Virus genome (UHGV): UHGV-0129253
Strand: one strand, 5' to 3'
Length of the DNA: 64,000 bases
Source of the DNA: a virus
In this document: piece by piece, positions 1 through 64,000 of the stretch
Position numbering within the stretch: position 1 is the stretch's first letter
How the letters are laid out: each line of letters begins with the position of its first letter
Program-made: the position numbers and the translations under genes
The notes under the pieces: generated by a model
Databases searched by the model: none
Told to the model about the DNA's origin: nothing
What the model saw: the letters and a program-made list of their open reading frames with translations, nothing else

Positions 1-11
1 TCAAGTTTACA

Positions 12-650
12 TTGAAAGGTTATGCAGAGGATGCGGTAGGCCAGATCATTATTGATAAAGGCATCGTTAAGTTTGAGGGGGATTTTGATGAATCCGCGAA
101 AACATTCATAGACTTCGTTGCCAAACGTTGGAGCGAGCAATGGAAAGACCTGGAAAAGCGCGCTAGTGAGTTTGATCGGTTCATGGATGCAATGGATACA
201 GCAAAAGAGGCTCTTGCTGCCGGGACTCCGTTAGATCTGGAGTCACTTTTCAACGGCGAAGTGGCCTCTGCGATGTTCGCCACCATGTTCGCGGGTGAGT
301 TCGTCCGCAGCGGTGCCAAAAACTACCTTGAGCTGGATTACAACGTCCCTGCAATTGGCGATTTCGTCGTTACCATCCAACGCAAAGAAGGTAAGACGCC
401 AGGTGAACGCGTCGCAGAGCTTGAGGCCGTTGTGGATCAGCGTAACGGAGAGTGTGACCGTTTGATCAACGAGCTTCATGCACTTCGGGAAGAAAGAATA
501 TGCGCGGGTAGCAATACACGTAATGCAGCGGATATCTACTTCCAGTTAGTTGAGGAATGCCAGATTCCACCAGGCGGCTCTCTTGTCGATTACGTCAGAC
601 ATTTAATGGCGGAAGTTAACTCCAGCCATAAAGATGGTGAGGTGCGCTGA
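12..650 (+). CDS. Hypothetical protein, possibly 5'-partial (TTG at window edge, no upstream in-frame stop)
   Basis: 212-aa ORF; stop overlaps next start (ATGA). Confidence 0.45.
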   Translation: MKGYAEDAVGQIIIDKGIVKFEGDFDESAKTFIDFVAKRWSEQWKDLEKRASEFDRFMDAMDTAKEALAAGTPLDLESLFNGEVASAMFATMFAGEFVRSGAKNYLELDYNVPAIGDFVVTIQRKEGKTPGERVAELEAVVDQRNGECDRLINELHALREERICAGSNTRNAADIYFQLVEECQIPPGGSLVDYVRHLMAEVNSSHKDGEVR

Positions 651-1030
651 TGTTTGGCATTGACGCACAGCGTATAGCCGCTTTTGCAAAAAGCCCTCTT
701 GATAATCCCTTGTCTCGTAGTGAGCAAATGGAGCTGGCAAGGCTTTTTCTTCACATTCAAAAACAGGCAGACATTTTCAATAACATGCCTAATCAACCTA
801 TTCTGGATGGTCACATCCAGATGGTCATTAACAGTCATGAGAAAGGCTGGGCTGCAATCGTCCCCTGCACAATTACATACAAGTTGGCGAAAGAGGTTCA
901 AGAGTTTCGAAAAGCCAGTGTCGAATCGGAGTCTACCAAAGCCGCAATAAACACTCTTATTCGCATGGGGTTCACATGGACCGGTGGAGCCTACTGGCAA
1001 GCACCTCAACCCATTTTATCCGGCAATTAG
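650..1030 (+). CDS. Hypothetical protein
   Basis: 126-aa ORF translationally coupled to upstream ORF; hairpin downstream. Confidence 0.5.
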   Translation: MFGIDAQRIAAFAKSPLDNPLSRSEQMELARLFLHIQKQADIFNNMPNQPILDGHIQMVINSHEKGWAAIVPCTITYKLAKEVQEFRKASVESESTKAAINTLIRMGFTWTGGAYWQAPQPILSGN

Positions 1031-1061
1031 GCGCTACAAATCCTTCTGCATGAATAAATAA

Positions 1062-1080
1062 AGGCCATAACTTATGGCCT
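1062..1080 (+). terminator. Perfect hairpin AGGCCATAA-C-TTATGGCCT after ORF 650-1030 (no clear T-run)
   Basis: 9-bp inverted repeat read directly. Confidence 0.35.
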
Positions 1081-1081
1081 T

Positions 1082-1140
1082 AAATAAATTGTTTTCTACC
1101 TTTTCTTATTTGTGAAAATAAACCAGCACTTGGTAGTGCT
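1082..1140 (+). promoter_or_regulatory. Early-type promoter module: degenerate palindrome AAATAAATTGTTTT, TGTGAAAAT extended -10-like box, palindrome AGCACTtggtAGTGCT
   Basis: Same ~40-bp module (ATTTGTTTTCTACC...TGTGAAAAT) recurs at 8011 and 12461. Confidence 0.35.
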
Positions 1141-1168
1141 TATGTAACAGCAAAGAAGAGAAAAACAC

Positions 1169-1720
1169 ATGAGTAACAAAATCGAAAATCCCGTAGTTCT
1201 CATTCACAAGCGCGAGAACCACGACTCCTATGCGGTGGCGATCACCAATGGGAGTCACGATTTTTACGATGGCCTGCTAATGGCCTCAGTGTCGCCTGAT
1301 GAGGCAGACAACTCTTTTGCCGTCTTCGCTATGGTTGGTTACTACATGGCTGCCGAAATTGAGAAGTTGCGGGCGCAGAGAGACGCATTAGCGGCGGAGA
1401 ATGTGGCATTGCGATCTAAGGCTGCGGAACTGGCACATGAAGCGTCAAAAATTTACTCGGCATATAACGCCACTATCACAGAGCCTGACGGGGATTTTAT
1501 GGACATGCAGACATTGCATGAAATGCAGTGCATAGAAACTCCAGCCACCGATGCTTTTCTGGCTGAAGTACGTGCGCAGGGCGTGGATATGGCTCGTAAC
1601 GCGATGATTGATTTTGTTGATGGTGAAGTTGGGCCAAACAAGAACGTTCCGGGGCTGATTAGAGGCGCAGAGATATGCGTAAGTATTGCTGAACAGCTTC
1701 GCAAAGGAGGCAACCAGTGA
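1169..1720 (+). CDS. Ead/Ea22-like prophage early protein
   Basis: 183-aa ORF; resembles the ead/Ea22-like family of lambdoid prophage early regions (from memory, not searched). Confidence 0.55.
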   Translation: MSNKIENPVVLIHKRENHDSYAVAITNGSHDFYDGLLMASVSPDEADNSFAVFAMVGYYMAAEIEKLRAQRDALAAENVALRSKAAELAHEASKIYSAYNATITEPDGDFMDMQTLHEMQCIETPATDAFLAEVRAQGVDMARNAMIDFVDGEVGPNKNVPGLIRGAEICVSIAEQLRKGGNQ

Positions 1721-2523
1721 GCAAGATTGACTATCAGGCACTGCGTGAAAAGGCAGAGAAAGCAACGTGTGGCGAGTGGGCGCTAGAATATGGAGATGGC
1801 AGATTTGATGGTGATGATGCACTAATTCATCGCGAGGCTGCTGGATATATTCCCATTTGCAGAATTGAAGGAGCGCATCCTGAAAGCGGTTTCGATGAAG
1901 ATTTCCAAATGGAGCAGCAGGCCAATGCTGAATTCATCGCCGCAGCCAACCCGGCTACTGTGCTGGTATTACTGGATGAACGGGAAAGGAACCAGCAATA
2001 CATCAAACGCCGTGACCAGGAGAACGAGGATATTGCGCTAACGGTTGGGAAGCTGCGCGTTGAGCTGGAAGCCGCAGAGAAGCGCATTGCTGAACTGGAG
2101 TCACTGATGGAACCAAAGTTACCGCAGCCAGCGGTGGTTGACAACGATAAGTTCCGAGCGGATTTTGAACGGTGGATGGTTGAGGATGAAAAGTGCATCG
2201 TAGGAAGCTCTGACCCTTATCCAGCTGGGATTGAGTCACGCAACTGGAGAGCATGGAACGCCTGCCGCGCCGCCATGCTTCAGAGTCAAGATAGTGGCAT
2301 TAAGGATAGCTGGATAAGCTGTAGTGAGCGAATGCCGGATACCAAAACAGCCGTTCTTGTTGCCAAGGAGTTTGATAGGAAAGGTGACTGGCGAATGAAA
2401 TGGGCGACTTACATCCCGGGGCATCCTGACGCTAATGATGGGTGGATCATTCCTGGGGCGTCGTGGAAACCGTCACACTGGATGCAGCTACCAGAACCTC
2501 CGCAGGAGTCGCAGAGTGAATAA
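1717..2523 (+). CDS. Ead/Ea22-like family protein with coiled-coil and Trp-rich C-terminal region
   Basis: 268-aa ORF, GTG start overlapping upstream stop. Confidence 0.5.
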   Translation: MSKIDYQALREKAEKATCGEWALEYGDGRFDGDDALIHREAAGYIPICRIEGAHPESGFDEDFQMEQQANAEFIAAANPATVLVLLDERERNQQYIKRRDQENEDIALTVGKLRVELEAAEKRIAELESLMEPKLPQPAVVDNDKFRADFERWMVEDEKCIVGSSDPYPAGIESRNWRAWNACRAAMLQSQDSGIKDSWISCSERMPDTKTAVLVAKEFDRKGDWRMKWATYIPGHPDANDGWIIPGASWKPSHWMQLPEPPQESQSE

Positions 2524-2737
2524 AGCAGAGTTATTTCAGAAAATATCGGCTCTCGCGACTGAATGTCACGCTATAGCATCTGAGCTTGATGTTGGCGGTG
2601 AACGAACCGAGATGTTCGAAATATACAGTGTGCTGCGCAATCTCTGTCGGCGTGGCTACGCCACTCAAGTAGGGCGAATGACTAACCCACTACTCTCATC
2701 CTGTGATGAGGATGACTCGGATGAGGATGACGAATGA
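2516..2737 (+). CDS. Small hypothetical protein with acidic C-terminus (DEDDSDEDDE)
   Basis: GTG start at 2516 with AGGAG ~9 nt upstream; the ORF track's longer start overlaps the upstream gene. Confidence 0.45.
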   Translation: MNKAELFQKISALATECHAIASELDVGGERTEMFEIYSVLRNLCRRGYATQVGRMTNPLLSSCDEDDSDEDDE

Positions 2738-3399
2738 TGCATAAATCAGTAGCCGGTGAGTTTCAGAAGGAAGTCGATAATACTACCGTTCTATTGGACG
2801 ATATTTTAAGCATTCTCGCGCTTCTTGAGGCTGGCGATTGGTCAGAACATTGCACTAAAACGGAGTTAGGCGGTCGGCTTGAAAGAGAGATTACACGACT
2901 TATTGGTGATGCGCAGGAAGCTACAGTCACTAGTTATGAGTTAATCGCTGAAGCCTGGCGTTTGATGGATGGACAAGATCCTAAAACTAGCGATTGGCAT
3001 AGCAAGGCTTCGAAGTATTTAAATTCCGATAGGGTAGAAAAAGTTGATGATGTGAAACCGAAGCCAGTAGACCACGGTTTCCGCGATAACTGCGAATGCT
3101 CTAGTTGCCAGACCACGGCCCGTATTTGTTCCGAATTGACAGATAAGTCCAGCCTAATCTACGAAGTTAATGTAGGCGGTAATACATGGGTCGAATGCAC
3201 AAGAGCTGCATACGTAAGAGCAAAAGACAAGGGTGAATTAACCAGAGTTGTTGCCCATCACCCAAATAATGAGCTTAAAGATCACCAGATTAGAGAACTG
3301 GTGAACGAGTTGCGGGATATTGCGGTTCAGTACCACGGAACGCAGCAATTGCGGGAGAAAATTGCCAGAGCAGTGAACAACTCAGTCCGTAAAAAATAA
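2734..3399 (+). CDS. Hypothetical protein (Cys cluster CECSSCQ)
   Basis: 221-aa ORF, ATGA overlap with upstream gene. Confidence 0.5.
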   Translation: MMHKSVAGEFQKEVDNTTVLLDDILSILALLEAGDWSEHCTKTELGGRLEREITRLIGDAQEATVTSYELIAEAWRLMDGQDPKTSDWHSKASKYLNSDRVEKVDDVKPKPVDHGFRDNCECSSCQTTARICSELTDKSSLIYEVNVGGNTWVECTRAAYVRAKDKGELTRVVAHHPNNELKDHQIRELVNELRDIAVQYHGTQQLREKIARAVNNSVRKK

Positions 3400-3786
3400 G
3401 CAATAGTACGATAAAGAGGCCCCATGCTCTTGATGGGGCCTGTAGCAACTAGCGTTATGGACGCTGGTTTACGTACTCAATGATCGCTTTGATAATCGCG
3501 AACATCGGCGGCACGATTTTGAACAGTAAGTTAACCATAACAGGCCTCACTTAGTTTTATCGCGCCTAGCTGCAAATACCTTTGGGCTTGCCTTTGCAGT
3601 TGCAATATCTGTAGTCGCCAGATACTTACGGCACGATTTCGAGTTAAGGTAAGGTTTTAGAGTCACCAAAAACCTGGACTTAAATCTTCTTTGAGAACAA
3701 CGATGTTTAGTAAATGGTCATTATTACCTGGTATGACCACTCAACGTTTCTTGATGAATCCAGTACATTCGGTTAATCTTAATTCA

Positions 3787-3870
3787 GTCGCCAGATACTT
3801 ATGGCTCAGGAACAGAGCCGCAAACTCTGTTTCCTTTTAAAAAGCCCAGCCTAGTCAACTGGGCTTTTTA
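3787..3870 (+). ncRNA. Candidate small RNA: repeated 16-mer AGTCGCCAGATACTTA, then hairpin AGGAACAGAG/CTCTGTTTCCT, then terminator hairpin plus T-run
   Basis: No ORF; two hairpins and a terminator in ~65 nt; the 16-mer also occurs at 3615. Confidence 0.25.
3843..3870 (+). terminator. Rho-independent terminator (AGCCCAG...CTGGGCT + TTTTT)
   Basis: 7-bp stem, 9-nt loop, T5 run. Confidence 0.55.
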
Positions 3871-4164
3871 ATGTCTATTTTTAACCCAACATACCCTCAA
3901 TACTGCAACATCAGTGTCTTGCGAATTAAGATAGTGTGAATAGATTTTTCATGCAAGTGCATAAGCCTGTGGATAACTCAGGAAGGAAAAAGTGACTTCT
4001 GCGCACTTTAGACAGGACAAGGCGTTCGAAAAAGTCAATGGGAAGAAAAAATTTGTTAAAAATAACGTTTGTTTGAATTGTATATATTTATGCCTTTCAA
4101 TAGTTAGCATCTTATTAACATCTTTTTTAAGAGATAGAGTTCAAAAATATATAGCTTCAATATA

Positions 4165-4184
4165 TACTGTATGTGTATACAGTA
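4165..4184. promoter_or_regulatory. LexA (SOS) box TACTGTATGTGTATACAGTA
   Basis: Perfect CTGT-N8-ACAG, 17 nt upstream of the UmuD'-like start. Confidence 0.7.
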
Positions 4185-4200
4185 TTAAGAGGCGAGTATT

Positions 4201-4590
4201 ATGGGCTTCCCTTCTCCTGCGGCGGATTATGCTGAGAGCCGTATTTCTCTTGATCAGCAGATAATTAGACATCCTTCAGCGACCTACTTCATGAGGGCAG
4301 CTGATAGTCATCATCGTGAGGGAATATTACAGGGTGCATTGCTGGTGGTCGATTCCTCACTTACCCCGGTTGATGGTTCTCTGCTTGTATGCGCTCTGGA
4401 TGGGGAATATCGCGTAAAAAGATACCGGAAGTACCCACGTCAGCATCTGGAGGATTTAAGAACCGGTAAGAAGGAAGCATTGCCAAAGGATGACGATGGA
4501 TGCACGGGCAGCAATGCCGTGTTTGGTGTGATCACTCACATTATCAACGACGCAAGAAGTGGCGAGTTTGATGATTGTCCTGTGATGTAG
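4201..4590 (+). CDS. UmuD'-like SOS mutagenesis protein (S24 LexA-like peptidase fold), HumD-like pre-processed form
   Basis: MGFPSPAADY...HPSATYF... begins at the UmuD Cys24-Gly25 cleavage position; LexA box upstream; no umuC partner in window. Confidence 0.75.
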   Translation: MGFPSPAADYAESRISLDQQIIRHPSATYFMRAADSHHREGILQGALLVVDSSLTPVDGSLLVCALDGEYRVKRYRKYPRQHLEDLRTGKKEALPKDDDGCTGSNAVFGVITHIINDARSGEFDDCPVM

Positions 4591-4601
4591 GAGAACTGTT
4601 T

Positions 4602-4626
4602 AGGTGGTGCAATGCACCACCTTTTT
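4602..4626 (+). terminator. Hairpin AGGTGGTGCA-A-TGCACCACCT + TTTT between convergent humD-like and mrp
   Basis: 10-bp stem plus T-run. Confidence 0.55.
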
Positions 4627-4627
4627 A

Positions 4628-5728
4628 TCACACTGCGCGGAATGCGATTTCGCCAGGTATTACTTCACCTTGCCAATACATTTGGGCAGCAACGCGATCT
4701 GCGAGGTCACGATAAATAGCCGTAAATTCACTATCTGGACGACTAATAACGGTTGGTGTTCCGTTATCCAGATCTTCACGAAGAGAGATATGAAGTGGCA
4801 TTTGGCCTAACAACTGCGTGTTGTATTTCTCGGCCAGTTTCTGTGCGCCACCGGTGCCAAAAATTGGCTCGTGATGACCGCAGTTACTGCAAATATGCAC
4901 ACTCATGTTTTCGACGATACCCAGTACCGGCACTTCGACTTTTTCGAACATCACAATGCCTTTCTTCGCATCGATCAGCGCGATGTCTTGCGGCGTAGTT
5001 ACCACAACCGCACCAGTTACAGGAATGTTCTGCGCCAGCGTCAACTGAATATCACCAGTGCCCGGCGGCATATCGAGAACGAGATAGTCCAGATCAGGCC
5101 ATATAGTTTCCTGCAACATCTGCATCAGCGCCTTGCTGGCCATCGGTCCACGCCACACCATTGCATTGTCGTCGGTGACCAGATAACCAATAGAGTTGGT
5201 TGCCAGGCCATGAGACATGATAGGTGCCATGTGAGTACCGTCAGGTGAGGTTGGACGTTGGTTTTCCGCGCCCAGCATGGTTGGAATTGATGGACCATAG
5301 ATATCGGCATCCAAAATACCAACTTTCGCACCTTCAGCAGCCAACGCCAGTGCCAGGTTTACCGCCGTGGAGGATTTACCCACGCCGCCCTTGCCTGAGC
5401 TGACGGCGATAATGTTCTTAACGCCATTAATGCCTGGTTGGTTTTTGACGCGCTTAAGCGTGGCAATGTTGTACGACAGCTTCCAGTCAATAGCCTTTGC
5501 GCCAGTGATACGGAGCAGATCACCACTACATTGCTCTTTCAGGTCTTCAAAAGGCTTATTCCACACGAAAGGCATGATTAGTTCGACATGCAGTGTGTCA
5601 TCCATCAACGCAACATGGTGTAACGCTTTAAGCGTAGTCAGGTTGTGTTTCAGGGTTGGGTGCTGAAAATTAGCCAGCGTACCGGCTACCATTGCTCTCA
5701 GGGCATCCGGCGATTTGGACTCGCTCAT
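4628..5728 (-). CDS. mrp: Iron-sulfur cluster carrier ATPase Mrp/ApbC
   Basis: 366 aa, P-loop SSGKGGVGKS, near-full-length match to enterobacterial Mrp; divergent from metG as in E. coli. Confidence 0.9.
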   Translation of the reverse strand: MSESKSPDALRAMVAGTLANFQHPTLKHNLTTLKALHHVALMDDTLHVELIMPFVWNKPFEDLKEQCSGDLLRITGAKAIDWKLSYNIATLKRVKNQPGINGVKNIIAVSSGKGGVGKSSTAVNLALALAAEGAKVGILDADIYGPSIPTMLGAENQRPTSPDGTHMAPIMSHGLATNSIGYLVTDDNAMVWRGPMASKALMQMLQETIWPDLDYLVLDMPPGTGDIQLTLAQNIPVTGAVVVTTPQDIALIDAKKGIVMFEKVEVPVLGIVENMSVHICSNCGHHEPIFGTGGAQKLAEKYNTQLLGQMPLHISLREDLDNGTPTVISRPDSEFTAIYRDLADRVAAQMYWQGEVIPGEIAFRAV

Positions 5729-5885
5729 CCCGTCTCCTTTATTTTAATTTGCGCAATTGTCGCCTTGTAGTGTACTCCAGCTACGGCATTTAATCATTTA
5801 TGAGAAATGCTGTTATCACATGGCAGACATAAGGCCATTTTGTTACTATCAAGCCCCTTTTCACTACAAAGAAGTAATGCCTACT

Positions 5886-7919
5886 ATGACCCAAGTCGCG
5901 AAGAAAATTCTGGTGACGTGCGCGCTGCCGTACGCTAACGGCTCAATCCACCTCGGCCATATGCTGGAGCACATCCAGGCTGATGTCTGGGTTCGTTACC
6001 AGCGAATGCGCGGCCACGAGGTTAATTTCATCTGTGCCGACGATGCCCACGGTACGCCGATCATGCTGAAAGCGCAGCAGCTTGGTATCACACCGGAGCA
6101 GATGATTGGCGAAATGAGTCAGGAACACCAGACTGATTTCGCAGGCTTTAACATCAGCTATGACAACTATCACTCGACGCACAGCGAAGAGAACCGCCAG
6201 CTGTCTGAGCTTATCTATACTCGCCTGAAAGAGAACGGTTTTATTAAAAACCGCACTATCTCTCAGTTGTACGATCCGGAAAAAGGCATGTTCCTGCCGG
6301 ACCGTTTTGTAAAAGGCACCTGCCCGAAATGTAAAGCGCCAGATCAATACGGCGATAACTGTGAAGTCTGCGGCGCAACATATAGCCCGACTGAATTGAT
6401 CGAGCCGAAATCGGTGGTTTCTGGCGCTACCCCGGTAATGCGTGATTCTGAACACTTCTTCTTTGATCTACCCTCTTTCAGCGAAATGTTGCAGGCATGG
6501 ACCCGCAGCGGCGCGTTGCAGGAGCAGGTGGCGAACAAAATGCAGGAATGGTTTGAATCCGGCCTGCAACAGTGGGATATCTCCCGCGATGCGCCTTACT
6601 TCGGTTTTGAAATTCCGAACGCGCCGGGCAAATATTTCTACGTCTGGCTGGACGCGCCGATTGGCTACATGGGTTCCTTCAAGAATCTGTGCGACAAGCG
6701 CGGCGATACCACCAGCTTCGATGAATACTGGAAGAAAGACTCCACCGCCGAGCTGTACCACTTCATCGGTAAAGATATTGTTTACTTCCACAGCCTGTTC
6801 TGGCCTGCCATGCTGGAAGGCAGCAACTTCCGCAAGCCGACCAACCTGTTTGTTCACGGCTATGTGACGGTGAACGGCGCGAAGATGTCCAAGTCTCGCG
6901 GCACCTTTATTAAAGCCAGCACCTGGCTGAATCATTTTGACGCTGACAGCCTGCGTTACTACTACACTGCGAAACTCTCTTCGCGCATTGATGATATCGA
7001 TCTCAACCTGGAGGATTTCGTTCAGCGCGTGAATGCCGATATCGTGAACAAAGTGGTTAACCTGGCCTCTCGTAATGCAGGCTTTATCAACAAGCGTTTT
7101 GACGGCGTGCTGGCAGGCGAACTGGCTGACCCGCAACTGTACAAAACCTTTACTGATGCCGCTGAAGTGATTGGCGAAGCATGGGAAAGCCGCGAATTTG
7201 GTAAAGCTATCCGTGAAATCATGGCACTGGCTGACCTGGCTAACCGCTATGTCGATGAACAGGCTCCGTGGGTGGTGGCGAAGCAGGAAGGTCGCGATGC
7301 CGATCTGCAGGCGATTTGCTCTATGGGCATTAACCTGTTCCGCGTGCTGATGACTTACCTGAAACCGGTACTGCCGAAACTGACTGAACGTGCAGAAGCA
7401 TTCCTGAATACAGAACTGACCTGGGATGGTATCCAGCAACCGCTGCTGGGCCATAAAGTGAATCCGTTCAAGGCACTGTATAACCGTATCGATATGAAAC
7501 AGGTGGAAGCACTGGTGGAAGCATCCAAAGAAGAAGTGAAAGCCACAGCCGCACCGGTAACTGGCCCACTGGCTGACGACCCGATTCAGGAAACCATCAC
7601 CTTTGACGACTTCGCCAAAGTTGACCTGCGTGTGGCGCTGATTGAAAACGCGGAGTTTGTTGAAGGTTCTGACAAACTGTTGCGCCTGACGCTGGATCTC
7701 GGCGGTGAAAAACGCAATGTCTTCTCAGGCATCCGTTCTGCTTATCCAGACCCACAGGCACTGATTGGTCGTCACACCATTATGGTGGCTAACCTGGCTC
7801 CGCGTAAAATGCGCTTCGGTATCTCCGAAGGCATGGTGATGGCTGCTGGCCCCGGCGGGAAAGATATCTTCCTGTTAAGCCCGGATGTCGGTGCTAAACC
7901 TGGCCACCAGGTTAAGTAA
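5886..7919 (+). CDS. metG: Methionine--tRNA ligase
   Basis: 677 aa from ATG 5886 ([25 protein letters not shown]...); HIGH-type and KMSKS motifs; the ORF track's 5757 start is an upstream artefact. Confidence 0.95.
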
Positions 7920-7941
7920 TTAAGCAACCATTCTTCACAAT

Positions 7942-7965
7942 GCCCAGCAATACGCTGGGCATTTT
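7942..7965 (+). terminator. metG terminator (GCCCAGC...GCTGGGC + TTTT)
   Basis: Hairpin plus T-run 23 nt after stop. Confidence 0.55.
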
Positions 7966-8003
7966 CATATAGACACAACCCCTTCTGACTTTAACAAACC
8001 CTA

Positions 8004-8018
8004 AAACAATTTGTTTTC
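8004..8018. promoter_or_regulatory. Early-type palindrome AAAACAA-T-TTGTTTT
   Basis: Perfect 7-bp arms; upstream of a GATAAT -10-like box. Confidence 0.4.
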
Positions 8019-8052
8019 TACCTTTTATTGATTGAGATAATAAGCCACATAA

Positions 8053-8068
8053 GAAAACAAATTGTTTC
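8053..8068. promoter_or_regulatory. Early-type palindrome GAAAACAAATTGTTTC
   Basis: 13 nt upstream of ATG 8081. Confidence 0.4.
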
Positions 8069-8080
8069 GGAGTGGTTGAA

Positions 8081-8380
8081 ATGTTGAACATTACCCAAGC
8101 CTACCAGGTGGCATTGATCAGTTCATCTCATACATCAGAGGAAGATGCTCGCCGATTCATGATCGCAAGCAATGAGCTGGATTGGGTTTCACAAATTGAC
8201 GGCGGTTGTATTGTCCACGCTGGGTTACAGGATGATGTCTGGAAAGAGGACTTGCGTCGATATGGTATATCCGAAGGCGCGATTGCTAACATTCAGAAAG
8301 TACTTGATGTAGGCTTTGACTCTGTACATTTTGATTGTGGTGCGCCGGTCGTTGAAGGGCTTGAGTGCTGGAACTGGTAA
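8081..8380 (+). CDS. Hypothetical protein
   Basis: ATG 8081 with GGAG upstream. Confidence 0.5.
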   Translation: MLNITQAYQVALISSSHTSEEDARRFMIASNELDWVSQIDGGCIVHAGLQDDVWKEDLRRYGISEGAIANIQKVLDVGFDSVHFDCGAPVVEGLECWNW

Positions 8381-8425
8381 CAGATATTAAAGCATTGGTA
8401 GTTTGTTTTTAGGATTATCAAAGAA

Positions 8426-9160
8426 ATGAAAAAGTTGAAAAGTTTAGAAATCCCTGGGACTGGTTATAAATTCTTTATGGACAACGCGGAGTGTGCACCT
8501 AACGCGTTGGAAAAAATACAAAGTCTTATCAACAGCCTTACTGAAGAAGCGAAAGAACTGAATAGCGAGGCGACAAAGGACAATACAGCTAAAATCCAAT
8601 GCTTAAATCTCGTTTCTTATTGTTTATATCAAGTGTCCAAGACACTGATTAAAGGCAATATCTATTACGACGATGAAGACACCTCGACACCTGAAGAAAA
8701 AGATAGCGATGAAGAACTCTATGAAGATATCTCTACTAGTGCGGGTCACGCTGCCTTCGATGCTATGGGTAAATCGTCAGGCATCAGATCGTTTGTTGAA
8801 CAGAACAATTCGACAATAATGATTGAGTACTGTGAACAAACAAGCTCCAAGGCCATACATGTTCTTCACGATGTTGCTGCAGGGGTTCGCTGTGAGGCTG
8901 AAGCGGTCAGAAAAGATGTATTTGGTGCAGACAGTAATACCGTGAAAGCGTTCATCAACAGTGCTCTGCTAAATTCTTACTCAAACCTTATCGTCAATGC
9001 GGCACTATGCGCAAATTCTGGTGAAGAACACATTGTCATAACCGAAACCAAATATGAGCATCAACAGTCACCAACCATAGAAGAGGTAACTGCATTGGCT
9101 ATCAAACAGGCGAGTGAAATTAGTGATGAAATTCTCTCTCTGCTAAACAAAACTAAGTAA
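8426..9160 (+). CDS. Hypothetical acidic protein
   Basis: 244-aa ORF with acidic stretches (DDEDTSTPEEKDSDEELYED). Confidence 0.5.
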   Translation: MKKLKSLEIPGTGYKFFMDNAECAPNALEKIQSLINSLTEEAKELNSEATKDNTAKIQCLNLVSYCLYQVSKTLIKGNIYYDDEDTSTPEEKDSDEELYEDISTSAGHAAFDAMGKSSGIRSFVEQNNSTIMIEYCEQTSSKAIHVLHDVAAGVRCEAEAVRKDVFGADSNTVKAFINSALLNSYSNLIVNAALCANSGEEHIVITETKYEHQQSPTIEEVTALAIKQASEISDEILSLLNKTK

Positions 9161-9229
9161 AACATTGATAATGGCGGTCACAATTTGATTCTTTTCTATA
9201 AGAATCCGTTGATCGCCACTACTCCCCTT

Positions 9230-10020
9230 CCATGCCTGGAATCACATCCTTAAATATCAATAGGTTACAGTTGTTTATACCAATAAGAAAACAACTGAAT
9301 AACAGATCAACGAAACATCAACGCTTTCACCCGATTTGGTCTAAAAAATTGACGTTTTCACACATCACTGCTTATACCCGTAATTCTACGCAGCAGACAG
9401 CGCCACAGCGTCCAATTTTCACCACAGACGACCCAACACACTACCAACAAAAACACACGCTCAAAATCGCTCCCGTTGCGTTACACAACCATATAAACAA
9501 CTTATTTTCAGGTATAACGAAACAACTAAATAACACATATGCCATTTCCAAAAACAACCAACCTCTTTATGGCAGGCTACCGAAAAGACCCACCTCTTCT
9601 CCCCAGGCTACCGGACAACCAACCTAACTTTCACAGGCAATCCGAAAACATTCATACGCGCGATACCCACGACACGCCATTACCCAAACAGCGAAGAAAC
9701 ACCAGAATCACTGAACCCCCAACGAAGCCTGTAACCGCAAGGCTTCTCTCAATCCCAAAAGACACGAAACAGAACAATCACGGGAAACGCCATTACCCAA
9801 CACACGAATAACTACAAAAGCCTTTCACACACTCCAGACAAACAACTCAAACACAATAACGAAAGGAATCGCCCACCTGCCATTACTCCATACACGGAGA
9901 AGAACAATCACCAAAACGACGAGAACACCCCATAGAAGAACCACCGCAAAACGAACGAAACCACATACACCGACAGAGAAAACAACACACCCAATTCACC
10001 AACAGAAATAGTCGCCGTAT
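9230..10020. other. G-depleted A+C-rich noncoding tract (~0.8 kb)
   Basis: Plus strand ~12-15% G by hand count on three 60-nt lines; ORFs in it translate to low-complexity sequence. Confidence 0.5.
9551..9653 (+). repeat. Direct repeats of CAGGCTACCG(A/G)A(A/C)AA..CC(A/C)ACCT (3-4 copies)
   Basis: Same family recurs at 13565-13648. Confidence 0.4.
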
Positions 10021-10219
10021 AGAACGTTCTGGAAGGAGTGAGCATTAACGCCTATAGAGAGGTTGAAACAGATAAAACACGAAGAAAACACAACATGTAT
10101 AGCGAACAAGACAGGTATGTATAAGTGGGGAGGGAAGGAGGGGTGTTGCCTCCTTTTTCGTATTTATTCAACTCCTGATTTTATCCCCCGTAACACCCCT
10201 ACGGTCAGCCTTCGGTCCA

Positions 10220-10360
10220 TACAGGGAAAAGGCTGCATCCTGCTACAGAAACGGCTGGGTTGCCTTCGGGGAACGGCTGGGGATTTTCAGGGAAACGGTC
10301 GAGTTGCCTGTGTGGATTTCGGGAAAAGGCTCGATGCCGGTTCAGGAACGGTGGCGTACC
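10220..10360 (+). repeat. Iteron array: six copies of (C)(A/G)GGAAA(A/C)GGCTG at ~21-24 bp spacing, with a DnaA-box-like TGTGGATTT
   Basis: Copies at 10222, 10246, 10268, 10288, 10320, 10343. Confidence 0.5.
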
Positions 10361-10690
10361 GGTATAGCGTGAGGGAGAGTTGCGGCTACCCACCTGTAAT
10401 GTGCGGGAAGAAGAGAGGCGCTCACGTGCAGGCGAACTTACTTACCGCAGGATTCCCTCTGAATGCCCAACTACAGCGTAATTGTGCCAGACAGCCAACG
10501 GGTCACAATCGATTTCAGTAGGTTTTCGGGGAGATGATTATTCTGCCCACCAGCCACCTTCGGCCACTAAATCAGAATAATGTAAAAAGTGTACTCGGTA
10601 CTGAACCTGAAAACTCACTGCCAAAACCACATTCACCGGAATAAAATCCTTTTCCGCCTTTGTCTTATTGCGATAATAACACCAACAAGT

Positions 10691-10704
10691 AAACAACATG
10701 TTTA
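10691..10704. promoter_or_regulatory. Early-type palindrome AAACAACATGTTTA after a GATAAT box
   Basis: Module CGATAAT(A/T)ACACCAACAAG-AAACAA..TGTTT shared with 13180 and 13670. Confidence 0.35.
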
Positions 10705-10735
10705 GACGTTATATAAACGAAGTGAGGATGAAGAG

Positions 10736-10954
10736 ATGATTAAGATGCCTGTGACGGTTGAGGTGTGGGGCGTGGATTCCCTGGCTGAGTGTCTGGATGC
10801 AGTGGGGCCGGAGTTGTACCGCAAGTTGTGGTCGTTCGTCCCGGCAGAAGGGGAATCGCCCAAAGGGAAGGATATCTGGCACCTGCTGAGTGAAGATGAA
10901 AAGCGAGAGCTGGTGGACGCGGTACACAGCGAGTTCCCGGGCGACGAAGATTAA
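10736..10954 (+). CDS. Small acidic hypothetical protein
   Basis: 72 aa; GTGAGGATG upstream; terminator downstream. Confidence 0.5.
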   Translation: MIKMPVTVEVWGVDSLAECLDAVGPELYRKLWSFVPAEGESPKGKDIWHLLSEDEKRELVDAVHSEFPGDED

Positions 10955-10961
10955 GAGTGAG

Positions 10962-10983
10962 GCCACCAGCACGGTGGCTTTTG
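10962..10983 (+). terminator. Terminator hairpin GCCACCAGCACGGTGGC + TTTTG
   Basis: One of a family of AAGGCCACCA...TGGTGGCCTT hairpins (also 11434, 13053, 13525). Confidence 0.5.
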
Positions 10984-11066
10984 TCGCTATTAACCTCCGG
11001 GGCAGCGCAGCACCGTAACGATATACTTTGTGGCCGTTTTCTTACTGGTATTGTTTACGCAATTCA

Positions 11067-11083
11067 GAAAACAACATGTTTAA
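11067..11083. promoter_or_regulatory. Early-type palindrome GAAAACAACATGTTTAA
   Basis: Downstream of a TATTGT -10-like box; module shared with 11520. Confidence 0.35.
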
Positions 11084-11093
11084 GGATTGCGTT

Positions 11094-11423
11094 ATGTTTG
11101 CAAATATCGACATCAACCAAATTAAGAAATTAACTCAAAAAGAGTTTGATCAGTTTTATGAGTTAGAAGGTTGGTCTTCCACTCTGATCAATTCGCGGTG
11201 GGTGCTTGAGCTGATGACTCGTGATGACGCACCTGCTTTGATGATTTGCGACATGGGTGAAGATGCTGACTTTATGGATATGAGCGAATTTTGTGTGGAC
11301 ACATACAACCGCAGCCAGAAGTACTACTTCACATGCGATAGCGAAAATGACGTGATTTCTAAGGTCTATCTTCACCTCGTCCAGCATTGGGACGTTCAGG
11401 AGTTTCTTGAAGTATTCGAGTAA
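11094..11423 (+). CDS. Hypothetical protein
   Basis: ATG 11094 with AAGGA 7 nt upstream; the longer track start lacks an RBS. Confidence 0.45.
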   Translation: MFANIDINQIKKLTQKEFDQFYELEGWSSTLINSRWVLELMTRDDAPALMICDMGEDADFMDMSEFCVDTYNRSQKYYFTCDSENDVISKVYLHLVQHWDVQEFLEVFE

Positions 11424-11550
11424 CCCCAACCAAAGCCAGCAATGCTGGCTTAATTTCTCTATAGCCGCAGGGAAGAACCTGCATATAGCTCATGCACCTG
11501 ATCAATATGCTTTGTAGCCGTTTTCTTACTGGTATTATTTACGCCATTGA

Positions 11551-11567
11551 GAAAACAAGTTGTTTAC
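11551..11567. promoter_or_regulatory. Early-type palindrome GAAAACAAGTTGTTTAC
   Basis: Follows a TATTAT -10-like box. Confidence 0.35.
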
Positions 11568-11576
11568 GGAGTTGTG

Positions 11577-11888
11577 ATGAAAAAATCATTGGTTCTTGGT
11601 CTGGACAAAGACCAGAAGAGAAAAGAGAAGCCTGCACTGGTTGCTCAATTAACTTTGCTAGACATCGTTGCCAATGGAACCTCTATTCGTCTGTTCCGTG
11701 AAACAGCGGTGTCTTTCGATAAAAACACCTTTACTCGTTATGTAATGAATGTTCGTCGCCAGCGTGGAAAAGGCTGGATGGCATTTCAAAGAATGTGGCC
11801 GGAACATCAGCTCGAACTGGCTTTGATGGAAGTTAACCGCGTGGCCCAGCAAGAAATTCAGAGAGCATCAGTGATGGCAATAGCCTGA
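11577..11888 (+). CDS. Hypothetical protein
   Basis: ATG 11577 with GGAG upstream. Confidence 0.5.
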   Translation: MKKSLVLGLDKDQKRKEKPALVAQLTLLDIVANGTSIRLFRETAVSFDKNTFTRYVMNVRRQRGKGWMAFQRMWPEHQLELALMEVNRVAQQEIQRASVMAIA

Positions 11889-11922
11889 TAATGTGCAAGT
11901 GGTAATTAGTCGACAGTACGAC

Positions 11923-11951
11923 AGCCCCGCCATCCTTACGGGGCTTTTTTG
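11923..11951 (+). terminator. Rho-independent terminator (AGCCCCG...CGGGGCT + TTTTTT)
   Basis: Hairpin plus T6. Confidence 0.65.
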
Positions 11952-12014
11952 TATTGTAAGTACATACTTACGATCATAGAATAGAAAAATAACCAATACA
12001 CTACGGAGAGTGAA

Positions 12015-12410
12015 ATGACCATTAAACGCGAAAAACTGACAGTTGATGTTTACTATGCCTCTGAAACCGCCGAAGGTAAGAATGTGGCAAAAATCACCGT
12101 TGTTACGTACAACACCGAAACTGGCGCCGAAGTACAGGCCAGTACGATCGTGCGTAAAGGTGATGCCTCCGACGGCGAGTACGCGATTCAATACCAGTCT
12201 ATTTTCGATGCAACTGACCCGCTGCTGCTGAAAATCGAGAACTACTTCCGCCAGGTTGATGAAGAGGTGTTTGAACCAATGATGAATATGGTTGACACCG
12301 TATTCGCCTCCAACCTGAATACCAACACTGCCTGGATTGGTCAGTACGGCCTGCGCATTACCTCTGGCATTCCTGCCGACACCTTAATCCCTGAAAGCGT
12401 ATTCGCTTAA
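12015..12410 (+). CDS. Hypothetical protein
   Basis: 131-aa ORF with GGAGAG RBS. Confidence 0.55.
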   Translation: MTIKREKLTVDVYYASETAEGKNVAKITVVTYNTETGAEVQASTIVRKGDASDGEYAIQYQSIFDATDPLLLKIENYFRQVDEEVFEPMMNMVDTVFASNLNTNTAWIGQYGLRITSGIPADTLIPESVFA

Positions 12411-12422
12411 TCCTCTTTAAAT

Positions 12423-12446
12423 GGCGCGTAAACCGCGCCATTTTCT
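12423..12446 (+). terminator. Rho-independent terminator (TGGCGCG-TAAA-CCGCGCCA + TTTTCTT)
   Basis: Hairpin plus T-run. Confidence 0.65.
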
Positions 12447-12456
12447 TATGCCCGAT

Positions 12457-12500
12457 AACAATTTGTTTTCTGCCTTATCTGATTTGTGAAAATGATTTCA
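12457..12500 (+). promoter_or_regulatory. Early-type promoter module (AACAATTTGTTTTCTGCC...TGTGAAAAT)
   Basis: Third copy of the module seen at 1082 and 8004. Confidence 0.35.
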
Positions 12501-12527
12501 CTGAAGCAACTTAATAAGGAAACCATC

Positions 12528-12902
12528 ATGGGACTTGATATCTATATCGAGACACAGCCTAAAAACGATCTGAATAACGAGGCATCCAGAAAGCAGGTTG
12601 CTTACTTCCGTAAGTTCAATGCGCTCGTTGGGTGGATGGAGCGCAACGTAGGTGAAGTCGAAAATTGTGAGCTTTTAGAATTAACGATGAATGACATTTG
12701 TTTTCTGAAGGCTCATTTGATGCACATAAACGAAAGCAATTGCGAAGAGTACTTGCCTACCCGGGAAGGTTTTTTCTTCGGCAGTCAGGAGTACGATGAA
12801 GGTTACTGGCATGACGTGGACAAGCTGAAAAAACTTGTGGAAGACCTGATCAGGAACCACGACTTTCACAATAACAGACTGACCTTCTGCGCCTGGTGGT
12901 AA
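12528..12902 (+). CDS. Hypothetical protein
   Basis: ATG 12528 with AAGGA upstream. Confidence 0.5.
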   Translation: MGLDIYIETQPKNDLNNEASRKQVAYFRKFNALVGWMERNVGEVENCELLELTMNDICFLKAHLMHINESNCEEYLPTREGFFFGSQEYDEGYWHDVDKLKKLVEDLIRNHDFHNNRLTFCAWW

Positions 12903-12904
12903 AT

Positions 12905-13036
12905 ATGGGCGATTTCAAGAAACGCCTGAAGGAAAGAGCCGAGATGGTCAGAAAGCAAAACGCCTCTTCTGTCATCAGATACGCAAGGCAGTTTAGTCGC
13001 AACAACAAATCAGTTGAGGAAAAGATCCTTAGCGTA
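12905..13036 (+). CDS. Small ORF (43 aa, basic), translationally coupled
   Basis: ATG 3 nt after upstream stop; below the track threshold; frame checked codon by codon. Confidence 0.3.
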
Positions 13037-13203
13037 ATCGGGCGATAATTATTAAGGCCACCAGCATTGGTGGTCTTAAATGACTTTTAATAACCGAAGG
13101 TTAGTTTGAAACCTGGCTATCAACTTCCAGAACCTTTCTTGTGTATTCAGCCTGTATTAACTTCTTTTATGCCTTATCTACACTGCGATAATTACACCAA
13201 CAA

Positions 13204-13220
13204 GAAAACAACATGTTTAC
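13204..13220. promoter_or_regulatory. Early-type palindrome GAAAACAACATGTTTAC after GATAAT
   Basis: Module shared with 10670 and 13670. Confidence 0.35.
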
Positions 13221-13237
13221 GCAGTGAGGATATGCTC

Positions 13238-13519
13238 ATGACTGATTTCACCATTACCCCTAAAGCACAAAATGTATTCCTTGAATCATGGCTGGACTTG
13301 CCGGAAACAGAACAGCAAGAAATGGATCATGTGGATTATGACGAGCAGGTAAGCACGCGATTCTTCCACTTTGAGGGATGCGTTTACGACATTGCCGACT
13401 TCATGCGAGATGACCGCTTCCCTGAATGGCACGCAAGCTATCCACTAAACGCCTTTGCCATGCTGATGATCCGTGTGGGTGATTCAGGGGATACCATCGA
13501 CATCGGTCTGCTCCACTAA
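13238..13519 (+). CDS. Hypothetical protein
   Basis: ATG 13238 with GTGAGGAT ~9 nt upstream. Confidence 0.45.
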   Translation: MTDFTITPKAQNVFLESWLDLPETEQQEMDHVDYDEQVSTRFFHFEGCVYDIADFMRDDRFPEWHASYPLNAFAMLMIRVGDSGDTIDIGLLH

Positions 13520-13564
13520 AGACTAAGGCCACCAATGCTGGTGGCCTTAAATGACCATCCTGTT

Positions 13565-13648
13565 TCCCGCAGGCTAAAAACACCAACCTCTTACCTCCAG
13601 GCAACCGACAAACCCACCTGTTCCCGTCCGGCTACCGCAACTTTCCAC
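13565..13648 (+). repeat. Direct repeats CAGGC(T/A)A..CGACAAACCCACCT (3 copies), second locus of the 9551 family
   Basis: Read directly. Confidence 0.4.
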
Positions 13649-13688
13649 TTTGACGCCTTATTCGTACAACGATAATTAACACCAACAA

Positions 13689-13703
13689 GAAAACAATTTG
13701 TTA
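13689..13703. promoter_or_regulatory. Early-type palindrome GAAAACAATTTGTTA after GATAAT
   Basis: ~20 nt upstream of ATG 13724. Confidence 0.35.
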
Positions 13704-13723
13704 TTTACGATAAGGAATTAATC

Positions 13724-14206
13724 ATGAATTTTATCGCTACTGTAAACGCACCCGCACATGGCAATATCGCTGTAACGTTCTCTGACATTGAAAAACGAGT
13801 ACTTGGTGCATGGCGCGACAATGAGACGGTAGAACTGTCAGCACAAGAAAAATGCATTATTGCACGCGACATCATTGGCAATCGTCGTTACTCGCGGGTA
13901 TTTGAGAAAGCGTATGTGGTAAATTCTGGGTTCGGAACGTTCGTCTTTCCGGTGCGCTCCGGGCGATTCTGCCAGTCCAAGCTGATTGAGTTCGCTACGC
14001 AGATTTCTGTCTGGATTAAAACTCAATCGTCGTTCAAATTTTCCGACGATGAAGCAGTATCGCAGGGGATGCGGATCGCCAACAATGCAATTAAATGCAA
14101 AAACATTACGTATACCGCTGGCGTTGACACATGGAAACTGTTTTGCGCTAACTTTATGCTGAATGTATACGCAAGCAACCGCATCCACATCCTTGATGGC
14201 GTGTAA
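13724..14206 (+). CDS. Hypothetical protein
   Basis: 160-aa ORF, AAGGA RBS. Confidence 0.55.
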   Translation: MNFIATVNAPAHGNIAVTFSDIEKRVLGAWRDNETVELSAQEKCIIARDIIGNRRYSRVFEKAYVVNSGFGTFVFPVRSGRFCQSKLIEFATQISVWIKTQSSFKFSDDEAVSQGMRIANNAIKCKNITYTAGVDTWKLFCANFMLNVYASNRIHILDGV

Positions 14207-14208
14207 CT

Positions 14209-14237
14209 GAGAAGAGGGCCAGAAACGGCCCTTTCTC
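14209..14237 (+). terminator. Long hairpin GAGAAGAGGGCC-AGAAAC-GGCCCTTTCTC after ORF 13724-14206
   Basis: ~11-bp stem; loop carries the iteron core GAAACGGCC. Confidence 0.4.
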
Positions 14238-14259
14238 TATAGCCACCAGCTGCCGCAGG

Positions 14260-14340
14260 GAAATTTTCAGAAACGGCGAGGAACGCATTCATGAGCCGAC
14301 GGGAAACGGCCAGGATTTTTTCGGGAAACGGCTGCATTCG
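14260..14340 (+). repeat. Second iteron array: 3 copies of (C)GGGAAACGGC
   Basis: Copies at 14268, 14300, 14322; same core as 10220-10360. Confidence 0.45.
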
Positions 14341-14742
14341 CCTTTATGTAGAAAAAAACATCGGGAAGCTGGTGGAATCCAACCAGCGGTTGTCGGACAG
14401 GCGAGCGGGGAAAATTATGATGACTTTCGTCGCCTGAGACATCCAGATTTCTTTCGTAGCGTAATCACATACGTGATTAAGTGGTGTGATTATGTGAAAA
14501 ATCACGCGCACATAATACGCGAGCGGATACGGAACAAAACAAAATGCCGATCCGCGCCGACAATTAAACGCGGATCATAAAGCAAGACTAAAAGCCAATG
14601 ATTAACCACACACCATAGCGCAATATAACGCGTTTTAAGCGCGTTAATGTGTTGAGTAATGGGTATGTACTGGTAAGGATATAAAAGCTCGTCTGTGGCG
14701 TTATTTTGGCGCTTATTTTATGTTGTTGGAGTGAGTCAAAGA

Positions 14743-14772
14743 CAATAAAAAACGCGCCATCATTGGCGCGTT
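14743..14772 (-). terminator. Minus-strand terminator (AACGCGCCATCATTGGCGCGTT, T-run on minus strand)
   Basis: Perfect 8-bp stem; A-run on plus strand. Confidence 0.55.
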
Positions 14773-14793
14773 ATGGTGGAAGTATTAGAAACG

Positions 14794-14816
14794 AAAAAAG
14801 CGCCCATAGTGGGCGC
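14794..14816 (-). terminator. Minus-strand terminator GCGCCCATAGTGGGCGC, copy 1
   Basis: Overlaps the stop of gene 14823-15053. Confidence 0.55.
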
Positions 14817-14822
14817 TTGATT

Positions 14823-15053
14823 TTATTTGTGCAAACTGATTTTAAATCCCATTTCTACAAACGCTTTTAGCATTAAAAATATATCAGCGTCATTCACGTC
14901 TGCTTTTTTCCGCTCCTGGTCGTTCAATAAGTCAATTTTTCGCGTTGTTTCATCGATAAACTCGACTGAGCGCCCAGCGTAACCAGCGATCCCAGCGATG
15001 CGATTAACAAAATAATCATTGCGCACGTTAACGCCAGCGATAAGAATAAACAT
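14823..15053 (-). CDS. Small hypothetical protein, paralog A (76 aa)
   Basis: Paralogous to 15096-15323; AAGGAG RBS. Confidence 0.55.
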   Translation of the reverse strand: MFILIAGVNVRNDYFVNRIAGIAGYAGRSVEFIDETTRKIDLLNDQERKKADVNDADIFLMLKAFVEMGFKISLHK

Positions 15054-15066
15054 GATTAAGCTCCTT

Positions 15067-15087
15067 AAAAGCGCCCATAGTGGGCGC
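15067..15087 (-). terminator. Intergenic hairpin GCGCCCATAGTGGGCGC, copy 2
   Basis: Identical stem-loop between the paralogs. Confidence 0.5.
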
Positions 15088-15095
15088 TATTGTTT

Positions 15096-15323
15096 TTATT
15101 TTTCTAAGTGAATATTAAAGCCAGCGTTTAAAAATTCTTGAAGCATTAAAGTTACATCAGCTTCATGTATTCCTGCGCGCGCTCTATGTTCTACGTCATT
15201 GATGTTTATTTTAAACGTTGTTTCGTCAACCACTTCAGAACTTAGAGCATACCCAGCTAAACCAGCAATATCATAAACAAGAGTATGATTGTTGATATTT
15301 ACGCCAGAGATGAAAATAACCAT
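15096..15323 (-). CDS. Small hypothetical protein, paralog B (75 aa)
   Basis: Tandem duplicate of 14823-15053. Confidence 0.55.
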   Translation of the reverse strand: MVIFISGVNINNHTLVYDIAGLAGYALSSEVVDETTFKININDVEHRARAGIHEADVTLMLQEFLNAGFNIHLEK

Positions 15324-15337
15324 GATTAAGCTCCTTT

Positions 15338-15357
15338 AAAGCGCCCATAGTGGGCGC
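15338..15357 (-). terminator. Intergenic hairpin GCGCCCATAGTGGGCGC, copy 3
   Basis: Identical stem-loop. Confidence 0.5.
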
Positions 15358-15370
15358 AAGATTCCATTAA

Positions 15371-16021
15371 TTACGCTTTAAAAGCATCAGCCAGATAGTT
15401 ATAGAAATCATTTTTAACGAAGCGATATTGCTGAGTGCCAGCTTTCGCGCTCCCAGCTCCTTTGACTTTTTCAACAAGTCCGAGACGTTCGCAAAGATTG
15501 ATCAACTGGTTGGCTTGAGTATAGCCAGCGTCCAATTTAATCTCGCACGCTTTTTTGGCTTCATTCATTAAATCGAAAACAGCGCCATTCGTGAACGTGT
15601 CGATCTCGTCGTTAATCATATCGATTAAAGCGAATACACGAGATCCAGACATATCAGCGACGGAATAAGTGCATTTGCCAGATTTAATTGATTTAACCAG
15701 ATAAACCAGTTTTTCCAGAGAATAACTATTAGTCATTGCATCACGGAAAAAAACTTCTGGCGTTTGTTTGCTTGCTTTGATCGCATAGTAGAAAACAGAG
15801 CACAATTTTTCGTCTTCTACAGCGTTTACAACGTTGTTGATGAAGTAAGCAAGTTTAGTGGTTGCAGCTTGCATATTTGCTTTGTCTGCTTTTGTGTGCG
15901 TACCATTTTTATAATGTTCGTTATATGTTTGAGTTGCCAGATCTGCTTTTTCGCGCAGCTCGTCGGATACAATGGCAGCAGCTTCAACGATGGATTTTTT
16001 AGAAATGATAATGTTAGCCAT
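15371..16021 (-). CDS. Hypothetical protein (216 aa)
   Basis: ORF with AT-rich promoter region upstream (16022-16300). Confidence 0.55.
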   Translation of the reverse strand: MANIIISKKSIVEAAAIVSDELREKADLATQTYNEHYKNGTHTKADKANMQAATTKLAYFINNVVNAVEDEKLCSVFYYAIKASKQTPEVFFRDAMTNSYSLEKLVYLVKSIKSGKCTYSVADMSGSRVFALIDMINDEIDTFTNGAVFDLMNEAKKACEIKLDAGYTQANQLINLCERLGLVEKVKGAGSAKAGTQQYRFVKNDFYNYLADAFKA

Positions 16022-16260
16022 GATAATTTTTCCTTATGTAAATTTAAAATTTATTGTCGTTAGCGTCTTCGCTTTCGACGAGTTCAATTATCGATATGCG
16101 AAAAAAGATTGCAAGTGTTTTTTTAAAATTTTTTGCAGGGATGAAAGTCCTAGAAATAAAAGCGAGATCGTCGAAGGTGTTCCCTAAATAAATAATCGAT
16201 TCCGGCTTTCGACCTTATATATTTAGGTTATTTGATTTGTAGATATAAAGAAGTGATGTG

Positions 16261-16290
16261 AAAAATAATAACCGGACTTAGCCGGTTATT
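16261..16290 (-). terminator. Minus-strand terminator (ATAACCGGACTTAGCCGGTTAT + T-run)
   Basis: 8-bp stem plus T-run on minus strand. Confidence 0.6.
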
Positions 16291-16302
16291 AACCTTATAG
16301 AT

Positions 16303-16611
16303 TTATTGAACAGACTCTACAGCCTTACGATTGGTGTCAAATAGCGCATCAACGAACTGTGCCGATGACTCGCTAGATTCGCAATCCAACATTGCCCGTT
16401 CTTCATTTGCCACTTTCTTACACAGTTCCACACTCTCACCTATCGCTTTTCCTGCTTTTACGGCTGCCGAAAATTGATACATACAAACTGATACATTCTG
16501 AGACGTTGAGCACACGTCATTCATCAGCGACTGAATGACAGGCTTATAGTCCATTGCATTTGCCGCAACTGAGCAAAGTAAAAATAATGGTGGTAACAAT
16601 ATCGATTTCAT
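16303..16611 (-). CDS. Secreted Cys-rich small protein (signal peptide, 6 Cys)
   Basis: N-terminal MKSILLPPLFLLCSVAANA hydrophobic leader. Confidence 0.55.
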   Translation of the reverse strand: MKSILLPPLFLLCSVAANAMDYKPVIQSLMNDVCSTSQNVSVCMYQFSAAVKAGKAIGESVELCKKVANEERAMLDCESSESSAQFVDALFDTNRKAVESVQ

Positions 16612-16614
16612 AAC

Positions 16615-17139
16615 TCAAAAAGGCAAAATTCGTTCAACCCAATCGAACAAAACAACTATTTTTCTACCGTTCTCGACACGTAGTGTAACCTGACAAGCAT
16701 CTGCGCCTGCTGACACCCCCTCAATTTCACGGCCATCCGCCATGTACACCCTTATAGATTTGTTTGCTTTGTAGGCTTGGTTGCAAATTGCAAAAAAATC
16801 GCGGCGTGATGGCCGATTATCGACATAATCAGGGTGAACTGTTAGTCGACCTTTGAAATCGTGAGCGATACTGTCAACCACACCTGATTCAATTGTACTA
16901 ATGCGTTCAAGTGGGAGCCTTATACGATTTTCTTTGTCAAAAGGGGCTGGGCAAAGGTCAACTTTGTTACGAGATGGCATGAGGCCATAAACGTACATGC
17001 AAAACGCCTGGCCATCTTCGAGAGTGACCCTTACAGGAATTTGTTCTCTGCGCCAGAACATCAGTAGTTTTTCAACGTTAGTGTAATCTCGCGGCCAGAG
17101 TTCAGCTTGGATACCGTAGGTAATATCTTTGGTTGTCAT
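16615..17139 (-). CDS. Hypothetical protein; start uncertain (alternative ATG at 17217 would overlap the upstream gene by 74 nt)
   Basis: ORF 16615-17217; internal ATG at 17139 lies 4 nt after the lipoprotein stop. Confidence 0.4.
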   Translation of the reverse strand: MTTKDITYGIQAELWPRDYTNVEKLLMFWRREQIPVRVTLEDGQAFCMYVYGLMPSRNKVDLCPAPFDKENRIRLPLERISTIESGVVDSIAHDFKGRLTVHPDYVDNRPSRRDFFAICNQAYKANKSIRVYMADGREIEGVSAGADACQVTLRVENGRKIVVLFDWVERILPF

Positions 17140-17143
17140 GTCA

Positions 17144-17566
17144 TCACAGAGTTGTTGGCAGAATGTCGATGTCACCAGAATTGCTGGTGAACACCCTGAA
17201 CGCTTTTGTGTCTCCATTCTTCAGAGTCGTTTCTCGCTCTTGACGAGCGGGGTTTAGAGCACATAAACCTGCACCTTCAAGAGATGCACCCACAATTAAT
17301 TCTCCGGCATTTAAATGGAAAGTCGCTTTTTCGCCTGTAGCCAGTTTTGCGACAGTTTCGCCATTGATGAAAATGGAAGCATCACATCCAGCTCCTACAA
17401 AACCTGCGTCTCTCATTACCACCAACGTAGCTGGCGCTGCGCTTTGATACTTGAACACTTTGGCCTGCGGTGCTGGTTTGGCGTCATGGATTGATATTGG
17501 ACGTGATTGGCACGCGGTAAGCATCAACACTGGTAACGTTAGTAGAGGGAGAAGCGAGTATTTCAT
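17144..17566 (-). CDS. Putative lipoprotein (lipobox LTAC); candidate superinfection-exclusion factor
   Basis: MKYSLLPLLTLPVLMLTAC signal/lipobox read directly. Confidence 0.5.
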   Translation of the reverse strand: MKYSLLPLLTLPVLMLTACQSRPISIHDAKPAPQAKVFKYQSAAPATLVVMRDAGFVGAGCDASIFINGETVAKLATGEKATFHLNAGELIVGASLEGAGLCALNPARQERETTLKNGDTKAFRVFTSNSGDIDILPTTL

Positions 17567-17634
17567 GTTAGTTTTAGAACAGAAAGTGAACAGTATGGGA
17601 GACTTCATCTTTGTCTCCCTAATTGATAGCGTGA

Positions 17635-17913
17635 TTATTTTAATCTGCTTAATAGCGTTTCGAGATCTTCCTTTGTCATATTAGAGTTCTCATAGATACG
17701 CATGATTTTCTCACGAGTCTTAGCGGAAGCCCCGACAGAAGATATAACCTTGTCAAAGTCGGCCATTGTCAATTGTTCCAGAATGGTATTTATGACTTCA
17801 GCCTTAGACATTTTGATATTTTTTTCTTTTAGTTTCACTTGAAACTTTCCAAGTTTGTCATTGGCCTTATCAGACAATGCTACCTGACAGTAAGTTGTTT
17901 TCTTTTCACTCAT
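17635..17913 (-). CDS. Hypothetical protein (92 aa)
   Basis: ORF immediately downstream of the helicase. Confidence 0.5.
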   Translation of the reverse strand: MSEKKTTYCQVALSDKANDKLGKFQVKLKEKNIKMSKAEVINTILEQLTMADFDKVISSVGASAKTREKIMRIYENSNMTKEDLETLLSRLK

Positions 17914-17915
17914 AA

Positions 17916-19475
17916 CTAATCTCGTTTCAGAACTCCAAAATCGAATGCTCCATCAATAGGCAATACACCTTCTGCAAAGCCAGGTGTGGTGTCGATGATG
18001 TGTTTTCGCTCATAAGAGTGAGACAACAGGTATTTGTTGCTAATGTCAATGAAATCAGTGATAAAACACACGTTTGCCTGATTTTTTTTGGCTCGTAAGC
18101 CACGACCGACACGCTGTCTCATTTCAACTTCTGCTTTCCCACCACCAGCAAGAATGACCGCACCAACGCTTGGCACATCAACACCAACATCCAGAATAGT
18201 CGAGCCTATTAAAACATCTATTTCACCAGACGCTAAACTATTCAGCTTTGCTTGCCTTGTCGTCTGGTTAGATTCCCCATAGATGAAATCAACTTTAAGA
18301 CCTGACTCCTTCATCATCTCCATCAGGATTTGCCCGTGGCGTTTAAGACGAACCAGAGTCATGCAGTTGAGTGAATGTTGCTTATAAAGCAATGCCTCGC
18401 GCACTATGGCCTCGTTACGTCCCAAATTATACACGATCCCCAACTGATAAGCCTTTTGGTAGGCGGTGCTCATACCAACTCTAAAATTGAGGTGTTTGTT
18501 GGCAAGTTCGGCCTTGATTCTGGTCTCGTCTGGCTTGTAGGCAACTTTATGATAAAGGAAGTACGGCTTTGCCAGAATGCCTCGATCAATCAGGTACTTT
18601 TCTGTGACTTTAATTTCAATTCGCCCGGCCACCGCCATCAGGCGCATGTTGGCTTCCGTCGAATCCTTCATGAACGGCGTGGCTGTAAGCGCCAGACGAT
18701 AGTCTGCGTTCACACATAATCTGGCGATGTCATAGAAATTTGAGCCTGAAGACTCATGCGCCTCTTCCAGAATAAGAAGAGAGACACTTGAAAGGAAGCG
18801 TTTCACCAACTCCCGACGTTTGAGGTGGTAGCTTTTCTTATCTGGTGTTGCATCGCGTGGTGGTTCTTCGAGGAAACTTGCAAGAGTTTGAACTGTAGCG
18901 ACGTTGATATGTCGTGATACCTGGAACTCACCCGAGCCAATGACTCCAACCTTTTGGTCTTTTAACCACGGTTCGCCATTTTCGGCGCGGTAGTCGATGG
19001 ATCTCTGGAAGTTTTCGGCCATTTGAAACATCAGAACAGAGCGGGTTGTTAAAAATAATGTCATTCGACCGATACGTGCAGCTGCTTTGCAGGCAACGTT
19101 AGATTTCCCGCCACCAGTAGCGATCTGCGCAATCATCATTCCCTCTCGAACCAGTGTTTCCACAGTCTGATCCTGATACGCATAATCAGGATTGTATGGG
19201 AATGGGTTAACCGCCGGATTTGGTTTACCAAGCGCCGGGGCTTTGTCTTTGCGGATATGAACACATTTGATGCCCGCCTTGTTCAAGTTCGCCGCTACAG
19301 GCTTGGCAAAGCCAGCAGGGAACGAGTTTTTACTCCAGTTGAACATCGTGCTTGTGCCCTTCCAGTCGCCAGTCTCGACTTCGTAGCTCAACATTTGCTG
19401 CACCAGTTGCTTTACCTTGTCATCTGCGCCAGAAATAAGCGCATTTACTGCGTTAGATACAATCCGAACAGTCAT
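17916..19475 (-). CDS. SF2 DEAD/DEAH-box helicase
   Basis: Motif I ATGGGKS, motif II ILEEAH, motif III LTATP, motif VI QRVGRGLR. Confidence 0.8.
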   Translation of the reverse strand: MTVRIVSNAVNALISGADDKVKQLVQQMLSYEVETGDWKGTSTMFNWSKNSFPAGFAKPVAANLNKAGIKCVHIRKDKAPALGKPNPAVNPFPYNPDYAYQDQTVETLVREGMMIAQIATGGGKSNVACKAAARIGRMTLFLTTRSVLMFQMAENFQRSIDYRAENGEPWLKDQKVGVIGSGEFQVSRHINVATVQTLASFLEEPPRDATPDKKSYHLKRRELVKRFLSSVSLLILEEAHESSGSNFYDIARLCVNADYRLALTATPFMKDSTEANMRLMAVAGRIEIKVTEKYLIDRGILAKPYFLYHKVAYKPDETRIKAELANKHLNFRVGMSTAYQKAYQLGIVYNLGRNEAIVREALLYKQHSLNCMTLVRLKRHGQILMEMMKESGLKVDFIYGESNQTTRQAKLNSLASGEIDVLIGSTILDVGVDVPSVGAVILAGGGKAEVEMRQRVGRGLRAKKNQANVCFITDFIDISNKYLLSHSYERKHIIDTTPGFAEGVLPIDGAFDFGVLKRD

Positions 19476-19520
19476 AAACCTCTTTCCTTAGTGCCTTTTG
19501 TATGTTATTTGGCTATTATA

Positions 19521-19540
19521 ATAAGTAAGTGATTACTTAG
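19521..19540. promoter_or_regulatory. Late-type motif ATAAGTAAGTGATTACTTAG in divergent promoter region
   Basis: First member of the (G)ATA(A/G)GTAAGTA...TACTTA family. Confidence 0.4.
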
Positions 19541-19557
19541 TGGATTGTAGCAATAAA

Positions 19558-20238
19558 ATGGATGTAAAAATCACGATTTTGCAGGTTGATGTTGCCAACC
19601 TTCGCCCGAATACCTGGAACACCAATTCGGTTGGTGCGCAGAATTTTGAAAAACTGAAAGGTTCTATCGAAAAATTGGGCTTTTTTAAGCCAATTTTGGC
19701 TCGTGAACTTGAAGATGGATTTTTTGAAATCCTCGGCGGTGAACATCGCTGGCGTGCTGCTATTGAGCAAGGAATTTCAACGGTTCCGGTGCTTTCTGTG
19801 GGCAAAATTAGCGATGTCGTAGCTAAACAGATGTCACTGGTGGACAACGAGCGATACGGTGAAGACGACCAAATCGCATTGCAACGCTTCATTGAAGAAA
19901 TTCAGTCAGAACTTGACTATCAACTGTCTGAAATCGCCCCGTATGACGACGAAATCTCGATGGTTTTAGCAAAAGAGGCGGCAATCGACCTTGAAGCACT
20001 GGAGGCATTGTCTCGTGGTAGTGATGAGCCTGTCGATACCGACAAACGAGAGAAAACCGAACGTGTGGGTGCGGAACATCAGACCATGCGCTTCAAAGTA
20101 ACTTTCGATGCGTCAGATCGTGTTGCAGAAACCATAAAAAACATCATCAAAGAGCAGGCTATTAACACCGGTAATGAAATGGAGAACGCTGGTGAGGCTC
20201 TGGTGTGGCTGGTCGACTACTACAAGGAGCGTATGTAA
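19558..20238 (+). CDS. ParB/Srx-fold (ParB N-terminal domain) protein 1
   Basis: GxxRxxA motif (EILGGEHRWRAA); start ATG 19558 (track gives GTG 19540). Confidence 0.6.
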   Translation: MDVKITILQVDVANLRPNTWNTNSVGAQNFEKLKGSIEKLGFFKPILARELEDGFFEILGGEHRWRAAIEQGISTVPVLSVGKISDVVAKQMSLVDNERYGEDDQIALQRFIEEIQSELDYQLSEIAPYDDEISMVLAKEAAIDLEALEALSRGSDEPVDTDKREKTERVGAEHQTMRFKVTFDASDRVAETIKNIIKEQAINTGNEMENAGEALVWLVDYYKERM

Positions 20239-20906
20239 TGACCAAAAAGTTTGAAATCGTATATCGCGACCCGGCAGATCTTATTCCCTATGAGATGAAT
20301 GCCAAAAAGCATGATGAACAGCAGATCCGAGATCTGGCCGCAGCCATTAAAAAGCGCGGATTTGACCAGCCAATTACGGTCGATAAGAACGACGTAATTA
20401 TTACTGGCCACGGCCGCCGTGAGGCTGCAATTTTTGCTGGACTTGAGCGCGTACCGGTTATTGTTCGTGATGATCTGAGTGATGACGAGGTACGTGCAAA
20501 GCGTCTTGAAGATAACCGACTTGCCAGCATTGATTACGATGCAATTAAGCTACAGAAAGAGCTTGAGTCGCTTGTTCTGGACGATATCGAGGTTTTCGGC
20601 TTTGAAGAGCGTGAGTTGAATGTTCTCGTTGGCAGTATGACAGAAGAAATGGACACCGACTCGCTAGTTATCGATCTTGGCGAAGAAACTAAACGACAGA
20701 AGGATGAACACACCGAGATCAGTCGTGAAGTTGCAGCGGAAGAAGTACGTGTTGTCGACGTATTGGGCTTTAAAACGCTCCCTGCTGGCTCTGCCATTGT
20801 TGTTGGTGATTTGCTTGCCCATATGGAAGAAATGACGGGAGAAAGCGGGGTAGACGCATTTGTGGCATATGCGGAGAAGATCTCTTCCGGGGAGATGGCT
20901 GCATGA
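20238..20906 (+). CDS. ParB/Srx-fold (ParB N-terminal domain) protein 2
   Basis: ITGHGRREAA motif; start overlaps upstream stop. Confidence 0.6.
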   Translation: MTKKFEIVYRDPADLIPYEMNAKKHDEQQIRDLAAAIKKRGFDQPITVDKNDVIITGHGRREAAIFAGLERVPVIVRDDLSDDEVRAKRLEDNRLASIDYDAIKLQKELESLVLDDIEVFGFEERELNVLVGSMTEEMDTDSLVIDLGEETKRQKDEHTEISREVAAEEVRVVDVLGFKTLPAGSAIVVGDLLAHMEEMTGESGVDAFVAYAEKISSGEMAA

Positions 20907-21568
20907 GCAAATACATCATCAACGTATCGTTTCAGACACGCGTAAATAAAACCACGCGCACGTTGGAAATCGCTGAGTCGTTCGGGCTTGGCCTGGACGA
21001 AAAAGAGTGGACGCTTTACGACAATCTGGAGCTGGAAGTGAAGCAGGGCGATGTGGTGTACATCACCGGCCAATCCGGTTCCGGCAAATCCGTTGTGCTG
21101 CGCGAGTTGCAACGACAGATGAAGGATGAAGGGCTGTCTGTAGCCTCCATCGATGATTTTACCTTCGATAATGAGGTTAACGTCATCGATCAGTTGGGCA
21201 AAACGACCAGTGATGCGCTTGGGTTGTTATCTATGGCTGGTCTGAACGATGCATATCTGTTTGTTCGCAAGCCTTCTGAAATGTCAGACGGCCAGAAATA
21301 TCGTCTCAAGATTGCCAAACTGATTGAGTCAGGCGCTAAAGTGTGGGCTGCTGACGAGTTCGGCGCTGTTCTCGACCGTGTAACCGCTCAGGTTGTGGCG
21401 TCTAACCTCCAGCGTGCCGCTCGAAAGGTTGGTGCGACGGTAATGGTGGCGACGACTCACGAAGACCTGAAGAACGCGCTGCGCCCTGATATGCAGATCA
21501 CCAAGCACTACAAAGAACGCGTGAAGGTGGAATATCACAATGGTAGTCATGATGAGGTCCATTCATGA
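20903..21568 (+). CDS. ABC-type ATPase (stand-alone nucleotide-binding domain)
   Basis: Walker A GQSGSGKS, signature-like SDGQKYRL, Walker B VWAADEF, H-loop ATTHED; ATGA overlap. Confidence 0.65.
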   Translation: MSKYIINVSFQTRVNKTTRTLEIAESFGLGLDEKEWTLYDNLELEVKQGDVVYITGQSGSGKSVVLRELQRQMKDEGLSVASIDDFTFDNEVNVIDQLGKTTSDALGLLSMAGLNDAYLFVRKPSEMSDGQKYRLKIAKLIESGAKVWAADEFGAVLDRVTAQVVASNLQRAARKVGATVMVATTHEDLKNALRPDMQITKHYKERVKVEYHNGSHDEVHS

Positions 21569-22455
21569 CGGACATCATCATTAAACGCTACCGCCCTGAA
21601 GAGTTTCCGCGTCATCTGGACTTTCTGGAGCGAATGACTGTTACAAAGGGAACTGTAGAGGACTGGCACGCTCTTAAGTCGCTTCACTACAAAACAGACG
21701 GCAAACCTTTCGCGCCAACTTACTATCGCTGCGAACTTGATGACCGTCTGGTGGGCGTCGTGGTTATGGCTTACCCGAAACTACTGTTGGCACCTCGCCA
21801 CCGCATGTTTCCTAAGTTGAAACCAACCACTAATACCACCGTGGCTAACCAGTACTGGGGTCGGTACGTGAATAACAACTTTGCGGTGATCAGTCGCTCA
21901 GTTGTGGATACTCAGTATCGTGGCGTAGGCGTCTCTTATCGAATGATTAACCTGGTTAGCAGGATGCATGACCGGCCAATCATTGAGATCCAGTCCTCGA
22001 TGAGCAAATACAATCCCTTCGCCATGAAAGCAGGGTTTAAGTTCATCCGTCCGGAGCGTCCGAAGAGCTATGAGAGTGCGTTGCGCGTCTTCCAGCGTCA
22101 TTTCCGTTCCGACCCTGGCGACAACGAAGCGATCGTCAAAGAGCTGTTTGCCATGAGTGAGTCTCGCCGTCGTCGTGCGCTGCGTGATCTGGTCGCTGAC
22201 TACCACAAGAACAGTTCCCTGGCAAAAGCTGGGCGGAATCGTGGCACGACGATTCAGGACATTGCCGACAGTCTGGTGGACGAGGCCAGCATTGTGAAGC
22301 TGCTCAAGGACATTCACAACCTGAGCTTTACGTCTCCGTTGTATGGTGTGTACCGAAACCCTGACTTTGGCCGTCGACTGCCTGACACGCTGCCACTGCT
22401 GGCATTCGACAAACAACCTTTGGATAAACCGTTAGAAATTGCTTTACCGGCATAA
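21565..22455 (+). CDS. GNAT-fold acetyltransferase-like protein with uncharacterised C-terminal domain
   Basis: Motif A QYRGVGVS and motif B NPFAMKAGFKFI; ATGA overlap. Confidence 0.5.
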   Translation: MTDIIIKRYRPEEFPRHLDFLERMTVTKGTVEDWHALKSLHYKTDGKPFAPTYYRCELDDRLVGVVVMAYPKLLLAPRHRMFPKLKPTTNTTVANQYWGRYVNNNFAVISRSVVDTQYRGVGVSYRMINLVSRMHDRPIIEIQSSMSKYNPFAMKAGFKFIRPERPKSYESALRVFQRHFRSDPGDNEAIVKELFAMSESRRRRALRDLVADYHKNSSLAKAGRNRGTTIQDIADSLVDEASIVKLLKDIHNLSFTSPLYGVYRNPDFGRRLPDTLPLLAFDKQPLDKPLEIALPA

Positions 22456-22464
22456 GGATTTGCC

Positions 22465-22731
22465 ATGACGTTAACCGATAAACAAAAGGACATCATCAAA
22501 ACGCTCAATCTCGGTTATGAGCGAGGTCATCTACTTGACCTGGACGAATTGCTTGAAGTTTTGCCGTACAAGACAACCAAGCAAAGTATCCAGTTCTCAA
22601 TTCGCGCTCTGATAAAAAAGGGGCTGGTGGAGAAAGGGCATACGCGCCAACGCAGTGACAATCGCTATCACCGCCGGACTCTTGGGTTAACCACTTTAGG
22701 TCGAGCCAAAGCGAAGTTACTGGTGATGTAA
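22465..22731 (+). CDS. Small putative winged-helix DNA-binding protein (88 aa)
   Basis: AAGGA RBS; basic C-terminus. Confidence 0.45.
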   Translation: MTLTDKQKDIIKTLNLGYERGHLLDLDELLEVLPYKTTKQSIQFSIRALIKKGLVEKGHTRQRSDNRYHRRTLGLTTLGRAKAKLLVM

Positions 22732-22755
22732 TCGGTCTGGGAGCTTATTTAAAGA

Positions 22756-22810
22756 CCTGCTTCTGTATATATAAATAATAAGTAACTTATTAAATATATA
22801 CGGAAGCAGG
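22756..22810. repeat. 55-bp AT-rich long hairpin CCTGCTTCTGTATATATAAATAATAAGTAACTTATTAAATATATACGGAAGCAGG, copy 1
   Basis: Identical copy at 55785-55839. Confidence 0.6.
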
Positions 22811-22846
22811 CTTCGTAAGACATGCCAGACCTAATTAAACACCCCA

Positions 22847-22861
22847 GAAAACAAGTTGGTT
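22847..22861. promoter_or_regulatory. Early-type half-palindrome GAAAACAAGTTGGTT
   Basis: Upstream of TerS-like gene. Confidence 0.3.
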
Positions 22862-22872
22862 AGCAGATGCAG

Positions 22873-22888
22873 TAAACAAGTTGTTTTA
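22873..22888. promoter_or_regulatory. Early-type palindrome TAAACAAGTTGTTTTA
   Basis: ~40 nt upstream of ATG 22927. Confidence 0.35.
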
Positions 22889-22926
22889 GAGCGCATGGAC
22901 GCGCTCTGTGTGTTTTAGAGGGATCT

Positions 22927-23559
22927 ATGACGGTCGAAAAAGACGAGGTAAAAACTCGCCTGACACCAGCGGAGTGGGCCGAAGCTGAAGCCAAATGGAC
23001 GTCAGGCGAATATACACTCTCAAAGCTGGAGGAAGAGTACGGCATTCGTCGTGAAACACTCTCCAGACATTTCAAAAAGCGAGGATTAGAGAAAGGCGCG
23101 GACTCTGTTGGGAAGATGGTTCGTGAGTCTCTTAAATCTGACGCAGAGCTTCGCGCTAAAGCCCGTGCGGAAAAGATAGAAGAACGTCGTACACGTTATG
23201 ACGGCTGGGCGTATGCGTTGGGGCAGATGGTGATGGTCGAAGTCACTACGGCCAAACGTGAGGGTAAGCCTTTAGGGGCGATTGAGGATTCTCTCAAGAG
23301 CTTACAGAGAGCCAGTAATACCCTTGCAAAATGCTTTGAAGTTTCGTCCAAAGCATTGGGCATGGATCATGCGGAAAATGACGAGGAAGAAATTCCGAAC
23401 CTGGTATTTGGTGAGCTTACGCCTTCCCAGGTGGCGAAATTACGTCAGGAAGACGACGAGCCTGAAATCATCGATGACGAATTGCTTGAGACGTTAGAAG
23501 AAGAAGCTCTAAGCGAATTTGATGCGACAGATGATGGAAGTGAAGGGGAGGACGAATAA
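22927..23559 (+). CDS. Putative terminase small subunit (N-terminal HTH, acidic C-terminus)
   Basis: Directly upstream of and overlapping TerL. Confidence 0.5.
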   Translation: MTVEKDEVKTRLTPAEWAEAEAKWTSGEYTLSKLEEEYGIRRETLSRHFKKRGLEKGADSVGKMVRESLKSDAELRAKARAEKIEERRTRYDGWAYALGQMVMVEVTTAKREGKPLGAIEDSLKSLQRASNTLAKCFEVSSKALGMDHAENDEEEIPNLVFGELTPSQVAKLRQEDDEPEIIDDELLETLEEEALSEFDATDDGSEGEDE

Positions 23560-24815
23560 TGGCAATCCCGTCCTCGCTCAGTCTTGTGCAACTGCATTCT
23601 GGACAGATGAAAGTCTTCCAGTCTCCGCATCGATTTAAAGTTGTTTGTGCTGGTCGACGCTGGGGAAAATCCCGGTTGTCGATCTCCACTATTATTCGTG
23701 CGGCGGCAAAGGAAAAAAAGCAAAGGGTCTGGTATGTCGCTCCTACTTACCAGATGGCTCGCCAGATTTTGTGGGACGATCTACAGGAAGTTCTGCCTCG
23801 TAAGTGGGTTAGGAAAAAGAACGACACCACGATGACAATCGTGTTGAAGAACGGTTCGGAGATCGCCCTCAAAGGTGCTGATAAGCCTGACACTCTGCGC
23901 GGCGTAGCGTTGCATTTTGTAGTGCTTGATGAATTTCAGGATATGAAGGCTGACACCTGGTACAAGGTGTTACGACCTACTCTTTCATCGACACGCGGCG
24001 GTGCACTGATCATTGGTACGCCAAAAGGCTTCTCGGAATTTCACAAACTGTGGACTATAGGCCAGAACGTAGAGCTGCAAAGAAAGGGACAGTGGAAGAG
24101 CTGGCAGTTTGTAACTGCCGATTCTCCGTTTGTGCCTACGGCGGAAATTGAAGCTGCTAAGAACGATATGGACCCCAAATCGTTCGCTCAGGAGTACCTG
24201 GCCAGCTTTGAGAACATGTCCGGGCGCGTTTACTACCCGTTCGATCGTAACGTGCATGTAAAACCGCTTCAGTTCAACCCTCGGTTGCCTATATGGGTAG
24301 GGCAGGACTTCAACATTGACCCGATGTCTTCAGTAATTTTGCAACCTCAGCCAAATGGTGAGCTATGGGCAATTGATGAATTGGTGCTCTTTTCCTCTAA
24401 CACGGCAGAGGTTTGTGATGAGCTTGAGAGACGCTTCTGGCGCTGGAAATCACAGATAACGGTATTTCCAGATCCGGCAGGTGCTTATCGCCAACATGCT
24501 CGCGGGGAGTCTGACGTCGACATATTCAAAGAGAAGGGATTCTTACGTGTCGATTATTCGAAAAAGCACCCGCCAATTGCGGATCGTGTTAATGCTGTTA
24601 ACCGAATGCTGATGACCGCATCTGGAGATATCCGGCTGTATATCGATCCGAAGTGCAAGCATTTGATTGATTCACTGGAAAAAGTCATCTACAAGCCTGG
24701 AACACGAGATATGGATAAGACAGGTGGCATTGAGCATAGTGCAGACGCATTGGGCTATCCAGTACATCGTAGGTATCCAGTCAAAAACCGTGTTATTCTT
24801 GGTGGTTCTCGATAG
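23559..24815 (+). CDS. Terminase large subunit
   Basis: Walker A VCAGRRWGKS, Walker B VVLDEF, C-terminal nuclease-like region; followed by portal. Confidence 0.8.
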   Translation: MAIPSSLSLVQLHSGQMKVFQSPHRFKVVCAGRRWGKSRLSISTIIRAAAKEKKQRVWYVAPTYQMARQILWDDLQEVLPRKWVRKKNDTTMTIVLKNGSEIALKGADKPDTLRGVALHFVVLDEFQDMKADTWYKVLRPTLSSTRGGALIIGTPKGFSEFHKLWTIGQNVELQRKGQWKSWQFVTADSPFVPTAEIEAAKNDMDPKSFAQEYLASFENMSGRVYYPFDRNVHVKPLQFNPRLPIWVGQDFNIDPMSSVILQPQPNGELWAIDELVLFSSNTAEVCDELERRFWRWKSQITVFPDPAGAYRQHARGESDVDIFKEKGFLRVDYSKKHPPIADRVNAVNRMLMTASGDIRLYIDPKCKHLIDSLEKVIYKPGTRDMDKTGGIEHSADALGYPVHRRYPVKNRVILGGSR

Positions 24816-24830
24816 GTAAGTAATTATCTA
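24812..24830. promoter_or_regulatory. Late-type motif ATAGGTAAGTAATTATCTA
   Basis: 12 nt upstream of portal ATG. Confidence 0.4.
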
Positions 24831-24841
24831 AGGTTATTCAA

Positions 24842-26416
24842 ATGGAATTGAACGACAAACAAATTAAGGATCTGGTGGCGCGACGCCACCCGGAATACGA
24901 AAAGAAAAAAGAACATTGGGACTTCCTCGCCAGCACTTACGCTGGCGGGCGTGGTTGGTTTACAGACAATATCTTTCGTTACTTTAAAGAGGGAGATCAG
25001 GAGTTTAAGGAGCGAGTTGAACGTGCTTATCGCTTCAACCACACTCGTGAGGTGGTAAACCTCATCAACAAATATCTCTTTAAAGAAGACATTCATAGAA
25101 ATATCGAAGAGGCACCAGAGCAGATCCGCAATTTCTGGAAACGTGCGACTCGCCAGAATGCCTCTATTGACTCATTTATGGCCGCTATTGATTTGCAGTC
25201 GTCTATTTACGGTCGCATATGGGTTGTTGTCGATAGCACGATGAGTGGTGATGTTGAGTCAGTAGCTGACGAGAAAAAGAAAGATGCTCGCGCCTACGCC
25301 TACTGGATTTCACCTCAGCAAATGCTGGATGTGGCATGGGACGACGACGGGAATATGTTGTGGGCGTTAATTGTGGAAGTCGCTCGTGATGACGCAGATC
25401 CTTTTACTTCTACAGGTCAGGAATACCAACGTTATCGTCTGTGGACACAAAACGAGTGGTATCTGTTCCGCGAGGAAGTGAAGAAGGGCGCTGGTGGAGC
25501 AGGTCGCCGTCAGGCAAAAGTTATTTTAGAGGATAGCGGTGAGCATAATCTCGGCGTAGTTCCTGTGTTTCCTGTTGATTGTATTGGAGAAAGTGAATCA
25601 CCGTATTTCAGCCCATCGTTGATCGATGATATCGCTTATCTTGATCGTGCGGTTGCAAACTATCTGTCAAACCTTGATGCCATTATTCAGGATCAGACAT
25701 TTAGCCAGTTGGCTATACCGGTACAGTCGCTTTTACCTGGTGATGAAAACCACACTAAAGTGCTTGAAATGGGCACAAAGCGAGTCTTCACCTACGATTC
25801 TGAAGGTGGAAACCAGCCGTTTTATCTGTCACCAGACCCGAAACAAGCTCAGATGATCATCACTACGATTAAGACGGTGATTAACGAAATCTACCATTCA
25901 GTTGGTGTAGCTGGTGAGCGAACGAAGCAGGACAACGCACAGGGAATCGATAATTCATCTGGTGCCGCAAAAATGTATGACTTCCAGCGTGTAAATAGCT
26001 TGCTTGTCACAAAAGCAGAGCGTCTGGAAAGGGCTGAACGCCAAATCATGCTACTGGTTGCGAAATGGATGGGGGCAGATCTGGACGAAGACCACTCTTT
26101 AATTGCGTATCCAGAAAGTTTCGATATTCGTGGCCTTACTGATGAATTTTCTGTTGCCGAGAAACTGTCATTACTTCAGGCACCGGACTCTGTACGTCGT
26201 CACCAGATGGAAATGCTTATTGAGAAGATTTTCCCGAACATTACTGAGGCGATGAAAAAGGAATTTGATAAAGATCTCTTGAATTTTCCTCCAAAAAATG
26301 ATCTAAATACCCTTGAAAATAAGTCAGTACTTACTTATGATCGTGGTACGGCCCAAGAAAGCGGGCAAGATCAACCCCGAGGGAATGGGGACTCATCTAC
26401 TCAAGAGAACGAGTGA
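24842..26416 (+). CDS. Portal protein
   Basis: 524 aa, position between TerL and scaffold. Confidence 0.75.
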   Translation: MELNDKQIKDLVARRHPEYEKKKEHWDFLASTYAGGRGWFTDNIFRYFKEGDQEFKERVERAYRFNHTREVVNLINKYLFKEDIHRNIEEAPEQIRNFWKRATRQNASIDSFMAAIDLQSSIYGRIWVVVDSTMSGDVESVADEKKKDARAYAYWISPQQMLDVAWDDDGNMLWALIVEVARDDADPFTSTGQEYQRYRLWTQNEWYLFREEVKKGAGGAGRRQAKVILEDSGEHNLGVVPVFPVDCIGESESPYFSPSLIDDIAYLDRAVANYLSNLDAIIQDQTFSQLAIPVQSLLPGDENHTKVLEMGTKRVFTYDSEGGNQPFYLSPDPKQAQMIITTIKTVINEIYHSVGVAGERTKQDNAQGIDNSSGAAKMYDFQRVNSLLVTKAERLERAERQIMLLVAKWMGADLDEDHSLIAYPESFDIRGLTDEFSVAEKLSLLQAPDSVRRHQMEMLIEKIFPNITEAMKKEFDKDLLNFPPKNDLNTLENKSVLTYDRGTAQESGQDQPRGNGDSSTQENE

Positions 26417-26437
26417 TAAGTAACAAAAGGAATTTTT

Positions 26438-27325
26438 ATGAATCTGTGGCAAATGCTTTTGGCCCGTCGTGGTCTGATGGATGTCGCTGAAGCGCATGAG
26501 CGTGGAGGCGCTGGCGGTGTAGCTGCTGATAATGAGCAGAGTACACAAGATCCTGACAAACAGGGTGAACAAAAAGAGCAGCCGAAGGGCGATGACGAAT
26601 ACGCTGGCATGACTCAGGAAGAGTTACTGGCCGAACTTCGTAAAACCAAGAAAGCTGGTGCTGAACTGCTGAAGGAGAACATGAAGCGCAAAGAGAAAGA
26701 GCGCACATTGGCCGATCAGCTTGCTCAGTACGGTGATATCGATCCGGCTCGTGCTCGCCAGCTTTTAGAAGCTGAACAGGCCGCAGAAAACGCACGTCGT
26801 GAGGCGGAGCAAGCTGAACTGGAGCGTCGTGGTGAGTTCGATGCTGTTAAAAAACAGATGATCGAAGCACACCAGGCAGAGCTGGCACAGCGTGACGAAC
26901 GTTATGCAGCACTGGAAAGTGAAAACGCATCACTGAAATCTCAATTAGTCGAGATGACCGTGGGCGCTTCCTTCAGTAACTCTCTCTTCCTACGTGACAA
27001 AGTTCTGATGACCCCGGCAAAAGCCCGCGTGATCTACGGTTCTCATTTTGAAGTGGGTGAAGACGGTAGCGTAGTGGGTTATGACAAACCGGCAGGTCAC
27101 AAAGAACGAGCTGTTCTGGTTGACGGTGAAGGTAAGCCGTTGCCGTTTGAATCCGCGATTGAACGCATTGTGCGGGCAGATCCGGAAGCTGACGCATTGA
27201 TGCGTAGCGAAGCCAAGCAGGGTGTAGGCTCACATTCCAAATCGACCTACACAATATCCCAACCGAAGAACAAGTCGACTATGGATAAGTTGGCCTCCGG
27301 TCTGGGGAAAATTGGACTTAAGTAA
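26438..27325 (+). CDS. Scaffolding protein
   Basis: Charged coiled-coil-rich 295 aa between portal and capsid. Confidence 0.55.
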   Translation: MNLWQMLLARRGLMDVAEAHERGGAGGVAADNEQSTQDPDKQGEQKEQPKGDDEYAGMTQEELLAELRKTKKAGAELLKENMKRKEKERTLADQLAQYGDIDPARARQLLEAEQAAENARREAEQAELERRGEFDAVKKQMIEAHQAELAQRDERYAALESENASLKSQLVEMTVGASFSNSLFLRDKVLMTPAKARVIYGSHFEVGEDGSVVGYDKPAGHKERAVLVDGEGKPLPFESAIERIVRADPEADALMRSEAKQGVGSHSKSTYTISQPKNKSTMDKLASGLGKIGLK

Positions 27326-27350
27326 CATCTAAATCAAAGGGAATTGATAG

Positions 27351-28226
27351 ATGCCATTACTGCGTGAAGAAGCTGAAAAGCTGTCTAACAACGAACTTGA
27401 ACAGGGCGTGATTGAAACCATCATCGATCGCGATGACCTGTTTGCCATCCTGCCTTTTATGAAAATTAATTCAAAGGCATATCTGTACAACCGTGAAAAA
27501 ACGCTGAGTGAAGCTACCTTCATCGACGTTAACGACACCATCACTGAAGGTGCAGCAACCTTCGAAGAATGCGTTGCGAAACTGCGTATTCTGGCTGGTG
27601 ACGTAGACGTTGATAAATTCCTGGCAACCACTATGGCCGACACCAATAACCAGTTGGCTATTCAGGTTCGTCAGAAAGTTAAAGGTCTGGCTCGTGCGTT
27701 CCGTCGCAACCTGATTTTGGGTGACTCCAGCTCCAACACCAAAGCGTTCGACGGCATTCCACGCCTGATGCACGCAGATCAGAAGATCGATATCGCCGGT
27801 GCATCTATGACTTTCTCTATGTTCGACGAACTGGTCGATGCGGTGAAAGATCTTGGTGCTGACTGCATCATGATGCGTTCAGAGCACCTGCGTGCTTACC
27901 GTGCGCTGCTGCGTACAGTAAACGTAGGTCCGTCTGAAATCATGATGGAGAACTTCGGTCGTCCGATGCTGTGTCATAACGGCGTTCCGTTCATCATCAA
28001 CGACTTCATCCCGACCGATTCTGGCAAAGCAAGCATCTACTGCCTGCATCTGTCAGAAGAGAACGGCGTTACTGGTCTGTATGGCGGCGACAACGCAGGT
28101 ATCGTTGTTGAAAACATTGGTACTGTACAGAACAAAGACGCAGTACGTACCCGTGTGAAGTGGTACTGCTCTCTGGCGAATAAGCACGATAAGGCTATCG
28201 CTGCACTGACCAATGTAAAAATTTAA
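27351..28226 (+). CDS. Major capsid protein
   Basis: 291 aa, canonical position; strong terminator downstream. Confidence 0.65.
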   Translation: MPLLREEAEKLSNNELEQGVIETIIDRDDLFAILPFMKINSKAYLYNREKTLSEATFIDVNDTITEGAATFEECVAKLRILAGDVDVDKFLATTMADTNNQLAIQVRQKVKGLARAFRRNLILGDSSSNTKAFDGIPRLMHADQKIDIAGASMTFSMFDELVDAVKDLGADCIMMRSEHLRAYRALLRTVNVGPSEIMMENFGRPMLCHNGVPFIINDFIPTDSGKASIYCLHLSEENGVTGLYGGDNAGIVVENIGTVQNKDAVRTRVKWYCSLANKHDKAIAALTNVKI

Positions 28227-28233
28227 TCAGTGA

Positions 28234-28254
28234 AGTAGATAAGTAATTATCTAT
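28234..28254. promoter_or_regulatory. Late-type motif AGTAGATAAGTAATTATCTAT
   Basis: Between capsid and Ig-like gene. Confidence 0.4.
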
Positions 28255-28260
28255 GTTAAA

Positions 28261-28286
28261 GGGTGGGCTATACGCCCACCCTTTTT
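28261..28286 (+). terminator. Rho-independent terminator (GGGTGGGC-tatac-GCCCACCC + TTTTT)
   Basis: 8-bp GC stem plus T5. Confidence 0.65.
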
Positions 28287-28299
28287 GTAGGAGCGAGAA

Positions 28300-29220
28300 A
28301 TGCCAGAACAAAAGATGAAGATTACGGAAGAGACATTTTCGGATTTTACGGGGCATATGTGCCGTGCCGGATTTACCAATTCTATCTCCGATGAACCTTT
28401 AACCGAGCGACAACAAAGTCAGCTATCTGCTTGTTTGCAGGCGGTTCCCCTCTCCCAATCCGTAAACATAACCCCGGCTTCACCGTCAGTTTTGGTTGGG
28501 AAAACTGTTCAACTTAGTGCAGGTATTAGTATGGGTAAGAGTGCCAGTTCATTCACCTGGAAGTCAGCGAATGATCAAATTGCAACCGTCAACGGCACTG
28601 GATTAGTAACTGGCGTAGCACCAGGCAAAGTGAAAATTACCGCAACTGATCAGGAAACCCAGCTTTCCGCGTCAGTGGAAGTCACCGTAAATCCGGTAGC
28701 CGTTCAATCCGTAACGGTAACGCCAGACTCAACCTCTGTTGAGAAAGGGAAATCAGTCAGTCTGAAAGCGAATGTTCAGCCGTCAAATGCGACGAATAAG
28801 GCTGTTACCTGGTCTTCAAAAAATGAAGATAAGGCAACGGTAGACCAGAGCGGGAACGTTACTGGTGTAGAAGTTGGCACTGCGACGATTGAGATCGTTT
28901 CCCAAGATGGCAGCAAAAAGGCAACTGCAACGGTGGAAGTAACTGCGCCTGTTGTGGCTGTTACCGGCGTCGAAATCGACCCAAATAGCACAACCGTTGA
29001 GGCAAACAAAACTGTTCAGCTGACCGCAAATGTCGAGCCGGCAGGAGCAACAAATAAAACCGTTACTTGGGAATCCAAAAATACCGAGTTTGCAACGGTG
29101 GATAGCGAAACCGGTGTTGTAACTGGCGTTGCGGCTGGTACTGCCACAATCGAGGTTACTACCCAAGATGGTAGCCACAAAGCGACAGCGACCGTAGAAG
29201 TCACTGCTGCACAGGAATAA
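28300..29220 (+). CDS. Ig-like (Big_2-type) repeat protein, likely head decoration
   Basis: Three repeats of ~80-aa units (e.g. VTPDSTSVEKGKSVSLKANVQP...). Confidence 0.65.
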   Translation: MPEQKMKITEETFSDFTGHMCRAGFTNSISDEPLTERQQSQLSACLQAVPLSQSVNITPASPSVLVGKTVQLSAGISMGKSASSFTWKSANDQIATVNGTGLVTGVAPGKVKITATDQETQLSASVEVTVNPVAVQSVTVTPDSTSVEKGKSVSLKANVQPSNATNKAVTWSSKNEDKATVDQSGNVTGVEVGTATIEIVSQDGSKKATATVEVTAPVVAVTGVEIDPNSTTVEANKTVQLTANVEPAGATNKTVTWESKNTEFATVDSETGVVTGVAAGTATIEVTTQDGSHKATATVEVTAAQE

Positions 29221-29264
29221 TCAATATTGGGCGGCGAAAGCCGCCCATGTAGAGAGAAAGCGTT

Positions 29265-29699
29265 ATGAAACCAGCAAAAATTGTTTTATTAGAACCGCAA
29301 TTTTCCGGTTATTCGGGAATGCTGTGTGGCGTTCAGTTCGAGAACGGGGTATCCGTAGCGGAGTTGCCTTTTATCGATCAGCAGAGGATTTGTGCTTCAA
29401 TGCGAGCGTCAACAGTAGAGGGCAAAAATGTTTCTCCGTCTGCCGCATACAGTGATCGTGGTGAATTGACCGCAGACCTGATTACCGAGCCAGCAGCACC
29501 TGACATTGTGCCAATGAAACGTGGGACACCAGATGAACCGGCCAAACAGATCCAGACTTTCACACGAGAAGAGTTGGAGTCAATTGCAGACAATGAAGGT
29601 ATTGCCGGTCTACGTGTGATTGGTAATCAGGTTGGTGTCAAAGCGAAAGGAATTGTCGAGATGATTGAAGGCATCCTGAAAGCACAAGGCGGTGAGTAA
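29265..29699 (+). CDS. Hypothetical head-associated protein
   Basis: 144-aa ORF in head module. Confidence 0.45.
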   Translation: MKPAKIVLLEPQFSGYSGMLCGVQFENGVSVAELPFIDQQRICASMRASTVEGKNVSPSAAYSDRGELTADLITEPAAPDIVPMKRGTPDEPAKQIQTFTREELESIADNEGIAGLRVIGNQVGVKAKGIVEMIEGILKAQGGE

Positions 29700-30532
29700 T
29701 GGCGCAGATCGACTCGTATCGTAGCGGTGAAGCTGTTTCCCTTTCATTTGCCTTCAACGTGCTGGATATCGAATCTGCTACCTACACAGTAAAGGACAGC
29801 ACCGGGGCTATTCTCGTTGATGGAGAGCCGCTAGAAATTACCAGCGGTCAAATGTCGATTCCGGTTGTCGTGTCGGCTGAATATAACCAGCTCTCTGAGA
29901 AAGAGCGAGATCTGCGGTACGTCATTGTGAAGGCTGTTGCATCGGGTCTGACGCATGAAGAGCGGCAAATGTATGTTCTGCTGAATAGTTTTGAACTGTC
30001 GATACCAGAACAGTCGTTTGCAACTGTCGCTGATGCTCAAATGCAGGCGATCGATATGCTGAATGGGGACACTTTGCTGTCGGATGGTGAAGGCTTAATG
30101 CGCAAGCGTCTCATTGAGGCTACCAGACGAATTAAAACTTTACCGTTCTCAATCCGCAAAATTCTACGTATCGACTTTGACCGATACGATCGCCCTCAAA
30201 ATATGCTGAATGTGTATGACATTCCGTGGGGAGCAGATGGAGCGTACCGGCATGATTTAGTCGATTGGGAAAAGATGACGCAGGAGAAGTTTGAAGAGTT
30301 CCCTGACTACTTCAAAGAAGCGTTGATGCTTGCCGTTGTCAACGAAGCGTGTGAGATCGCAAATGGCAATGATGTTGCCGCAGCACGAGAGGATGGCATT
30401 TTGTCAGAGTCAATCGGTGAAACAACCAACATGTACCGTACCGGTAAAGCTGCAAACGTGCATGTGGCTCGCAGTACCTGGCGCTTGCTGGTCAGTTACA
30501 TCAACAACCGTATGATTGTTCGCCGTGCGTAA
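29699..30532 (+). CDS. Hypothetical head completion/connector-region protein
   Basis: 277-aa ORF overlapping upstream stop. Confidence 0.45.
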   Translation: MAQIDSYRSGEAVSLSFAFNVLDIESATYTVKDSTGAILVDGEPLEITSGQMSIPVVVSAEYNQLSEKERDLRYVIVKAVASGLTHEERQMYVLLNSFELSIPEQSFATVADAQMQAIDMLNGDTLLSDGEGLMRKRLIEATRRIKTLPFSIRKILRIDFDRYDRPQNMLNVYDIPWGADGAYRHDLVDWEKMTQEKFEEFPDYFKEALMLAVVNEACEIANGNDVAAAREDGILSESIGETTNMYRTGKAANVHVARSTWRLLVSYINNRMIVRRA

Positions 30533-30611
30533 CGCCAGTCGCATTATTTACTTTTGGTCTAAAGGGTTTTTGGCCAGTAATGAGAGCGACCGACAACAAC
30601 AGGGAGAGAGC

Positions 30612-30956
30612 ATGAATATTTCATGGCAAACAGAAATTGCGATCTACCGCTTTGGCGCAAAGAACGTTTACGGTGAGGCGCAATTACAATTCGTCAGGAA
30701 GACGAATGTCGGCGTGGTTAAGTTCGAACAGAGTAATGAGAAATCGTCAGTTCGTGCTGATAGCTCTGGTAGTCGTGGTAAGGCGAGTCTGGAGCTGTTT
30801 GATGCTGTGTTAGTTGTCCCTTTAGAAGCGGCTGTACAACTTGATGATGTGCTGATCCTTGAAGGTCAAAAATTAAAGGTGTCCAGTGTTCATCGCCGCT
30901 GGGGGCTACGAGGAAGACCTGGGCATCTTGAAGTAGGGGCGAATATATGGGTCTGA
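30612..30956 (+). CDS. Hypothetical head-tail adaptor-like protein
   Basis: ATG 30612 with GGGAGAG RBS. Confidence 0.4.
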   Translation: MNISWQTEIAIYRFGAKNVYGEAQLQFVRKTNVGVVKFEQSNEKSSVRADSSGSRGKASLELFDAVLVVPLEAAVQLDDVLILEGQKLKVSSVHRRWGLRGRPGHLEVGANIWV

Positions 30957-31420
30957 AATACGATGCGCATCAGTTCAAACGTGCGGGGAATCGACTCAAC
31001 AACAGCCAGAAAGCATTTAAGCGATATCTTATCCGGGACATGGAAAAGCTGGCGCGTTTGGTTGAGCGTCTCAGCCGTGCAATGGCCCCGCTGGAAACCG
31101 GATCTCTGGAGACAGCCATCTTTGCCAGGGTGATTAAAGAAGGTTATTCAGGGCTGCGTATTGAGCTTTCTGTGTCTGGAGCAAAACCACGTCAGGGGCA
31201 TCCGGGCGTAGAAGTAGGTGACTATGCTAAGTACATGGAGCTGGGTAAATACCGACTCGGTTATCTTTCTCGAATGAAGAACGTGACAAACCCACCAATT
31301 GCCGGTGTTAAACCCCGTGTTGGGCCACACTTTCTGGAAAGAGCGGTGGAAATTAGCGAGAAGCAGTTCTCAGAAGCGATTCTTGAGGCTGCCAGAAAAG
31401 CCGGATTTACAAGAGGTTAA
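30947..31420 (+). CDS. Virion morphogenesis protein (HK97 gp10 / lambda Z-like position)
   Basis: 157 aa; position before tail terminator. Confidence 0.5.
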   Translation: MGLKYDAHQFKRAGNRLNNSQKAFKRYLIRDMEKLARLVERLSRAMAPLETGSLETAIFARVIKEGYSGLRIELSVSGAKPRQGHPGVEVGDYAKYMELGKYRLGYLSRMKNVTNPPIAGVKPRVGPHFLERAVEISEKQFSEAILEAARKAGFTRG

Positions 31421-31421
31421 T

Positions 31422-31805
31422 GTGTTTATTGAAGCGTTTGCAAGTTTGATGCAGAAGGCAAAGATTGGCACGGTCGGGACTGACATTTTCTGTCACTACT
31501 TGCCTGCCAATGTGAAATCTGGCGTCCTGCTTATTAACCCAAATACCGGCATCAGCATCGATCATGAGCTACAGGGCTTTTATCACGAATCATTCACAAT
31601 CATTGTGCGTGGTTCGTCAATTACTACGACGGTTGAGAAAGCCAATAAAATCATTGAGATGTTTCCAGTAGAGGAAACGGAATCTGGTGGTGTTTATTTT
31701 CGACTTGTACGACCGATGGCGATGCCAATCATTTATCCCAAAAATGATGGGGCATTAATAGAAGCAGGCATTCCTGTTGAATTTGCTGGCTATTTATTGA
31801 ATTAA
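31422..31805 (+). CDS. Putative tail terminator (lambda U-like position)
   Basis: GTG 31422 with AGAGG 5 nt upstream; track start 31299 overlaps the upstream gene. Confidence 0.4.
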   Translation: MFIEAFASLMQKAKIGTVGTDIFCHYLPANVKSGVLLINPNTGISIDHELQGFYHESFTIIVRGSSITTTVEKANKIIEMFPVEETESGGVYFRLVRPMAMPIIYPKNDGALIEAGIPVEFAGYLLN

Positions 31806-31812
31806 CTCAATT

Positions 31813-31830
31813 GGTAAGTATATACTTACT
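31813..31830. promoter_or_regulatory. Late-type perfect palindrome GTAAGTATATACTTAC
   Basis: Upstream of major tail gene. Confidence 0.4.
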
Positions 31831-31879
31831 ATTAGCGCAATGAATGCGTAGAATTAACGGAAAAAGGAGTTTTCCATCA

Positions 31880-32626
31880 ATGTCTAATACCCATGTAAAA
31901 AACATCAAACTTGGTGCCTGTAAGGTGTCGTTTGGTGGTGTGGATTTGGGTTACACCAAAGGTGGTGTTCAGGTTGAAGTAGCCACTGAAACGCTGAAAG
32001 TCACCGTCGATCAGTTGGGGCAGACCGTAATTTCCGAATTAGTTCAGGGGCGCAACATTACCATCACCGCGCCTCTGGCTGAGTCTGTACTCCAAAACAT
32101 GGTTGACCTGATGCCTGGTTCTACTCTGAGCGAAGATGACAGCTCTGTCACGATCACATCTGCACAGGGCGTTAACCTGATTGATGTGGCGAAGGAGCTG
32201 GTTCTGACTCCGCAGGACACCACCGACTATGTGTTGACCATCCCGAAAGCGGCAACCGCGGGCAACTTCACTATGACCTACCAGTCTGATGATGTTCGTG
32301 TGTTCTCTGTTCAGTTCAGTGCATACCCGGATGATGAAGGCGTTCTGGGCAAAATGAGCGGCCCTAAACCGGTAAAAACCGTGTCGATCAAACCGGAATC
32401 TCCAACCGTAAAAGCTGGAGAAACTGTGCAACTGACAGCCGAAATCACTCCAGCTGATGCCGCAGACAAAACCGGTGTTTGGGAATCCGAAGACCAGGAA
32501 AAGGCCACGGTAGATCAAACGGGTCTGGTACGTGGTGTGGCGCAGGGTTCTACAAATATCTCCTTCACCAGCAATAGCGGTGGTAAGAAGGCAACTAAGT
32601 CAGTAACGATTAACCCCGCAGATTAA
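31880..32626 (+). CDS. Major tail protein with C-terminal Ig-like domain (lambda V-like)
   Basis: ATG 31880 with GGAG upstream; C-terminal Big_2-like repeat; terminator downstream. Confidence 0.7.
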   Translation: MSNTHVKNIKLGACKVSFGGVDLGYTKGGVQVEVATETLKVTVDQLGQTVISELVQGRNITITAPLAESVLQNMVDLMPGSTLSEDDSSVTITSAQGVNLIDVAKELVLTPQDTTDYVLTIPKAATAGNFTMTYQSDDVRVFSVQFSAYPDDEGVLGKMSGPKPVKTVSIKPESPTVKAGETVQLTAEITPADAADKTGVWESEDQEKATVDQTGLVRGVAQGSTNISFTSNSGGKKATKSVTINPAD

Positions 32627-32640
32627 TCAGTAATTAAGCA

Positions 32641-32665
32641 GAGGCTCAGGATGAGCCTCTCTTTT
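32641..32665 (+). terminator. Terminator (GAGGCTC-aggat-GAGCCTC + CTTTT)
   Basis: Hairpin after major tail gene. Confidence 0.55.
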
Positions 32666-32681
32666 AAAAGGATTTTAACCA

Positions 32682-32999
32682 ATGACCAAATTACTCGATC
32701 TCGATTCCATTCTGCCTCCGAAGAAAAGCATCAAATTTGGCGGTCAGGAATATCCCATCGTTGAAATGACGGTAGGTCTGTTCGTTTCCATCAAGCAGAT
32801 GGAAGGCAAAGATCTCATGAACATGTCTCCTGTTGAGCAAGTGACAGCTTATGCAGATCTGGTTCGTAAGGTTATCCCTTCAGTACCTGACGAAGTTCTT
32901 GAAAAACTGACTGTTCCGCAACTCCAGCAGATCTTCACCTTCGCTATGGAAGTGATTGATGAAGAAAACGAAAAAGCGGCTGGCGAAGGGGCAAAGTAA
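32682..32999 (+). CDS. Tail assembly chaperone (lambda G-like)
   Basis: 105-aa acidic protein directly upstream of tape measure. Confidence 0.6.
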   Translation: MTKLLDLDSILPPKKSIKFGGQEYPIVEMTVGLFVSIKQMEGKDLMNMSPVEQVTAYADLVRKVIPSVPDEVLEKLTVPQLQQIFTFAMEVIDEENEKAAGEGAK

Positions 33000-33349
33000 T
33001 TTCCCGCGATGAATCCGGGACAAGGACCGTCTCAATAGATCTCGGATTCTATTTCAGTCGTGTAGTTGCTCACTACGCCGTGTCGCCATTAGAGCTACTG
33101 AACGTTCCTCTCACGATGTTCTGGATGCTCAGTCGCAATATAGACCGTCTGCGTGCGGAAGAGGATGTCCGCAACTTACAAGTCGCTCGTGCGTCCCAGG
33201 CGGATGGCGAGGCTGTGAAGGCGTTCATGGAGGGTTTGCAACTCAGGATTGGAAGACCAGTCGTAACAGATAAAGTCTACGATCCAAGCCAGGATAAGGC
33301 AGACCCTGACGCCAAAGAGCAACTGATGCAAATATTTGGCAGAGGATGA
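32682..33349 (+). CDS. Putative -1 frameshift fusion product (lambda GT-like)
   Basis: -1 frame is open from 32963 to 33349 and ends 8 nt before the tape-measure start; candidate slip site GAAAAAG at 32970-32976. Confidence 0.4.
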
Positions 33350-33356
33350 CAAGGGA

Positions 33357-36300
33357 ATGTCACAAAACGTAGAGTTTATCCTGTCGCTGGAAGACAAACA
33401 GTTTACAGCGTCAATCGATCGTGCGGGGAAACTGCTTACTCGATTTGGTGAGCAGGTAACAAAGCCTGCTCAAAAAATCCAAACCTTTGAACGCTCTTTG
33501 GGTTCGGTCGCCCGTATCATTGGCGTTCTGGAAAGCAAGCTCGATTCTACGGCAGATAAACTACAGGATGTAGCTGCCGGTTTTGAGCTTGCTTCAGATG
33601 CTACGCGTAAAATGCGTGGCAACATCACCAGCCTCAATTCTGGTCTTAAAGCCCTGATTGAGCGCGTCGATACGACAACTTCTTCAGTAGATAAACTCAC
33701 CGCGTCATTACGTAAAGTGCAATCAGAGCTAAATGATTTCTCTGATTGGGCGACCTATGCAAGCAAAAGCGCAAGCCGCTTTGGTACGGAGGTCAAAGAA
33801 GCCTCTGCGTCCGTGAGTGGCATGAATACGCGCCTTAATACCACGACGAAGCGACTCAGTAATTGGGGTGTCACAACGAGTCAGGCTGCCGAGGGACTGA
33901 AAAAGGTTCGTGAGCAGATGGACGAAGTTATCGGACGTCAGCAACTGATTAGCAAGCCGGTACGCGTTCGTACATCTGGAAGTGGCGATGGTGGTAGCGG
34001 GCGGCGTAGCGGCGCTTCTGGCCATAGCGGTAAAAGTAACGAAGGAGGTATGTTCTCTGGCCTTCGTGGCAACATTTTCCTGCTTGGCGAGATCGGAGAT
34101 GCAGCCAGAACGGTTACTGACATCATGTTTGGGTGGCAGAAGCCTATTGTTGAAGCTGCGGCCGAAATGGAACGTATGCGGGTGATGCTTCGAGGGTTGA
34201 ATAAGGAGAAGTCCAACCCGGGCCAGGCTGCCGCTGATGATATGAAGTACATCGTAGACATGGCGCAAAATGCGCCGTTCGCGATGCAGGCGTTAACAGA
34301 TTCCTTCGTGAAGTTTCGTTCTGCTGGCTTAGATCCAACCGATGGTTCTCTGAAGGCGCTGGTGGACTCCGTTGCTCGTTTTGGTGGTGATAGTGAGCTG
34401 TTGAAACGTGCGGCTGTGGCCGTTCAGCAGATGTCCGGTAAGGGCGTTGTGTCAATGGAAGAGCTACGTCAGCAATTAGGTGAAGCCGTTCCTAACGCGA
34501 TGCAGGCAATGGCAGACGCCGCAGGCATCACTATGGGGGAACTGACTAAAGCCGTTGCCAGCGGTACGGTTGAGGCAAAACAGGCGTTGTCTCTGATGTT
34601 TGTTGGTCTGCGTGCGGAGAATGAGAACGCAGCGAAAGACATGATGCAAACCTACACAGGTGCGCTGGCGCAACTTCAGACGTCATTCACGTTATTTGCT
34701 GATCGGGTTGGTCAGGCCGGATATCTGGATTCTCTATCGAAGGGGATGAAAGAACTGGCTTCAATCATGAATAGCGCCGAAGGGATTTCGTTTGCCAATT
34801 CTTTAGGTTCGGGGTTAACAACGGCAATCGATGGGTTGCGTCAGCTTGCTCAATGGTTAGCAAAGAACCAAGAGCTGGTGATTAATCTCGGTAAGGTCGT
34901 GGCCGCGATGGTTGCGTTCAAACTGATGCGAGCAGGGATCATGGGGGTAGTTGGCGCAGGCAGCCAGATGGTTAGCACCTTTGCCACGATGGCGACCGCC
35001 ATACAGACTCCATTTAACCTCGGCGCTACAGCAGTAACCCGATTCAATCGTGCGGCACGTATGGGGCTGGCTCCGATCCCCTCTCTTATTTTCGCCATCC
35101 GTGGGGCGATTACGGGGCTTAAAGGCGCTTTTGCTGGATTAACGGCGTTCATTGCGGCAAACCCTATAGGGGCAGCATTTACAGTCGCCACTGTAGCTGT
35201 TGCTGGCCTAATCACGTACATGACCATGCTCCGCAGCGAAACTTCAAAGGTCGTTGACGAGATTAGGAAAATACCAGAGGCGATGACGGCGGCCAAACGT
35301 GCACAAATGGCCGACCGCGCAGAAAAGCTCGAAAAGCAGATTCTTGCTGATCAACGAGCATTAAAAACTGGTGAGGGTGTTAATTACGTATCTAACTCTG
35401 CCGGTGTTATTACTCACAAAGAGTCGAAGGCTGACATCGAAGCACGCCTGAAAAAAAATCAGGAAGAGTATCAAAAGATAACCGGCACGATAGCTCTTGG
35501 TGACGGCGCTGTAGCAAAGCGTTTGGCTAAAGAGGCTGCCGAATCTCAGATTGAGAAAATTCGAGCGGAAAACCAGATTTTCGCGGCAACATTCGTGAAA
35601 GCCCGGCAGGAGGCTCTGGATAAGATCCAGAAAATCAATGATGACGGTTCACTTTCAGATGACGAAAAGAACAAGCTATTGGCACCGTTACGTGAAACGG
35701 TAAACAAAAGCTATCTGGAGCCTGCGCAAAAACTGGTTGATTCACTTTCTTCTCGTAAGAATGCGACCGAGAAGCAAATCGCGACTCTTAATGATCAGCT
35801 TGAAAAAGCCAAAAAGGATGGCAATACCGAGCAAATCCAGAAACTGCAAGGCAGTATTCGTGGTTATCAGGAGCATTTGGAAGCCGTTGCTCAGGAACTT
35901 ACTCAGGCAGAGTTCGAGAGAGATAACGCGGCCAAAACTGGTAAGGGCGTAATGTCAAACCAGGGGACTGTTCTTGGGTTAGGTACAACTGATAAAGCTG
36001 CTCAGAAGGCGTTGGCGCAATATATGCGAAACCAGATGGATTCTGCGACTTATCAGCGTACTTTGCCTGACGGCACTCCGATGATGGACTTCGAAGGTAA
36101 GCCGATTATTGGGCCTAAACAACTCAAGACGCAGCTTAATTTGCAGAAAGCATCCAGCGCCAGCTCTCTGGAGAAAATGAGCGATGAAGAGCGTGCCGCA
36201 GCCATTGCTGCACTGACTAAAGCTCGTGAACAGGATGCAGCAGCTGCCGAGAAAGCAGCCCAACGATCAGCTAACGCCTCGCAGCGTGCGGCCAAGAAGG

Positions 36301-37928
36301 AACAGGCAGCGCAACAGAAACTGGCAGCCGGATACCAGAAGGCTCTGGACAAAGCCGATCAGCTTATGGGGCAAATGGGTGAAAGCTCTAAGGCTACGGT
36401 ATCGTTTGATCAGTCTCTTCGCGATACAACGAAATCGCTGACAGATTTGGCTAATGCGGTTCCTAACGAGTTCATCACTCAAGAGATGATCGACAAGGCG
36501 AAAAAACGTCTTGAAGACCTCAAAAATGCGACACCTGAATATCGCGAGATGTTTAATCGCCGCAATGTTGAGCAGATGATCTCCACTTGGGCACCGGAGG
36601 CGGATTCCATTATTAGTGCTGGCTATACGCCGTCTCGCGAAGAGAAAGTTGCTGATTTCGAAGACACCTACAACCGCAATCTCAAAGCGTTGATAGAACT
36701 TCGTGATAAGGCGTCTGATCCTAAAGTTGTGGCGCTTTATACAAAGAAAATCAATCAACTGATTGCTGCTGGCAATACCGCGCTTATTAAAGAGACGGGG
36801 ACTGCGACGCAGAAGTTGGCACTGGAATACGAAAATCTGGCAGAGCAGATCGAAAGCACCTGGACTGATTTGTTTAGTGGCTTAACTGATGTCCTGACTG
36901 ATTTCGTTATTAACGGGAAGATGAGCTTCTCCAGCCTATCTCAGTCCATTTTGAAAGATATCACCAATATGGTCGTGAAGTCGCAGATCACGCTGCCTCT
37001 AATGAACATGTTGGGGATGGGAACCACCGCAGCTGGTAGTTCACAGAGTGGTAATTTGCTCACCGGGGTTGCTTCCGCAGTTGCCAATCAAGGTGTGCGC
37101 ATAAGCAACACTGTTAATGGCGACAAGTCGGTAGGAGAAGCCACGAAGGAGACGTCCAGTTCGGTAACTGGATTGGGGCAAACGACACAGCAGACCACCA
37201 GCGCAATTGGCACAGCAACAAATGCGATTGGTAGCTGGGTATCGGGGCTATTTGATAGCACCGAAGCCAAAGATGCTGAGACAAAAGCCGTGAAGGACTC
37301 CATCTTCTCGATGCAGAACCTCAGCTCTGTTACCGGCGCGCTGTCTGCCGCGTTTGCAATGCTTGGAGCTAATGCTTCCGGCTCTGGTAATAAGTGGTTG
37401 AGTTTTGGAGCAACGGTTGCATCTGGTCTTGTTTCAGCTTGGGCTGGCGGTGGATTCGATGGATTGATGTCCGGTTCTTCTGGCTCAACTTCCGGGTTCA
37501 ACAATCTGACCAGTTCTGCTGCCGATGGCACGAATGGTATTCCTGCAATTCCGAAGTTTGCAAATGGTGGCATATTCGGAAAAGACGGCGTGATCCCGCT
37601 CCGGGCATACCAGAAAGGCGGTATCGCCAACTCACCTCAATTGGCGTTGTTTGGGGAAGGCGATATGAATGAGGCGTATGTTCCATTGCCTGATGGTCGA
37701 ACAATCCCTGTAACGCTCAGTACCGATGGTATGAGTGGAGGAGGAAATGTTCTTTCTCCGGTATCAATTGAGATCAACGTCCATAGTGACGGTAGCACAA
37801 CTGAATCCGGCGATACAGAAAGCATATGGAACAATGCCGCTCAACGGATGAAAGCAATCGCGCTTGAGACTATCGCTCAAGAGAAACGCCCTGGCGGATC
37901 ACTCAACCCAAACACTCAACGTAACTAA
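33357..37928 (+). CDS. Tail tape measure protein
   Basis: ~1523 aa, coiled-coil rich, position after G/GT; ATG 33357 with GAGGA upstream. Confidence 0.85.
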   Translation: MSQNVEFILSLEDKQFTASIDRAGKLLTRFGEQVTKPAQKIQTFERSLGSVARIIGVLESKLDSTADKLQDVAAGFELASDATRKMRGNITSLNSGLKALIERVDTTTSSVDKLTASLRKVQSELNDFSDWATYASKSASRFGTEVKEASASVSGMNTRLNTTTKRLSNWGVTTSQAAEGLKKVREQMDEVIGRQQLISKPVRVRTSGSGDGGSGRRSGASGHSGKSNEGGMFSGLRGNIFLLGEIGDAARTVTDIMFGWQKPIVEAAAEMERMRVMLRGLNKEKSNPGQAAADDMKYIVDMAQNAPFAMQALTDSFVKFRSAGLDPTDGSLKALVDSVARFGGDSELLKRAAVAVQQMSGKGVVSMEELRQQLGEAVPNAMQAMADAAGITMGELTKAVASGTVEAKQALSLMFVGLRAENENAAKDMMQTYTGALAQLQTSFTLFADRVGQAGYLDSLSKGMKELASIMNSAEGISFANSLGSGLTTAIDGLRQLAQWLAKNQELVINLGKVVAAMVAFKLMRAGIMGVVGAGSQMVSTFATMATAIQTPFNLGATAVTRFNRAARMGLAPIPSLIFAIRGAITGLKGAFAGLTAFIAANPIGAAFTVATVAVAGLITYMTMLRSETSKVVDEIRKIPEAMTAAKRAQMADRAEKLEKQILADQRALKTGEGVNYVSNSAGVITHKESKADIEARLKKNQEEYQKITGTIALGDGAVAKRLAKEAAESQIEKIRAENQIFAATFVKARQEALDKIQKINDDGSLSDDEKNKLLAPLRETVNKSYLEPAQKLVDSLSSRKNATEKQIATLNDQLEKAKKDGNTEQIQKLQGSIRGYQEHLEAVAQELTQAEFERDNAAKTGKGVMSNQGTVLGLGTTDKAAQKALAQYMRNQMDSATYQRTLPDGTPMMDFEGKPIIGPKQLKTQLNLQKASSASSLEKMSDEERAAAIAALTKAREQDAAAAEKAAQRSANASQRAAKKEQAAQQKLAAGYQKALDKADQLMGQMGESSKATVSFDQSLRDTTKSLTDLANAVPNEFITQEMIDKAKKRLEDLKNATPEYREMFNRRNVEQMISTWAPEADSIISAGYTPSREEKVADFEDTYNRNLKALIELRDKASDPKVVALYTKKINQLIAAGNTALIKETGTATQKLALEYENLAEQIESTWTDLFSGLTDVLTDFVINGKMSFSSLSQSILKDITNMVVKSQITLPLMNMLGMGTTAAGSSQSGNLLTGVASAVANQGVRISNTVNGDKSVGEATKETSSSVTGLGQTTQQTTSAIGTATNAIGSWVSGLFDSTEAKDAETKAVKDSIFSMQNLSSVTGALSAAFAMLGANASGSGNKWLSFGATVASGLVSAWAGGGFDGLMSGSSGSTSGFNNLTSSAADGTNGIPAIPKFANGGIFGKDGVIPLRAYQKGGIANSPQLALFGEGDMNEAYVPLPDGRTIPVTLSTDGMSGGGNVLSPVSIEINVHSDGSTTESGDTESIWNNAAQRMKAIALETIAQEKRPGGSLNPNTQRN

Positions 37929-37970
37929 CTATCGACTGCCCCGACCGGGGCAGTCTCACAAGGATGTGAG

Positions 37971-38306
37971 ATGGAAAGACAAACGTTTAATTGGTATCCA
38001 GATTACGAATCTGAAAAGAGCGTAAAACCGAATGTAACGGTACTTAATTTTGGTGATGACTACGAGCAGCGACAGGCTCAAGGTCTTAATCGTATTAAAG
38101 AAGAATGGTCGTTAACCTTTACCAGATCATACAACGAAATTAATGCAATCGATGACTTCCTGACTGAGCGAGCAGGCGTTGAGTCGTTCTATTGGGTTAA
38201 TCCAAGAGGAAAACGGATTGTAGTTGTATGTGACAGTCATACGGTCAAGCGATATCAGGGGTACTGTGTCTTAACTGCTACATTCAGACAAGTATTTGAG
38301 GCTTAA
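37971..38306 (+). CDS. Minor tail protein (lambda M-like)
   Basis: 111 aa; FGDDYEQR...GLN resembles lambda gpM. Confidence 0.6.
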   Translation: MERQTFNWYPDYESEKSVKPNVTVLNFGDDYEQRQAQGLNRIKEEWSLTFTRSYNEINAIDDFLTERAGVESFYWVNPRGKRIVVVCDSHTVKRYQGYCVLTATFRQVFEA

Positions 38307-38312
38307 GTATCT

Positions 38313-38335
38313 GGATAAGTAAGTACTAATTTACT
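38313..38335. promoter_or_regulatory. Late-type motif GGATAAGTAAGTACTAATTTACT
   Basis: Between M-like and L-like genes. Confidence 0.35.
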
Positions 38336-38388
38336 ATCATTGTGGCGCTGACAGGATGTTAGCGCCTACTTATTTCAAGGATGAAACA

Positions 38389-39087
38389 ATGGGAATTAAA
38401 GCTGATATTCAGAGCTTATCTCCCTCTGCACTCATTGAGTTGTTCGTACTGGATATGTCGAACACAACTTCAGGGGGGAAGTTATTCTTCCACGCCGGAA
38501 CAAACGAACTGATGCAACCTGTCGTCTGGCAAGGAGTGACATACGAGCCGTGGCCAATCAAAGCATCAGGCTTTGACAAAACTGGCCAGGGAACGTTGCC
38601 ACGTCCAAAAATTCAGGTATCGAACTTTGCCGGAACCGTCTCTGCGGAAGTTCAGGCGAACGACGATCTTGTTGGCTGCCGCATTATTCGCAAGATGACG
38701 CTGGCTCGCTTCCTCGATGCCGTTAATTTTAAAGACGGCAACCCAACAGCAGATCCAAACCAACATTTCCCGGATGAAATGTGGTTTATCGAACAGAAAA
38801 CTCTCGAAACTCATCAGGTTGTCGAGTTTGAATTGTCCAGTGTGTTCGATTTGATGGGGGTGCAACTGCCGTATCGTCAGATCATTAAAAACACCTGCCC
38901 GTGGAAATACCGAGGGCCAGAATGCGGCTATACCGGTCCATATTTCGACAAAAATAACCAGCAGACGTCTATGTCTGGTGCTGATTACTGCACAAAACGT
39001 TATGACGCCTGTAATGCGCGTCGGAATTATTTTGCCAACGGAGTGATCCATTTTGGCGGGTTTATTGGAGCTACGCGATATGGGTAA
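38389..39087 (+). CDS. Minor tail protein (lambda L-like, Cys cluster)
   Basis: RFLDAVNF and CPWKYRGPECGYTGP...C..C match lambda gpL signatures. Confidence 0.8.
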   Translation: MGIKADIQSLSPSALIELFVLDMSNTTSGGKLFFHAGTNELMQPVVWQGVTYEPWPIKASGFDKTGQGTLPRPKIQVSNFAGTVSAEVQANDDLVGCRIIRKMTLARFLDAVNFKDGNPTADPNQHFPDEMWFIEQKTLETHQVVEFELSSVFDLMGVQLPYRQIIKNTCPWKYRGPECGYTGPYFDKNNQQTSMSGADYCTKRYDACNARRNYFANGVIHFGGFIGATRYG

Positions 39088-39877
39088 TAAAGCAATCCCT
39101 GAGCTTGGCTCTGATGTTATGCAGCAAATCTATCTCTGCGCCATAAATCGCTACCCTAATGAAGCGTGTGGCTTTCTGGTGAGAACTAATGGCGACAAAT
39201 ATCGCTTTATGGAAGCGCGAAATGTTTCGGAGAACCCGCAGAACACTTTTGTAATGCACGTTGACGACATTATGGCGGCGGAGGATGCAGGTGACGTAAT
39301 CGCAATCTGGCATTCACATACTGATGAATCAGCAGAAGCATCTGATGCCGATCGTGCAGGCTGTGAAGCGACGGAAGTTCCGTGGATGATTCTGGCTATT
39401 CGCAAGAATGTTGAGGGAGATGCCCCTTTCCATTTTAGCGAGATGAATGTGATCACACCTGATGGTTTCGAAATGCCATACCTGGGTAGACCGTATGTAT
39501 TTGGCGTATTCGATTGCTGGATGTTGTGTCGGGACTATTTGAAGCGTGAGTTTAACGTCGAGCTTAACCCGAACGCACACCTGCATATTCCATCGTGGTA
39601 CACCGGCGATAACGACATTCTCGACCAGAACTACCGAAACGAGGGATTGGTACGGCTTGCGCCTGGAACAGAGCCTCAACGTGGGGACGTCTTCTTTATT
39701 CAATACGGGAAAATGCCAGATCACTGCGCGGTTTATATCGGCGATGGAATGATTCTTCATCACCAGATCGACCGTCTTAGTTGTCGTGCTTATTACGGCG
39801 GAATGTATCAGAAACATACGACGCATCACTTGCGTCACAGAGACTTGCTCAAGGGAGATGAGACGTGTCTGAGTTAG
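39080..39877 (+). CDS. Tail tip assembly protein (lambda K-like, JAB/MPN plus NlpC/P60)
   Basis: ACGFLV... and HSH(T)DESAEASDAD JAB-like motif; start choice between 39080 and 39119 uncertain. Confidence 0.75.
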   Translation: MGNKAIPELGSDVMQQIYLCAINRYPNEACGFLVRTNGDKYRFMEARNVSENPQNTFVMHVDDIMAAEDAGDVIAIWHSHTDESAEASDADRAGCEATEVPWMILAIRKNVEGDAPFHFSEMNVITPDGFEMPYLGRPYVFGVFDCWMLCRDYLKREFNVELNPNAHLHIPSWYTGDNDILDQNYRNEGLVRLAPGTEPQRGDVFFIQYGKMPDHCAVYIGDGMILHHQIDRLSCRAYYGGMYQKHTTHHLRHRDLLKGDETCLS

Positions 39878-40458
39878 TTCATGTGCAGCTTGGCGGCCCT
39901 ATGGCCAAACATTTTGGCCGCCACTGGCATCTAAAGGTGCGCAATACAAAACAGGCTCTGGATTTAATTGAGGCCAACAAGCCTGGGTTTAAAGCATGGA
40001 TGAAGCGCAATATAAAAACCTATGACCGTTACCACATCCAGATCACCAATAAACAGGGCCACAAGTGGTCTGTTGACGAAAGTGAATATCAGATGATGGG
40101 GCAGTCTGACAACATTGCCAAAATCCGCATTACACCTGTTCCGCGAGGAAGCGGTGGATCTGCTTTTGGGTGGTTTCAGACGGTAGTAGGGGCCGCTTTG
40201 TTGGTTGTATCGGCGGTAGTGATGCCTGCTTTAGCACCTCTCGGTTTGTCACTGATGATGGGCGGCATATCACAAATCATATCGCCGCAAGCCACTAACG
40301 AAAGTGTGAGACAGGCAGATAACTCGAACTCTTATTATTTCGACGGCCCTCAAAATACAGAAAACCAGGGCAACCCAGTACAACTTATCTATGGCGAGGA
40401 AATTCTGGTTGGCTCACAGGTTGTGAGTTCTTCAATCACGATTGACCAGCTAATGTAA
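39865..40458 (+). CDS. Tail assembly protein (lambda I-like)
   Basis: VPRGSGGSA, hydrophobic segment, LIYGEEILVGSQVVS resemble lambda gpI. Confidence 0.75.
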   Translation: MSELVHVQLGGPMAKHFGRHWHLKVRNTKQALDLIEANKPGFKAWMKRNIKTYDRYHIQITNKQGHKWSVDESEYQMMGQSDNIAKIRITPVPRGSGGSAFGWFQTVVGAALLVVSAVVMPALAPLGLSLMMGGISQIISPQATNESVRQADNSNSYYFDGPQNTENQGNPVQLIYGEEILVGSQVVSSSITIDQLM

Positions 40459-40475
40459 ACAAGGATTTTTTGAAC

Positions 40476-43400
40476 ATGGAACAGTTCAAGAAGAAAAAGC
40501 TACCGCTGTTTATTGCCGGTGCGGGTGGTAAAAAAAGCAGCAAAAGCTCCAGCCGTACACCGGTTGAAGCCGACGATACCGTAAATTCTCGTGCAATGGC
40601 CGCTATCCTCGATCTTCTTGGGGAAGGGGTAATTGGCGGCTTAGTAAATGGCGCAAGATCTATTTTTATCGACGATCTGCCGATTGTAAATGAAGACGGT
40701 TCCTCCAACTTCAGCGGAATCACATGGGATTTTCGCGACGGTTCACAAGACCAGACTCCAATGTCTGGCTTTGATTTCGTTGAAACGCCTAAATCCGTCA
40801 ATATCCAGTTAAAAAAAACACATTATGTAACGGTTTCAATCGATAACGATGAAGCTGATCGGGTTCGTGTCATCATGAAGTTTCCTTCTTTGCGAAGCAT
40901 AGATAAAAAAACTGGTGACACGAACGGTACGACTGTTGAGTACAAGTTCCAGATAGCAAATGGCGACTCAACATTTGTAGATGTGGTCGCTGAAGGTGAA
41001 AAAAGCGTTGGCATTAAGCTAACAGCAAAGAAGACCGGCGTTTATTACCGTAGCTATGAGCTGAAGCTGCCTAAGCCTGGACGAGCATACAAGGTTCGTG
41101 TGGTCCGTATTACCGATGATAACAGCAGCCAGTATCTCTATAACGATACATGGGTGGACTCAATAGGTGAGATTGTAGATACACCGATGAACTACCCAAA
41201 CTCTGTGCTGGTGGGTCTGAAGGTTAATTCTGAGCAGTTTGGTAGCACCATGCCATCTCGTTCGTATTTGGTACGTGGATTAAAAATTCGCGTGCCGTCA
41301 AACTACAACGAGGCCAGCAACACTTATGATGGTGTATGGGATGGCACTTTTAAGCTGTTGTCTTCTTCAAACCCCGCGTGGATTCTCTTTGATTTGCTGA
41401 CCAATGCTCGATATGGCCTTGGTCAGTATGTGTCGGAATCTATGATTGACCTTGGCCAGTTGTACCAGATTGGTCGATATTGTGACGAAGAGGTCGATGA
41501 TGGCTTTGGTGGCAAAGAGAAACGCTTTGCAATCAATACGCAGATCACCAGTCGACAGGACGCATACCGGCTAATTCAGGATATTGCCGGAGCATTCCGC
41601 GGCATGGTGTTTTGGGCTGGTGGGATGGTCAACATCATGCAGGATAGCCCATCAGATCCGGTAATGATGTTTACCAACTCTAACGTCAAAGATGGATTGT
41701 TTACCTATAAAGGTTCTGCGCGTAAAGATCGCCCATCCGTTGCGCTCGTAACCTACAACAACAAGGAGGACGGTTATAAGCAAAACATCGAGTACGTCGA
41801 AGATCAGGACGCAATGCGCCGTTATGGTGAGCGTAAAACAGAAGTCGTAGCATTTGGCTGTACAAGCCGAGGGCAGGCTCACCGAGTTGGTTTGTGGCTT
41901 TTATATACCGCCAGAATGGAGTCGGATGTAATTACATTTACTGCCGGCTTAGACGCGTCATTTCTGATGCCTGGTGAAACCGTTCTGATTCAGAACAAAT
42001 ATCGCGCAGGCAAACGTAACTCAGGTCGAATTGTGGCGTTTACCAAAAACAGCGTCACACTCGATGCGCCTGTGTCGTTAGCCAAAGGCGGCTGCTTTAT
42101 TCGAATACTGAATCAGGAAGGCAAAATCGTTGAACGCGATGTTCTTGAAACTGGCGAAAATATAACAAAAGTTACGTTTTCAAAAGACCTGTCTTCGGCT
42201 GAAACGCCTGTTTTGAACGGCGTCTGGACTATTACAGAACCAGACCTCGAACCTATGCGCGTTCGCATCGTTAACATCGCGCAGGGGGAAACGCCGGGTA
42301 GCTTTGACATCACCGCTGTTGAGAACAATCCGTCTAAATATGAGGCAATCGACAATGGTGCAACGCTGATTCCGCAGAATACGACGGTATTGGACCCAAC
42401 TTACTCCAAGCCATCTAATTTGCAAATCACTGAAGGGACTTATCTCTCAAGCCCGGGCAACCTGTCAGTAAAACTGACTGCAACATGGGAAGGGAAATCT
42501 CCAGAGTATTGGATCAGTTGGCGACGTTCTGATGAAAACAATGTATCGAACTGGCAATCGGCGCGTGTAACCGAAGAGCAATACGAAATCGTTAATGTCG
42601 CGGAGAATGGACGCTACGACTTCCAGCTGTATGCGGTTTCATTCAACGGTAAAAAAACAGAGATTATCAGTGCCGTTTATCAGGTGTTGGGCACAATGAC
42701 ACCGCCGGATTCCCCAACGTCATTAACGGCCGTTGGAGACTATCGTAATGTGATACTGAATTGGGTTAATCCAGATTCGGTAGACCTTGATCACATTAAT
42801 GTTTACGCATCCCAGACCAACAATCTGGATACGGCGAAACTGATCGCAGAGTCTGCAAGCACCACCTTTACACATGCTGGTCTTGGGGATAGCGAAACGT
42901 GGTATTACTGGGTTCGAGCATCGAACAAGCGAGGTATGTTAAGTCCTCCGAACTCAAACTTGGGTACAGAGGCGACAACTCGCGATGTACTGTCGTTCCT
43001 GACTGGCAAAATTACATCTTCCGAGCTTGGTCAGGCTCTGCTTGAGGACATCAACAGCAAAGCCTCTCAAGAAGCAGTTGACGAGTTAAATGAGCATATC
43101 AACCAGAGCGTCGAATCTTTGGAGGGGGCGGTAAACGACGTTAAGGAAGATATAGCTGAATTAGATAAGCAGTTCAGCGATAACCTCGCGGATTTTGAAA
43201 TAAAATTCAACGAGCGTAGCGATGCTTTGGAGAACGCACAAACCGAGCTTAAAGGTGAGGTTTCGGCAACGATTGACAAGGTCAATGAAGCGTTTGAAAA
43301 AATTGATGCTACTGATGCTGCAATTGTTGAAATCGAAAACACCGTATCTGAACACGATAAAGCTCTCGCTAATACAGTCGAGGCAATAAAGGCTGCAAGA

Positions 43401-45203
43401 GATGAAGCGGCGGCTCTTATTGCTAAGGAAAGCGAGGCTCGTGTTGAAGGCGATGCTGCAAACGCTAAACAACTGGAAGTGTTGCAGTCAACGGTAGAGG
43501 AAAGCTCCGCTGCCGTTGAAGAAATGAAAAAGACGGTTGCAGAGGTCGATCGTGCCAGTGCAGAACTGACTACGAACATTGAGGCGTTAGCCAAAACAAA
43601 TATTGACCTGGCTCTTCGTCAAGATGAAGACCAGCACAAGCAGATGGTCAATAACGCGAAGATCGCAACAACACAGAAAACCTTTGCTGATGATATGTCT
43701 GCAATGGCCACGAAGGTTGAGGAAATTCGCGTAGAAATTGGCGAAGACATTAAGGCCAGTATTCTGGAAGAGTCCACCGCTCGTGCCGATGGCGATGAAG
43801 CGTTGGCAAAGCGTGTCACTCAGCTGCAATCTAAGTTTGAAGGAGATATCAGCGCGGCGATTAGTACAGAGCAGGAGGCTCGTACATCTGCCGATGAAGC
43901 TCTGACGACACAGATCACTCAGCTTGAGTCGAAAGTAAGCAACGATATCGTCGCAGCTATTAAGGAAGAACAAGAAGCCCGAGCAACGGAAGATTCGGCT
44001 CTGGCAAGCCAGATCACCCAACTTCAGGCAAAGGTTGATGATGATATTTCTGCTGCAATACGTAGTGAGCAGGAGGCCCGAGCAAGCGGGGACTCTGCGT
44101 TAGCCAAACAAATAAACCAGCTTCAGTCAAAGGTTGACGGTGATATATCCGCTGCCATCACTCAGGAGCAGGAGGCCAGAGCAAGTGCTGACCAGGCGCT
44201 CTCACGAGAAATTAACAGCCTGCGAGCACAAACCGGAACTGATATTGCCGCAGCGGTTGCTGTAGAGACAAAAGCAAGGACTGATGCCGATAGTGCATTG
44301 TCTACCCAGATTACGTCTCTTACAGCAAAAGCTAATGATCTCGAGGCGTCTCTTGCCAGAGAAACAACGGCTCGTGCAGATGGTGATACCGCTTTAACAA
44401 AAGAGGTTTCAAGTTTAAAAGCACAGACAGCGAAAGATATTAGTGCGGCCGTTGCAGTTGAAACGCAGGCTCGAACTGATGCTGACTCGGCGTTGTCGTC
44501 TCAGATCACCAAGCTGACCTCTCAATACAAAGAGGATATTAAAGCGGCTGTAGCAACCGAAACGAAAACGCGTACAGAGCAAGATGCTGCATTGGCGACT
44601 CAAATCACAAACTTAGAGTCTCAAACGGCAGCCAACATTTCCGCGGCGGTAACAACTGAAACGACAGCGAGAACGCAGGCAGATAATGCTCTGAGTGGGC
44701 GAATCGATACTCTGAAAGCAGAGGTGGATGGAAATACCGCGACAATTCAACAGCAGGCAACAGCTATTGCTGATACCAACAAAAAAGTATCAACCGCGTG
44801 GACGTTGAAAATGGAGACTTCAACGAGCGGAGGGCAGAAGTATGTTGCCGGTATTGCGCTTGGTATTGACACCACTGGGCTATCTCAGTTTTTGGTTCAG
44901 GCGGACAGGTTTGGTTTGGTCAACTCTGTTAACGGGAAGATCACAACGCCATTTGTTATCGAAAACAGTATCGCCTATATGAATGGAGCGTATATCAAGG
45001 ATGGCACAATCACCAATGCAAAAGTAGGCGATCTGCAATCTACCAATTTTGTTAGCGGTAGATCTGGATGGCGGTTCGGCAAAAATGGAACGCTTGAGAT
45101 CAACGGTAATAGCGGCGGCAATGGGCGATTGGTTATAAATGGTCAGCGGATTGACGTTTATGACGATAACAACGTCCTACGAGTAAGAATTGGCCGTCTG
45201 TGA
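40476..45203 (+). CDS. Central tail fibre / host specificity protein (lambda J-like)
   Basis: NYPNSVLVGLKVNSEQFG, AFGCTSRGQAHRVGLWL match gpJ; ~1575 aa. Confidence 0.85.
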   Translation: MEQFKKKKLPLFIAGAGGKKSSKSSSRTPVEADDTVNSRAMAAILDLLGEGVIGGLVNGARSIFIDDLPIVNEDGSSNFSGITWDFRDGSQDQTPMSGFDFVETPKSVNIQLKKTHYVTVSIDNDEADRVRVIMKFPSLRSIDKKTGDTNGTTVEYKFQIANGDSTFVDVVAEGEKSVGIKLTAKKTGVYYRSYELKLPKPGRAYKVRVVRITDDNSSQYLYNDTWVDSIGEIVDTPMNYPNSVLVGLKVNSEQFGSTMPSRSYLVRGLKIRVPSNYNEASNTYDGVWDGTFKLLSSSNPAWILFDLLTNARYGLGQYVSESMIDLGQLYQIGRYCDEEVDDGFGGKEKRFAINTQITSRQDAYRLIQDIAGAFRGMVFWAGGMVNIMQDSPSDPVMMFTNSNVKDGLFTYKGSARKDRPSVALVTYNNKEDGYKQNIEYVEDQDAMRRYGERKTEVVAFGCTSRGQAHRVGLWLLYTARMESDVITFTAGLDASFLMPGETVLIQNKYRAGKRNSGRIVAFTKNSVTLDAPVSLAKGGCFIRILNQEGKIVERDVLETGENITKVTFSKDLSSAETPVLNGVWTITEPDLEPMRVRIVNIAQGETPGSFDITAVENNPSKYEAIDNGATLIPQNTTVLDPTYSKPSNLQITEGTYLSSPGNLSVKLTATWEGKSPEYWISWRRSDENNVSNWQSARVTEEQYEIVNVAENGRYDFQLYAVSFNGKKTEIISAVYQVLGTMTPPDSPTSLTAVGDYRNVILNWVNPDSVDLDHINVYASQTNNLDTAKLIAESASTTFTHAGLGDSETWYYWVRASNKRGMLSPPNSNLGTEATTRDVLSFLTGKITSSELGQALLEDINSKASQEAVDELNEHINQSVESLEGAVNDVKEDIAELDKQFSDNLADFEIKFNERSDALENAQTELKGEVSATIDKVNEAFEKIDATDAAIVEIENTVSEHDKALANTVEAIKAARDEAAALIAKESEARVEGDAANAKQLEVLQSTVEESSAAVEEMKKTVAEVDRASAELTTNIEALAKTNIDLALRQDEDQHKQMVNNAKIATTQKTFADDMSAMATKVEEIRVEIGEDIKASILEESTARADGDEALAKRVTQLQSKFEGDISAAISTEQEARTSADEALTTQITQLESKVSNDIVAAIKEEQEARATEDSALASQITQLQAKVDDDISAAIRSEQEARASGDSALAKQINQLQSKVDGDISAAITQEQEARASADQALSREINSLRAQTGTDIAAAVAVETKARTDADSALSTQITSLTAKANDLEASLARETTARADGDTALTKEVSSLKAQTAKDISAAVAVETQARTDADSALSSQITKLTSQYKEDIKAAVATETKTRTEQDAALATQITNLESQTAANISAAVTTETTARTQADNALSGRIDTLKAEVDGNTATIQQQATAIADTNKKVSTAWTLKMETSTSGGQKYVAGIALGIDTTGLSQFLVQADRFGLVNSVNGKITTPFVIENSIAYMNGAYIKDGTITNAKVGDLQSTNFVSGRSGWRFGKNGTLEINGNSGGNGRLVINGQRIDVYDDNNVLRVRIGRL
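43780..44770 (+). repeat. Tandem in-frame ~87-bp repeats (>=10 units) encoding coiled-coil motif (D/S)AL(A/S)xQITxLxSKVxxDISAAIxxEQEAR
   Basis: Read directly in J-like translation. Confidence 0.6.
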
Positions 45204-45234
45204 TGGTGGAAAAAAAATTTTATATCGGTAAAAA

Positions 45235-45254
45235 TAGGTAAGTAATTACTTAAT
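45235..45254. promoter_or_regulatory. Late-type perfect palindrome GTAAGTAATTACTTA
   Basis: Upstream of tail fibre gene. Confidence 0.4.
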
Positions 45255-45296
45255 GGCGGGCAAGGATAACCCGCCAAATCAAGGAGCATATTCAAC

Positions 45297-48200
45297 ATGT
45301 GGTACAGGGAAGGTACTATCACATTTACACAGGGTAGCAATACTCTGGTTGGGGCAGGGACAGCCTGGAACGTAACAGCTAATGGTGTGTTGCCGGGGAT
45401 GATCGTCATTGGCCCCGACAATAAGCTGTATGAGATCAAGCGCGTAATAAGCGATACGAATATTGTTCTCTCAGAACCTTATACCGGCGAAACTCAGTCT
45501 GAAGTTCCGTGCCGAATCATTACGACCTATGAAGGCGACTTAACACAGTTTAGCGCGCGCTTTACTGCGCTAATGTCGCGTATGTCGGCTGATTCCAAGT
45601 CTATGCGCAGTTGGTTGACTGCGCTGGATGAGGTGACAATCGAGCGTGAAGACGGTACAGAAGTGGCCGTTAAGCCGCTGATGCAGATCGTCAACGAGCA
45701 CAACGAAAACGTTGAGTGGTATAAAAATAACACTGACGCGATTGATGCCGCTGGCGACAAAGCTCGTGAGGCGGCGGCCAGTGCTGCCGCAGCGGCAGAA
45801 AGCGCCAATACCGCTGGAGAAAAAGCCTCTCAAGCGTCTCAAAGTGCATCCGCTGCGGCATCCTCACAAAGTGCCGCAAGTGCGAGTGCAACTGCTGCGA
45901 AAAAATCTGAAACGAATGCTGCAGCGTCACAAAAATCTGCAGCCACTTCTGCATCCACCGCGACCACGAAAGCGTCAGAAGCTGCCACCTCAGCCAGAGA
46001 TGCGTCGGCTTCAAAAGAGGCGGCAAAATCATCAGAAACGAGCGCAGCCTCGAGCGCCAGTAGTGCAGCCTCCTCGGCAACAGCGGCAGGCAATTCCGCG
46101 AAGGCGGCAAAAACGTCCGAGACGAACGCCAGGTCTTCTGAAACGGCAGCGGGACAGAGTGCCTCGGCTGCGGCAGGCTCAAAAACAGCGGCTGCGTCGT
46201 CTGCCAGTGCCGCGTCAACAAGTGCCGGGCAGGCCTCAGCCAGTGCCACCGCCGCCGGAAAATCGGCAGAAAGTGCCGCATCGTCTGCTTCAACAGCCAC
46301 AACGAAGGCTGGCGAAGCCACTGAACAGGCCAGCGCAGCAGCGAGGTCTGCTTCCGCAGCGAAGACATCCGAAACGAACGCGAAAGCGTCGGAAACCAGC
46401 GCAGAATCCTCAAAAACGGCTGCCGCATCGTCCGCCAGTTCGGCGGCGTCATCGGCATCATCGGCGTCTGCTTCAAAAGATGAGGCGACCAGACAAGCGT
46501 CCGCAGCGAAGGGCAGCGCCACGACAGCATCCACGAAGGCGACAGAGGCAGCTGGCAGTGCGACGGCGGCAGCACAGAGCAAAAGTACGGCGGAATCCGC
46601 GGCAACGCGCGCCGAGACAGCGGCAAAACGGGCAGAGGATATTGCATCCGCCGTGGCGCTTGAGGATGCAAGTACGACGAAAAAGGGGATAGTACAGCTC
46701 AGCAGTGCGACCAACAGTACGTCTGAAACGCTGGCCGCAACGCCAAAAGCAGTTAAAGCAGCCAATGACAATGCGAATAGCAGGGTGCCATCTAACCGAA
46801 AAGTTAACGGAAAAGCACTGACTGCGGATATAACATTAACGCCGAAAGATATTGGTACTTTAAATTCAGTAACGATGTCTTTCTCTGGCGGGGCTGGGTG
46901 GTTCAAACTGGCTACGGTTACCATGCCACAAGCGAGTTCCATCGTTTACATCGCATTGATTGGTGGCGCTGGTTACAACGTCGGTTCCCCACATCAGGCA
47001 GGCATTTCAGAACTGGTTCTACGAGCAGGCAATGGAAACCCCAAAGGAATTACCGGGGCTTTGTGGAAGCGTACAGCCGTCGGATTAACGAATTTCGCCT
47101 GGATCAACACATCCGGCGATACATATGATATTTACGTTGAGATTGGCAATTATGCGACGAGTGTAAATATCCATTGGGATTGTACTGCAAATGCGTCAGT
47201 TTCTGTTTATACCTCGCCAACATATTCAGCGAGTAAGCCTTCCAGCGTTACCGATGGTGTTGTTTATACGATGTATAGCACACATCAGAAACCGACGCCG
47301 TTAGATATTGGAGCACTGCCAACAACCGGAGGAACAGTTTCAGGTCCGTTGTCTGTTACAGGTGGATTAACTGGTTCATTGAATGGTAATGCAAGTACAG
47401 CCACGAAATTGCAGACGGCAAGATCTATCGGTGGAGTTGTTTTCGACGGTTCTGCAAATATTAATTTGCCAGGTGTTAATACGACTGGTAATCAGAATAC
47501 AACGGGCAACGCTGCAACCGCTACAAAACTACAGACAGCGCGTACAATCAACGGTGTTAAGTTTGATGGTTCTGCGGACATAACGCTGACTCCTGCGAAC
47601 CTTGACGTATACAGCAAAAGCGAAATAGACAATAAAAAAGGGATGAGAAAATACACTTTTTCAGCGCCTGCAAATGCAGTAAGCGGTAAGTGGTATCCTA
47701 TAGTCTTTCGCCGATCTGGAGGCAGTACCGATGAATTAGCCTCACGAGTTGTGATAACTACTTATTCCTCAGCTGGCGGATACGCCATGAATAATTGTGA
47801 ATTTAATGGGTTTGTTATGCCTGGCGGTTGGTCTGATCGCGGTTCATATGCGGCTGGTTTTTTCTCAATATATTCTACTGCTGAGCGAGCTATACACTCG
47901 ATTATTTCAAGTGTGAAAGATGACGATTTGTGTAGTGTATTTTACGTTGAAGCCAGAGCATTCCCTATCAAGATATTTGCTGAGGAGGGCTTGAACGTAA
48001 TTGTTCCAACGGCTGATTATGCAGTTGGTCAAACCACTTATAAGTGGGGGGCAACTGATCCTTTATCAGAAAGTACGAATGCACAGATAATTTTGGACTT
48101 TAAAAATGGACGAGGTTATTACTGTTCACATCCATTTATTTCAAGTCTTTCAGGAAATGCTGCTACAGCAACGAAATTGCAGACTGCAAGAACTATCGGC

Positions 48201-50333
48201 GGCGTGGCCTTCGATGGATCTGCGAACATAAATTTGCCTGGTGTAAACACGGCAGGTAATCAGAATACAACGGGCAACGCGGCTACTGCTACGAAGTTGC
48301 AAACAGCGAGAAACATCAATGGTGTTAAGTTTGATGGCTCAGGCGATATCAACATTAATACACTGGTATCTCGTGGCCGAGTTACGGCGTTAAGCGGCTC
48401 TACTCAAGGCACTGCTGGCATTCAAATGTATGAGGCGTACAACAATAGCTACCCGACCATGTATGGCAACGTATTGCACATGAAAGGTGCGAGTGCTTCT
48501 GGTGAGGGCGAGATGCTTGTTGGCTGGAGCGGAACGGATGGTGCTCATGCACCGGTTTATGTTCGTTCACGCCGTGATACTTCGACAGCGAATTGGTCTG
48601 GTTGGGCGCAGGTCTATACCACTGCTCATAAACCCACAGCGAAAGATGTTGGGGCTGCACAGACGTTTAGCGCGTCATACAGTACTGGGGCTGGCAACTG
48701 GACTACCGCTGAATTTATCGCATGGCTGAAGGAGCGTGGTGCTTTCGCCGTACCGTATTGGATGATGAAAGGCTCTTGGTCATATGCCGACAATAAAATT
48801 ATCACTGATACAGGTGTCGGCAATATTTGTCTTGCTGGTGCGGTTATCGAGGTTTTAGGTCACGAAGGCGCAATGACCATCCGAGTTACTACGCCTACAA
48901 CGACAACCGGAGGTGGTATTGCCAGTGCTCAGTTCACCTATATTAATCACGGTAGCGCGTATGCCCCTGCCTGGCGCAGAGATTACAACACGACTCTCAA
49001 ACCCACTGCGGCTGATGTCGGTGCGTTGCCGAGCGGTGGCGGCACACTTTCCGGCGCACTCACATTATCTATGGCTGCGCCAAGTGTCCAGTTACGAGGG
49101 CAAGGTACGGACACCAGACAGTACATCATGGCTTACAGAACCGATGGCGCTACATCATGGTATGTGGGCAAGGCTAACAACGGCTCCGATAATGCGATGT
49201 TCTGGAACTATACCGGCTCCAACGGAATTGAATTGGCTGCCGATGGCAATGTGCGTATTAATGCGAAGGGTAAACAGTTTACGTTCGCAAACAATGGGAA
49301 CTTAGGTCTTGTTGCTTCGTTAGATCAGAGTTCAGTTCCACAGGGTACTTACCATCAAGTAGCTCTTAACACTGGCACTGTTGGTGGTAAATCGTACCTT
49401 CGAAAATTCCGCGGCGGCAACACAGACACCATTTGGCATGAGACGGTTCAGGGCGGCTTCCTTCGTTGGGCAACCGGCAATGCTGATGAGCAAGAAGAAC
49501 TGTCTATCAGTACTGGCTATGGTGTTCGAGCAAGAGGTGAAATCACTTCCCTTAGCGCCAATGGTCTAAGAGTGGCTTACGGGAATTACGGCTTCTTTAT
49601 TCGCAATGATGGCGGAACAACTTACTTCTTGCTGACTGCTTCTGGCGACAAGTTCGGAAGCTGGAATGCTTTGCGTCCAATGTACATTAACAACGCTTCA
49701 GGCGCGGTTACGATGGGGAACGGGTTGTCGCTTGCCGGTGGCTTAAATGTCACGAGCGGAAATATCCGAATCCCGACGTCGAGTACATCTTGGATCGACA
49801 TGAGAAACAATGCCGCTCTGTCTAACAGTTCTGCGGTTGCCACTTCCTCTGCATCGGCCATTATTCGTCAGGAGCACGCCGATCGTCATTATTTTGTTGG
49901 TGGTTTAGGCAACTCTCAGTTCGGGTTCTACATGATTAACAAGTCACGAACCGCGAACGGCACGGATGCGAACGCATACCTCCAGAATGACGGTACTTGG
50001 GTTTGCGGCGGTAATGGCAGCTTTAATGACGTTTATATCCGTTCTGACCGCCGTAGTAAGCGCAATATTCGCAAGATTGACCGGGCGCTCGACAAGCTGG
50101 AGCAGATCGAAGGTGTTCTCTACGAGATTCAGGTCTGTGGCCGTTATGAGCAGTCTGGTGGCCTCATCGCTCAGGATGTCCAGAATGTTCAACCTGAACT
50201 GGTAACGGTCGACCATAACGATCAGTCAGGAGAGCCTCGTCTGCGTCTTAACTACAACGGCGTTATCGGCATGTTGGTTGAGGCTGTCAAAGAGTTGCGC
50301 GAGGAAGTGCGCGAACTGAAGGCAAAAATGTAA
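45297..50333 (+). CDS. Side tail fibre with Ala/Ser-rich region, tail-fibre repeats and C-terminal S74 intramolecular chaperone domain
   Basis: Repeats GNAATATKLQTAR.I.GV.FDGS; C-terminal SDRRSKRNI...LREEVRELKAKM typical of endosialidase-type chaperone. Confidence 0.8.
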   Translation: MWYREGTITFTQGSNTLVGAGTAWNVTANGVLPGMIVIGPDNKLYEIKRVISDTNIVLSEPYTGETQSEVPCRIITTYEGDLTQFSARFTALMSRMSADSKSMRSWLTALDEVTIEREDGTEVAVKPLMQIVNEHNENVEWYKNNTDAIDAAGDKAREAAASAAAAAESANTAGEKASQASQSASAAASSQSAASASATAAKKSETNAAASQKSAATSASTATTKASEAATSARDASASKEAAKSSETSAASSASSAASSATAAGNSAKAAKTSETNARSSETAAGQSASAAAGSKTAAASSASAASTSAGQASASATAAGKSAESAASSASTATTKAGEATEQASAAARSASAAKTSETNAKASETSAESSKTAAASSASSAASSASSASASKDEATRQASAAKGSATTASTKATEAAGSATAAAQSKSTAESAATRAETAAKRAEDIASAVALEDASTTKKGIVQLSSATNSTSETLAATPKAVKAANDNANSRVPSNRKVNGKALTADITLTPKDIGTLNSVTMSFSGGAGWFKLATVTMPQASSIVYIALIGGAGYNVGSPHQAGISELVLRAGNGNPKGITGALWKRTAVGLTNFAWINTSGDTYDIYVEIGNYATSVNIHWDCTANASVSVYTSPTYSASKPSSVTDGVVYTMYSTHQKPTPLDIGALPTTGGTVSGPLSVTGGLTGSLNGNASTATKLQTARSIGGVVFDGSANINLPGVNTTGNQNTTGNAATATKLQTARTINGVKFDGSADITLTPANLDVYSKSEIDNKKGMRKYTFSAPANAVSGKWYPIVFRRSGGSTDELASRVVITTYSSAGGYAMNNCEFNGFVMPGGWSDRGSYAAGFFSIYSTAERAIHSIISSVKDDDLCSVFYVEARAFPIKIFAEEGLNVIVPTADYAVGQTTYKWGATDPLSESTNAQIILDFKNGRGYYCSHPFISSLSGNAATATKLQTARTIGGVAFDGSANINLPGVNTAGNQNTTGNAATATKLQTARNINGVKFDGSGDININTLVSRGRVTALSGSTQGTAGIQMYEAYNNSYPTMYGNVLHMKGASASGEGEMLVGWSGTDGAHAPVYVRSRRDTSTANWSGWAQVYTTAHKPTAKDVGAAQTFSASYSTGAGNWTTAEFIAWLKERGAFAVPYWMMKGSWSYADNKIITDTGVGNICLAGAVIEVLGHEGAMTIRVTTPTTTTGGGIASAQFTYINHGSAYAPAWRRDYNTTLKPTAADVGALPSGGGTLSGALTLSMAAPSVQLRGQGTDTRQYIMAYRTDGATSWYVGKANNGSDNAMFWNYTGSNGIELAADGNVRINAKGKQFTFANNGNLGLVASLDQSSVPQGTYHQVALNTGTVGGKSYLRKFRGGNTDTIWHETVQGGFLRWATGNADEQEELSISTGYGVRARGEITSLSANGLRVAYGNYGFFIRNDGGTTYFLLTASGDKFGSWNALRPMYINNASGAVTMGNGLSLAGGLNVTSGNIRIPTSSTSWIDMRNNAALSNSSAVATSSASAIIRQEHADRHYFVGGLGNSQFGFYMINKSRTANGTDANAYLQNDGTWVCGGNGSFNDVYIRSDRRSKRNIRKIDRALDKLEQIEGVLYEIQVCGRYEQSGGLIAQDVQNVQPELVTVDHNDQSGEPRLRLNYNGVIGMLVEAVKELREEVRELKAKM
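45760..46650 (+). repeat. Low-complexity Ala/Ser/Thr-rich coding repeat (GC-rich) inside the tail fibre gene
   Basis: Generates long spurious ORFs in other frames and on the minus strand. Confidence 0.6.
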
Positions 50334-50399
50334 TCAAGGTGAATGGTGAGGGGCCACCCTCACCAATTCAGGATATTCACATCAAAAAGGAGATTAGAT

Positions 50400-51182
50400 G
50401 TGCCAATTGTCGGTGTTCCCGGTTGGATTGGGTCTTCGGCTGTCAGTGTGACAGGCCAGAGATGGATGAGTGCGGCTCGAACGGCGGTGCAACTGCCAGC
50501 GGCTGGTTCAATGTCTCAAATGGCCGGGCGATCTAAAGAAGTTCAGTACAGCATCGGTGCGAATCATAACTACAACAAAGACACACTGATCAACTATTTA
50601 AAATCCCAGGGGGCGACGCCAGTCGTTGTTACCATTACAGGGGATCTGGTGTCGTCCAGTAGCGGCGTGCCATGTTTAGATTTCCCGAGTTCACTTACCA
50701 ACTCTTATATCAGCCTTGTAATCAACGCAGGTGTGACTGTCTATGGACGCGGTGGCAATGGTGGTAGTAACGCTGCCGGTGCTGCTGGTGGTAACGCAAT
50801 TAATAATGGCATCGGTACACGCTTGCGTATTACGAATAATGGTGCAATCGCTGGAGGTGGTGGCGGCGGTGGCGGCGGTAACAGGGGTCGACTAGTATTT
50901 GGTGGTGGCGGTGGGTGCCCATTCGGTGCTGGTGGGTCTTCCTCTCATATGAGTTCCGGTGCAACTGCTGGTACTATTTCCACTCCTGGTAAGGGATCTG
51001 TTGGTGAGGGGTCTCTTAGTGCATATACAGGCGGTTCGGGTGGTAATGTCGGTGCTGCTGGAGGAAGATGTAATACTCAAGGTAACGGTACAGAATATAA
51101 CGGCGGAGCAGCTGGTAAAGCTGTTACTGGTAATGCTCCAACTTGGACTAAAGTTGGGGCAATTTACGGCGCTCATGTGTAA
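50400..51182 (+). CDS. Glycine-rich protein, possibly tail fibre-associated
   Basis: GTG 50400 with AAGGAG 7 nt upstream; poly-Gly tracts. Confidence 0.45.
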   Translation: MPIVGVPGWIGSSAVSVTGQRWMSAARTAVQLPAAGSMSQMAGRSKEVQYSIGANHNYNKDTLINYLKSQGATPVVVTITGDLVSSSSGVPCLDFPSSLTNSYISLVINAGVTVYGRGGNGGSNAAGAAGGNAINNGIGTRLRITNNGAIAGGGGGGGGGNRGRLVFGGGGGCPFGAGGSSSHMSSGATAGTISTPGKGSVGEGSLSAYTGGSGGNVGAAGGRCNTQGNGTEYNGGAAGKAVTGNAPTWTKVGAIYGAHV

Positions 51183-51195
51183 GTACTTACCTACC
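51177..51195. promoter_or_regulatory. Late-type palindrome GTAAGTACTTAC
   Basis: Upstream of lysis cassette. Confidence 0.35.
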
Positions 51196-51256
51196 AAGTG
51201 TGGGCGTTTTATGATATAAAACCGCCATCCCGATTTGACTTTTCATGGAGGAAAAC

Positions 51257-51580
51257 ATGTCGAACGAGATGGCGGGCGTTACAACAGAGCAAGTTGAGCG
51301 TATTGCCGCGATCGTTGCTCGGGAGGTTGTTGGCAAATTAGGTAAAGAGCTACGTGAAGAAATTGGCCAGGAGGTCAATGATCAGCTGAAAACCTACTTT
51401 GGTGATATGACCCCGGCGCAACATAGTATTCAACACTCCAATCTGGACAAACTCCTTAACCGGTTAGATTCCATCTCAAGTGGGTTCTTTGGCGGCATTG
51501 TTTCTAAAATAACGTCGTTCATTATTACCGCACTGCTTTTGGGGTTAGCCGCGTATGGCGTAAAAAGTGGACTGCAATAA
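51257..51580 (+). CDS. Putative holin or membrane lysis protein (single C-terminal TM)
   Basis: Hydrophobic FIITALLLGLAAYGV; first gene of lysis cassette. Confidence 0.4.
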   Translation: MSNEMAGVTTEQVERIAAIVAREVVGKLGKELREEIGQEVNDQLKTYFGDMTPAQHSIQHSNLDKLLNRLDSISSGFFGGIVSKITSFIITALLLGLAAYGVKSGLQ

Positions 51581-51593
51581 CAGGAGATCAAGG

Positions 51594-52286
51594 ATGAAAA
51601 CTCCGAGAGGCATTCGTAATAACAACCCTGGCAACCTCGACAAAGGTTCGCCGTGGCAGGGGCTAATCGACAACCCTGCCGAACCGCGCTTTTGCACGTT
51701 TAAAGACCCTGTTTGGGGGATTCGTGCGCTGGCGGTGACTCTAATTACCTACCACGACAAACGTCGCGCAAAAGACGGCTCAAGTATCGATACCATTCGT
51801 GAAGTTATTGAACGTTGGGCACCGCCGAATGAAAACAATACTGACGCCTACATTAATGAGGTGTCTAAAGCCGTTGGTGTAACCGCAGACATGATTATCG
51901 ATCTGCATGATTACGACATTCTTCGACCTTTGGTTGAGGCAATCATTCGCCATGAGAATGGGCGAGGTCCGCTAAAAACGCTGAACACCTGGTATGCGGC
52001 AGAAGTTATTGAGGAAGGTCTGCGTCGAGCTGGCGTTGTTAAGCCGGCGAAAACCGTGAAGGCTGTTCCTGTAACTAAAGAAACCGCAGGCGCAACTGTT
52101 ACAGCAGGTATTGGTCTGGCGCAGCTGGCCGATGTTATGCCGCAGGTTTCCGCTGCTATGGATAAAGCACAAGGTCATATCTCTAGCGGGGATACAGTAC
52201 GCATCATCTTCGGTATTGCCACCATTGTTGTGGCAGGATTCATTGCCTGGTCGCAGGTAAGAAAACACCAGAAAGGGATGGTCTAA
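51594..52286 (+). CDS. Putative endolysin / lysis protein (by position), with C-terminal TM segment
   Basis: 230 aa between holin-like and spanin genes; function not recognised from sequence. Confidence 0.35.
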   Translation: MKTPRGIRNNNPGNLDKGSPWQGLIDNPAEPRFCTFKDPVWGIRALAVTLITYHDKRRAKDGSSIDTIREVIERWAPPNENNTDAYINEVSKAVGVTADMIIDLHDYDILRPLVEAIIRHENGRGPLKTLNTWYAAEVIEEGLRRAGVVKPAKTVKAVPVTKETAGATVTAGIGLAQLADVMPQVSAAMDKAQGHISSGDTVRIIFGIATIVVAGFIAWSQVRKHQKGMV

Positions 52287-52287
52287 T

Positions 52288-52539
52288 ATGCTAGGCAGCC
52301 TGATGACAAAGCTAAAAGTTGCTTTGATTACGCTGGCTGCCGTTCTTTTCGTTCTTGTCGGCGCTTACACGATGGGCGGGAATGCGGCGCGACGAGCAAT
52401 GGAAGAGAAGGCAAAACAGGAAGACAGAAAACGACTTCAAAACACAGTGAAAGTGGTGAATGAGACGAACAGTGAAATACGTCAGAAAGATGCTTCTGCC
52501 ATTCATCGTGAGCTGCATGATAAGTGGATGCGTCATTAA
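52288..52539 (+). CDS. i-spanin (Rz-like): N-terminal TM plus charged coiled coil
   Basis: MLGSLMTKLKVALITLAAVLFVLVGAY then EEKAKQEDRKRLQ. Confidence 0.55.
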   Translation: MLGSLMTKLKVALITLAAVLFVLVGAYTMGGNAARRAMEEKAKQEDRKRLQNTVKVVNETNSEIRQKDASAIHRELHDKWMRH

Positions 52540-52675
52540 GCCACAAACCACTAGCGTGTTGTTCTGCGATGGCGCTGAACCTATTTATATCAGCAATGAC
52601 GATGTAATGACCGAAGAAACCGAACGCCAAATCCTTTTTCACAATACGATGGGAGAGAGAGTTTGCGGTTGGTGA
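52490..52675 (+). CDS. o-spanin (Rz1-like) lipoprotein, +1 frame overlapping the i-spanin 3' end
   Basis: Signal MLLPFIVSCMISGC with lipobox ISGC; overlaps 52490-52539. Confidence 0.55.
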   Translation: MLLPFIVSCMISGCVIKPQTTSVLFCDGAEPIYISNDDVMTEETERQILFHNTMGERVCGW

Positions 52676-52707
52676 TGTCGAAGTTCCCCTCAAATGAGGG
52701 GGACACA

Positions 52708-53229
52708 TTATTCTTCGAACAATTTTTCGATAGATTTTGTTGGATAGAACAAAGAACGATCGTTGTTACCAACCAGCTGGATAAAGCCCAAACTTTTATA
52801 AAACGCCCTGGCTTTATCGTTCAACGCCTCAACGAAAAGCCCATGAATGCCTACCGCAAGAGATGCATTGTACACAACACGCATTGCGTGAGTTACAAGC
52901 ATTGAGCCAAGCCCCTGACCTTGAAGAGATTTGTCCAAAGCCAGTCTGCCTAAAGTGATACTTGGGACATTCCGATAAGGCACTTTCTTTTGCTGACTCT
53001 TTGAAGGTAAGGTTTCTTTCTCAAAGCAGCTGCCTGACAAAGTGTAATAACCTAATACCTTTGGTATTTCTTCTTTAGTGCAAAGCACATAAGCGCGAAG
53101 AATTTTTCCTTCATGCTGTCTTTTTAAGTGGTTGGTCAAAAATGCGTTTAGTGACTCTTCGCCGCAATCAAAACCGTTTAGATCATAATCGTTCTCTCCA
53201 GAGAAAATCTCGATCGTCGTATTGCTCAC
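52708..53229 (-). CDS. GNAT-family toxin (TacT/AtaT/KacT-like type II TA toxin)
   Basis: 173 aa GNAT; paired with upstream DUF1778-type antitoxin. Confidence 0.75.
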   Translation of the reverse strand: MSNTTIEIFSGENDYDLNGFDCGEESLNAFLTNHLKRQHEGKILRAYVLCTKEEIPKVLGYYTLSGSCFEKETLPSKSQQKKVPYRNVPSITLGRLALDKSLQGQGLGSMLVTHAMRVVYNASLAVGIHGLFVEALNDKARAFYKSLGFIQLVGNNDRSLFYPTKSIEKLFEE

Positions 53230-53236
53230 GAGTAAA

Positions 53237-53506
53237 TTACTCCATGCTTTTCAGACGATTGGCAGCTCGTTTCAGCTTGTCGTTCGGTGCCGGAGGATTG
53301 CTTATAGCATCCATAACCAGATTCCAGGACTCTTCACTTAGAACCAGTCTACGGTGTTGCTCTATCACCTTCACGGCACGTTCGGATGCACTGCTAACCA
53401 TGAACTGGGTAATGCTCTGGTTAGACATTGCGGCAGCTTCCTCGATGATGCTTTTATCGTCATCGGTTAATCTCAAATCGATGCGCTGCTTTTTCAGTGC
53501 GGACAT
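53237..53506 (-). CDS. DUF1778 / RHH antitoxin (TacA/AtaR-like)
   Basis: 89 aa, 7 nt upstream of the GNAT gene on the same strand. Confidence 0.75.
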   Translation of the reverse strand: MSALKKQRIDLRLTDDDKSIIEEAAAMSNQSITQFMVSSASERAVKVIEQHRRLVLSEESWNLVMDAISNPPAPNDKLKRAANRLKSME

Positions 53507-53775
53507 GTGTACCCCCTGATGGCCGGTGATGTAGGAAGGCCATCATTGCTCTCTATTTAAACTGAGTTTTCGACTCAAAGGTTATTTAACTGGGCTATAG
53601 CCCATTGCGTATGTGTCATCAAATTGTGTACGGCAATTTACCGTACTCGTAATATAGAGATGATTGTCACTTTTTTCAACAGACAAATGAAAACAGTTAC
53701 TAGCAATAGGCAATAACAACCTACTAAATAACCTTTACACCGCAGCCGTAGGCATTTAGGCTATATCACATATAA

Positions 53776-53791
53776 GAAAACAAGTTGTTTC
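53776..53791. promoter_or_regulatory. Early-type palindrome GAAAACAAGTTGTTTC upstream of the ParA-like gene
   Basis: 35 nt upstream of ATG 53826, followed by GATAAT. Confidence 0.4.
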
Positions 53792-53825
53792 AGACGATAA
53801 TTATATACGCAAAGGGAACTCTCCA

Positions 53826-54494
53826 ATGACCAAGATCTTTGTGGTTGGCGGCACAAAGGGCGGGCCTGGCAAATCCACTGTTGCCCAGCAAATTGCCGTT
53901 TGCCTGAAAGTCAAAAAGAAGAAGAAGGTTTATATCACTGATATAGATATTCAGCGCACGACAACAAGCTGGTGTGAAGACCGTAGACAGAACGAAGACC
54001 TTGAGCTGATTCCTTTTGCATACGTTCAGGATGACATCATTAAGCACCTAAAATCGCTTCAGGGTAGAGCTGAGTTTGTAGTGGTAGATGCTGGTGGCTT
54101 TGACTCCGAAATTCAGCGACAAGCGATGCTGATGGCCGACGTTATCATTATCCCGCTTCGTCCCAAGCGTCGTGATTTGAAATCTCTGCGTGACATTGAT
54201 CCTATTATCGACAATGTTCGTAATGTAAACGATAAAGTGAAGGTCCGCGCGGTCATGAACCAGTGCCCGGCTTTGCCATCACAAGTGTCTCGCATTCTGG
54301 CGGCTAAAGAGATTGTTGAGACGTTTGGCATCGAGTCTGCGCCAGTCAATTTATATAACCGCAACGTCTATGATGATGCGGAAGAGTCTGGTCGTTCTAT
54401 CTTTGAAATGACCGGTAGCGAGCGCGACAAAAAGGCGGAAGCCGAGTTTGAAGAATTTGTAGATTATCTGTTGAGTCTGGAGGAAGAAGAATAA
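53826..54494 (+). CDS. ParA/ParF-type partition ATPase
   Basis: Deviant Walker A GGTKGGPGKST; 222 aa. Confidence 0.8.
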   Translation: MTKIFVVGGTKGGPGKSTVAQQIAVCLKVKKKKKVYITDIDIQRTTTSWCEDRRQNEDLELIPFAYVQDDIIKHLKSLQGRAEFVVVDAGGFDSEIQRQAMLMADVIIIPLRPKRRDLKSLRDIDPIIDNVRNVNDKVKVRAVMNQCPALPSQVSRILAAKEIVETFGIESAPVNLYNRNVYDDAEESGRSIFEMTGSERDKKAEAEFEEFVDYLLSLEEEE

Positions 54495-54853
54495 TGTCCA
54501 TGAAAATGGGTGACCTAGCAAAGCGCAAAGAGCCTGATGCACCGGCCAAGAACACAACTCCTTTGCGCCAACCAGTCAGACCACAGGGACGCCCGACTCG
54601 TGGCAAAGAGAAAATTAAAAGCCGCACAATGTCACTGGAGGACGAATACTTCGAACTGCTGGAAATGATGAAGTTCATCCCTCGTTTCGAGAAGTTCACC
54701 CGTTCTGACGTGATTCGCGCAGCCATTTTCCATCTGGCAGAGAAGTCACCGCAGGAAATCGAGGACATCGTGAAATTGAATGAGGCGATCACCGCTGCCG
54801 ATGTCACGATGCGTACCGATGAAATCAAACGAGAGTTGATGAAGAAAGGTTAA
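54494..54853 (+). CDS. Putative partition partner (ParG/ParB-like, basic N-terminus)
   Basis: 119 aa, start overlapping ParA-like stop. Confidence 0.5.
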   Translation: MSMKMGDLAKRKEPDAPAKNTTPLRQPVRPQGRPTRGKEKIKSRTMSLEDEYFELLEMMKFIPRFEKFTRSDVIRAAIFHLAEKSPQEIEDIVKLNEAITAADVTMRTDEIKRELMKKG

Positions 54854-54858
54854 AAATC

Positions 54859-54889
54859 ATGCATTGGCGCGTACATTGCGCCAATGCAT
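54859..54889. terminator. Perfect palindrome ATGCATTGGCGC-gtacatt-GCGCCAATGCAT between convergent genes
   Basis: 12-bp arms; bidirectional terminator or centromere-like site. Confidence 0.45.
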
Positions 54890-54905
54890 AACTACAGTGT
54901 CAGCT

Positions 54906-55673
54906 TTATGCCGCGCTAACACTATGTTCAGTCCTAACCACCCCAACCTTCACAAAAGGGCTACCGTAGCTTGGTGGCTTCTTGATTAATTTGCCTACAT
55001 ACAGTTTTCTAATATGCTCATCGGCTATTCTGCCAACAAATTCATAACGTTTTGTGTCGGGGCCAAGAGCTATATCCCTTGTAAAGTACTGCTGAGAACC
55101 GGCTTTGACCCAGCATTCAATCTGATAAACTTCCATTATTAGCCCACCATATGTAGCGTAGGCATATTTGAGATTCTCGTCTCTTGGAACCTTTGCCCAT
55201 ACGCCACGCGTAGCTTCATATAATGCCAGAGCGGACATTCCTGACTTGTAGGTGCTGTTTAGCAGGAAGGCAAGACCGGCGTGCTCAGGAGCAATTTCAG
55301 TTTCCTCTTGCAGCACTAAGTGATGGTAGGCGTCCAGTGATATTCTGCCCATCATGGAACCACTTCCTCGTACCTTATTCGTAAGCTCTCCGACCCCCAT
55401 AAGGTCGATGCATGTCGCCTCAACAAGTTTGGCTGTGGTTTCATCCATACCATGACGAAGAATATCTATGCCTAATTTTTTATTAGCCAAAAGTTCTTTG
55501 ATCCGCATGGATTTGGGAGAGTCATCGGGATACTTGATGTGATCGAGACAACGAGTCGATTTGCCTTTTCCTATGTAAAACGGTCTTTTCATCTTGTCTT
55601 CTGTATCATAGAGGCAGTAAACATAGTATTTAGCCTTATCCAATGATCTCGCGTATACCGATAAATCGTCCAT
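54906..55673 (-). CDS. GIY-YIG nuclease-domain protein
   Basis: N-terminal YYVYCLYD...RPFYIGKGKSTR motif; 255 aa. Confidence 0.6.
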   Translation of the reverse strand: MDDLSVYARSLDKAKYYVYCLYDTEDKMKRPFYIGKGKSTRCLDHIKYPDDSPKSMRIKELLANKKLGIDILRHGMDETTAKLVEATCIDLMGVGELTNKVRGSGSMMGRISLDAYHHLVLQEETEIAPEHAGLAFLLNSTYKSGMSALALYEATRGVWAKVPRDENLKYAYATYGGLIMEVYQIECWVKAGSQQYFTRDIALGPDTKRYEFVGRIADEHIRKLYVGKLIKKPPSYGSPFVKVGVVRTEHSVSAA

Positions 55674-55784
55674 TATTGCATCTCTTTGCTACTGACTAAT
55701 GCGTTCTATTTTACACATAAGTTTTTAATCAATTTAACAGGCTCAAAGTGTAGAGCTTCTGGGCGTCTAAGACGACAAGTTATG

Positions 55785-55839
55785 CCTGCTTCTGTATATA
55801 TAAATAATAAGTAACTTATTAAATATATACGGAAGCAGG
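55785..55839. repeat. 55-bp AT-rich long hairpin, copy 2 (identical to 22756-22810)
   Basis: Exact repeat read directly. Confidence 0.6.
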
Positions 55840-55922
55840 TCTTTTAAAAGACACCACCAGAACAACTCCCTTCCGTTTCCACTTCCAAAAACTGCCACCA
55901 GTCGCTATCATCCGCTCATCGT

Positions 55923-55944
55923 GATAAGTAAGTAACTACCTACC
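55923..55944. promoter_or_regulatory. Late-type motif GATAAGTAAGTAACTACCTACC
   Basis: Upstream of gene 55956. Confidence 0.35.
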
Positions 55945-55955
55945 AGGTGAGCCAC

Positions 55956-56696
55956 ATGAGCCAGATCTTTTTCGATACCATCGACAACGACCAGTACGAC
56001 TTCATGACAGAGTGGAATACCGCTGTTATGGACAAGTGGGTCGCTGAAAACATTGGTTTGTCGCGCTGTAAAGACGAGGCTGAACTCTTCGAGACGAAGT
56101 GGTTTGATTACCGCGACATGCATCCTCTCATGGCCACCTGTCTTTTTACGGAGGCATACAAACGTCAGTACTCAAATATCATGCTGACGCACGGTCGCGA
56201 ACACTTTGAAACAGCTCCGTTCACCACCGGGTTAAAACGCCTGCCTTATCAGGAGTTGTCGACTGCCAATAAAACGTCGCTATGGAAAGCGCGCCAGTTT
56301 GCGGATCGCTATTGCTGCTCATACGACTACTTTATCTCCACCGTTCTTTCCGCAGCTGCACGACGGCTGTGGGACAAGCTGCCGCGCCCACAGCATTTAT
56401 GGCAGCAAGAACTGATTGAGATATTCGAAGAGAAATTAGCCAGACGCGCAACAACCCGTCTGGATGACTCTCTGGTTAGCTTTAAGCATATGGGGGACAT
56501 GCAGTTCAACCCGATTCAGGAAAGCTATTTTGAGTGGATTCTGGAGCGTTTACGCACCATCCCTCGCAGCAAGCGCATACGCGCAATTTTCTCCGCTATC
56601 TGGCTAATGGAAATCGTTCCAGAGCGCCTTATTTCCGCCCACTTTCCAGAAGAACTGGAAGAAGCACGGCGGTTTATTGATCCCCTATCTAATTAA
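55956..56696 (+). CDS. Hypothetical protein, first gene of the replication module
   Basis: ATG 55956 (track gives GTG 55947). Confidence 0.45.
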   Translation: MSQIFFDTIDNDQYDFMTEWNTAVMDKWVAENIGLSRCKDEAELFETKWFDYRDMHPLMATCLFTEAYKRQYSNIMLTHGREHFETAPFTTGLKRLPYQELSTANKTSLWKARQFADRYCCSYDYFISTVLSAAARRLWDKLPRPQHLWQQELIEIFEEKLARRATTRLDDSLVSFKHMGDMQFNPIQESYFEWILERLRTIPRSKRIRAIFSAIWLMEIVPERLISAHFPEELEEARRFIDPLSN

Positions 56697-56705
56697 CTAA
56701 TACTA

Positions 56706-56721
56706 GAAAACAATTTGTTTA
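56706..56721. promoter_or_regulatory. Early-type palindrome GAAAACAATTTGTTTA
   Basis: 19 nt upstream of helicase ATG. Confidence 0.4.
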
Positions 56722-56739
56722 AAAAACAAAGGAAAGCAC

Positions 56740-58080
56740 ATGACCGAACTTTGCCATACAGGACGCGGGCTGTCCGAAGAGTTTGATGAAGATTTTCAGA
56801 ACAGATTGACGGCCTATTTTTGTCGTGATCACGAGTTTCTTACTCGTGCTGGAGATCTGGTTGTACCTAGCCAATTTGCCAATGCGGCCAATGCCATATT
56901 GGTTAATATGGTTTCGGGCTATTACCGTATGTACAAGAGCGCGCCCTCTTCATCTGCGATTCTGGATATGCTTAAGCGTGCGAAACGCGATAAGACTATC
57001 CGTGAGGAACTATTCGCCGATGTTGTTGCTGCGTTTAAGCGCATCCTTGCAGAAAAATTGTCTGATACCTCGTACATGGTTGACCAGGTATCAACCTTCG
57101 CAAAAAGCGTAGCGTTTGATGATGCTCTGATTAAGGCTGCTGAACTGAAAGAGAAAGGCGACTTTCAGGGGGCGATGGCAATCATGGCCAAGGTTCAGCA
57201 GATTGGATCGAACGAAGCGACCGGAATCTATGACTACTACACCTCCGCAAGTGAGCGATTGAAAGCGCGTGAATATGAGGCTTCAGAGGAGTATGTACCA
57301 AACAGTATTACAACTGGACTCCCTCTTCTCGATAGGTTGCTGTACCAAAAAGGCTGGGCAAAGCGCGAAATGGTGCTCTTCATGGGGTTCGCTAAATCCG
57401 GTAAATCGACCGCAATGGGTGAGTTTTCCATAAACGCAACGCTTGCTGGCTACAATGTTCTGTATCTCTCGCTGGAGGTTCACACCACCATTTTATCCGA
57501 CCGTTTTGATGCAAGATTGTCGGAGACAGAAATGTCCAAGCTGGTGGAACGGCGCGATGAGGTTCATCGTAAGTTGGCAGAGTTGGGAGCCACGAAGGGG
57601 ATTGGTAGTTTGTGGGTTGTTGAGCGTCCGTCAGGAAGTATGTCACCGGCAGATCTGGATCGTATGCTTAACAGCATGAAAGCCAATGGCATGGTGCCTG
57701 ACATGGTTGTTGTCGACTATGCAGATTTGATGCGTGCCAGTTATGACCTTCGTGATGATCGCGCCAACATACGTAGTATCTATACCGACTTACGTGCTCT
57801 TTATGACAAACACAACGTTGCTGGTATCACAGCATCGCAAACAAACCGTGAAGGTGGCGCGTCAGAAGTTGCCACAATGATGCACGCTGCCGACAACATC
57901 GAAAAAGTACGTATTGCTGACCTGGTAATAACGATCAACAAAACCGAAGAAGAAGAAGCGAAAGGAGAGGCTCGTCTCTACTTTGCTGGTTCACGTAACC
58001 AGCAGGGAGGGATCAGCATTCGCGTTAAACAAAACCTCGAACAAATGCGCTTCATTGAGCGAATCTTAGACGTTACCTAA
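56740..58080 (+). CDS. DnaB-family replicative helicase
   Basis: Walker A GFAKSGKST, Walker B VVVDYADLM, SQTNRE motif. Confidence 0.7.
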   Translation: MTELCHTGRGLSEEFDEDFQNRLTAYFCRDHEFLTRAGDLVVPSQFANAANAILVNMVSGYYRMYKSAPSSSAILDMLKRAKRDKTIREELFADVVAAFKRILAEKLSDTSYMVDQVSTFAKSVAFDDALIKAAELKEKGDFQGAMAIMAKVQQIGSNEATGIYDYYTSASERLKAREYEASEEYVPNSITTGLPLLDRLLYQKGWAKREMVLFMGFAKSGKSTAMGEFSINATLAGYNVLYLSLEVHTTILSDRFDARLSETEMSKLVERRDEVHRKLAELGATKGIGSLWVVERPSGSMSPADLDRMLNSMKANGMVPDMVVVDYADLMRASYDLRDDRANIRSIYTDLRALYDKHNVAGITASQTNREGGASEVATMMHAADNIEKVRIADLVITINKTEEEEAKGEARLYFAGSRNQQGGISIRVKQNLEQMRFIERILDVT

Positions 58081-58161
58081 AAAATAAGCGTGGAGAACAC
58101 CTCCACGCTTGATTCATTGGTGAAACAACTTTTCTTTTGCCAAACCACAAAAGAAAAACAC

Positions 58162-59343
58162 ATGAGCCTTTATGTTATATCAACATTTAGGTTGGTCACA
58201 ATATTGCCTGTTAAAAGTGGAATTATCGTGAGCGAGCTGAAAGAGCTAATTACCGAATTAGATTTTGAACAATGGTTGGATACTGAAGGTATCGTTTATC
58301 GACGTGGAGGCGTGAGTACTCGCGGTCGTGAAGTGAATATCAAGGAGTGTCCGGTATGTGGCAGCTCCAACTGGAAGGTATATTTCAATCTGACCAGTGG
58401 CGTCGGTAAATGCTTCGCTGGTGATCATCCCGAAGAGATTCAGTTCAATAAGCTGGTCTTCCTCAAGCACTACAGCGGCAAATCACGACGACAGTTCGAG
58501 GAATATGTGCAGAACGCCCTTCTTTCCCAGGGGTGGGCACCAAAGAAAGAAGAGATAGTGCTTGCAAGCACAGTCGAGTTAGAGGGACCACTTGCACTCC
58601 CTCGTCATTACGAACTTCCTATAGATGGCCGTCTTCCAGACTATCTGGTTGAACGAAACATATCGCCTGAAATGGCAAAGTATTTTGACCTACGATACTG
58701 CGTCGAAGGCAAGCACGCTTATGTAGATCCGTATACAGATCAGGTTAAAGGACAGATATTCGATATGCGAATACTGATACCGGTTTACGATCTGGATGGG
58801 GTAATGAAGACATTTCAGGGGCGAGACATTACCGGTACAGCAGAACGCCGCTACCTCTTTCCTATGCAGCTTCCAGCTTCAGGTAAGTTTCTCTACAACG
58901 GCCATAATGCGGTCGGCAAACAGACTGTAGTTGTCTGTGAGGGGGCGTTCGATGTTATGGGAGTTAAACGAGCTATTTTTGATGAAGAAACATTACGTGA
59001 TTACGTGGAACCGATAGGAACGTTCGGGATGCATCTATCTGGTAACACCACTCAGGATGCAGAAGATCAGTTGGGCGCGTTCCTGACGCTCAAGGCGCGT
59101 GGATTACGTAATGTGATCATGATGTGGGATAGTGAAAAGCAAGCTATACGCAACACTATGGCCGCAGCCAGGCGACTGACCAGTATTGGTCTTAATGTCA
59201 AAGTAGCATGTTTGGGCGAGGAAGGACTCGACCCAGGCGATGCAACGCCAGAACAAATTATCAAAGCCTATTATCGGGCAAAACCGTATACCAAACAGTT
59301 GGAGTTGCAAAGCAAGGTTTTGGGCATTAAGGCGCTATCGTAA
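58162..59343 (+). CDS. DNA primase (zinc ribbon plus TOPRIM-like); start uncertain (58090 to 58230)
   Basis: CPVCGSS...CFAGDH zinc-binding motif; VVVCEGAFD and MWDSE acidic motifs. Confidence 0.5.
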   Translation: MSLYVISTFRLVTILPVKSGIIVSELKELITELDFEQWLDTEGIVYRRGGVSTRGREVNIKECPVCGSSNWKVYFNLTSGVGKCFAGDHPEEIQFNKLVFLKHYSGKSRRQFEEYVQNALLSQGWAPKKEEIVLASTVELEGPLALPRHYELPIDGRLPDYLVERNISPEMAKYFDLRYCVEGKHAYVDPYTDQVKGQIFDMRILIPVYDLDGVMKTFQGRDITGTAERRYLFPMQLPASGKFLYNGHNAVGKQTVVVCEGAFDVMGVKRAIFDEETLRDYVEPIGTFGMHLSGNTTQDAEDQLGAFLTLKARGLRNVIMMWDSEKQAIRNTMAAARRLTSIGLNVKVACLGEEGLDPGDATPEQIIKAYYRAKPYTKQLELQSKVLGIKALS

Positions 59344-59355
59344 CAAGTGCCGCTA

Positions 59356-59378
59356 AAATAAGTAGATGATTACTTATC
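59356..59378. promoter_or_regulatory. Late-type palindrome ATAAGTAgatgaTTACTTAT
   Basis: Upstream of gene 59419. Confidence 0.4.
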
Positions 59379-59418
59379 TTTCTGTAAGAATACTTTCATC
59401 TGTTAGCTAGGAGTTGGT

Positions 59419-60195
59419 ATGAAAGACGAAATTCAGAAATTAGCCTGCGACATCATTGATAAAACTGGTTTAGAAATCAGCGAGAGCAATCGACTAGACA
59501 TCATTGAAAAAGCGGTAAAAACAGCAATGGATCATATCGCCACTCGTTTGGTTGAGATCCCGCTACCAGGGCTACCTTATCTGAAAGTTGAGTTACACGT
59601 ATGGGGTGAACCTTCTTGTGCACGGCGTTCTGCATTAGTTGTTTTTATTAGCAAAGAAAACCCGCTCAGTCTTAAAGTGCAGGTTGGTGCATGGATGGAT
59701 GGCAAAGTGATCTACACAAATACCGTTTTTTGTCTTTCAAACGACGAAACTATTGAAGCGGCCATTCAAGAAGCAGTTCTAGCAATGCGCAGCAGCGGTT
59801 TGATGAAGAATAACTACGAAGAGTACTTGCGTTCGATAAGTGGTGAAAAGACATTATCTCTGAAAGCAGATTTCGTTACCCCGAAAAATCTGTTGGAAGT
59901 CTTGCTTAATAAAGGGGCTAATGATGCCGTAAATGTAATCAGAGAGAGTGAGTATGCGTCTCTTTGCGACATGTGCAAAAGCCAGTTGGATCTGGTGCAT
60001 ATCGTTATTGATGCTGGGAAGGCATGTGATGGCGTAATGGCGGAATTTGCTTGGAAGGTGGTCAGGATTGCTAACGAATTACCGATGATAGAGCAAGAGG
60101 CCAAATCATACGCCACCAATCATGTCACAGAGCTTCTTGCCCCCTATCGCTTAGAAAGCAATCAGCGCAAGATGGTTAGCTGGGGAAGTTGGTAA
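59419..60195 (+). CDS. Hypothetical protein (258 aa)
   Basis: ORF with GGAG RBS. Confidence 0.5.
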   Translation: MKDEIQKLACDIIDKTGLEISESNRLDIIEKAVKTAMDHIATRLVEIPLPGLPYLKVELHVWGEPSCARRSALVVFISKENPLSLKVQVGAWMDGKVIYTNTVFCLSNDETIEAAIQEAVLAMRSSGLMKNNYEEYLRSISGEKTLSLKADFVTPKNLLEVLLNKGANDAVNVIRESEYASLCDMCKSQLDLVHIVIDAGKACDGVMAEFAWKVVRIANELPMIEQEAKSYATNHVTELLAPYRLESNQRKMVSWGSW

Positions 60196-60227
60196 TCTCT
60201 CCGCGCGTCGTTTTTTACGCAAATAAC

Positions 60228-60253
60228 GATAGGTAAGTACAAGATTATTTATG
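60228..60253. promoter_or_regulatory. Late-type motif GATAGGTAAGTACAAGATTATTTATG
   Basis: Overlaps start of gene 60251. Confidence 0.3.
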
Positions 60254-60733
60254 GCGGTAGTTGTGAAAGCTGATTTGTCAAAAATCCCTTCTATTTCAGG
60301 AAATAACGGTTATTCACTTCGTTGTGAGGAAGTAAAGATAAACGGTGAGTCGGCATATTGCAGCTATTCCGTTTGCCAGCACACCATTCTTGCCTTCAAA
60401 GAAAACCGTCTTCCTCGAACTTCTTTCCAGTCGTGCGCAACCGCTATTAAAGCAGGCAAATGCAAGGCGTTAAAAATGATGGTTGAAGAGATTCGTAAAG
60501 GAGAATCTCTGTATTTCGAAGATATGACCGCGCTCATTAAGGAGGTTGAAGAACGGAATAAACAAGCCAGAACTATAAAACGAAAACGTGACAGTGTAAC
60601 GATTAATAGCATGGTTAAGAAGAGCACCACATCACAAACAGCGATCACTGACGTGTATGCGGCGTTGCTTGAAGAAACAACAAAAGAAACACATGAGCAA
60701 ATCGATCAACATATGGAGGCAAAACAACAATGA
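60251..60733 (+). CDS. Hypothetical Cys-containing protein (160 aa)
   Basis: ORF. Confidence 0.45.
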   Translation: MAVVVKADLSKIPSISGNNGYSLRCEEVKINGESAYCSYSVCQHTILAFKENRLPRTSFQSCATAIKAGKCKALKMMVEEIRKGESLYFEDMTALIKEVEERNKQARTIKRKRDSVTINSMVKKSTTSQTAITDVYAALLEETTKETHEQIDQHMEAKQQ

Positions 60734-62052
60734 AAAAGTTGATCGCACTTAAGCATAAGCTGGACGAAATGAAAGCTATGGGAACCAATGCAAAAAAAGA
60801 GGCATTGACCAACATGGATGACTTCGAGCAAAGCATGGTTTCATTGATGCTCAACCCTTTCATCCGTTTTGGGGTAAAGAAATACAAAGTGGCAGAGCCG
60901 CTTAGTGAGTCCGTCCCAAGTGACGAAAAAGCCATTGATGTACTGAATAAGCTGGCCTCTCGCGAGCTGACGGGGAACGCAGCAATAGAAGCTGTTGAGT
61001 CTATCGTGGCGTCAATGTGCGCCGATGGGCAGGACGTGTTCCGTCGTTTCCTCTTAAAAGACCCGAAAGCAGGTGTTGGGATTAGCCTATGCAACAAGGT
61101 TTTTGAAAATCCCATTCCGAAATTCGAGGTGCAGCTGGCGTCACCGTATAAAGAAAAAGGCGACAAATACCCCTTCAAGCCAAATCCTAAAGCAAAATGG
61201 CCGATGATTGGCAGTCTTAAGCTCGATGGTTTGCGAGTAATTTGTGAGGTTATTGTTGACGAGGAAGAGGTGAACTTCCTTTCTCGTACTGGTAATCCAA
61301 TCACGTCTCTCGATCACCTAAAGCCAGCCATGCTCGAATTAGGCAAACTTTCAGGCCACAAACACATCTTCTTCGATGGTGAAGGAACAGCCGGTTCATT
61401 TAACCAGTCCGTATCTGCATTGCGCAAAAAGAACGTGCAGGCAATTGGCGCTATTTATCATGTTTTCGACTTCTTCCTACCGGAATGGCGGGCACAGGCT
61501 AAATCCAAAGAGTATGCAAAGACAGGTATGAAGCTGAAAGAGCGCCTGGCTATTCTCGTGGCGTTGTTCAAAAACGATCGCAGTGAAGACTACGCGCAAG
61601 ACATTCACCTACATCCGTTCTACATCATCCATAGCCACGAAGACTTCATCGAACGCTTCATGAAACGCCTGGACGATAACGAAGAAGGGGAGATGGGCAA
61701 AGATCCGAACTCTGTTTACGAGTTTAAACGTACCCGCAGCTGGTGGAAGTTAAAAGACGAAGATTCAGAAGATGGTGAAATTATCGATTTTGAGCCTGGC
61801 GACCCGGACTCTGGTTTTGCCAACACGCTTGGAAAAATTGTTATTCGTCTTGAAAACGGCGTCATCGTTCGTGCGAGCGGCATTAAGCATAAATATCTGG
61901 ACGAGATCTGGAACAACAAAGAGAAGTACCGTGGTCGTATTGTCGAGGTTCATTGTCACGAGAAAACGCCTGATGGCAGCTTACGCCACCCACGACTGAA
62001 ATGGCCGCGTTGCTTACGCGATACCGAAGATCGAATCGGAGATAAAGAATGA
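60730..62052 (+). CDS. ATP-dependent DNA ligase
   Basis: Adenylation motif I KLDGLR, motif III FFDGEG; 440 aa. Confidence 0.7.
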   Translation: MKKLIALKHKLDEMKAMGTNAKKEALTNMDDFEQSMVSLMLNPFIRFGVKKYKVAEPLSESVPSDEKAIDVLNKLASRELTGNAAIEAVESIVASMCADGQDVFRRFLLKDPKAGVGISLCNKVFENPIPKFEVQLASPYKEKGDKYPFKPNPKAKWPMIGSLKLDGLRVICEVIVDEEEVNFLSRTGNPITSLDHLKPAMLELGKLSGHKHIFFDGEGTAGSFNQSVSALRKKNVQAIGAIYHVFDFFLPEWRAQAKSKEYAKTGMKLKERLAILVALFKNDRSEDYAQDIHLHPFYIIHSHEDFIERFMKRLDDNEEGEMGKDPNSVYEFKRTRSWWKLKDEDSEDGEIIDFEPGDPDSGFANTLGKIVIRLENGVIVRASGIKHKYLDEIWNNKEKYRGRIVEVHCHEKTPDGSLRHPRLKWPRCLRDTEDRIGDKE

Positions 62053-62264
62053 TCGTATTAAGTAAAAGGGAGAAAGAAACGCTTCATGAAATCAGTAAGT
62101 GGCCGGAGTTCCCTGAGTACTGGAAGCCTAAAACGCGAGCTAAGTTAGAGCGTTTAGGGTTGGTTGCAAACGTTTCTGAAACGTGGTGCTCGGCCAACTA
62201 CCAGTTAACTGATAAAGGGAAAGTATTGCTACAGCAATTAGTAGAATCAGGAGTGTTAAAATGA
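62049..62264 (+). CDS. Hypothetical small protein (71 aa)
   Basis: ATGA overlap with ligase stop. Confidence 0.45.
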   Translation: MIVLSKREKETLHEISKWPEFPEYWKPKTRAKLERLGLVANVSETWCSANYQLTDKGKVLLQQLVESGVLK

Positions 62265-62413
62265 TTCCATACATCTCATTAGCTTTTATGGGTGGCTTCC
62301 TTATCGGCTTCGGCATCTGTCGTGATTTAATTAAGCAGGAACTTAAAACCAAAACACTGTGCATCGGAAAGCGTGTGTATCGGGTAGTTCATGAAACAAA
62401 GGTGAAAAAATGA
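62261..62413 (+). CDS. Small membrane protein (50 aa, one TM), translationally coupled
   Basis: ATGA overlaps at both ends; frame verified codon by codon; below track threshold. Confidence 0.3.
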   Translation: MIPYISLAFMGGFLIGFGICRDLIKQELKTKTLCIGKRVYRVVHETKVKK

Positions 62414-62700
62414 GCAATTTAACTTCTTGGGAATGGTGGTTGGCCACCTATTTCTTAGCGGCCGGAGTCGCATTCGCCTTTTACGTAGGTCAGTTAGTCG
62501 TAAAACTGTTGCTGATTAAATTTGCTAGTCATAAACGTATCGATGATGGTCTGTGGCGTCTTGGCACCCTGGTGGAAACTCGCTACGGGCAACTTAAGGA
62601 GAACGAAACCATTACTATCCAAGCGAAACGATTCACTGCCACCATCACAAGAACACCTAGTCGTAGAGTGGCCTTGATCATAAAAGTCACAACCGAATAA
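62410..62700 (+). CDS. Small membrane protein (96 aa)
   Basis: N-terminal TM WWLATYFLAAGVAFAFYVGQLVV. Confidence 0.5.
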   Translation: MSNLTSWEWWLATYFLAAGVAFAFYVGQLVVKLLLIKFASHKRIDDGLWRLGTLVETRYGQLKENETITIQAKRFTATITRTPSRRVALIIKVTTE

Positions 62701-62709
62701 AAACATGAT

Positions 62710-62731
62710 GATAAGTATTTACTTACTTATC
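62710..62731. promoter_or_regulatory. Late-type motif GATAAGTATTTACTTACTTATC, possibly driving the tRNA region
   Basis: Last member of the family; no plus-strand CDS follows before the tRNAs. Confidence 0.3.
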
Positions 62732-62937
62732 TTTTATGTATAAGATGACTTTGTTTTCGTTGAGACGCGACTGTTTGAACTTAAATACAAGTGCAAACGA
62801 AGAAGTCTATCTGGCAGTAGCCTAATAAGCCAAACACCAGCGAGGTCAGTTTCCAGCCTCGTTACCGAAATGGGACACACTGAGCGAGTGTGATTGCAGA
62901 ACGCAGGAGGGAACATTCATGTTCCCTCCGATGAAGT

Positions 62938-63014
62938 AACAGAATGGGCGGTTGGTATATTTTCAACTCCATATGACTCCCGGATTCTTAGCCACTGACC
63001 GCCCATCCTGTTAC
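62938..63014. repeat. Long hairpin element (arms ACAGAATGGGCGGT / ACCGCCCATCCTGT)
   Basis: ~14-bp arms around a ~45-nt interior containing a second palindrome GGGAACATtcATGTTCCC nearby. Confidence 0.35.
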
Positions 63015-63090
63015 GTCATTTTGTTCAATTATGTCGTTTATACTGGGTTAAAAAGCGGCGACGTAGCCCGGCTGGTATGGTTAGCCAGCA

Positions 63091-63212
63091 CACAACGTTG
63101 AGGCCATTACATTTTTATCAATTCTAAGGTTCTATTCACAGAGATACCGGCGAGCGTTGATATGTAACATGTTGGGCAAACATTCAATCGGAGTAGTGGC
63201 CTCAACGTTGTG
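63091..63212. repeat. Long hairpin element 1 (20-nt arms CACAACGTTGAGGCCATTAC / GTAGTGGCCTCAACGTTGTG)
   Basis: One G-T position, ~82-nt loop. Confidence 0.5.
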
Positions 63213-63478
63213 AAGACAGGATTGTTGTGTAGGTTTAACCACTGTTGCCATTGGTGCCTGTTTTCACAACAAATGATTCCATACATCACATTGTATAAAT
63301 TACAAAGTAGGTGCTGTCCTCAGAAACATCATCTACTTAAAGATTTTGCCTTCTACTATTGAGCGAAGTCGAAAGCGTCTGGCACTAACGAAAAGTGCAA
63401 GTAGCGGTGCGTTTCCTGGCAGAAACTAAACCGTCGCGATTGGCACTGTTGAGTAATAAATACTGGCAGTGCTGAATT

Positions 63479-63553
63479 GATGGTGTAGCTCAGCGGTAGA
63501 GCAGTTGGCTGTTAACCAACTGGTCGGTGGTTCGAATCCACCCACCATCGCCA
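63479..63553 (+). tRNA. tRNA-Asn (anticodon GUU)
   Basis: Hand-folded cloverleaf: acceptor GATGGTG/CACCATC, D-stem GCTC/GAGC, anticodon loop CTGTTAA, T-arm GGTGG-TTCGAAT-CCACC, encoded CCA; unlike the enterobacterial tRNA-Asn as I recall it. Confidence 0.8.
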
Positions 63554-63558
63554 ATTTA

Positions 63559-63645
63559 GGGGAGTTAGTCCGTAGGGGCAGCGGGGTAGACTGTAAATCT
63601 ACTGTCATTGCGACTCGGGTGGTTCGACTCCATCACTCCCCACCA
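63559..63645 (+). tRNA. tRNA-Tyr (anticodon GUA), type II with long variable arm; D-arm non-canonical
   Basis: Acceptor GGGGAGT/ACTCCCC, anticodon arm GTAGA-CTGTAAA-TCTAC, variable-arm hairpin GTC-ATTGC-GAC, T-arm GGTGG-TTCGACT-CCATC, encoded CCA. Confidence 0.6.
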
Positions 63646-63649
63646 AATT

Positions 63650-63725
63650 GCCGGTTTAGCTCAGTTGGTAGAGCGCCTGCCTTGTAAGCAGGATGTCAGC
63701 GGTTCGATCCCGTTAACCGGCACCA
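63650..63725 (+). tRNA. tRNA-Thr (anticodon UGU)
   Basis: Acceptor GCCGGTT/AACCGGC, D-stem GCTC/GAGC, anticodon arm CCTGC-CTTGTAA-GCAGG, T-loop TTCGATC, encoded CCA. Confidence 0.8.
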
Positions 63726-63726
63726 A

Positions 63727-63815
63727 CACAACAGGTAAGAGCATTGGGCGAATCGGCGATACTGACCCACAAGCCCGTAAATCGATAGAGTCAGACCAGT
63801 GCTCTTACCGTTGTG
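63727..63815. repeat. Long hairpin element 2 (arms CACAACAGGTAAGAGCATTGG / CCAGTGCTCTTACCGTTGTG)
   Basis: Starts immediately after tRNA-Thr CCA; paralogous to 63091 and 63868. Confidence 0.5.
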
Positions 63816-63867
63816 AGGAAGTGCAGCTCTTTGAAGCAACCAGAAGATAAGCATCTGGCTTCACAAC

Positions 63868-63944
63868 ACAACGATAAGATCATTACGGTTAATCGTCGTT
63901 CATGTGCACAATGACTGGTCGAAAGTAGTGATCTTACCGTTGTG
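63868..63944. repeat. Long hairpin element 3 (arms ACAACGATAAGATCATTAC / GTAGTGATCTTACCGTTGTG)
   Basis: Same terminal CACAAC...CGTTGTG signature with compensatory changes. Confidence 0.5.
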
Positions 63945-64000
63945 ATGAATGCACAGGCTGATGTGCCGCAACTACAGTAGTGCGCGCTTTGCGGGGCTTG

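Follow-up and report, generated by a model that had tools for sequence, protein, structure and literature searches.

Gene and cassette at the partition-replication junction

The window, by which we mean the whole 64,000-nucleotide stretch of DNA that was analyzed, is an SSU5-like phage-plasmid of E. coli. Over the 3.5 kb surrounding the gene considered here, its identity to plasmid pM-199-4197 is 99.7% and that to Escherichia phage PhiR41_1 is 98%, and the flanks are 84% identical to Salmonella phage SSU5. PhiR41_1 has a copy of the gene with 99.6% identity. The gene order runs from holin/endolysin/spanin genes through a GNAT/TacA-type toxin-antitoxin pair, parA, and a parB-like gene to a gene coding for a GIY-YIG protein, beyond which lies the replication block. 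The preliminary description of this DNA had placed a 255-aa ORF at 54906..55673 on the minus strand, opposed to its neighbors between the partition and replication modules, and this placement holds: a ParA/ParB-like pair lies on one side and the replication block on the other, both on the plus strand. The features of the junction are as follows.

53826-54853, plus strand: ParA/ParB-like partition pair
54494..54853, plus strand: 119-aa gene 3' of parA, ParB-like by position, with its stop codon at the left slot border (ORF listing; homology end at 54851)
54852..55784, minus strand: variable cargo cassette of ~930 bp, comprising the gene along with the region upstream of it and a terminator (blastn, junction alignments)
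54852..54893, minus strand: terminator-like hairpin, a perfectly paired 12-bp stem (54859-54870 / 54878-54889) with GATTTTT after it on the minus strand (repeats and folding)
54906..55673, minus strand: CDS of a PD-T4-3/CMoRE-like two-domain nuclease, 255 aa (ATG start)
55674..55784, minus strand: cassette-borne upstream region with an RBS, AAGAGA (55686-55681), a -10-like TAAAAT (55713-55708), and an AT-rich stretch
55785..55839, no strand assigned: conserved AT-rich palindrome of 55 bp at the right slot border, followed by TCTTTT on the plus strand (inverted repeats and folding)
55947 onward, plus strand: replication block coding for a 249-aa replication-associated protein, a DnaB-like helicase, and a primase

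The ORF is a real gene and not an orphan GIY-YIG protein, and, judging from the sequence, chance is far exceeded as its explanation. The 255-aa protein is a full-length match to PHROG 5356 (function unknown; E=1e-99), and its 90% cluster, with 372 member sequences, has a 255-aa representative that is 100% identical to it and is named "LEM-3-like GIY-YIG domain-containing protein" by NCBI. In RefSeq, the gene goes under either this name or "hypothetical protein." An NCBIfam search with the 255-aa protein gave no match.

Comparison by blastn with phages Cyrano and SSU5 showed homology up to 54851 and again from 55775-55785 onward, thereby delimiting the cassette. Junction alignments yielded no target-site duplications or flanking repeats at its borders, and its GC content (0.43-0.46, versus 0.44-0.50 in the flanks) bears no foreign signature. 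The RBS lies 7 nt 5' of the ATG, and the terminator-like hairpin, detected by repeat finding and folding, lies 17 nt past the stop codon with a predicted RNA fold of -25.1 kcal/mol (z=-4.5). A simple promoter and terminator scan of 54400-56100 returned nothing, neither a consensus sigma-70 promoter nor this hairpin; the promoter is thus a putative one, since the scan gave no sigma-70 consensus. The 55-bp hairpin (dG -30.2 kcal/mol, z=-8.5), from the region of which the gene had been described as being transcribed, does exist, but it is an element of the backbone that lies outside the gene's cassette, 112 bp 5' of the ATG, and is conserved in SSU5, Cyrano, and a plasmid with an empty slot. Its role could be to terminate the parAB operon, to serve as a site for replication or partition, or to act as a landmark for recombination.

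Among 5,426 complete E. coli genomes, the cassette was found in 107 (~2%), always on plasmids, these being SSU5-like phage-plasmids, and at least one flank of the slot was matched in 264, again all on plasmids. The gene is therefore present in ~40% (107/264) of the E. coli elements with the backbone junction and is the commonest allele among those sampled. A DUF2971 gene replaces the cassette in 21 of the 5,426 genomes. Both flanks lie within 800 bp of each other in 6 of the 264, and the single one of these that was inspected, plasmid NZ_CP113488.1 (28537-29165), has an empty slot in which the parB stop is followed by ~30 bp and then the palindrome. The other sampled alleles are a KAP-family P-loop NTPase (on an O104:H4 plasmid) and two proteins of no known function, of 352 aa and 225 aa. 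Six alleles were sampled (the window slot, compared with the slot intervals L002:4348-5151, L003:4124-6036, L008:1803-1835, L014:4363-5421, L015:4354-6048, and L016:3132-3809), so that the slot has at least six states: the CMoRE-like gene, DUF2971, the KAP NTPase, the 352-aa protein, the 225-aa protein, and empty. The DUF2971 allele matches the PADLOC candidate defense family PDC-S31, and the KAP NTPase allele matches PDC-S49. Because the slot is empty or filled by differing genes in related elements, the interval between parB and the palindrome behaves as a cargo hotspot of SSU5-like phage-plasmids, and the 352-aa and 225-aa proteins are candidates for new single-gene defense functions. This arrangement is reminiscent of the cargo hotspots of temperate phages and phage-plasmids (P2/P4 and the accessory regions of P1 and SSU5), which likewise have mostly single-gene alternative cargo between fixed landmarks, with some alleles matching candidate defense families. 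We found no description of the parB-palindrome slot of SSU5-like elements in the literature searched.

Variation is also seen elsewhere in the window. Between the lysis genes and parA, a GNAT acetyltransferase toxin and a TacA/DUF1778 antitoxin (KacAT/TacAT-type) occupy 52708-53506 on the minus strand; this is a second variable slot, in which PhiR41_1, SSU5, and pIso00225_02 carry two unrelated hypothetical genes. In the closest plasmid, pM-199-4197, ISEcp1-blaCTX-M-199 is inserted (~3 kb) at window positions ~62786-62790, and since the window has no such insertion, it represents the uninterrupted version of an element in which an ESBL gene is found elsewhere. The only other divergence from pM-199-4197 is in the tail-fiber region (47573-49574), where there are gaps and the identity is 90%, versus 99% elsewhere over 33497-64000; this divergence is consistent with host-range swapping.

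Homology to PD-T4-3/CMoRE

Vassallo et al. discovered PD-T4-3 in E. coli ECOR68 in 2022 (PMC9519451). It shows activity in a native host, also E. coli (10.1101/2024.12.20.629700), and was structurally solved and renamed CMoRE by Liu et al. in 2026 (PMC12923530). This type IV restriction endonuclease, the product of a single gene, has an N-terminal GIY-YIG domain bearing a "GIYxY-YIG" motif and a C-terminal domain that binds 5hm-dCTP (5-hydroxymethyl-cytosine). It cuts only DNA containing 5hmC or 5ghmC, leaving C and 5mC DNA uncut, does so with a CN11/N9G geometry and 2-nt 3' overhangs, lacks strict sequence specificity, protects against T2, T4, and T6, and requires assembly into a homotetramer, a dimer of dimers, for its function (PMC12923530). 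Through sequence and structural analyses, we found that the window protein shares this two-domain organization along its full length.

55359..55673, minus strand: N-terminal GIY-YIG part of the CDS
54933..55355, minus strand: C-terminal domain (aa ~107-247), a homologue of the CMoRE domain that senses modification

The PADLOC PD-T4-3 HMM matches aa 11-231 (221 of the 255 aa; E=1.3e-23, 82 bits), and a phmmer search against all PDB sequences retrieved only 9U7U and 9U75, across both domains (aa 12-230; E=2e-15). BLASTP aligned the protein over 236 aa with a canonical E. coli CMoRE homologue at 33% identity. That homologue scores 464 bits on the PADLOC model, versus 78-98 bits for members of the clade to which the window protein belongs. 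An AlphaFold2 monomer model built from the family alignment (pLDDT 84, pTM 0.79) had as its best four Foldseek matches the crystal structures of PD-T4-3 (E=1e-11, probability 1.0). The whole-chain TM-score to these structures is low (0.39) because a flexible linker joins the two domains; the confidence of the model is low at this linker (aa 95-106), which is disordered in the CMoRE crystals (PMC12923530). On the basis of these searches, the window protein is almost certainly a homologue of CMoRE.

The catalytic set is intact. Pfam PF22945 (LEM-3-like GIY-YIG) matches aa 32-104 at 30.1 bits against a cutoff of 27 (E=5.5e-7), and the GIYxY-YIG motif is present as Y17-V-Y19 ... F-Y33-IG. In an alignment of 39 homologues with identities down to 50%, the residues Y17, Y19, Y33, R41, H45, E85, and N99 are invariant. 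These tyrosines align with Y17, Y19, and Y31 of CMoRE, and R41 and E85 align with its conserved arginine and glutamate, so that the features of the GIY-YIG superfamily, the fold together with the conserved Tyr, Tyr, Arg, Glu, and Asn, are all found. The nuclease signature that had been read from the N-terminal sequence is thereby borne out. The preliminary description had also named the absence of catalytic residues from a proper alignment as the finding that would speak against it; the full set is present in the 39 homologues, with all seven residues invariant.

Like the CMoRE proteins of E. coli ECOR68, O157:H7, and APEC O1 (PDB 9U75, 9U7U, 9U7Z, and 9U8D), the window protein is the ~255-aa product of a single gene and combines the GIYxY-YIG motif plus the conserved Arg and Glu with a flexible linker and a homologous C-terminal sensor domain. 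V92 of the CMoRE intradimer interface corresponds to V84, and R80 corresponds to R73. It is a single-component system in that the cassette holds one gene, for which it supplies an RBS and a terminator, and the chromosomal relatives of the gene are solitary. In contrast, the dimer-interface residue L96 of CMoRE is replaced by an invariant cysteine (C88) throughout the window clade, the β1-β2 loop is 2 aa longer in the window protein, and the window gene resides on a phage-plasmid, whereas CMoRE resides on a chromosome or in a prophage. With 23-33% identity, the window protein belongs to a separate sister clade. A precedent for the retention of function across a large sequence distance is the divergent family member PD-T4-3Capno, a modification-dependent nuclease described by Rodriguez-Rodriguez et al. 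in 2025 that also cuts Mu DNA containing carbamoylmethyl-adenine (PMC12366544). At 48% identity to the E. coli prototype (PMC12366544), it lies within the range of the canonical clade.

Sister clade, acidic lid, and C-terminal sensor domain

A joint alignment of homologues of the window protein (288 matches) and of canonical CMoRE (6,577 matches, obtained with an E. coli CMoRE gene on a 44-kb plasmid as the query) separated into two discrete clades, with mean identities of 61-65% within each and 28% (range, 23-33%) between them. The most conspicuous difference is in the loop between helices α2 and α3 of the GIY-YIG domain.

55500..55538, minus strand: α2-α3 loop, aa 46-58, IKYPDDSPKSMR, short and nonacidic, at the position of the acidic lid of CMoRE (loop statistics)

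In CMoRE, this loop is an autoinhibitory lid that lies over the active site and blocks cutting of unmodified DNA, and replacement of its four acidic residues with alanine results in cleavage of ordinary DNA and toxicity (PMC12923530). In the AlphaFold2 model of the window protein, helices at aa 41-47 and 53-63 lie on either side of the equivalent loop, which has two acidic and three basic residues and a net charge of about +1. Throughout the window clade, the loop has a fixed length of 12 aa and a net charge of +0.4, in contrast to a mean of 15.8 aa and a net charge of -3.0 in the canonical clade, the E. coli members of which have a run of four acidic residues; the window-clade loop is thus ~4 residues shorter on average. 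An inserted, negatively charged α2-α3 loop is accordingly found neither in the window protein nor in its clade. Liu et al. regard the lid as a hallmark of the family that occurs in "most," not all, members (PMC12923530); on the loop data, therefore, the window protein displays one of their two hallmarks, the GIYxY-YIG motif, and lacks the other. Because the acidic autoinhibitory loop is absent, both the self-restraint and the specificity of the protein may differ from those of the solved enzymes. The gene is evidently nontoxic in its native setting, as it is kept intact in 135 plasmids of a plasmid collection at 99-100% protein identity.

The C-terminal half had been described as a ~170-aa domain of unknown function. 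It is in fact a domain of ~140-150 aa that has the same fold as the modification-sensing domain of CMoRE, which was the outcome of the structure and HMM searches that had been proposed for it. The sensor domains of the two clades are ~22-27% identical and share conserved core residues. A profile built from both clades retrieved 2,558 clusters among 1.84 billion representative proteins, in which the sensor domain occurs in ~250-aa GIY-YIG fusions and is also fused to Ser/Thr protein kinase domains, a Swt1-like HEPN domain, an SRA domain, or an HTH domain. Pfam searches with those fusion proteins gave no match over the stretch covered by the sensor profile. Other modification readers and modification-dependent enzymes, namely, the PvuRts1I/AbaSI family, VcaM4I, the McrB N-terminal domains, and the SRA/EVE/YTH-type readers, differ in that the nuclease is of the PD-(D/E)xK or HNH type, whereas here it is a GIY-YIG domain. 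The resemblance of the sensor in the predicted model to their reader domains is at the edge of significance, with no detectable sequence similarity; the scores are weak but consistent, and they sit uneasily with the published statement that there is no structural homologue (PMC12923530).

Deriving the specificity of the window protein from the alignment was considered and rejected. The sole named contact of CMoRE with 5hmC is Y127's main-chain oxygen in the interdomain linker region (PMC12923530), and this region aligns poorly with the window protein in BLASTP; as the contact is made by a backbone atom in a poorly aligned region, specificity cannot be read from the sequence. That the substrate is specifically 5hmC/5ghmC is a tentative proposal, to which we give slightly less than an even chance in view of the low sensor identity between the clades and the cleavage of Mu DNA by the Capnocytophaga homologue. 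It is also possible, if less probable, that the protein is a nuclease of the same fold and type IV-like behavior that would recognize a modification different from or broader than 5hmC/5ghmC and would restrain itself without an acidic lid. The divergence of the C-terminal domains, the missing lid, the plasticity of PD-T4-3Capno, and the size of a sensor family that has been coupled to many other effectors all point in this direction, and nothing counts directly against it; the conserved core residues of the sensor are common to both clades. Such a difference in specificity is a refinement of the type IV restriction reading developed below and does not contradict it.

Proposed function and competing explanations

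Clade members that are 73-76% identical are found as solitary chromosomal genes, located near mutS and rpoS in Providencia and between a DUF5384 gene and guaA in Salmonella; a 54%-identical relative adjoins metH in Shewanella. They sit among housekeeping genes and not in obvious defense islands, and their distribution fits a self-sufficient single-gene function. In E. coli plasmids, the only other PD-T4-3-like matches seen were canonical copies on ~44-47-kb plasmids. For the SSU5 clade of E. coli/Shigella, PD-T4-3 was reported from DefenseFinder in a preprint that deals with clinical phage-plasmids (10.1101/2025.09.12.675607), and the gene so called is very probably the one described here. A literature search on GIY-YIG in conjunction with SSU5 or phage-plasmids found no paper that describes it.

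Two further occurrences of the family were encountered. Jumbo phages of Serratia and Pectobacterium (e.g., Serratia phage Moabite; MK994515.1, 6439-7125) code for full-length homologues that are ~28% identical over aa 12-236 and bear the annotation of GIY-YIG or homing endonuclease, and a lytic phage with a CMoRE-like enzyme might use it against competitor phages with modified DNA. In E. coli plasmid NZ_CP081704.1 (878-4729 of the extracted locus L004), a 44-kb element with an integrase gene and phage tail/baseplate genes nearby, a canonical CMoRE gene adjoins a type II restriction endonuclease and cytosine methyltransferase pair, and modification-dependent and modification-blocked restriction are thereby combined in one small island.

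The window protein has full-length homology to CMoRE, a common fold, and an intact catalytic set, and its gene lies in a self-contained cassette in a polymorphic slot. For this protein, we infer nuclease activity, modification dependence, the modification recognized, the oligomeric state, and a defense phenotype. We consider it probable that it is a modification-dependent (type IV) restriction endonuclease that consists of one protein, belongs to the PD-T4-3/CMoRE family, and serves as swappable cargo of an SSU5-like phage-plasmid, and its characterization as a modification-dependent defense nuclease seems likely to hold; its most likely role would be the restriction of incoming phages with hypermodified DNA. 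By homology to the characterized enzymes, the C-terminal domain would bind DNA bearing a hypermodified base (5hmC or glucosyl-hmC in those enzymes), the N-terminal GIY-YIG domain would cut the bound DNA, and the unmodified DNA of the host and of the phage-plasmid would be spared. Because modified DNA would be cut and unmodified DNA spared, the carrier cell or lysogen would gain protection against phages whose genomes are modified, be they of the T-even type or others. No hydroxymethylase or glucosyltransferase is present among the annotated products of the closest plasmid over the span of the window. The proposal agrees with an earlier suggestion of a single-gene nuclease effector in defense, as the protein is a full-length homologue of the experimentally validated single-gene PD-T4-3/CMoRE; the role in host takeover that had been suggested alongside it found no support. 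Against the restriction reading are the identity of only 23-33%, the score of 82 versus 464 bits, the missing lid, the lack of a consensus promoter, and the location of the chromosomal relatives outside obvious defense islands, and our literature search found no experimentally tested member of the window clade.

An explanation that we regard as unlikely is that the nuclease serves the life cycle of the phage-plasmid itself or its competition with other elements, for instance, in the breakdown of host DNA during lytic growth (as in the case of T4 EndoII), in the exclusion of rival plasmids, or as an addiction-type toxin, and is not a modification-dependent antiphage enzyme. The gene is dispensable, as it is present in only ~40% of the elements sharing the backbone junction; its intact retention in 135 plasmids argues against constitutive toxicity; the cassette has no partner antitoxin ORF; and the sensor domain is conserved with CMoRE. 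Very improbable is a free-standing GIY-YIG homing endonuclease (a homing endonuclease was also proposed in the preliminary description), which would cut the gene-less parB-rep allele of related phage-plasmids and whose gene would be copied into it during repair: a CMoRE sensor domain makes up the entire C-terminal half, unlike in I-TevI and the T4 SegA-G homing endonucleases; no known DNA-binding domain model matches, since Pfam at E<=1 gives the GIY-YIG domain alone; the Providencia, Salmonella, and Shewanella relatives occupy unrelated loci with no single conserved target, which argues against an enzyme tied to the parB-rep site; the slot mostly holds unrelated cargo, its flanks lying within 800 bp in at most 6 of 264 genomes; and the characterized relatives lack strict sequence specificity.

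The type IV restriction reading provides a concrete and testable function for a gene that RefSeq and PHROGs leave without an assigned one. The parB-palindrome slot is, moreover, a compact place in which to seek more single-gene defense candidates, and the missing acidic lid is a natural variant with which the published model of autoinhibition can be tested. If the lid-less clade reads another modification or a broader range of them, it would add a new class of specificity to the GIY-YIG type IV restriction enzymes and would be a possible reagent for the mapping of modified bases. If the proposed function is true, widespread elements, some of which carry ESBL genes, would shield their hosts from T-even-like phages, which would be relevant both to phage therapy and to the persistence of such elements.

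What the first reader, a model, noticed from the sequence alone, without database searches (positions are those of the whole stretch)
62938..63944. Paralogous long hairpin elements with covarying stems flanking the tRNA cluster
Three elements of 77-122 nt (63091-63212, 63727-63815, 63868-63944) each have ~20-nt terminal inverted repeats beginning CACAAC and ending CGTTGTG. The internal arm sequence differs between copies but changes in a compensatory way (GTTGAGGCC/GGCCTCAAC versus GATAAGATC/GATCTTACC versus AGGTAAGAGC/GCTCTTACC). Covariation that preserves pairing argues for a selected RNA or DNA structure. A fourth, different hairpin lies at 62938-63014.
Basis: seen in the sequence. Interest (0 to 1): 0.6.

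Follow-up and report, generated by a model that had tools for sequence, protein, structure and literature searches.

The report
Phage long-stem RNA hairpin family
The hairpins next to this phage's tRNA genes are real members of a widespread, unnamed family of long-stem RNA elements, also present in phages lambda and P1, that most likely mark where long non-coding phage transcripts are cut into pieces.

Summary
Window 62930-63944 of an SSU5-like phage-plasmid carries four long hairpins on the tRNA strand, and each folds far better than its shuffles. They belong to a large family found in Enterobacterales phages and prophages, including P1 (four copies in the ban operon) and lambda (44787-44862, just after tR'). 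Rfam 15 has no matching family, and no held paper contains the sequence.

Covariation is strong. In 57 distinct stems, 19 of 20 pairs change on both sides, and 95.9% of cells pair against 71.4% in shuffles. One conserved interior occurs inside four different stems. G.U outnumbers A.C 67 to 15 on the transcribed strand. Orientation matches neighbouring tRNAs in 60 of 60 cases. This points to RNA.

The commonest stem is almost invariant, yet it encloses unrelated interiors: 43 distinct ones in 29 clusters.

The best explanation is inferred, not shown. The 20-22 bp helices would be RNase III-type processing signals that delimit small-RNA modules in untranslated phage transcripts. The rivals are a stable small-RNA scaffold and DNA-level recombination junctions.

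Separately, a 10-codon tmRNA-tag-like frame (ANEEVYLAVA) lies upstream. It recurs in 43 of 132 sources, and no tRNA-like domain was detected with it.

The parts
62930..63020 (+). Stem GATGAAGTAACAGAATGGGCGGTTGGT / ACTGACCGCCCATCCTGTTACGTCATT with a variable loop. Probably a diverged family member.
   Evidence: It is conserved in SSU5 and Klebsiella pJN2-26, with four one-sided G-C to G.U changes and an unrelated loop.
63091..63212 (+). Element E1. Stem CACAACGTTGAGGCCATTAC / GTAGTGGCCTCAACGTTGTG (20 bp including one U.G). The interior holds two small hairpins and a ..CAATC motif.
   Evidence: (-47.8 kcal/mol, z -5.9). Homologues in SSU5, pJN2-26 and P1 have changed stems.
63207..63270 (+). Spacer hairpin SH1. 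GTTGTGAAGACAGG pairs with CCTGTTTTCACAAC. It shares the GTTGTG of E1's 3' arm, so the two helices are alternatives.
   Evidence: (inverted repeat I7, 93% complementary).
63479..63725 (+). tRNA-Asn(GTT), tRNA-Tyr(GTA) and tRNA-Thr(TGT), co-oriented with the elements.
   Evidence: ARAGORN; Rfam tRNA, 75.5, 39.7 and 73.1 bits.
63727..63815 (+). Element E2, the commonest stem type. CACAAC-A-GGTAAGAGCATTG / CAGTGCTCTTACC-GTTGTG with a bulged A and a U.G wobble. It starts 1 nt after the tRNA-Thr CCA.
   Evidence: z -6.0. The same stem occurs in lambda, HK629, PJ16, Sasha, IME207 and many prophages with unrelated interiors.
63810..63867 (+). Spacer hairpin SH2. GTTGTGAGGAAG...CTTCACAAC encloses CCAGA-AGATAAGCA-TCTGG. 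It shares GTTGTG with E2 and one C with E3.
   Evidence: (97% identical to P7, 94-95% to P1-like phages).
63867..63944 (+). Element E3. Stem CACAACGATAAGATCATTAC / GTAGTGATCTTACCGTTGTG. The interior GGTTAATCGTCGT..GTGCAC..CTGGTCGAAAG is conserved.
   Evidence: z -4.3. The same interior sits inside four different stems in seven sequences.
63945..63966 (+). Conserved 3' flank ATGAAT plus the small hairpin GCACA-GGCTGA-TGTGC that follows many family members.
   Evidence: The variant GCGCA-GGCTGA-TGCGC keeps the pairing.
62793..62828 (+). Neighbour of the array, not part of the hairpins. A tmRNA-tag-like frame, GCA AAC GAA GAA GTC TAT CTG GCA GTA GCC TAA TAA, which reads ANEEVYLAVA**.
   Evidence: 12 ten-residue peptide variants; 43 of 132 sources; Rfam tmRNA families below threshold.

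Best explanation
The elements are structured RNA modules transcribed with the tRNAs from the + strand. Each is a helix of about 20-22 bp, closed by CACAAC/GUUGUG. It often has a bulged A at position 7, a U.U mismatch at position 10 and a U.G wobble at position 18. The helix encloses an interchangeable apical segment of 24-137 nt.

The most likely mechanism is that the long helix is a processing signal for the host double-strand RNase III. Cleavage would cut a long, largely untranslated phage transcript into discrete pieces: tRNAs, the tag-like RNA, spacer hairpins and the late mRNA leader. It would release or cap the apical segments, much as RNase III stems punctuate T7 mRNAs and rRNA precursors.

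Where an element abuts a tRNA, RNase P and tRNA 3'-end processing would define the other end.

Shown here: the structure, its covariation, the strand, the genomic contexts, and the family's breadth and modularity. Inferred: the identity of the nuclease and any role of the apical segments.
For: Structure and selection:
- Fold z-scores run from -4.3 to -6.0.
- The hairpins persist as domains in the fold of the whole 1.25-kb region.
- 19 of 20 stem pairs covary, with 0 of 500 shuffles reaching the observed values.
- 11 of 26 pairs are compensatory in an unfitted alignment of copies that share an interior but not a stem.

RNA of the + strand:
- There are 67 G.U against 15 A.C in 53 distinct stems.
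- H4 varies only by G-C to G.U changes.
- Orientation agrees with tRNAs or tag modules in 60 of 60 cases.
- No ORF of note and no terminator-like site lies in 62700-64000.

Processing context:
- 22 of 145 elements start 1-2 nt after a tRNA 3' end, and two overlap a tRNA 5' end by 3 nt.
- Elements flank the tag module on both sides in prophages.
- The lambda copy sits in the late leader directly after tR'.
- A 1988 paper whose title reports RNase III processing sites in lambda late RNA exists (citation seen).
- The RNase III valley accommodates about 22 bp of dsRNA (PMC6212723), which matches the stems.
- Non-canonical features recur at fixed positions, as expected for a helix recognised by a protein.
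Against: No cleavage or transcript data were available. The 1988 lambda paper is not held, so I could not confirm that its RNase III sites coincide with this hairpin.

RNase III does not need a nearly invariant stem sequence. Yet 66 elements share at least 18 of 20 arm bases while carrying 43 unrelated interiors.

The E3-type interior is itself conserved, which implies a function beyond a cleavage signal.

In the lambda leader the hairpin appears in the centroid structure but not in the minimum-energy fold.

The P1 Ea-type copies carry A.C mismatches on the sense strand.
Confidence: 0.5

Rival explanations
1. The elements are stand-alone stable small RNAs. The conserved long stem is a nuclease-resistant scaffold, or a handle for a host protein. 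The variable apical segment is the functional part: a regulator, a decoy for tRNA-directed enzymes or defence nucleases, or a dimerising loop. On this view the ends are made by the tRNA-processing machinery rather than RNase III, as for the stable RNAs rnaC and rnaD of the T4 tRNA cluster.
For: Some elements occupy tRNA-like slots. Near-identical arms carry 43 different interiors. The E3-type interior is conserved across an SSU5-like phage-plasmid, a Phapecoctavirus, a Nonanavirus and prophages, and three of its four loop variants are 6-nt palindromes: GUGCAC, GCGCGC and GGGCCC. Some interiors contain T-arm-like hairpins, such as GGGTTCGAATCCC in P1. The same prophage neighbourhoods are known to encode processed small RNAs, the Pas sRNAs and STnc100 (10.64898/2026.05.13.724894).
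Against: Many interiors have no homologue, and only 3 of 43 contain a T-arm-like hairpin. There was no Rfam hit to Y RNA, C4 or any other small-RNA family. T4 rnaC and rnaD do not have this architecture. No expression data were available.
Confidence: 0.25
2. The elements act at the DNA level. The conserved inverted arms would be junctions for recombination that shuffle small cassettes between unrelated phages. This could work by homologous exchange at the arms, or by a site-specific or single-strand mechanism like integron attC sites or MITEs. The hairpin potential would then be a by-product or a folded-ssDNA substrate.
For: The arms are nearly invariant and the centres unrelated. The ends carry AAC...GTT with a bulged base next to the terminal box and a variable centre of 24-137 nt, which resembles attC anatomy (my own knowledge of attC). 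The window differs from 97.6%-identical CMS-2020a by a clean 140-nt indel (E2 plus spacer) bounded by the direct repeat CAACACAAC. The flank after E3 switches to P1-like sequence at the arm. One prophage copy joins a 5' arm of one type to a 3' arm of another.
Against: The G.U over A.C excess on the transcribed strand, and the one-sided G-C to G.U changes, fit RNA rather than duplex DNA or bottom-strand folding. Orientation relative to transcription is strict, 60 of 60. The terminal boxes do not fit RYYYAAC/GTTRRRY exactly. No target-site duplications are present. No recombinase is consistently nearby, and the Cyrano integrase hits only a generic integrase domain. Recombination at conserved arms would happen anyway if the arms are conserved for an RNA reason.
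Confidence: 0.12
3. The 3' arm is a boxA-like site for NusB/NusE. The arm reads UGCUCUUU or UGCUCUUA, is followed about 14 nt later by a small hairpin, and so is arranged like a lambda nut site. It would make RNA polymerase resistant to Rho across these long untranslated arrays.
For: The string GCTCTT(T/A) is present in most commonest-type 3' arms. The consensus boxA sequences are from my own knowledge. The covarying hairpin GCGCA-GGCUGA-UGCGC follows. The arrays are 0.7-1.5 kb of untranslated RNA.
Against: The motif is buried in a stable 20-bp helix whose partner strand is transcribed first. E1, E3, Cyrano-type and PJ16-type stems lack the motif yet keep the helix. The lambda copy lies downstream of Q-modified transcription, which is already terminator-resistant.
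Confidence: 0.05

Closest known systems
RNase III processing hairpins of phage and rRNA transcripts (T7 R-sites, lambda N-leader and sib, rRNA processing stalks, and the RNase III sites reported for lambda Q-dependent late RNA by Daniels et al. 1988)
   Same: They are helices of about 20-22 bp inside polycistronic transcripts. They occur as paralogous copies between functional units and have internal bulges or mismatches at fixed positions. The lambda member lies in the late leader, where RNase III sites were reported.
   Different: Cleavage was not shown for any member. The stem sequence is far more conserved than RNase III needs. The apical part is hypervariable or independently conserved. 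The family spans unrelated phage groups. I could not verify that the published lambda sites are this hairpin.
T4 stable RNAs rnaC and rnaD (species 1 and 2) in the T4 tRNA cluster
   Same: They are non-tRNA small RNAs co-transcribed with phage tRNAs and abutting them, with no established function (annotated in NC_000866 only as small, stable RNAs). rnaC contains a T-arm, as some interiors here do.
   Different: The T4 RNAs are not long terminal-stem hairpins and share no sequence with this family.
Integron attC sites
   Same: They are imperfect inverted repeats of about 60-140 nt with AAC...GTT near the ends, extrahelical bases, a variable centre and structure conserved more than sequence. They lie at boundaries of co-oriented cassettes.
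   Different: The terminal boxes do not fit the attC consensus. No integron integrase is present. The wobble asymmetry favours the transcribed strand. The cassettes here would be tRNAs or non-coding RNA rather than ORFs.
Bacterial Y RNAs (YrlA)
   Same: They have a long stem formed by the 5' and 3' ends, and some copies have tRNA-like pieces in the apical part.
   Different: The Ro-binding motif GNCGAAN0-1G (PMC4201824) is absent. The only Rfam YrlA hit is a sub-threshold match over two adjacent real tRNAs in P1. No Ro gene context is known.

Membership tests
The CACAAC...GTTGTG long-stem hairpin family (defined here; lambda 44787-44862 and P1 copies as references) | A terminal helix of about 20 bp closed by CACAAC/GTTGTG or a compensated variant | tested here: met
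   E1, E2 and E3 meet it. H4 meets it only as a compensated variant, GTAACAG/CTGTTAC.
The CACAAC...GTTGTG long-stem hairpin family (defined here; lambda 44787-44862 and P1 copies as references) | Position-specific non-canonical features: a bulged A at position 7 and a U.G wobble at position 18 | tested here: met
   E2 has both. E1 and E3 have the U.G wobble but a paired position 7. Across the family the bulge occurs in 31 of 53 stems and the wobble in 22 of 53.
The CACAAC...GTTGTG long-stem hairpin family (defined here; lambda 44787-44862 and P1 copies as references) | Same strand as neighbouring tRNAs or tag modules, with a conserved 3' flank of the type RTGAA | tested here: met
   E2 has AGGAAG, E3 has ATGAATGC plus the small hairpin, and E1 has AAGA. 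The flank rule agrees with tRNA or tag orientation in 60 of 60 cases.
RNase III substrates | An intramolecular dsRNA helix of about 20-22 bp | tested here: met
   There are 19-25 paired positions. The size requirement comes from PMC6212723.
RNase III substrates | RNase III-dependent cleavage with 2-nt 3' overhangs, in vivo or in vitro | not testable with these tools
   No transcript-end data were available. Daniels et al. 1988 is not held, and the lambda records annotate only orf-64 here.
Integron attC sites | R''/R' boxes RYYYAAC / GTTRRRY | tested here: not met
   ACACAAC and GTTGTGA each break the consensus, and only AAC/GTT fit. The consensus is from my own knowledge.
Integron attC sites | Association with an integron integrase, and recombination of the folded bottom strand | tested here: not met
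   The only nearby recombinase in a relative (Cyrano) hits a generic integrase domain. The wobble asymmetry favours the top, transcribed strand. Recombination itself was not testable.
Y RNA / YrlA (RF02553) | The Ro-binding motif GNCGAAN0-1G in the stem, and a match to the covariance model | tested here: not met
   The motif is absent from the stems. No Rfam hit falls on the elements.
tmRNA (for the neighbouring tag-like module) | A tag reading frame with a GCA resume codon, a 10-residue AN..(A/V)A tag and stop codons | tested here: met
   Window 62793-62828 meets it. There are 12 ten-residue variants in 43 sources.
tmRNA (for the neighbouring tag-like module) | A tRNA-like domain (acceptor stem with G3.U70, T-arm, CCA) and a covariance-model score above threshold | tested here: not met
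   ARAGORN finds no tmRNA in the window or in any of 132 sources. Rfam tmRNA families score 14-28 bits against thresholds of 47-84.

The most novel reading that the evidence does not exclude
The hairpins would be the visible part of a modular phage system of non-coding RNA arrays. A near-invariant 20-bp stem would serve as a universal cassette that carries and exchanges small-RNA cargos between unrelated Enterobacterales phages such as lambda, P1, SSU5-like phage-plasmids, Nonanavirus and Phapecoctavirus. These cargos include tRNA-like fragments and loops with self-complementary hexamers. Next to the cassettes sits a tmRNA-tag-encoding RNA that lacks its own tRNA-like domain. The arrays would be a previously unrecognised toolkit for host takeover or counter-defence. 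The stem would act both as the RNA processing signal and as the DNA recombination junction.
Probability: 0.2. Interest if true: 0.85.

Novelty: new variant of a known kind. Interest (0 to 1): 0.62.

Why it matters
If this reading is right, two of the best-studied phages, lambda and P1, carry an unannotated structured-RNA family. Current annotation covers it with doubtful ORFs: orf-64 in lambda, and plp and upl in P1.

Recognising the family would do three things:
- correct those annotations;
- explain how long untranslated phage transcripts that carry tRNAs and small RNAs are cut into units;
- give a search handle, the conserved stem, for finding new phage small RNAs held in its apical position.

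The near-invariant arms with unrelated centres, and the clean indels at the arms, also identify a concrete junction at which unrelated phages exchange short non-coding modules. The neighbouring tmRNA-tag-like RNA without a tRNA-like domain raises a directly testable question: do these phages interfere with, or exploit, ribosome rescue?

Tried and rejected
- **Rfam.** Searches at permissive E-values over the window end, P1, lambda, SSU5, PJ16 and phiWec188 returned no family for the hairpins. The only neighbouring hit is STnc100, below threshold, just after the fourth P1 element.
- **Y RNA / YrlA.** Rejected because the Ro-binding motif and a model match are both absent.
- **Literature.** No held paper contains the stem strings or the tag peptides. 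Searches on P1 plp/upl and on boxA with tRNA and prophage found nothing relevant. Daniels et al. 1988 is not held. The RNase III mapping papers do not mention a matching site.
- **E. coli K-12.** I fetched the late regions of the DLP12 and Qin prophages to exploit published RNase III maps. Neither carries a copy.
- **Genome-wide pattern scan.** Most of the 120 loci were chance matches or lambda contamination. After filtering for a paired 3' arm, true copies came from Enterobacterales, apart from one short contig assigned to Martelella and one to a Cellvibrionaceae MAG, which I did not resolve.
- **Tolerant pair counting.** My first hairpin measure did not discriminate well, because 19-22 'pairs' occur by chance elsewhere in the window. 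I replaced it with perfect-repeat counts and fold z-scores.
- **Strand by pairing score alone.** This gave only 52 against 22 in favour of the tRNA strand, because the P1 Ea-type copies have sense-strand A.C mismatches. The direct G.U against A.C count is the better measure.
- **Two-piece tmRNA idea.** I considered that the tag module's 5' UUUUCGU might pair with ACGAAGU-A-CCC, which follows a T-arm inside a P1 element. I dropped it because no equivalent partner exists in the window or in the prophage loci I inspected by eye.
- **Similarity to the 23S rRNA processing stem (GUUGUGAGG).** I judged this to be chance at that length.
- **A sigma-70 promoter at 62715-62745.** I saw this by eye, but the scan did not support it.
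Full report
**What the window is.** The last 1.3 kb of the window (62700-64000) has no ORF of note and no terminator-like site. It follows a DNA ligase gene and four small ORFs. The best DNA matches are the SSU5-like phage-plasmids Escherichia phage CMS-2020a (97.6%) and Cyrano (98.2%). Parts of the stretch also match P1-like phages, Nonanavirus and Sashavirus phages, a Phapecoctavirus and lambdoid phages. ARAGORN and Rfam find tRNA-Asn, tRNA-Tyr and tRNA-Thr on the + strand at 63479-63725.

**The observation.**
- The fourth hairpin is at 62930-63020.
- As + strand RNA they fold at -47.8, -38.1, -32.9 and -36.5 kcal/mol. The z-scores are -5.9, -6.0, -4.3 and -5.3, and no shuffle out of 200 does as well.
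- For the three CACAAC elements, E1 to E3, the - strand folds less well; H4 folds slightly better on the - strand (-39.0 against -36.5 kcal/mol).
- All four remain separate domains in both the minimum-energy and centroid structures of the whole 62750-64000 transcript.
- E1 is one of only two perfect inverted repeats of at least 12 bp, with a 20-130 nt loop, in the 64-kb window. Shuffled windows give a mean of 0.35.
- Two shorter spacer hairpins reuse the GTTGTG of the preceding element and pair it with a downstream CACAAC: 63207-63270 and 63810-63867. Neighbouring helices are therefore partly exclusive.

**A large family.**
- P1 carries four copies in the ban operon around trnA and trnT (locus L002 about 2667-2747, 3106-3192, 3332-3425 and 3608-3686). 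The last three lie under the annotated minus-strand ORFs plp and upl; the first lies upstream of trnA, outside them.
- Lambda carries one at 44787-44862, immediately after the tR' terminator and partly under the hypothetical orf-64.
- Copies also occur in HK629 (late region), PJ16 and Sasha (between capsid and neck genes), phiWec188 (inside its tRNA cluster), IME207, SSU5, Klebsiella pJN2-26 and Cyrano.
- A scan of 185,579 species genomes returned true copies in Serratia, Yersinia, Rahnella, Pantoea, Klebsiella, Superficieibacter, Pectobacterium and Kluyvera. It also returned low-coverage contigs identical to lambda, plus two unresolved contigs assigned to Martelella and a Cellvibrionaceae MAG. 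The rest were chance matches without a paired arm.
- Rfam 15 has no family for the elements.
- No held paper contains the stem sequence.

**Covariation.**
- I oriented 146 elements and reduced them to 53 distinct stems.
- With PJ16 and three H4-type stems added, 57 stems were aligned arm-to-arm without gaps.
- Of the 20 pairs, 19 show changes on both sides.
- Of the cells, 95.9% pair, against 71.4% in shuffles and 33-55% when the partner is slid by 1-3 columns.
- The covariation score is 0.671 against 0.214, and 0 of 500 shuffles reach it.
- That alignment was built by pairing arms, so it leans towards the structure.
- An independent test uses copies recognised by their shared interior (GATTGATCGTCGT...CTGCTCGAAAG). 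Seven such sequences were aligned by MAFFT alone. They have four different stem types, and 11 of 26 predicted pairs carry compensatory double changes.
- Even the terminal box covaries: CACAAC/GTTGTG, CACAGC/GCTGTG, CCCACG/CGTGGG and ACTATC/GATAGT.

**RNA or DNA.**
- In the 53 distinct stems there are 922 Watson-Crick pairs, 67 G.U, 15 A.C, 25 other mismatches and 31 bulges.
- G.U pairs, which hold only on the transcribed strand, therefore outnumber A.C (which would be G.U on the other strand) by more than 4 to 1.
- The non-canonical features sit at fixed positions: a bulged A at 7, U.U at 10 and U.G at 18.
- The H4-type hairpin differs among three phage-plasmids only by G-C to G.U changes.
- Orientation inferred from the 3' flank agrees with that of nearby tRNAs or tag modules in 60 of 60 cases.
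- The exception is the P1 Ea-type, which has sense-strand A.C mismatches.
- Taken together, the data favour an RNA of the tRNA strand.

**Context.**
- Of 145 oriented elements, 22 begin 1-2 nt after the 3' end of a tRNA (Thr 18, Ser 4). E2 is one of these.
- Sixty-one have a same-strand tRNA within 300 nt.
- In two prophages the element's last 3 nt overlap the 5' end of tRNA-Arg.
- In prophages an element also directly precedes and follows the tag-like module.
- The elements therefore sit between discrete RNA units of long untranslated transcripts.

**The unusual feature.**
- Sixty-six elements share at least 18 of 20 bases of the 5' arm CACAACAGGTAAGAGCATTG.
- They enclose 43 distinct interiors of 29-137 nt.
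- These fall into 29 clusters at 70% identity, with a median pairwise identity of 0.48.
- Conversely, one interior (the E3-type) occurs in four stem types.
- The window differs from CMS-2020a by a clean 140-nt indel comprising E2 plus its spacer hairpin, bounded by the direct repeat CAACACAAC.
- The inserted spacer, and the flank after E3, are P1-like.
- Whatever their RNA role, the arms therefore behave as junctions of mosaic exchange between unrelated phages.

**Mechanism.** The best-supported explanation is that the 20-22 bp helices are double-strand RNase processing signals that punctuate these transcripts. Four points support it:
- the stem length matches the roughly 22 bp that RNase III accommodates (PMC6212723);
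- the anatomy and the paralogous intergenic placement resemble T7 and rRNA RNase III sites (my own knowledge);
- the lambda member lies in the Q-dependent late leader, for which a 1988 paper reports RNase III processing sites (title seen);
- the lambda hairpin appears in the centroid fold of the leader.

I could not read the 1988 paper. The lambda records do not annotate such sites. The K-12 cryptic prophages with published RNase III maps lack a copy. The nuclease is therefore inferred, and I put the confidence at 0.5. The near-invariant stem sequence and the conserved E3-type interior are not explained by a bare cleavage signal.

That keeps two rivals alive. One is a stable small-RNA scaffold whose apical part is the functional cargo (0.25). 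The other is a DNA-level cassette junction (0.12). A boxA-like reading of the 3' arm (UGCUCUUU) is unlikely (0.05). The motif is buried in the helix, and it is absent from E1, E3 and other covarying stems.

**Comparison with known families.**
- Y RNA: membership fails, with no Ro-binding motif and no model hit.
- attC: membership fails. The box consensus is not met, no integron integrase is nearby and the strand asymmetry is wrong.
- T4 rnaC and rnaD: they share the context but not the architecture.
- Pas sRNAs and STnc100: they lie in the same prophage neighbourhoods, but the preprint does not describe these hairpins.
- Overall, I file the elements as a new variant of a known kind, namely phage RNA processing hairpins. 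They form a family not previously named, as far as these tools can tell.

**Noticed next door.**
- Window 62793-62828 reads ANEEVYLAVA followed by two stop codons, starting at GCA. E. coli ssrA encodes ANDENYALAA (from memory).
- Twelve ten-residue variants of the same form occur in 43 of 132 sources, including P1 (ANDDLMMVAA) and PJ16 (ANEERFLMAA).
- In P1 and PJ16 there is no canonical start codon upstream in frame; the window has an in-frame TTG that the others lack (my reading of the sequences).
- A covarying hairpin follows the stop codon.
- Rfam tmRNA models hit the region below threshold.
- ARAGORN finds no tmRNA and no tRNA-like domain.
- No held paper contains these peptides.
- This deserves its own study.

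Noticed in passing
window 62750-62930 (tag frame 62793-62828; following hairpin 62841-62861): A tmRNA-tag-like reading frame, GCA AAC GAA GAA GTC TAT CTG GCA GVA-type, reads ANEEVYLAVA followed by two stops. It has a conserved upstream block (GTTTTCG..GCGACTGTTTGAAC) and a covarying hairpin after the stop. Twelve ten-residue variants occur in 43 of 132 sources, including P1 (ANDDLMMVAA) and PJ16 (ANEERFLMAA). Rfam tmRNA models hit below threshold. ARAGORN finds no tmRNA or tRNA-like domain. No held paper contains the peptides.
   Followed up: partly
L002 (P1 NC_005856) 3075-3644; L131 (lambda) 322-516: The annotated ORFs plp and upl of P1 (minus strand) and orf-64 of lambda overlap these conserved RNA hairpins and spacer hairpins. 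They may be annotation artefacts rather than genes.
   Followed up: no
window 63896-63902 (loop of E3); L004 1833-1912; L005 2005-2090; L020 7031-7109; L129 9654-9732: The apical loop of the E3-type interior carries a 6-nt self-complementary hexamer in three of four variants: GUGCAC, GCGCGC and GGGCCC, with GUGCCC as the exception. The closing 3-bp stem covaries. This suggests loop-loop dimerisation or a dimeric protein site.
   Followed up: partly
window 63727-63866 versus L006 (CMS-2020a) about 3520-3530: E2 plus its spacer hairpin is a clean 140-nt insertion or deletion between 97.6%-identical phage-plasmids, bounded by the 9-nt direct repeat CAACACAAC. The inserted spacer, and the sequence after E3, are P1-like.
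   Followed up: yes
L002 (P1) 3106-3192; also L029, L047, L014, L089: Some interiors contain near-perfect tRNA T-arms. In P1 the T-arm AGGGTTCGAATCCCT is followed by ACGAAGT-A-CCC, which looks like an acceptor 3' strand, a discriminator base and CC. ARAGORN calls no tRNA there. Only 3 of 43 commonest-type interiors have such an arm.
   Followed up: partly
window 8004-8067: A 16-bp perfect inverted repeat, AAAACAATTTGTTTTC...GAAAACAAATTGTTTT, with a 31-nt AT-rich spacer lies in an intergenic-looking stretch. It is unrelated to the hairpin family and could be an operator, an origin or a terminator.
   Followed up: no
L002 (P1) 3683-3802: The stretch right after the fourth P1 element matches the Rfam small RNA STnc100 (33.4 bits, threshold 47), starting at the conserved GGTGAAT flank. 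STnc100 and the PasD sRNAs of pathogenic E. coli may therefore begin at the 3' side of a family member.
   Followed up: partly
window 62906-62929: A perfect 11-bp hairpin, GGAGGGAACAT/ATGTTCCCTCC, with a 2-nt gap between the arms lies just upstream of H4. The SSU5 and pJN2-26 homologues have different stems at the same place.
   Followed up: no

Follow-up and report, generated by a model that had tools for sequence, protein, structure and literature searches.

The three tandem tRNA genes close to the 3' end of the 64-kb window, i.e., the whole stretch of DNA analysed here, are best explained as functional, phage-lineage tRNA genes of an SSU5-supergroup phage-plasmid, which would raise the supply of tRNA while the element is being expressed; we place the probability of this reading at roughly 0.8. 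The gene calls, the location on the element, the divergence from host genes, the structural conservation, and the codon statistics that carry it were all observed directly. The cluster itself is ordinary and already known, being annotated on hundreds of RefSeq plasmids, and its sole unusual point is the shifted D-arm of the tRNA-Tyr, which is common to many phages.

In the window, ARAGORN calls three tRNA genes and no more, all on the + strand, and their coordinates and anticodons (Table 1) agree with the matches to Rfam RF00005, each of which exceeds the gathering threshold of 29 bits. In the ARAGORN drawings and the Infernal alignments, all three genes have a 7-bp acceptor stem, a 5-bp anticodon stem with a 7-nt loop, a 5-bp T stem with a UUCGAnY loop, and a discriminator followed by CCA, while the 2-nt connector (positions 8-9) before a D-stem of 3-4 bp is present in tRNA-Asn and tRNA-Thr and absent in tRNA-Tyr. 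The initial annotation had described tandem tRNAs for Asn-GUU, Tyr-GUA, and Thr-UGU with an encoded CCA and gaps of 5 and 4 nt, and had named ARAGORN as a check; the observation is confirmed in all details, the CCA and both gaps being read in the sequence itself. A permissive Rfam search of 62400-64000 returned, beyond the three tRNAs, only chance-level matches to beta_tmRNA (17 bits against a threshold of 84), sR30, and Plastid-ycf2.

Table 1. Features of the tRNA cassette and its flanks (positions in the window).
Feature	Positions	Strand	Basis
Non-coding structured leader, ~620 nt, conserved with SSU5	62850..63478	+	SSU5 alignment, inverted repeats, folds
tRNA-Asn (GUU), G73 discriminator, CCA encoded	63479..63553	+	ARAGORN; Rfam RF00005 75.5 bits
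5-nt spacer ATTTA, Asn/Tyr	63554..63558	+	sequence
tRNA-Tyr (GUA), type II, long variable arm, G1-C72, A73, CCA encoded	63559..63645	+	ARAGORN; Rfam 39.7 bits
4-nt spacer AATT, Tyr/Thr	63646..63649	+	sequence
tRNA-Thr (UGU), G1-C72, C2-G71, A73, CCA encoded	63650..63725	+	ARAGORN; Rfam 73.1 bits
Hairpin B, 20-bp stem CACAAC(A)GGUAAGAGCAUUGG / CCAGUGCUCUUACCGUUGUG, variable apical part	63727..63815	+	fold z -6.3
Conserved spacer B/C (AGGAAGUGCAGCUCUUUGAAGCAACCAGAAGAUAAGCAUCUGGCUUCA)	63816..63866	+	sequence identity in relatives
Hairpin C, 20-bp stem CACAACGAUAAGAUCAUUAC / GUAGUGAUCUUACCGUUGUG	63867..63944	+	fold z -4.3
Start of second conserved spacer, leading to tRNA-Ser(UGA) in near-identical plasmids	63945..64000	+	NZ_CP020118.1 alignment

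The distribution of the cassette identifies the element to which it belongs. In a megablast search of 5,426 complete E. coli genomes, the 247-nt cassette hit 773 places, of which 760 lie on plasmids and 13 on chromosomes; the full three-gene cassette is present in 268 of these genomes, and 100%-identical copies occur on plasmids only, of about 107-114 kb, where the RefSeq annotation already lists tRNA-Asn, tRNA-Tyr, and tRNA-Thr. The plasmids carrying the cassette are non-mobilizable and encode tail and terminase proteins, a DnaB-like helicase, a primase, and a ligase. The window is 97-100% identical to one of the near-identical plasmids, NZ_CP020118.1, across 62000-63749, and its structural module displays 98.7% identity to phage Cyrano and 80.7% identity to Salmonella phage SSU5 over 91% of a 24-kb query. 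Judged by the plasmid matches, the phage-type genes, and the identity to Cyrano and SSU5, the window evidently represents an SSU5-supergroup phage-plasmid of E. coli. The gene order helicase-primase-ligase-tRNA-CobT is common to the near-identical plasmids and SSU5, and the literature on SSU5-type elements names tRNA loci as landmarks only. In the near-identical plasmids, a fourth gene, tRNA-Ser(UGA), is located ~320 nt downstream of tRNA-Thr, with a further hairpin and an intrinsic terminator behind it (NZ_CP020118.1); from the annotation and alignment of that plasmid, the gene would fall ~45-130 nt past the end of the window.

Expression, processing, charging, and benefit of the tRNAs would, we infer, follow a common route. 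The fixed non-coding module, preceded by the helicase-primase-ligase genes and followed by a CobT-like gene, would be transcribed on the + strand as a single precursor; a promoter scan found no sigma-70 consensus promoter in the 2 kb around the cluster, upstream included. Given the 4-5 nt spacers and the encoded CCA, RNase P would be expected to cut each 5' end and exonucleases to trim the short 3' trailers, yielding the mature tRNAs. Charging by the host AsnRS, TyrRS, and ThrRS is predicted since the known E. coli identity elements, for which PMC9976931 served as the reference, are present: GUU and G73 in tRNA-Asn; G1-C72, A73, U35, and the long variable arm in tRNA-Tyr; and the first acceptor pairs as in thrU together with the anticodon in tRNA-Thr. 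Once charged, tRNA-Thr(UGU), tRNA-Ser(UGA), and, less so, tRNA-Asn would fit the supply to codons that the element uses more than its host, while tRNA-Tyr would shore up the tRNA-Tyr pool when host defences destroy it, as homologous phage genes do against retron-Eco7.

Codon compensation is the classic explanation for phage tRNAs. Codon use was compared between the ORFs of the late module and a 50-kb K-12 sample, which contributed 40 host ORFs, with the ORFs called mechanically. In the late module, ACA is enriched 3.4x over the host sample (p=1e-21), UCA, which is read by the neighbouring tRNA-Ser, 3.0x, and the Asn codons 1.37x (p=8e-7), while the Tyr codons stand at 1.03x, which is not significant (p=0.79). 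A comparison of AAC/AAU, UAC/UAU, and ACA had been proposed in the initial annotation; enrichment is seen for ACA and Asn and not for Tyr. Codon supply accounts for tRNA-Thr and tRNA-Ser, for tRNA-Asn in part, and not for tRNA-Tyr. Moreover, AGA, AGG, CGA, and AUA are enriched as much as ACA or more, and tRNAs matching them are absent from the cassette; the codon compensation is thus incomplete. That codon compensation alone explains all three tRNAs, with no link to defence, is a possibility to be taken seriously in view of the ACA, UCA, and Asn enrichment. It is nevertheless clearly the less probable account, since the Tyr gene, whose codons are not enriched, is nonetheless a 92-nt indel between P1 and the P1-like/SSU5-like cassettes, and since four enriched codons go unserved.

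For tRNA-Tyr, protection of the pool against depletion would appear more likely, and is the better-supported idea, than codon supply. PtuAB, the effector of retron-Eco7, degrades tRNA-Tyr, and the tRNA-Tyr of T5, SP15, and HS106 restore phage growth (Azam et al. 2024, PMC11555353), these three being the only members of the lineage shown working in translation and rescue (PMC11555353). In the SP15 tRNA-Tyr, mutations in the anticodon or in the stems abolish the rescue (PMC11555353), and over-expressed host tRNA-Tyr rescues too (Azam et al., PMC11555353), so that the benefit would be one of quantity rather than of resistance. Anticodon-loop changes that confer nuclease resistance, an idea put forward in PMC10264068, were also considered and rejected: the anticodon loops of all three genes are those of the host genes, and there is thus no sign of resistance to anticodon nucleases. 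In the PARIS and Schlafen papers that were consulted, no relevant Asn, Thr, or Tyr tRNA targets were found.

It is also conceivable that the main role of the tRNAs falls in the plasmid (lysogenic) state rather than in lytic growth, for instance by offsetting a tRNA-directed toxin of the element itself or the tRNases of competitors. The element encodes a TacA-type antitoxin and a GNAT toxin, and toxins of this family acetylate aminoacyl-tRNAs. PrrC and other systems have furthermore been reported on E. coli SSU5-type elements. We consider such a role unlikely, given that nothing ties the GNAT toxin to Asn, Tyr, or Thr tRNAs and that the P1 homologues belong to the C1-repressed ban operon, which points to expression on lytic induction.

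The preferred reading, i.e., a supply of functional tRNAs during expression of the element, takes the tRNA-Tyr to be a working molecule in spite of its D-arm. The initial annotation held that this tRNA has canonical acceptor, anticodon, variable, and T arms and a D-arm that folds only in an unusual register, and the ARAGORN drawing and Infernal alignment agree with both statements. In the canonical register, ARAGORN draws two D-stem pairs only, while Infernal places a 2-nt insertion after U8-A9, followed by a 4-bp D-stem (CCGU/GCGG), a 7-nt loop with GG, and then G26; the connector between the acceptor stem and the D-stem, UAGU, spans 4 nt against the canonical 2 nt. The gene matches 1,535 phage records, the match covering 80% or more of its length in 1,336 of them, with identities of ~90% in T-even-like (RB14, 90%) and rV5-like phages and of about 76-80% in T5-like (80%), Felix O1-like, and N4-like (HS106, 76%) phages; a homologue is found even in an Enterococcus phage. 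Across a set of 18 diverse phage sequences, 97% of cells are paired in the cloverleaf drawn with the shifted D-stem, and 15 of its 24 pairs show compensatory changes. When the D-stem is taken by itself, the shifted register is 97% paired with two compensatory pairs, as against 56% and none in the canonical register, the compensated variants being CCCG/CGGG, CCGG/CCGG, and UCGU/GCGA. Every one of the 18 members carries a 4-5-nt connector (UA+NN), a CCGU/GCGG or compensated D-stem, a long variable arm, and A73; U8 and A9 are invariant, and the two extra connector nucleotides are free to vary. A shifted stem conserved through compensatory changes argues that the D-arm of this gene is a conserved trait of its lineage and not decay. 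The T5-like and HS106 genes carry the same 4-nt connector, which indicates that this architecture is no bar to function.

A decaying pseudogene, or a tRNA-like RNA without a role in translation, would fit the two canonical D-stem pairs and the Rfam score, which lies 14 bits below that of K-12 tyrU (39.7 vs 53.4 bits; HS106, 37.8). The T5-like and RB14 genes score below the Rfam threshold, ARAGORN misses the Enterococcus phage homologue, and some public records tag homologues as tRNA-Pseudo/tRNA-OTHER. This alternative is very unlikely all the same, since the shifted D-stem is conserved and covarying in the 18 phage sequences, all other stems show compensatory change, the tyrosine identity elements are all intact, and the gene sequence is unchanged (100%) in 40 plasmids or more; in addition, the T5 and HS106 genes with the same connector rescue from retron-Eco7, and the rescue by the related SP15 gene is lost on mutation of the anticodon or stems. 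RefSeq labels the identical sequence tRNA-Tyr with no pseudogene flag, which speaks, if only indirectly, against the pseudogene call that the initial annotation had named as a refutation. The shifted D-arm lowers the scores: tRNA finders and Rfam under-score this phage tRNA-Tyr lineage, which is unannotated or marked 'pseudo' in a number of phage records.

Alignment with host tRNA genes, a further check named at the outset, gave 50/76 identical positions (66%) between tRNA-Asn and K-12 asnT, 63/87 (72%) between tRNA-Tyr and tyrU, and 61/76 (80%) between tRNA-Thr and thrU, i.e., nothing approaching near-identity. The acceptor stem of the tRNA-Asn is wholly unlike that of the host (GAUGGUG vs UCCUCUG in asnT), in keeping with the earlier remark that this tRNA differs from the enterobacterial one. 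The accompanying proposal that the set is element-borne rather than a host integration target is likewise supported by the plasmid location and by this divergence. tRNA genes are common as integration sites, and a tyrosine recombinase gene is located ~2.5 kb downstream of the cluster in the near-identical plasmids. Although Tn3 insertions have been published near the tRNA loci of SSU5-type elements, the notion that these genes form a tRNA locus of the host chromosome, or serve an integrating element as its attB/attP target, is effectively refuted by the 760 of 773 near-identical places on plasmids, by the 66-80% identity to K-12 genes, and by a locus that is internal to a circular phage-plasmid and conserved in position in SSU5.

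The element-borne genes are flanked by structured non-coding sequence. The leader contains hairpins at ~62906-62929, 62931-63019, 63091-63212 (hairpin A), and 63207-63270, and its RNA folds have z-scores of -5.3 and -5.9. On the other side, hairpin B begins 2 nt after the CCA of tRNA-Thr, and the B/C spacer is 95-97% identical in P1, P7, D6, and SJ46 and 83-93% identical in Klebsiella SSU5-like phages and Sashaviruses. The spacer preceding tRNA-Ser, which is 100% conserved, folds no better than shuffled sequence (z -0.8, -1.4). Hairpins A (63091-63212), B, and C are copies of one family, with a 20-bp stem, a base of CACAAC(G)/(C)GUUGUG, and apical parts of 30-80 nt that are unrelated between copies, and a fourth copy follows tRNA-Ser in the near-identical plasmids. 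CACAAC motifs are concentrated here, 9 of the 42 in the window falling in its last 0.9 kb, and elsewhere in the window few long inverted repeats occur. Among 14 distinct stems, 96% of cells are paired and 10 of 20 pairs show compensatory change, of which the compensation alone is informative, as the stems were pre-selected for pairing. A conserved U·G wobble at stem position 17 exists on the tRNA strand only, which points to RNA. The same stem with a different interior recurs in P1, whose annotation places the doubtful ORFs plp and upl antisense to the stems, in P1-like plasmids, in Sashaviruses, where it occupies a non-coding stretch beside a remnant tRNA-Thr 3' end, and in the late operon of the lambdoid phage HK629, between an HNH gene and the holin gene. 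No Rfam family matched the hairpins within 62400-64000. This covarying 20-bp hairpin family came as a by-product of the analysis, as did the tRNA-Ser beyond the window end and the slot swapping in related cassettes.

Several identities were considered for the hairpins and rejected. As integron attC sites they fail on three counts: no integron-integrase model fits the recombinase nearby; the 20-bp stems are near-perfect helices, with neither extrahelical bases nor an unpaired central spacer; and CACAAC/GTTGTG departs from the R-box consensus (RYYYAAC...GTTRRRY). Antitermination of the boxA type was suggested by 'UGCUCUUAC' in hairpin B, which resembles the lambda/rrn boxA; this element is buried in the stem and is absent from the other copies. 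RNAs of the T4 species 1/2 type were set aside as well, the RB14 region downstream of the tRNAs being without CACAAC hairpins. RNase III cleaves T4 species 1 RNA, and the leading guess, from this parallel and the length of the stems, is that the hairpins may be RNase III processing stalks.

The two peculiarities of the locus might also be linked in a bolder proposal, which we put forward tentatively and regard as rather doubtful, in which the Tyr connector is an adaptive change of the tRNA core and the CACAAC hairpins are an undescribed family of structured RNA. The 4-nt connector may preserve charging by bacterial TyrRS while altering recognition by tRNA-Tyr-directed nucleases or by processing or modification enzymes. 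The CACAAC...GUUGUG hairpins, for their part, could serve as RNase III stalks or insulators and also as junctions at which tRNA modules are swapped between unrelated phages.

Beyond the single element, the cluster offers a clean example of how a cassette is built, in which a fixed locus has slots that are filled, emptied, or remodelled, as seen in the presence or absence of Tyr, the replacement of Tyr by Ser, and the combination of an Asn body with an Arg anticodon arm; one cassette is common to unrelated phage-plasmid families sharing a host. Codon use accounts for some of the tRNAs (Thr, Ser, and partly Asn) and leaves one unexplained (Tyr), a division in line with the recent view that certain phage tRNAs serve survival of tRNA-targeting immunity, and one that gives a simple testable prediction for phage-plasmids.

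Among known systems, the T5, SP15, and HS106 genes belong to the same lineage as the tRNA-Tyr, with which they share 76-80% identity, the 4-nt connector, the CCGU/GCGG D-stem, the long variable arm, and A73; those genes are, however, part of large tRNA regions of virulent phages with a strong dedicated promoter, whereas no sigma-70 consensus promoter was found in the 2 kb around the cluster. The tRNA cluster of the T-even phage RB14 has spacers of a few nucleotides, an encoded CCA, an overlapping anticodon repertoire, and a 90%-identical Tyr gene, but its order is different (...Ser-UGA, Thr-UGU, Ile-CAU, Tyr, Asn, Arg-UCU), identity drops to 72% for Asn and 79% for Thr, and the tRNAs are followed by unrelated non-coding RNAs. 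N4 has a near-identical Asn gene, a similar Thr gene, and similar spacers, with AATTT resembling the ATTTA of the window, and differs in its order, Asn-Ser(UGA)-Thr, with Ser in the middle slot where the window has Tyr. SSU5, which stands for the SSU5/pHCM2-type phage-plasmids, shares the locus, between the ligase genes and the CobT-like gene, as well as the leader and a closely similar tRNA-Asn; it is without Tyr, Thr, hairpins B and C, and Ser at this locus.

Close relatives of the cassette as a whole are found in P1 and P1-like plasmids. The P1 reference genome (NC_005856) annotates the homologues as trnA (Asn, 89% identical) and trnT (Thr, 96% identical), in the same order and on the same strand, and the same hairpin/spacer region follows the tRNAs at 85-96% identity; unlike the window, P1 is without Ser and without Tyr, the latter by a precise 92-nt difference comprising the Tyr gene and one spacer. 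The homology with P1 and P1-like sequences starts only ~4 nt before tRNA-Asn, upstream of which the window has the SSU5-type leader. The P1 tRNAs are situated in the ban operon, whose C1 promoter/operator (Oban/Op72) region is unrelated to that leader, and no operator control by the C1 repressor (Oban/Op72) was found upstream of the cassette in the window. P1-like plasmids carry Asn-Tyr-Thr-Ser, the Ser gene lying past the window end here, and the Asn gene of the window is 99% identical to that of the P1-like Ro157c2; in some P1-like plasmids, the first gene has an Arg(UCU) anticodon arm and an altered D-loop alongside acceptor and T arms of the Asn type. The arrangement Asn-Tyr-Thr(-Ser) recurs in 41 loci among the fetched viral contigs. 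Taken together, the slot differences among SSU5, P1, P1-like plasmids, and N4 argue that the tRNA module is a mobile, slot-like cassette common to unrelated phages of the same hosts.

In plasmids near-identical to the window, a fourth gene, tRNA-Ser(UGA), lies past the window end, succeeded by a hairpin and an intrinsic terminator (6808-6827 in L001, plasmid NZ_CP020118.1); therefore, the tRNA module is cut by the window. UCA is 3.0x enriched in the late genes of the element. On the other side of the cassette, a non-coding leader of ~620 nt, conserved with phage SSU5, precedes tRNA-Asn and contains further hairpins, one of which (window 62906-62929) displays compensatory differences, i.e., GGAGGGAACAU...AUGUUCCCUCC in the window vs AUAGGGCAUG...CAUGCCCUAU in SSU5. 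No promoter was found in the leader by a sigma-70 consensus scan of 2 kb around the cluster. The positions of these and the other features are collected in the table.

Positions of the tRNA module features, their homologues and a gene pair found elsewhere in the window
Feature	Locus	Position	Strand or remark
tRNA-Ser(UGA)	L001 (NZ_CP020118.1)	6567-6653	~window 64045-64131, beyond window end
tRNA-Tyr homologue	L127 (T5-like phage)	1495-1582	
tRNA-Tyr homologue	L134 (RB14, T4-like)	1501-1587	
tRNA-Tyr homologue	L131 (Enterococcus phage Ef2.1)	301-382	
Leader	window	62850-63478	upstream of tRNA-Asn
CACAAC(G)/(C)GUUGUG hairpins	window	63091-63212, 63727-63815, 63867-63944	
CACAAC(G)/(C)GUUGUG hairpin	L001 (NZ_CP020118.1)	6656-6733	
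Chimeric tRNA, first cassette slot	L130 (NZ_AP022217.1, P1-like plasmid)	1135-1211	
Asn-X-Thr cassette with variable middle slot	L137 (N4-type phage 3HA13)	601-850	
Asn-X-Thr cassette with variable middle slot	L003 (P1)	2451-2604	
Inter-hairpin spacers	window	63816-63866, 63945-64000	second runs on in L001 to 6566
ORFs plp and upl	L003 (P1)	2575-3144	minus; annotated antisense to hairpin/spacer region
GNAT acetyltransferase	window	52708-53229	minus
TacA-type antitoxin	window	53237-53506	minus; adjoins acetyltransferase gene

The tRNA genes are bracketed by a family of hairpins with 20-bp stems, which share the base CACAAC(G)/(C)GUUGUG, while their apical parts are unrelated to one another. Covariation is observed at 10 of the 20 stem pairs, and a conserved U.G wobble is confined to the tRNA strand. 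The same stems are present in P1, P1-like plasmids, Sashavirus and the lambdoid HK629; an Rfam search of window 62400-64000 at a permissive threshold returned no family for them. These hairpins may serve as RNase III processing stalks or mark module junctions.

P1-type and SSU5-type elements share 95-100% identity in the two spacers that separate the hairpins, and the folds of these spacers are no better than those of shuffled sequence. The first spacer also occurs in Sashaviruses and in Klebsiella SSU5-like phages. In P1, plp as annotated extends into the 3' end of trnT, and no surviving ORFs comparable to plp or upl are present in the SSU5-type element, despite segments at 85-96% nucleotide identity. 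It may be that plp and upl are not genes.

The phage tRNA-Tyr lineage, which carries a 4-nt connector before a shifted D-stem, is under-called by standard tools: the T5-like and RB14 genes score below the Rfam threshold, the Ef2.1 homologue is missed by ARAGORN, and in many phage records such genes are unannotated or labelled pseudo.

Elsewhere in the window, the GNAT acetyltransferase and its neighbor, which matches Pfam TacA1 (E=3.5e-26), constitute a TacT/TacA-like toxin-antitoxin pair. TacT-family toxins acetylate aminoacyl-tRNAs. Separately, window 8004-8067 holds an inverted repeat whose 16-nt arms, AAACAATTTGTTTTCT / AGAAAACAAATTGTTT, match perfectly and lie 32 nt apart, in a low-GC stretch (8001-10000: GC 0.42, AT skew 0.20).

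The slots of the cassette vary among elements. In the P1-like plasmid NZ_AP022217.1, the first slot is filled by a chimera that has exactly the acceptor stem and T arm of the Asn tRNA, but the anticodon arm of an Arg(UCU) tRNA and a changed D-loop, which looks like an identity switch via arm replacement; the order Arg-Tyr-Thr occurs in at least nine viral contigs. The middle slot, between Asn and Thr, holds Tyr in the window and Ser(UGA) in N4, where the spacers are similar to those of the window cassette; P1 has no gene in this slot and differs by precisely 92 nt.
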